Assembly: GCA_977030845.1 (NCBI GenBank) | Contig: OZ365110.1 | Coordinates: forward strand, 41,974,001-42,038,000 | Reading direction: 5' to 3' | Length of the DNA: 64,000 bases | DNA from: Fimbriosthenelais zetlandica | Taxonomy: Eukaryota | Shown: positions 1-64,000 of the stretch, piece by piece | Position numbering within the stretch: the stretch's first letter is position 1 | Layout: each line of letters begins with the position of its first letter | Notes under the pieces: generated by a model | Told to the model about the DNA's origin: nothing | Databases searched by the model: none | What the model saw: only the letters and a program-made list of their open reading frames with translations | Made by a program: the position numbers and the translations under genes

Positions 1-382
1 GGACAAGTATGCTCCATACTGGTGCATGTGAACCGTATCAGTGAAGGAAGGATGAGGGAGGGGCTCTTAGACTTAAAACCCACAAGAATGCTCATCAAAA
101 GAGCTTGTGGACTCAAGAAAGTGAGCTTAGTGCTTGGAGATGTGCGATTTAGGTGATTTAGATACTTCCAGATACAGATAACAATGATATAGACCTTTTG
201 CAGTAAGAAACCCAAACAGAAGGGATTCGGACCGAATGTATACAAATGTATTTGCCTTTAACATAATTCTTTCGGTAACTGTACTGCCAGTGGCTAATGG
301 TATTCATCCTTATGATATGAAAATACTGCCAACTCAGGTGTTAAGGGCAGCTCCAGGTCCATATTTATACAAGCATCATTGA

Positions 383-534
383 CAGGGTCAGATTCAGGAT
401 TTTGGAAAGGGAAGGGTTGGGGAGAAAGGGTTTAGCCTTGTGGCCCCCAGAAAAATGAGCGACAAAGAAATCTTCTCCAAAGGGAGAAGACCAGGAAGTC
501 GTGAGCACCCGAACCCCCCTCTGGCTTCACCCAT
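383..534. mobile_element. Possible degenerate MITE
   Basis: Ends CAGGGTCAGATTCAGGATTTT and CCCCCTCTGGCTTCACCCAT resemble imperfect inverted termini of the common CAGGGGCGGATCCAG-type short non-autonomous elements; no target-site duplication seen. Confidence 0.3.
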
Positions 535-3500
535 AAAATGGTATGACCTTACATAGGAACGTTTTGTTCATAAATTCCATTTAAATAAACTCCATTTAAA
601 TAGACTTAAATGAAGATAAGTCGAGGAGCAGCCATGTATAATGACTCGTCTAGGTTGAGTATCCAGCCATGCTCCCACTGCGATAATCTATTCCATAGAA
701 CAATTTTTGGAGAACAATTTACATCCCGGAAAAGAAAACACATTTTGTGTGTGCTTGGGGTTGATCAAGTGTAAAATTGTTCCCTAAAATGTTTAAGAGT
801 GTCCGGATCTGAGATTGAATCAAGAAGGCATTTTAATGATTACAATCGTCATTCAGTATCACTTAGACATTGAATGATATAGATAGAAGAACTCCATCCC
901 TTTGCTCTCCCTCTGTCCCTCATCCACTGGCAGAGAGGCACGTGTCAGACAATCAGTGATATATAATTACAAGCCATGTTATTGGCCAGCGCCCCTAGCT
1001 ACGTGTCTCCACAAAGGATCAATTTTATTTAAATCAAGAGCGGGTGAATCAATGAATCCCAACACCAAGGCCTTAGATATTGATACGGCCCAACATCATT
1101 TAATCGAGGCTATGCACCCAACTATACGTGGGTATACGGAGTACAGTCATGTATTATTTATCGTCATTTTGGGGCCCGCTTCATTTTGTCAAAATGTTAT
1201 ACATTAGCCAATTGATGGACCGTTGTAGGACCACTTGCATATAAAACAGGATCATGGTGGTCTGAACAGATAACAAAGAAGACTCGGAATACGGTTAGTA
1301 GGGTTGGCCAGAGATGTTTAAGGGGAAGGCACACCTCCCTTGAGGTTGCCAAGGTTGCTTAATGTAGGTGATGTCGACACCTCTGGGAGAAATCTGGCCA
1401 GCAATTCAAGGGACTCATCACCAAATGTATAGCTAAATTTAAATTCTTATGGTGTGTTCTAATGTGAGCTTCTTCAAATTACAGGAGGAGAAACAGAGAT
1501 GGGAGTTAAAAGCGTGGAGAGTGAAGGTACTACATACAGCAAGTGATGGACAGAAAATAGCCTCCTCCCTCTACTGGCTCGACCAGAAAGACAAAATGAT
1601 TAAACCACAATATAGAATCCAGGCATAGAATTACACGCACAAAGCAAAAAATACAACATTAGAGAAGAAAAAAGACAGAAACTGTCAGATATGTGGAGGT
1701 CTACAATATGATCATAATTCAATAAGTATTTGTATAAAGAATTGGCAGTTCTGTGGTGGGCCGCGGGCGATAAACCTGTGTTGTGTCATCCAATGCCACC
1801 TTATCTTTATTTGTGCTCTAACGTCACTCCCTCAATGTAGCGTTACAAACCTTTTAGCTTCTAGTCTGAGGAACTTTCCGGATACCTATCATGTCGATGA
1901 AGCAAAATGCTTTCTGACGCTCCTCACTGGTCCGGCAAGGACGGAGGTGAAATATGGGTCAGAACATATTCCCTCCCGCTATCTGTTCAACGTAGCCAAG
2001 CGTGTTTAATACCCATTCATTGGTTTCAGCCAGATGATATTCAATAGAGATTGATGTGAATAAGTATAAACACCATTCACCCTCTATAGTCACAGGGGCA
2101 AGCTGTCTATGGAATTCATATGTGGTTAGCAAAGATAAGGGTATGTGAGAACCAGGGTGCAAATGGAGGTTAGTTAGAAGGACTGATAAGCATATTGATA
2201 TCAGTTGATGCCCAAGACATGGCGTCCTGTGCAGGCACGGATAGGTGACCGCGGTCACAGCTACCCTACCATCCCCTTTATTCATACAACCCTAATACGC
2301 CGAGGATATCATCTTATAGAAAATTGACTTGGAAATAGTGACGTCAGAAACGTTTGATCTTTTCGCCTGGACAATGACAGTGCATTTCCTGTTAGAGCCC
2401 TCCATTCTCCTCACTCCGCCTTCCCTTTCTATTTGTGGAAGGGAGTTTTCGCAAGGGGCACTGGCCTGTTGCTAGGTTCCTATTCTTCCATGAGACCTTT
2501 AACCAACACGTGCAATATCGCTCACAATCACTATTATTTCCCTGTTCCTTTGAACGCTTCTTAACCTGGCTTAGAGGAGAATCCCCCAGCCTCTGGCTTT
2601 GCGACACTCGCCGATCGGCCTTGGTCAGCTAAAGGAAGGCTAAAATCTCCTAGTAACCACGCTCTTCCCCAGCAATTCCATCTGATGAGTTTGATTTCCT
2701 TTCCATCAAAAGCAAGTGAAATGGTCCAATTCACATACTACATAGACGATCCACATAAAATCTTTGCAGGGCACATGGAAATTATAAAGAAATCTGACTG
2801 AATGGCATTCATGCAAAGAAGGTGAGCGACCATGCATGCGCGCAGTAGCCTATGTACATGTATACTTGTCTCCAAAACTCTCTTCTTTGAGGCTTGATAT
2901 AAGTGACCACCAGCACGTGTACATACATTACATGTATAGTGATTCATGTGTCTTCAATTTTACAACGAGTCAGATGCTCAAATCAAATCCAAAAACCTGG
3001 ACATGAGACCGACCCCGGGCAATTACCGGGTTCTAGGAAGACCATGCCAGTATTGGATAGGCCTACAGCTGGGCGTCTCAAGCTTCCGCTACTAGAGTGC
3101 ATTGTGTATGGAAATAGTAAGGTCACAATTATTTATAACACATCTGCTACTAAAGTGTAACAATATCTTTCCTTACATTACAACCAACATTTATACCATT
3201 AGCCAAGCCCTATATTAAAATGCCAACGGTAGAAGGATGTGTTGCAGTCTACAATTAATACTGATACAGTTGAAAAGTTTATGTGGAACAGAACGACCAC
3301 ATTATACATTGATAGGGATGAATATGCTGATGAAATGCTAAAATACCACTAAGATAAGAATGCATGGTAAATGGAGCTACTCACGCAGAAATATGTCTGC
3401 ACCAGCAGGTGCAACTTGTTTTAACACGTGTGCTTTAGATATTCAAATGATTAAATTGTAGATTGTTTTATTCCCCTGTCATTTAACAAAACCGCCGAGA

Positions 3501-5354
3501 TCTATGTCAAGTCAGAGGGCAATAATCCACATTGCACTTCCACAGTAGGAGTGAGACCAGAATGTGATTCAACAATACTGGTCATGAATGATGGGCTAAC
3601 GGAAGCTAATTGATTCCACAAACAAGAGCTACGTCCAAAACGTCAGCACCCTGCATCAGAACCCTAAGATCATGTGTTAAAAACTTTGTACTAATTTCCG
3701 ATTAATCTTCGTTCGATATCTGCACAAAAGAGCTTTGTTTGACTGTAATTAGAAGCCAAGAGATAAGAGACCAGGGGTCGTCCATCCCTAACAAGCCCTG
3801 CAGGCGCTGATCGATCATGACTTAGCAAATTTAAAAGGCCATTGTCATAGGTGTTGTTTACAACTCTGCGCTTCTATGCTGCAATTTCCATCAACATCCT
3901 CAATTGAGGATGTTTGACTGGTCCTAAATGTTCACCAACTCATGCGGTACATGCCTGAGACCACTTGGTATATTGCTGGATTCAGTTCCTATATATAGGG
4001 ACTGGTTTGTTCATTGTGAGCAAAGTATTGGAGGTATTAAAATTGTACAAATAGATACTAATAGGGATGAATAAAAGTATATACATGTACATGTATGCTA
4101 AACAGTTAACCTGAAAGAAAACGCCAATTTTATAGACTACTAGTCACAAAGGCACTTGCTTTTAACCTTTCCCTATACTACTTAGCATAATAGCAGCGTG
4201 AAAGTTTCTATGAGATTTTGTACATTGTCACTAGTGATATAAATATACCTTATATAATCAAACTAGGCATGTATAACATTAAAGTTCAAAAAGACAATTA
4301 AGAACCCGGAACAGTCATTAACAGAAGTCTGCTTTTTAATATTCAGGGTAAAAATGTGTCGGACTTGGGCTAAAGTAGACCCGCTTGCAATGCGGAGATA
4401 TTTTTAAAGAGGAACTGACTAATTTCTCCTCAAGCAACTTCAGAGGAGACAAGGAGGTAATAAAATCTAATGATAATGATCCTCCTAATGAAAGTTTGAC
4501 TGACAATTTCCATGAATGCATATTAAGACGGGAGGTCAATGAGAGTTTGGGGGATGAAAATTAGTTAGACATTTCAGAGGCTGCCAACACTGTATCCAAA
4601 TCAGAAGAGTCTGAAACTTTGTGCGATAAGAGTCCATTAGAGGAAAGATTTGATTGTCTCATCACACTAGTCTAAATATTTTTGCAATAAATTCAATTAT
4701 CCTGACAGGAATAATCGGCATCAATTTTGAGGTTAAATAAACCATTATGCATTCTAATTCTTCGAAACTTCCTCCAAGGGGCATCGTGCAAATTGGGAGA
4801 TTGGCCATTTGAAAGCTTTGAAAGCAAATCGTTGAAAACTCAACTAACTCTCGTCCCTGTCGGGGGTTATAATTTCCGGTGGGCCATGTCGGCCCTGCTG
4901 AGGAAGGGGCGCACAACAACCTCACCAGAAGGACCTCGCTGTAATTAGCCCTTGTTCTTGATGGCGTCGATGGTAAGACACAACTTCCGGTGTGGGGGAT
5001 TGGGATAATATCGCCTGGCCAGAGGCAAAAGCGCCGAAGGGAACCAACAAATCGTTCCACTTCCTGCGACGTCCTTTCAGGCCCGTTTCCAGCAGTACGC
5101 CCACAAAGAGAGGCAATCAGATGATTGGACTTATATTATTAGGTAAAGCAGCTTTGTCATTATTATCAATTTATCAATTACCCTCCTGAATGGAAATAGG
5201 TGGCCAGATAAGGATATGAGTGATAAGAAAGCAACGTAAAATATAGAAAAAAATATTGGCTAATGAATCGACCACATGTACTTCCTGAATGGAAGCTATT
5301 CTGGACAAATCTCTTTAACCTGAACTAGTTTGATTCTTTAATATAGATCATCAC

Positions 5355-5650
5355 GCTGGTGTAGTGGTGAGACTGTCTGCCCCGTGTGTTGCCGGTTCCA
5401 ACAACGGCTGGAAGTTGGATAAAACCAAAAACTTAACAATTGGTTCTAGTTGCTCCCTTGCTTGACACCCAACAGTAAGGGGACAGGTCTAAGAGGAATA
5501 TGTGACTGGGTGAGGTATCATGTCATGTGCCTGTGACCTGATACCTCAGTGAGGCGCCATTCTAAAAGAACATATGGCTCACTGTCATAAGTAGGCACCG
5601 TCATGATACAATTGAAAAGTTGAAAAGTGAGGTTAAACCCCAATAAATAG
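5355..5650 (+). mobile_element. tRNA-derived SINE, near full length
   Basis: A-box-like TGGTGTAGTGG, degraded B box GGTTCCAAC, core (GCTCCCTTGCTT...CAGTAA...GTGACTGGGTGAGGTAT) and tail ...GAGGTTAAACCCCAATAAA. The first 37 nt match the copy at 61162 at 34 positions. Confidence 0.75.
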
Positions 5651-8600
5651 AAAAAGAATAGTTTGATTCAATAACAAGGTTATGAATTTGATTAGCAAGA
5701 CCAGTTTTTGTCAAACAGGTACACGACCTGTAAGTCACCTAATTAATTCTGTGTGTTCGGTGAATATCTCATTCAAAGGATATTCATCGCGCTTTACATT
5801 TTGAGCTTCCTTACAATTCAATGTGTTATGGGAACCTCTAATGGATAAAGTCCGATAGATTTGACCATGGACAGATGACCCGTACTGCCAAAGCTACATG
5901 TGAGCACACTCAGTGTATTATTTCTATTGATTGGTAAGATGGTCAACCTATTGATCCTTTTAGTCTGGGGTCTCTACCATAAATCTAACTCTATCATCAA
6001 CACCCGAGTCAAAACATTTTTCCTTGTCCATACTAGATGAATTTTCATTGAGAGTACACGTATAATTGAGGGATGGTAAGCCAACATAATTATCAAAACT
6101 TGATACAGATTCCAAACTATTCAAGTTCTTCGTTGCGGTGGTTTCTCTGGAATTGTATGTATTTGTAGGGTAATACCATGTTGCAAGTATCTCAGGTTCA
6201 GGGATTGAAAGCAAAAAGTCAATGAAGGAGCATTGGCAAAGGTGGTTCTATCTTAGAGCGAGTACTGCTTTATATTTGGTCAGGTTATTTTTAACCAGAT
6301 TGGCTGTCAATGAGAAAATTGTAATACAATCAAAACATACCTTATTTTTGGAAATTCCAATTCTATACAGTTGTATCCAAGATCGTCAAATCCAGCAGGG
6401 CTTTTGATGGCACTTTCATTTCATTTCAAAACAATTGTGGAAGTCAGAGTTTTTGACATATAGTGGTACCATATAGGAGACAAAGTTCCAACACCAAGTT
6501 TGGCAAAGTCCTATACAGATGCAATAAAAGTAGGAAAAGGATAAGAGCGGTAGAGAAGGAACCTTCCTTGTTTCGACACCTTTGGGCGATGGGTACATAG
6601 ACATGTACTATCTATCTGTCTTGTGTTATTTATCTCTAAGAGCGTGTATAATGCTGAGTGAATGAGTGCGCGCTCCTCTACACAGCCTCGAAGTCTCGCC
6701 CAACTTCACGGTGGTGATGAGGGAGGGAGGTAGGGGACGAACTGCCAGAGAAGTCGCTTACTCCACTATAGAAACACACTGCCACCACCTCTGGATCAGG
6801 CCTAGGAGGAGGAGGAGAGGAGGAGGCGAGGGAGGAACCAGCGATCTGTCCCTCCCATTCTCCCCTCCCCTCCCACCCTTTACCACTCCTCCGTGGAACA
6901 ACCATACATCTATTTGAGAGGTGGTCAGAGTTTACCATTCTAGAGTACCAGACTGTTATATTATTATCATCCTGTTAATGAGAAGCAAGAAGATAAAGAG
7001 TGTGAAATGAACACAATAGGCATGTTGAAGACACAGAAACTGAGGCATATATAATTAAACCTCTGATTGATTAAGTAGTAGAATCCAGAGACATAGCTTA
7101 CACGTTTGAAGAGGAAAACAGAAGAAAAGTGAAGTGTAAGATAATGAGGTCGAAAAATAGTTTCTCAAGTTGATCCTTCACAGAAAATACTGTTGATTGC
7201 CCCCAAGGTTTTTGGAGACATTTTAAAGCTTGAAGATACATGTCTGGATACTAGCAAAAGAGAGTAAATCAATTAACAGACTGATTGCCCTTTTAGAAAT
7301 GGCATTGTGCCTACGTTGAAGTAAAATGGATGGGGTGAAAGAGTATGTCAGGCCAAAGGCAATGATAAATGGAAGCTAGAAAAACATGTAATGTATACCT
7401 TTTACCTTCAAAGTCTAGCATCAATATTATAGAAAAGAGGAAAAGTTCCTTTCTTGTTTGTTTGTTCCTTTTCCACTTCCTTTGCTAAAAGTTTCTTCCT
7501 CTTTCTGACGCCAGATGCTCCTGAAATCAGTCTATAGACTGGCGCAACAAAATATGATTTAATTAAGGACGCTGCAGGAAAATGTGATTTTTTCAAAGGC
7601 CATGATCAAGGGTCTCCTTCCAATGACTCAGTGGACTCTGTCTGGCATGGTCCAACAAGTGAGCAAATAGAGCATGGAATACACAACAACAAAGCAAATG
7701 AACTCGTTATCCGAGCTTTCTATTGCAATCCGTGATTTATTCTTCACATAATTGATTACTACATTCTGAACAGGGTATAATAAATGCTGCCTTTTACAAT
7801 CTGTAAATGGAGAGAAATATTTAATGGATGCATCCCGTTTTACTTGCAAATGATAAATACAAGTTGGTATGAAGAATATGACCGTAGGTTATCATAAAAA
7901 ATGTACCTATGAGTCTGTGTCATTTGATCACGATCATAGGGAGTCCCTAAGGCTCGAACAGCATGTCAGTAAAATTGTTCTCACCAGCCATCCAGTCTGG
8001 CAAATAGGAATACGTTCAGTTTCTTCAAAGTTATAGTGGCACTTTTCAATGCATACTGGCATACATGGATGTTTTCATTTTGCGGATCTGTCTTTGTGCT
8101 TTTATGAATTTGTAGTCCTGAAGCGAACATAAATATGTAAGTTGCCCCCTAATGAATGACATGTCAATTTAATTAGAATAGACAAAGTTTCCACACTTCC
8201 ATTAAGAGCTACTTAGAGGATATCGAACCCCAATGGTCTTGTATAATCGCCGCTTCCCTGTCCTATTAGTGATCGTAAATTTAATTTATTTAACTGGTAA
8301 CACTGACGCAAATCATAATGAAATCAATTCCAAAGACAAAATATGCTTACAGTGGTATTGGAACCAATTTGCGGGAGAAAGGTTTAATAAGCCTATTATG
8401 TAACCTCCTTCCGGAAGGGTGTGGTGGCCATATAATATGTCATATGCAGCCATGGTGGAACTAGTTCCCCTTTAACATGCTTTAAATATAGAAACTATAA
8501 TAGAACAGTTTTTTTATTACTTGAAATATTTTCCAGCCAGAAAAACTTTTACGATAAAGACCCGTGATAAAATCATCTGTAACACATATGGCATCAGATC

Positions 8601-11600
8601 TCTTTTGGGAGCAGTAAGACATTAACGTCATTCCAATTATATTATTGGTCTATTTTAATACGGCCGTAGAATGAGCATGAGTATAGGCTCATTTCGAATA
8701 ATCAATATGTGGATCTCCATTCATAATTACCAGTGTAAAACAAGTTATATAACACTGGCAGCAGAAGGATAAGTAGGCCTATCTGCTTTCATTTTTACCA
8801 TATCAACGTTCACCCTGGTTTGGTATGTGGATGCAAGCTTTGTGCTGCATTGTGAGGTATCCGGCAGGTGATGGATTATTGGGCATAGTTTGATTCCGCT
8901 GATATTTATCGGCTGACATTCCTCCCACATTAACATAATAGTATAATTTATACTGAATATTACATTATGTACAGTGCAGAAATTTATAGAGCTGCCAAAC
9001 CCTACGCCTTTGAAAATTATATTCATCTTTCCCACCTGTGTCGCACAGCAATATCTCTCAAGTCATCTTTTCACTGTTTTTAATATCGACCTTTTAATAT
9101 TAGGACTATTCAAACAGTATCTTTATAATTTACTGATACTTCAGGCTGAATAAGTTTGAAGATCAGTACCTTGTAAAAGGAGTCTTCAAAGAATAACAAG
9201 AAATCGCATGTAGCATAATTATAGGCCTATCCGTTCCAAGAAAAGTATTTTTAGATGACAGCATTATTGATGGTTTTCACTTCACGTTGAACGGCTTCCA
9301 TAGCCTATAAACAAGCCTCGGAAGAAGATAGACCCAGTTAAAGACTTCTTACAATTTATGTTTTTTGAGTCATTGTTACGAATCACAAATATTTTGATTC
9401 ATATTTCGAAGTATTTTTGCGATTACCTTTGTTTTTCCCACAATGCTGACAGCAATTTTCACAATTAGTCCACATTGCAATTGCATACGAAATAAGGTTT
9501 TATTGCACTAAACCACATGTCAGGGTCAATACGTCGACTTCTGTCAGTGACAGAAACGGATGTGTCATAAACGACACACAAGCATTGTATACCACCGAGT
9601 GGCAACATGGAGAAACATGGTTGTGTGTGGTCAGGTAAGACTGGCAGTATCCGTTATCATTGCTCACTTGTCGTTTAACTGGCAGACTTTACTGACTGTT
9701 TTTCTGTTTTCCCGATAGCACCAATGACATATGGCGGGATGGGAGGTGACTGAAGACGAAGTGAGGTCGTCCATATCTCATTATTGTGTCATTTTGATCC
9801 AAGCTGTTTATGATGATGGCGACGCTGTACCGGACGTTCCATCTTTCACTACGTGTACTCTGTGCATTTATCACAGAGTGTGATAAATGGTCCAGGACTA
9901 GGTACCACAAAGGCTGTGCCTTTGATGATTTCCATTTTAAAAGTCATTTATCCAATCATCAATTCCGTCATTTATCCAATTACCAATTCCCTTATTAAAG
10001 GTCTACTGACATATGGGTCAATATTATAGTATCAGGGCGCTATACTATATAAGAATAAGAATCTTGGACTCAAGAATGAGATTTGGGTACCAGTAAACCA
10101 TTATAGCCTAACTGTTAGTGGCATTCACCAGAGCCATACCGTCTCAATCCTTCAGCCATGTGGACAATGAGCATTACAGGATGGCGTATTTTAGATTTGA
10201 AAGCGATGCTCCCAGTTCCCCCCTTGATCCCGATTTCTCAGCTGCATTTTGAAAGGCACATTCATGGAAGGGGTAGGTGACGCACCCATCATAAACCGGA
10301 AGTAAGGTTTTTGCCCAACATTTCCGGTTTGTTTGCATTGGAGCGGAAAGATAAGAACCAGAGGGTAGGCTGCTTGGATATGATCCTATGTCTCCTGCCC
10401 CACCCCCAGATTGTAACTATCACTGCGAATATCAATACCATGGGGGACCCCCAGCCGCTTTCATGGATGCTGGGGGTCGATGCGAGCCTGCTCTATGTTC
10501 ACTGGGCTATCTCTTACTCTGCCCATTCTAGCTTTTACCGTGTGTCCAATCGCCTCTATTCATGGTCTTTTGATCGGTAACTGACAGTGTGCTGTGGCTA
10601 GATATCACCCTTTACACATTGCTATGACATGATATTAGGAACCTATATACACACTTAGACAAGTCTATTGGGCATATATACACACACAAGGCAGTTCTTA
10701 GTATTCACATTATCATACACAATCATCGCTTTTTTCTTCTACCTTTTTTAAAATAAATTTTCCTCAGACATTTGTATCAATGTTGAATAACATCAGCGCA
10801 TATATATGACCTTGACATTCAGGAGGTTTCCATTCAGGGTTTCCAATGCCTTATAAGAATCTCCAAAATAAATGTAACTTTAGTTTGGACAAATTTCATA
10901 GGAGTGATGAGTAGCAGGCGTGAGGGTCTTCTATTCAGTGAATTGGTAACTGTTGTCCATATCTGACCAGATTATCTCCTCTTTCTGACGAGATGACAGA
11001 TTCATCCTGTTGCAGTAAGTTAAAAAAGAACAATAAAGGCCAAAGTCATCCTTGTTAGAATGGCTACCTGCAAGCCACACGCAAAATTACAATTCGGTAC
11101 AATGGTCCGTTTCCCATTCCATCAAAGGCGTCGATGGCTTCTTTTTCCATGCGGGACAGCAGCAGAAACAACAATGGTCAGCAAGACCAAAAAAGTCCAG
11201 GCCTCATCCCTGCTTGACCAAGTGGAGAAGAGAGCATGCGACCACAACTAACTGTGATGAGGAGAAAGAGCTTAGTGGATTCCAAAATCCTAATACTAAC
11301 CCTGACAAAAAGGATGTTTGCGGCAATATAATACTGTAGAAAACCATCTATCAGTTCCATGATAACTTTAATACTGCATAAAATGTATTTGTCTGGGCGC
11401 ATAAATCTGGACACTATGCCTTGTATAGGCTTATATATAGGCAATGATAGGCCAGTGGGTAGGATAGCAGTTTATTGAATCCAGGCGAATGTAACGTTTT
11501 TCTTCAATTATATAACTGCTAGAGCACAACTACTGAACAGAGAAAGTAGCATTCTGACGACTATGTTCAGATACTGAATGACATGGTGATGAGGAGATTT

Positions 11601-14600
11601 GTTACGCTGCCATAGGGCTGGTCTATGCCTCAGCTATAATCGCCCAGTAGACGCTTTGCACACATGCTTCATGCGAGGGTGATAGTCAGAACCATTGGAA
11701 TCTGGTTAATTCTGCCCTCCTGAAACTCTCGCCATAGTATTACACAGGGAATTTCTCTTTCGTGAGTGCTTGTGAATCTTTTATTATAATTAAGCCCTCG
11801 CAGATCTTTGCAATAGGCCCAATATGATCATTGGTGAACATACAGTTATGTAGATATAGGTTGCATAAGCCCGCACTTGTACGTACAACAAGCAAAATGA
11901 AATGTGCGGTAATAAGCTTAATTCCATCCTTTTCAATCATCTTAAGCATTGCCCAAATGTTTCATGCTACACCAGCATGCCCAGAAGAAGACACATGTCA
12001 AACGAAATGTCTCCCTCAGCCAAGACCCGAGCAGCCTTAAAACGCAGTGGACAAATCGATTCATCATACACATATGTTTTGCTAAAGTGACCAGAGGTTT
12101 ACTGCTGGACTTCCCGCCTGTCATCAGAGGACTATTCCGTCCCTCACATGCGAACTCGGGGGACCTTTCTGTCAACTGTTCTTTGGGCAGGCGCGTCGGA
12201 ATATGGCCGCGTGACGAGTGTAAGCCATCTTCGATCCACCCCGCGTCATTTCTGGTTCATGAAATACATGATATTCACATCATTTGAGGCTAATGAAACG
12301 CAAGGTTCCTTCTCCAATGAATATTCTAGGGGTGACTTGACTTGGGCTGCATAAATATACATCTCGTTTCTTCAAAGGAGATATAACAGTGTATGCCTAC
12401 TATGTTATAGTAGCCTCCCAAAATGGGTAGTATAACATTTTCTGTTTGGCCCATGGACTTAAGGACCCAGCAAGGCGATGAATACAAAGAGTATGCAACG
12501 GTCGATACATTCATTGACGAGTCAGAAAACCGCTTATTTAATAAAGGATATTGAATCTTTATATCTTAGGTCGCGACTACACATTGGTCCTGACTCAGTA
12601 TACTCTCTTAGTTGCTCAGAGATGTATGTCTTCCTGTTCTATTAACCCATTAACAAAGTGATATTTCAGCAACAATAGGCGAGTCTCAAATTGACTGAAA
12701 ATCTGTCACTTTGGAATTAGCCATCACCACACTCAATTAGTTAGAACAAATGGAGGGCTAATATTGAGGGCAAGGGTAGGTCATCTGGGACAATGCCTTT
12801 TAAACATTGCCAGATTCTTTATATCCCTCTGAAGGTCATTCCGAGTCAAGCCATTTTCCAGTTACATTGGCTCATTGGAACTGTAATGAAGGCAGTTTTT
12901 TAACTGGAGTGCGTGTTGAATGCTATGGATGGTCGAATGGGTAAATGAAGTTGAATACATGAAACACTGAACCACTTGAATACATTGAAGGCGCCAATGT
13001 GTATCTTTTGTACAAACTTTTTTTGGACAGATGCAAACGAAGACAGAAATGAATTTGCTCAGAGGATGTAAAAGTGTCAAGTTCCATGTGTTGCATCCTA
13101 AAATGTTCCCCTCAGATGTGTGCAATAAAGTTTGGCTCGGTAGTGCCGGTCCCATACATGGCAGCAGATACTGAGCACCCACTTTTGAAGTATGATTATC
13201 CACAACTTTAGGTAGTTATTGAAAACATCAAACTTCTGCAGATCCGATTTAGCATTAATGCAGGGTATTTTGCCATGCAGATGGCAGGATAAATCATGGT
13301 AAACCTATTAAATATCGTCCATCGAAAGGAAATGAAGTTCTCTGCCCGAAGGCAGTTACTCCGTTTATTTTACGCAATGACTAAATTGATACTACCCCCC
13401 ATGTAACCAAAAGATCTGTTATTACATCTGCATCTTGCTGCATCTCCCATCAAAAGGTGGTGTTTCCATGCCAACATAGCCATTTTAAGGGCATACAGTT
13501 GTACTCTGATGAATTTATTGACTGGCAGTGACGGGCTATTTGCATGGATGACTCGGGAATAATTGCCTCTGCCCGGCTTTTGGCCCATCTCATATTGTCC
13601 TTAGTAGAAGCGGCAAGAAGGAAATGTCTGCTCAGCATCAGCGTTCCTAGTGGCAGACTCGGCAAACAACGACCTTCATTGTTTCCCAACTTCTAATTAA
13701 GAAGCTAGATTAATATCCAAATATTTTCACTGTTTAATGAACTGGAAGAAGATGGGCGCCTGGTTGTGAGCCTCCCGGGGTTTCACAACATGTTTCTCTC
13801 ACATGTTTCTACATGTTATTTCCCTGTAGATAGCCCCTATCACAAGATACACCCGTCCCACGGGCCTCCTTCTGCCGCAGTTATGCCAAACCGAGGCAAG
13901 GCCAACTTTATGGATTGCCATATATGAAACAAAAGTGGTATAGATCTATACAGGGGCGGGGGAGGATGGGGATGAAGGTTAGGGAGCATGAGTGATAGGT
14001 TATATTTTTCAACTGAAGAACCCGGTACACACTCACCAATATTTTCATCCGATTGCCATTGGTTTGCCCCTAAAGGATCTAGTATAGAGGGGAGCTATGA
14101 CAGCTTAACTGAGTTAACTGATTGAAGTCACAGTATTACAATGTTACTGTGGAACACAGAGTATATGCCTATTAAGCCCATACTCCATAGCAGTGCGTCA
14201 ATGGAGGTGATAGGAAATCCTGCCTTGCGATATGACATTTTTTTGTGGTTTCAATGTCTTCTGGGGTATAAAATGATAGCAAGGTCACACTTATGAAGAG
14301 GTCTCACCTATATAACGTCATTGTAGAATCGCAGTCGGAACGTGTCAACACATATGCGACATGATGGTATTTGTTGCGCGACAATGTCGTAACCTTTATC
14401 CTCGGTCAGTAACACGGTAGAAAAGCCATGCAGGTATAATAGAGAAAATAGCTAGTATGAAAACCTCAGTTGAATGCTATCCTATCTGACCGAATCGAGC
14501 TGCCATATTGTTTTTTATCAGCTTGGGTAAGGGAGAGAAGGAAGGGGAGGGGGTGGCAGCTGACATGACATGGTGACCCCTGGAGGCCTGCCACTCAACC

Positions 14601-17600
14601 CTCACCAGCGCCCTCCGTGGCAAGGGCCAGACTTAAGACAGGTCGCCAAGACGCTGACCTTTGAACGTCGAGGAAGAAAGCCTTGTTTGTTTGGCTGGCC
14701 AACTAAACGATCAGGGGACCAAAGCATGCAAAAGGCAAAAGATTATCAAGCGCCTCCGGCTGTTTTCACTGATAAGTGACTGGCGGTGGTGGAGAGGTTT
14801 TTTCTCCACTTTCTCTCTTAAGTACTTGGTCCTGATTTCAGCCTCTCGCCACCACCACACCAAGAGCGCATGCGCGGGTGGAACGCACAAGCTCTGAACG
14901 TTAGATGTCATTTGGGTACAAGGGAATGAAAATCCCATCAACATGGCTTATCGCCATATAGTCAAGGATGAAAGGATGGCAGCAGTCTAAGCGGAAATAA
15001 AGAGGTTTTGTCATCTCTATCTATTCTATTTCTTTGAGTTGGTGAGTTTTGTGGTAATTACTCAACTCAAATGAAAATTATCAGTAAATGTATTGGTATG
15101 AATAATTCAGGTAGTCAGGATTTTAAACTGTTATTATACAGGTACAAGGTAAAACTAATTCAACGAGCATTTTAGTTCATATCAAAATAACTTTATTGCG
15201 TGTGCCTACAGTGGAACCTGTATAATACAAAAGTACAGCAAGATACAAAAAAGTACCAAGGATTTATAAATTTACCCACAGCAAATGAAGTTGATATCTA
15301 ACCAAAATGACTGAACAAGTTCATAACCATTTGACTTTCAGAAAAGTTGAAGAGAAGTATAAGCAATAAATGGTACCTTCCCATACTGTCGCCTGATAAA
15401 ACCGTAGTAGACAAATTTCTGTATAGCACCTTGCAGTCAAAATGTTTTTAAATGTTTGATTTTGAAAAGCGTAAAAATCTTAATAGCCGTAATAAATTAC
15501 TTTAAGACTCATGATGCAAAGGAAACTGGAAGAAAAGTTAATAAAAACCAGTTAATACATGCCCTGCACAGAGTGTAATTGGAGATTTAAAGTTGAAGTT
15601 AAACAGCCATACAAAAGTTGTATTCGACTGGAAAACCGACTCCATTAAACCTGCCTTACACATCTGACAGAAGTTTCCAATGCCTTTTTCATTTTCATAA
15701 CATAACCTTTCCAATAACCATTTAACAATGAAATAGATAAAAACATTTTTCCTAATCGAGAAGTATACACTACATCATTAGAGAAATACTTCATTAATGT
15801 TAGTCTGACTGGCTCTCTAAACGGTGACATCATTCCAATATGATTAACGTTCCACAACATCCATGACAGCCTTATACAAGGACCTGATTTTGTCCGAAAC
15901 TTTGTATTTTAATATCAGTATAAAAATTCGGACATAACCAAGGCTAGGTAGAGACGAACAGCAACAAATCTACGAGGGAACAAGCAAAACCCCTTCACTT
16001 TAGCAGAGGGGATCCACTGAAGCAATTACTTGCCAAAGGTTCAGATTGATGTACAGGCATTATTCAATTATTGTACATGTATGCCAGCGATGAAGATGAT
16101 GCAACGTTTCTACACCTGAATAGGAGTATAACATACTTCCTTTTGAACTTCTAGTCCAATAGAAAAAGACTGTAGGTGGGTTTGTTGATCTCTAAATCTT
16201 ATAAGATAGAGACTTGTAGTAATGGTTGGTTTCCCCAAAGAAATTAACTCCTTCTAGGGGAACATTTATCCAAATTCTGCATCCAATTGCTCATGTCACG
16301 ATTTCCTTGCTCCCATGTTTGTTAGTGTGTGTTCTTTCGTTTTTAAAATGGTATTTTTTGTTATATACAAAGACGTGCAATGGTTTTTATTATAAAAGCA
16401 GAGGAAATACTCCCTGTTCAATGATTGGCCAAAGAACCATTGGATAAAAGTTATCAGCGTCGGAATTTGTTCAAATGCCACCATGGCCCCCATCGAACAT
16501 TTGATAAGCTGGTAGGTTCCTGTCAAAAAGGTGATCCGTCAAGGAGCGAAATGTTACCAAAGCAATAAAGAAATTAATTTATCTAATTATTGCAGCACTG
16601 AATGTTCTATCCATTCACACCACACACCCTGATTCAAAAGCCTAAATGGACCTCGTGGGATGGGGGGAAGGAAGGTTAAGTTATGAATTTTCATGAAAAC
16701 AATTATGAATAAGCACATTTTCAGTAAGAATACCATTGTGAAGAACTTCTCATGCAAGCCATTACTTGATCTATATTGATACGTCAGGGGGCGGTTTCAT
16801 AAAGATCCGCAAACCAGATGCACCACTTTTATGAAAGGATTCCCCGGGATGAACAGAGCCTAAAGGATGAACAGTCGTATGGAACATGAAATAATGCCAG
16901 ACTACAGCAAAGGTCAATGATTAAGTAGATCGATAGACCATGATTACAGTAACCATCCTTTACTTAGTCAGTACAGCAAAGATTTAGATTTTATTCCTAC
17001 GTTTTAGACATTGGGAACAGGAGTCTCTATACCTCTAGTGATTCCCAGCTAAAGGTAGGCCTATAAAGAATATGGATGTCCTAAGTGGGATGATCTATGT
17101 ACAGTGAATATATTCCTCTCAACTCCATGGAGACAGTACAAGTAATAGTAAGCATACAGAGTCATCAACATTTCCTTTTCCCCCACCAAGTGTGGCCATG
17201 TGTGATCCCGAACAGGAGACTATGAAGAAATGTCAAAAGAGGTGTGTTTAGGTTGTTTCTATTTCTGCATTTGTGCCATAAATGGAACCAATTCGCCTGC
17301 AAATCTTTTTAAAAATGAAGCCATTTCAGAATGGCCACGATGAAAGTATATTCATATGTTCTCCTATAAGTTGTGGCGCTTTGTAAAGGACATACTGATT
17401 ACAATGTAAAACATCAGCCAACCTTCCATCCAGCACATTAACCATATTATAACTGTAAATATATCCTACATGTGTAAAGCCAGCACAATGTTAACATACC
17501 CTCCATGTCAAACATACTCAGCAACTACAATGCAATATAAATCCAAGGAATATATATATACTTGTATACATAAATATGTCACCATATATTTGCACCAACG

Positions 17601-20530
17601 TTCACGTGTGAATGTAAGAGGCCTGACCTGTATATATATTAGAGTTTAAGCCACACAATCATGTAACCTAACTAATGCTCTATATTCACAAATGTATGTA
17701 CAACATGGACTAATGTAGTATGTTGGAATAATCATAAAGAAAAATTGTCAAAACCAGGACAAACTATAATAATTGGATTATGGGCATATTAGTCCTCATG
17801 TTAATAGAAATCTGAAGGCTAATTCGCATTCAGCATTTAGGGAGTCAGTTACATGATCAGAAAAAAGTTCTTCAGAGGGCATGGGGAGATTTATGTATAA
17901 TACAATCAATACTTCAATAGGTCCCCAAACCTGTCCAGAGATTATATACAGCCAGAGCATAAGGGTCTGGTAAGCATTGTTAAGGCTATGAGGGGCCGCC
18001 GGAAAACTGGGCAGAGTTAGGACATAAAAGCCAAGCTTTAAATAAGGTTAGGCCACCACAAAGTACAGTGTGCCAGCTTGTTTGTACAGGAAGAGGAGCA
18101 ATAATGAAGGAATATACTTTTTACTGGGAATGTCTAAAGGCATGGTATTAATACTGGTGTATCGCCAGTTGATTAAGGACAGATTGATTATACTGGAGTT
18201 GTTGATACTGAATGATGCTTACACAATGACTGCCAGAGACCACATTAAGTATTTGCAATTATTTGTGTGTTTCAAACACTATCACGTCATTTCATAATCC
18301 CCCTAATCCCTTTTCTATCAGTTGTATAATATAGAAGCAAAACTGGAGGCAGCAATTTTCTTACAAAATTCATGATTTACAGGAAATTTTTCTAATAAAT
18401 TAGAAATTGGAAAGAATCAAGAATTTGGTCATAAGTAACGAACAGAGCAGCTGTTTCTGTTATCTTCTAGACTATTTCATTAATTTCTGTCGGAACTGCA
18501 TAGGTAAATAGCATTTGCAAATGTGTATAATTTCTTATTATAGTTAATCTGTCATTTGATCTGTCAGCCTGAATAACTACAGAATAATTTTCTAAGATGA
18601 TATAACAATGAAGATAGACATAACAAGCTTGTAATTTGGGAAGGCACGCGAAAGATCTGGTTTGGCAAGTTTAGGTGACAAGAAAACAATACGCATGCCT
18701 ATCAGTATTTGTATACGTATACATTTCTAAATTCATTACCTTTACAATTCAAAGAACAATGAACTTATACATGTAGATATACATAATTATTCAGCTACCA
18801 CTTCTAATTTGGAGTAATAAAGGGTAATAAAACCAGCCTGCCCTGGGCAATTCAAACATATCTATGGACATTCATTTTCTTTATAATTAATTATATCCCT
18901 GATTATAGCCCAACATAATACAGACTAGCGACCTTTTAGGTGGGTTACGTCAGGCACATGGCTATTGATCTCCTAGCATGGCAAATGTGGATTGGCAACT
19001 TAGTGGTTGATGATCCCGACCGGTGCCAATACGACGCGCATCCCCTAACCTTCAACAATGCATACATGTAACCCCCAGCACCCTGCTCATGTAACCCTGT
19101 CTATGTAGATAACAGCATGATGTAACTGACTTAATCAACAACACTATCAACCTATCACTTTTCCCTTGCCATAAAAATGTGACCTAATCCTTGTGTCTTT
19201 ATATATGTACGCTGCTGCAGACCTGACGCTGCAACACAATGATGAATGAGTCACGTAACACATTGTGATTCTCTACCAGAATAATGTTCTTCCTACTATG
19301 CTGGTAATCATTCCAGATATCCATGGCAGACAGATATGTAGCAGCTTCCATGGATGTCTAATTTATCGTCTTTCCAAGTTTACAATACACTACATCTGGA
19401 GATGTTTTCTTGTACATGTATAGAGGAGCAAGATAATCCAAATCATCTGCATCTCTCAGCACATCCTTTGATTACACTTGTTTTCCTTTCAACAGGTGGT
19501 GGGTGGGCTTTCATTGCAGGTGGTTGCAGTGTCAGTTACACAGTCCGTGGTAGGCTATTGAAGCATTACCCTCAAGAATCTTGGCCAATATATCTTCCTA
19601 TTCAAGCTTCCTTATAATAGATTAATTTTTGAAGGGGCAGCTGGAGAGGCTGAGAAGAGTTAGTTCAGAATGATGTTTTGCGTGTCCAACATAAGGTCAA
19701 AATAGTTCCACTTGATAGAATATGCGCAAAAAATACTGTCTTATCATGGTCCTCCTTGTGCATCAATCTGGCGAACTCGAGCATAAAAATTCTCTCAGAT
19801 GTCTTCCCTAGAGAAAAGCTGGACTTGGGCAGAAAAAGAGAGGACATGGCATGAGGGGTTCAAGATCTTTGGTTGTGCTGTGGCCTGTCCAATGGTAAAG
19901 ACAGGAACAGGGGGGGTGGCCTTCCAAGCCCTATTAGTTCCATCTGTTATCCCTCCAATGTTGAAATGGAGAGTCACTGATAAGGCATTTAGGGATGAGG
20001 AAGACTCACCAAGTGATAGGTTTACTTTCATTCTTTTGTACAAGTATCAATATTCATCATCTGTTTGTGTACATTCTGCCAACATATTCATATATCGCCT
20101 GTTTGGAATGTAGAGCTGTTGATGCTGTAACTTGACTTTAGGTTAACTTGATGTCCATTTGTTAAGCCTGGTCCATGACACTAGCTTGTTTTTTTTCAGC
20201 TATGGTTCACAAGAAGCACGGCTGGACACAGTACAGCAATGATAAACACTATAACAGCACTGCTGACACTCTCGGTTTTAAAACACTAGCTCCTGACACA
20301 TAGAGCTTTCCAACACTTATTTCATTATTCACTGAACATATACAATGTCTTTGATTATTGCAGCAACCAAATCATCGACATGTAACACTGATTAAGGCCA
20401 ATAATCCCTTTAACAGGATCTGACGGACACTGGCATCGCTGATGTCACATTGCGGCCTTGCATGTATGTGACACCTAACAAATTCCATGGTGACCAGCAA
20501 GCGATTGCAAAGCCACCAGACTTGACTAGG

Positions 20531-20544
20531 GTGTGTGTGTGTGT
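20531..20544. repeat. (GT)7 microsatellite in the presumed 3'UTR of isoform B
   Basis: gtgtgtgtgtgtgt read directly. Confidence 0.8.
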
Positions 20545-20653
20545 AAATTCATCAAGAGTAAACACCACTTTCATTCAAGTGGACATAGTTGGGGGCAGTG
20601 ATTTAGATCAACCCGTCACATTTTTTGGTGACTGAGGAGTTTCCCCATGTTGA

Positions 20654-21082
20654 TCAATACATACGTGGTCCATGTGGGGCCCCACTTTTGCTGGTCAGCA
20701 TGGGAGCAGGGGACCTGTTTGGTGGTGGGCCAATAGCAACCAACGTAGGATGCTGAATGACCTGCGCCATAGGATGAGCTTGTATCAACTGATGTGCTGG
20801 TATCATCGGATGATGACCTTGTGGATGATGACCTTGTGGATGATGACCTTGTGGATGATGACCTTGTGAATGATGACCTTGTAAATGATGACCTTGAGCC
20901 ATCGGATGTGCTTGCACAACATGCCCTGTTTGAGTGATCTGTGCATGTTGTGGGCCACCATAAGCGCCACTTGTGTATACAGCCCCACCATATACAGCCC
21001 CATAAACTCCCCCATACTGTCCATGATGTCTTCCCACCATACACCCTACCCGCGATGCCGGCATGCCCGCCGGCCCTACTAG
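20654..21082 (-). CDS. Candidate stop-codon-readthrough extension of exon 11B (142 aa; YGG-, Gln-, His- and Pro-rich low-complexity tail)
   Basis: TAG CTA GTA GGG CCG GCG GGC ATG... is in frame with supplied ORF 20654..21064; 142 sense codons run to TGA at 20656-20654. CTAG follows the stop, and the repeated peptides differ at synonymous positions. Confidence 0.65.
   Translation of the reverse strand, partial: LVGPAGMPASRVGCMVGRHHGQYGGVYGAVYGGAVYTSGAYGGPQHAQITQTGHVVQAHPMAQGHHLQGHHSQGHHPQGHHPQGHHPQGHHPMIPAHQLIQAHPMAQVIQHPTLVAIGPPPNRSPAPMLTSKSGAPHGPRMY
20807..20896 (-). repeat. 15-bp tandem repeat x6 (CAAGGTCATCATCCA) encoding QGHH[L/S/P]
   Basis: Plus strand shows six TGGATGATGACCTTG-like units that differ only in the first 1-3 nt. 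Confidence 0.95.
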
Positions 21083-61617
<40,535 letters not shown>

Positions 61618-61704
61618 CTTGACCGAGTGTTGAGCGAATTCGGGACAGGAGGCAGGGCGAGGCAGGTGTCTAGGACAGGGCTGCTGGCGCTTACCAAATA
61701 ATTT
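61618..61704 (-). other. Probable 5'UTR portion of the ATG-containing exon
   Basis: Acceptor-like ATATTTTCAG ends at 61705, 87 nt upstream of the ATG. No upstream non-coding exon could be assigned. Confidence 0.4.
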
Positions 61705-64000
61705 CTGAAAATATCAATTAGATTTCCCCTATAAATATAGTGCCAATAAGCCCATAGTACATGGATGATAATAGAGATATATACGAGTATCAGTTATGGT
61801 GAAATAAGGATGATACAAAGGCGATTTTTAACCCACAAATATATCATTACATTTAACAACATCAAAGTGATCAAATATTCTACGTCGATAAAGAGATTCT
61901 TTAGGTAAAAACATATACAAGATCAAACTCCTTGTATTTCTAACAATCAAGAACATCATTCAATATTCCTTACTGAAGGAAGAAAGCAGCATCCCCAATA
62001 CAGTTATAACAGCCATTCAGTTATGACATCTTGATAAAAAACCAAATGTGTTTGTACATTTTGATCATGCACCTAGAAGGCAGTCATTGTCATTTCTTCA
62101 TGAAGCGACAGACAAAGCAACACCTCAGTCTGTAATTTCTCATTCATTAATATACTGTATATAAATAGAGAGAGAGAATGTCACATCTTAGGAAAACAAC
62201 ATTAGTCACCTTAGTCTGTTCTGTCACATACATGCACATGTTCATGATTAAAGCATTGCTCAGTTTCAGAGTAAGAGGTTCTTACGTCAAATACAAGAAT
62301 AAATGGTTAAATACTACAAGATATATAATGGACAATTATTATAAATTAAGCACCTTACATCTTAACTGCATCTTTTCACGAGAACAACAATTTTATTCAA
62401 AATAAATTTATCTGCAAATTAAACTATCATAGCGCCTGAAAAGCAAACAAATTTGGCCAAAAACTTGAAAAGGAAAGCCTAATGACTACAATCTAACATG
62501 GGAATCCCCTAAAAAAAACGACATTGCACTCCCAATCTCCCATGTTCATCCTGCATTTAATGTCCCATTGAACTATCAAAACCCGATCATCCCGCCTTGC
62601 AGACAATATTCAGAGAGCAAAGGACTTGTGGGCTGATGCATTGGTAAATATCCCAGCTTTCCTGAGTCTTGGTGGTTGGGGAGATGGAGAGGTCTTTGAT
62701 GTGGGCCCAGGGGTTAGTCCCTCCTGGATGCAGTGGTTTCCAGGGGAAATAAGCTAAAGAGGTCACGGGGTTAGCGAGTACTCACATGGGTAAAACATAG
62801 CTCCCCAGTCATACTGTATCAGCCAGCCCCGAAAACTGGTTGAGCTGATCAGAGGGAAACGATGGATGTATTCACCAGCGGGATAGAATATGTTTGGGAT
62901 AAGATGTCAGATATGCATAAGATAGCGGAATTCAGCCGTTCAGTTTTATGTCTAAGGTATTACCAAAAATGTTCCTTTCCAGTTAATCCACTGGTCTCCA
63001 TGATGGGCATTAATTAAGGGTTTAAGAGGAATTTCACGATAAAATCAAACGCTGATTTATATGGCCGATTTGTATCAGAACTGCACAATGCAGATTCCAT
63101 CGGTTTTTTCTTTCTTTTTTATCATTAGCGAAAGGAAATAGAGGCCAATTATATATGTCAAAATAATATATGATCAAATGAGAGGAGACTACTTTCCACA
63201 GATATTGGATGACATTGAACCAGACAAAGCATGACATCAGCATCTAGTGACAAGTGTTTATATTAAATGTTTACATGTACATGTATTTTGTTTTAAACTT
63301 CACTTTGCTGTAACTGCAATATTGGTGAAGTAAAAAATGAAGCATTATGGTGGCTGTCGGGAATAAATATTTAAGCAGTGAGAATTGTTGGGAGACCTTT
63401 CCAGACCCTTTGAGAACTAATATTCATTTGAGGAATGAAATATTCAAGAAACCATTTCAGTGGTGCTGGGCATGTTTGGAGAGGCGCATATTAAGGTAAC
63501 TGGCGACATTTAGCGGATCTGAGCAAAACAGGAGGTGAATACCAAGATTACAAAAGGCAACAAAAGGTGCAATTTCTTCTCAGACAAAGCTGATAATTGG
63601 TTTTCTGAGGGTGGGTAAGGAACACATAGAGTACTTTCAACTCACACATGTCCTACATTCAACATTAAACAATCTGCACAAATCTCTGATATCATAATAT
63701 AGAATTTATCCTTTTGACATAATGCACACCTGTTTGATACATGCACATGTACTTGTCAATTTGAAATGTAATTCAATCATTTAAAAGCCCAGTATCAGTG
63801 CTTGTATGGCCTCGAATCAGCGAACTAAGGACCTACTAATATTATATTATGACACTAAATAGGTACATGGTGGGTGGTAGTTTTTGAAAGGTATTAGTCT
63901 AAGAGTGAAGCAAAGGGGTGGAGTTTCCAGTGGTTTTAGAATGACTCACACCTATACACGCCCTACTCTCTCCTATCTGAGCTTGACTAATCGACAGCTA

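Follow-up and report, generated by a model that had tools for sequence, protein, structure and literature searches.

Candidate programmed readthrough of a UAG stop codon in a Src-type kinase gene of Fimbriosthenelais zetlandica

The UAG codon that closes exon 11B of a Src-type kinase gene in Fimbriosthenelais zetlandica is probably a site of programmed readthrough, as judged from the sequence of the locus and of its counterparts in related species. In the proposed mechanism most ribosomes would terminate at this codon, six residues past the regulatory tail tyrosine, and a fraction would decode it with a near-cognate tRNA. For UAG the near-cognate tRNA is most likely that of Gln, Tyr or Lys. 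Readthrough would be favoured by a weak context (GUA-UAG-CUAG) and by a stable 7-bp hairpin of G+C pairs. With an 8-nt spacer in front of it, this hairpin starts at +12, a distance at which it would occupy the mRNA entry channel while the stop codon is in the A site. Ribosomes passing the stop would then continue for 142 codons (104 in L001 and 87 in L003, the loci of two related species) to a conserved UGA, appending a tripartite extension in which a variable linker rich in His, Gln and Pro separates a conserved Gly/Tyr-rich segment from a Pro-rich end (...GPRMY) that is also conserved. The locus is a well-supported new candidate of a known mechanism.

The kinase gene and the open frame behind exon 11B

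The window, by which we mean the whole 64,000-nt stretch of DNA that was analysed, carries a gene with the domain order SH3, SH2, tyrosine kinase, the exons of which run from 59635 down to 21086 on the minus strand (Table 1). Pfam matches to PK_Tyr_Ser-Thr were obtained over the kinase exons with E values of 1.8e-22, 4.7e-21, 2.1e-17 and 7.6e-07, and the first coding exon may lie above 59635 or outside the window. The gene has two alternative last exons, 11B and 11A, both of which encode a regulatory tyrosine shortly before the stop. In exon 11B the stop lies six residues past this tyrosine, which would be a target of a Csk-type kinase. The arrangement matches the C-terminal tail of the c-Src type, where an SH3-SH2-kinase body is followed by a tyrosine with the stop six residues beyond it, and the position of the stop is common to sister lineages. 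The canonical tail ends the protein, whereas here a second isoform would run 87-142 residues further.

The acceptor AG of exon 11B is found at 21305-21304, with the exon beginning at 21303, and orthologues of the exon were identified in L001, L003 and L005-L011. Reading of the minus strand confirmed the layout given in the original prediction, with a TAG, a CTAG and 142 open in-frame codons up to a TGA. The His-rich six-fold repeat described there is likewise present, as six QGHHx units encoded by a 15-nt tandem repeat, and the claim that the tail is richer in G+C than the DNA past exon 11A also held: the G+C content is 52.3% in the tail, compared with 42.0% in the next 426 nt, 39.9% in the DNA past exon 11A and 39.9% in the window as a whole.

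Among the 7282 segments free of stops that the six frames of the window contain, 5 attain at least 142 codons, two of the five being the open frames of this region, and only 4 ORFs of at least 130 aa occur in the 64 kb. The second of these frames had been raised as a caveat, correctly so, since frame +2 is open for 172 codons (20619-21134); moreover, the corresponding stretch is free of stops in this frame in each of the three tail-bearing species. Frame +2 is open because codons that start with AA, AG or GA are almost lacking from the tail, in which Lys and Asn are scarce and Asp and Glu do not occur. Between the kinase stop and the tail stop neither AATAAA nor ATTAAA was found in any tail-bearing species, suggesting that the tail is probably carried on the same mRNA as the kinase.

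Table 1. Positions of the features of the kinase gene and its candidate extension within the window
Feature	Position	Strand	Evidence or remark
TGA ending the extension	20654..20656	-	TGA at the homologous site in L001 and L003
Conserved C-terminal tail block (PTLVAIGPPPNRSPAPMLTSKSGAPHGPRMY)	20657..20749	-	alignment, pN/pS
Extension (tail) ORF, 142 codons, in frame	20657..21082	-	translation LVGPAGMPASR...GPRMY; homologous ORFs P0001 and P0002
15-nt tandem repeat encoding (QGHHx)6	20808..20896	-	5.9 copies, 97% matches
Gly/Tyr-rich conserved block (MPASRVGC...GQYGGVYGAVYGGAVYTSGAYGG)	20954..21064	-	alignment; five Tyr, four of them followed by Gly
Nucleotide-level conserved block, 48 nt	21041..21088	-	last sense codon, stop, spacer, hairpin and ~12 nt beyond
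Hairpin GCCGGCG-GGCA-UGCCGGC, 7 bp G+C, tetraloop	21057..21074	-	invariant; starts at +12
In-frame ATG 18 nt past the stop (MPASR...), possible start of a rival ORF	21062..21064	-	kept in three species; within the hairpin
8-nt spacer between stop and hairpin	21075..21082	-	CUAGUAGG here, CUAGUGCG in L003
CTAG tetranucleotide, +4 to +7	21079..21082	-	invariant across three species; known readthrough-promoting context (PMC4132726)
TAG stop, proposed readthrough site	21083..21085	-	preceded by GTA (Val); identical in L001 and L003
Exon 11B, alternative last coding exon (kinase-domain end and regulatory tail)	21086..21303	-	sequence and translation; Pfam PF07714 E 7.6e-07
Alternative last exon 11A	32968..33182	-	splice phase shared with 11B; not followed by an extension; a further in-frame stop after 6 codons
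Upstream exons of the same gene (limits approximate)	45428..59635	-	Pfam SH3_1, SH2 and PK_Tyr_Ser-Thr matches
Kinase exons	57099-56815, 56445-56281, 45604-45428	-	
Linker and G-loop	within 57708-57361	-	
SH2 exons	58317-58189, 58026-57811	-	Pfam SH2 E 2.2e-05, 3.6e-10
SH3 exons	59635-59483, 58999-58883	-	Pfam SH3_1 E 2.9e-08, 1.5e-05

Conservation of the tail and age of the stop

The same arrangement was found in two other species (L001/L002 and L003) on four contigs in all, these being four independent assemblies of the two species, with the tail comparison thus covering three species only. Homologues of the tail stand directly behind the orthologous kinase exon (P0001, E 2.4e-37; P0002, E 6.9e-17). 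In each tail-bearing locus the gap from the stop to the first ATG is 18 nt and the frame is the same. Differences in tail length amount to 114 and 165 nt, each divisible by three, and the N- and C-terminal blocks of the tails stay in one frame. Right past the TGA of the tail, similarity between the species collapses.

Substitutions within the tail follow the kinase frame, with pS values of 0.50-0.76 and pN values of 0.11-0.19 (Fisher P 1e-10 to 2e-18). The pN/pS ratio was 0.19-0.29 in frame 0 (the kinase frame) and 1.3-3.2 in frames +1 and +2, and frame +2 was rejected as the true frame on this basis. Selection on frame 0 only removes the caveat of the second open frame, and these observations show that the downstream run is selected coding sequence in the kinase frame. 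Synonymous sites of the exon are saturated (pS 0.77-0.92), yet the TAG-CTAG is identical in the three species. The original prediction had proposed an alignment of related species as a check and had named frameshifts or stops in their tails as evidence that would count against it; the alignment gave a letter-identical TAG-CTAG in two further species and coding-type evolution in the kinase frame, and in L001 and L003 the contrary of disruption was seen, with the frame kept and the tail open to its TGA.

These data also bear on whether the open frame could have arisen in a 3′ UTR by chance or as an artefact of composition, and on whether the TAG could be an assembly error or an allele. A chance origin would accommodate both the second frame open in all three species and the partly simple, tandemly repeated make-up of the tail, but selection is confined to frame 0 and the conserved parts of the tail fall outside the tandem repeat. 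An error or allele, a possibility raised in the original prediction, is contradicted by two other species, whose four independent assemblies all carry the identical TAG. Frame-0 selection, the alignment and a nucleotide block frozen around the stop (see below) refute this group of explanations, and the probability left to it is vanishingly small.

Conservation is strongest in the Gly/Tyr-rich first ~40 residues of the tail, where nearly every third codon position has changed in L003 and the residues have been kept. The His-rich (QGHHx)6 expansion is found in the window species only, being absent from L001 and L003. The tail had been described as a disordered domain, a description that does not apply uniformly: for the Gly/Tyr-rich block, AlphaFold2 in single-sequence mode predicted three beta strands with moderate confidence (pLDDT 67-78). 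Searches with the tail identified no Pfam family at E <=1, and among 1.84 billion representatives scanned, the matches were confined to the two orthologous tails and to low-complexity His-rich sequences. A profile search built from the three tails likewise found no members beyond the two orthologous tails; a scan of GTDB genomes with the tail profile gave 51 pattern matches, 0 of which were confirmed; and look-alikes of the tail in the ESM Atlas scored at most 0.82, within the range reached by shuffled sequences.

None of the five sister lineages examined (L005/6, L007/8, L009, L010 and L011) has a tail. Their exons stop six residues past the tyrosine (P0008, P0010, P0011, P0012) or eight residues past it (P0009), such that the stop position is the same in four of the five lineages and two codons later in L009. 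The sister-lineage stops have ordinary contexts, and another in-frame stop follows each of them at a distance of 1 to 10 codons. Because these lineages stop there without a tail, the stop is ancestral, in agreement with the original prediction, which had held it not to be a recent nonsense allele.

The frozen block around the stop and competing explanations

Within codons -1 to +11, 8 of 10 fourfold sites are invariant, compared with 3 of 56 elsewhere (binomial P = 2.8e-09). This block contains the hairpin, which has a folding energy of -12.6 kcal/mol and holds the in-frame AUG within its loop and 3′ arm. A fold of equal stability was reached by not one of 12,000 random 24-mers from the window and by 3.4% of the shuffled versions of this G+C-rich 24-mer; for a 63-nt stretch, energy z-scores were not significant relative to dinucleotide shuffles. 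Consensus folding of ~105 nt indicated that only the invariant hairpin is solid, the longer stem having broken pairs and a positive covariation term. The hairpin itself displays no covariation, being invariant among only three tail-bearing species, and no pseudoknot partner was seen for its GGCA loop. No Rfam family was matched by the window, by L001 or by L003. In a metagenome scan the sole match to the 22-nt hairpin block, L004, is most likely due to chance; it lies inside a high-G+C ORF which, reading it by eye, we take to be a bacterial pyruvate kinase. The hairpin and the synonymous-frozen block form a signal absent from the original prediction, to which they add support.

One point against readthrough is the conserved in-frame AUG 18 nt past the stop, with a purine at -3. 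The tail might accordingly be an independent small protein (81-136 aa, MPASR...GPRMY) translated from this AUG by reinitiation, by leaky or internal initiation, or from a separate transcript with its 5′ end in exon 11B, in which case the frozen block would be an initiation-control element. The AUG is kept in three species with a G at -3, gene callers list the tail as an ORF of its own, and the coding-type conservation fits this explanation as well as it fits readthrough. However, eukaryotic reinitiation past an ORF of ~500 codons is very inefficient without a special signal, and the locus has no conserved UGGGA-type motif before the stop, the relevant bases varying between species; a caliciviral-type reinitiation motif upstream of the stop was rejected for this lack of conservation. 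Burial of the AUG in the hairpin should hinder initiation, and the upstream sequence, coding DNA rich in purines, lacks the polypyrimidine tract that a trans-splice acceptor would need. Furthermore, an independent ORF leaves unexplained the invariant CUAG, the 8-nt distance between stop and hairpin, and the lack of a stop in the kinase frame across the six intervening codons. These six codons, which are inside the frozen block, contain two differences (one synonymous, one Gly-to-Arg) and are uninformative either way. On balance a separate small protein is unlikely.

UAG is the triplet favoured by ADAR. If A-to-I editing were to turn UAG into UIG (Trp) in some transcripts, the extended kinase would be made by ordinary translation and the frozen block would be a double-stranded editing substrate. 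The minimum-energy fold of the window sequence is consistent with this: GUAUA, a stretch that takes in the A of UAG, pairs with a UGUAU lying 40 nt downstream, so that the two enclose the central hairpin, and L001 retains the pairing via a U-A to U-G change; conservation at the nucleotide level round the stop is also what would be expected of an editing site. A precedent exists in the amber/W editing of hepatitis delta virus, where conversion of a UAG in a base-paired region yields a delta antigen lengthened at its C-terminus. In contrast to the viral case, no long duplex is visible here: the pairing is short and interrupted (5 + 3 + 2 + 7 bp) and not significantly more stable than that of shuffles, and no longer conserved complement is apparent, with exon, tail and intron flank otherwise diverged. 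Moreover, neither the CUAG, with its invariant C at +4, nor the precise 8-nt spacing would have a function under editing. We therefore regard editing as quite improbable, and both editing and independent AUG initiation as less likely than readthrough.

Splicing round the stop, through either a small TAG-bearing intron or an acceptor just past the TAG, can be assessed from the same nucleotides. The letters GT...AG exist in the vicinity, and an acceptor after CTAG (CTAG/TA) would in principle keep frame 0 given the phase-1 junction. However, the GT...AG pairs that span the stop would give only 'introns' of 6, 10, 13 or 43 nt, the last of which shifts the frame and has an AG that is absent in L003. 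The alternative acceptor is without a pyrimidine tract and would remove the last 72 residues of the kinase domain, and coding-type constraint reaches the stop from both sides. A tail reached by splicing, which the original prediction had listed among the findings that could overturn it, is thus judged not feasible on account of these intron sizes and is given a very low probability.

Relation to known systems and possible origin

The vertebrate UGA-CUAG readthrough genes comprise AQP4, OPRK1, OPRL1 and MAPK10, and also MDH1 and VDR (Loughran et al. 2014, PMC4132726), and CUAG after the stop is an experimentally proven stimulator of readthrough (PMC4132726). Shared with these genes are the conserved CUAG directly past the stop, an extension with a coding signature that is best conserved towards the C-terminal end, conservation at the nucleotide level just 3′ of the stop and, in the case of AQP4 and OPRK1, GUA as the last sense codon (PMC4132726). 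The locus differs from them in having UAG rather than UGA, a replacement that was ~3-fold weaker in the OPRL1 context, the only system tested (PMC4132726). It differs further in the length of the extension (87-142 residues versus about 13-30), in the stable hairpin at +12 and in its invertebrate host.

With gag-pol of MoMLV and other cases stimulated by a 3′ structure, the locus shares the UAG, the 8-nt spacing also found at other readthrough stimulators, and a conserved structure from +12 inside coding sequence (PMC13517186); the cases named alongside MoMLV are alphaviruses, Colorado tick fever virus and Drosophila hdc and kelch. In contrast to MoMLV, the structure is a simple hairpin of 7 bp with a tetraloop, nothing points to an H-type pseudoknot, the base at +4 is C (CUAG) instead of the G of the retroviral type, and the gene is cellular. 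Readthrough genes of Drosophila and Anopheles, identified through comparative genomics and ribosome profiling, also have a coding signature past a conserved stop, with extensions that are long and often of low complexity and an enrichment of C at +4 (PMC5100048, PMC13278127); unlike them, the present gene does not come from an insect.

The main text of the 2026 Drosophila readthrough survey includes no Src-family kinase, and no paper was found that joins readthrough with Src64B. In keeping with the original prediction, which knew of no such case, no readthrough isoform of a Src-family kinase is described in the literature searched. We can only guess that the tail alters the regulation or the partnering of the kinase, a suggestion prompted by its position directly behind the autoinhibitory tail and by its repeated Val-Tyr-Gly motifs, which presumably resemble the preferred Src substrate motif.

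A tentative and somewhat doubtful account of its origin is that the tail arose from a former 3′ UTR in one invertebrate lineage, where it would have been captured by a newly evolved switch, consisting of UAG-CUAG plus the hairpin, that makes a regulated second Src isoform with repeated Val-Tyr-Gly substrate-like sites behind the autoinhibitory tail. If this account is true, the tail would be a built-in module for phosphorylation, scaffolding or condensation. The tail-less sister lineages show when the feature arose. The two best-understood stimulators of readthrough come together at this locus: a CUAG context and an RNA structure set 8 nt past the stop. The gene is cellular, and its host is neither a vertebrate nor an insect. 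Few signalling enzymes have been studied as intensively as the Src-family kinases, whose control depends on precisely the C-terminal tail; an isoform that selection has kept in several species and that runs 87-142 residues past this tail would, if real, represent a new route to diversify a Src-type kinase.

The paired last exons and the open tail

Pfam matches placed the SH3, SH2 and tyrosine-kinase pieces of the gene in minus-strand exons running from ~59635 down to 45428. The gene is compact in its 5′ half, where SH3, SH2 and the first kinase exons lie within ~3.4 kb (59.6-56.3 kb), and the last three introns measure ~10.7, 12 and 12-24 kb, depending on the choice of terminal exon; these three introns, read by eye, contained no ORF with a recognisable domain. 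The alternative last coding exons 11A and 11B, 12 kb apart, share an identical splice phase and are diverged versions of one 70-72-residue segment, the exon 11B product comprising the end of the kinase domain and a c-Src-like tail. Two such last exons were also seen in a distant relative (L005, 4176-4394 and about 4735-4949), spaced by only ~340 nt, and the pairing recalls the alternatively spliced srk1/srk4 transcripts reportedly described in a freshwater sponge by Ottilie et al. in 1992.

Sequence and translation agreed exactly with the layout in the original prediction, from the exon 11B stop through CTAG and the in-frame extension (the tail) to its TGA. The GC-richness claimed for the tail was also borne out (52% G+C, against 42% in the next 426 nt and 40% in the whole window), as was the caveat of a second open frame: frame +2 is stop-free over the tail in all three species that carry it (20619-21134, minus strand, in the window). 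Across the six frames of the window, 5 of 7282 stop-free segments reached at least 142 codons, two of them being both open frames of the tail region. Frame +2 is open because of composition, as codons beginning AA, AG or GA hardly occur in the tail (Asp, Glu, Lys and Asn codons are almost missing); since this frame is open yet not selected, ORF length alone misleads here. Also among the five longest open stretches is a 145-codon run that overlaps exon 11A in its +1 frame and reaches ~230 nt beyond the exon's stop (32742-33176, minus strand), which is probably a product of chance. A short (CA)n microsatellite lies ~110 nt past the tail stop (about 20530-20545, minus strand), and a similar CACACA run occurs at the matching place in a related locus (around L001 2470-2480).

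Features of the two terminal exons and the tail (window coordinates)
Feature	Position	Strand	Details
Exon 11A	33182-32968	minus	next in-frame stop six codons past its own
Exon 11B	21303-21083, including TAG	minus	acceptor AG at 21305-21304
Frozen block	21088-21041	minus	GTA-TAG-CTAG, 8-nt spacer, invariant hairpin
TAG stop	21085-21083	minus	ends exon 11B
CTAG	21082-21079	minus	directly 3′ of TAG
Tail	21082-20657	minus	142 uninterrupted in-frame codons, LVGPAGMPASR...GPRMY
Hairpin GCCGGCG-GGCA-UGCCGGC	21074-21057	minus	+12 to +29, U of UAG = +1
15-nt tandem repeat	20808-20896	minus	six QGHHx units, 97% matches
TGA closing tail	20656-20654	minus	

Conservation of the tail in the kinase frame

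Searching 5.8 billion proteins with the tail peptide returned two matches, P0001 (98 aa, E 2.4e-37) and P0002 (81 aa, E 6.9e-17), and an exhaustive scan with HMMER over 1.84 billion representatives recovered the same pair and otherwise only low-complexity His-rich matches. On genomic contigs of other organisms, each of the two was called as an ORF immediately after the orthologous last kinase exon. In the loci of these two species (two Logan assemblies, L001 and L002, and a 4.2-Mb ENA contig, L003), the first ATG lies 18 nt past the kinase stop, in an ORF that keeps the kinase frame. The three tail lengths (426, 312 and 261 nt) differ by multiples of three, and a Gly/Tyr N-terminal block and a Pro-rich C-terminal block are conserved, both kept in one frame. 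Both other species lack the His-rich (QGHHx)6 repeat, which is peculiar to the window species; the centre of the tail therefore gains and loses length freely between two conserved ends.

The three-way alignment displays across exon and tail the two-conserved, one-variable periodicity typical of coding DNA, and alignability stops at the tail TGA. By Nei-Gojobori counts, pS was saturated in the exon (0.77-0.92) with pN of 0.04-0.08; in the tail, pS was 0.50-0.76 and pN 0.11-0.19, an excess of synonymous changes in each comparison (Fisher P = 5e-12, 2e-18 and 1.5e-10). Over the same columns pN/pS was 0.19-0.29 in frame 0, the kinase frame, against 1.3-3.2 in frame +1 and 1.9-3.0 in frame +2. Coding-type evolution downstream of the stop was therefore confined to frame 0, and, judged by this pattern of substitution, the tail is selected coding sequence in the kinase frame. 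That it reflects chance or an artefact has a negligible probability.

Signals at the stop codon and competing explanations

Fourfold-degenerate sites, counted only where the residue is identical in all three species, were invariant at 8 of 10 positions in codons -1 to +11, against 3 of 56 away from the stop (binomial P = 2.8e-09). TAG-CTAG is conserved in the three species and lies inside this frozen block. Of 12,000 random 24-mers drawn from the window, none matched the hairpin (-12.6 kcal/mol) in stability, whereas 3.4% of shuffles of its own 83%-G+C 24-mer did. Because it is invariant it offers no covariation, and the 63-nt stretch is not more stable than its dinucleotide shuffles; the case for the hairpin thus rests on the frozen synonymous sites and on position. 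In metagenomes the 22-nt hairpin block had a single match (L004 4310-4331), inside a high-G+C ORF unrelated to the locus, which by eye appears to be a bacterial pyruvate kinase; this match has most likely arisen by chance.

The mechanism of programmed readthrough is already known from hundreds of cases in insects and a handful in vertebrates. In AQP4, OPRK1, OPRL1 and MAPK10 a CUAG placed behind UGA makes readthrough efficient, changing UGA to UAG in the OPRL1 context costs only about 3-fold, and the last sense codon is GUA in AQP4 and usually in OPRK1 (Loughran et al., PMC4132726). Stimulatory structures typically have spacers of eight nucleotides or more, and the MoMLV pseudoknot begins at +12, behind a spacer of 8 nt (2026 review, PMC13517186). 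The exon 11B element joins the CUAG of the four animal genes to a structure with the spacing of MoMLV; its last sense codon is GTA, as in AQP4 and OPRK1, and its stop is UAG, against UGA in the four genes. Readthrough of the exon 11B UAG is the probable explanation for the tail, well supported by the comparative evidence.

The conserved AUG could instead open an independent ORF, which we consider unlikely: this AUG is enclosed by the hairpin, the stop is not preceded by a conserved reinitiation motif, and CUAG, spacer and shared frame would be left unexplained. Slightly less probable again is A-to-I editing of UAG to UIG. UAG is the triplet that ADAR enzymes favour, and an imperfect stem that takes in the stop can be folded, but this duplex is short, with no conserved complement of greater length. 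Splicing around the stop is very improbable, as GT...AG pairs spanning it give introns of only 6, 10, 13 or 43 nt, and the 43-nt candidate changes the reading frame and is absent from L003. A small remainder of probability falls on none of the readings named here. No poly(A) hexamer occurs between the kinase stop and the tail stop in any of the three species. Consistent with the original prediction, the papers searched yielded no report of readthrough in a Src-family kinase, nor a paper pairing "readthrough" with "Src64B", and the main text of a 2026 Drosophila survey never uses "Src".

The tail peptide and its origin

The tail matched no Pfam family and had no convincing look-alike. In an AlphaFold2 single-sequence model (mean pLDDT 49), residues 11-42 form three strands in a beta meander (pLDDT 67-78) within the Gly/Tyr-rich segment (residues 1-43, 21082-20954), and the rest lies below 50. 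A low-complexity stretch folded from one sequence, with no alignment, would not be expected to reach values of 67-78. The disorder first proposed for the tail would, on this model, hold outside residues 11-42 and not within them, where strands are predicted. As weak evidence, the model fits a tail in which a small Gly/Tyr segment, structured or self-associating, leads into a disordered chain. Four of the five Tyr in the conserved segment are followed by Gly and three are preceded by Val, resembling the optimal Src substrate motif (Ile/Val-Tyr-Gly), a lead and not a result.

The 72-residue exon peptide identified orthologous last exons in five further lineages (63-73% identity), none with a tail behind the exon. 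The stop lies six residues after the Tyr in four of the five and eight after in L009. The kinase ORF is followed by TGA-T in L005/L006 (next in-frame stop 5 codons on), TGA-TAA in L007/L008, TAG-CCC in L009 (stop 10 codons on), TAG-T in L010 (9 codons on) and TAG-TGA in L011. Since these exons end at or near the same place and lack a tail, the stop is ancestral, as originally argued, and in relatives TAG does function as a stop. On this sequence comparison, the tail and its signal are a derived feature of one clade.
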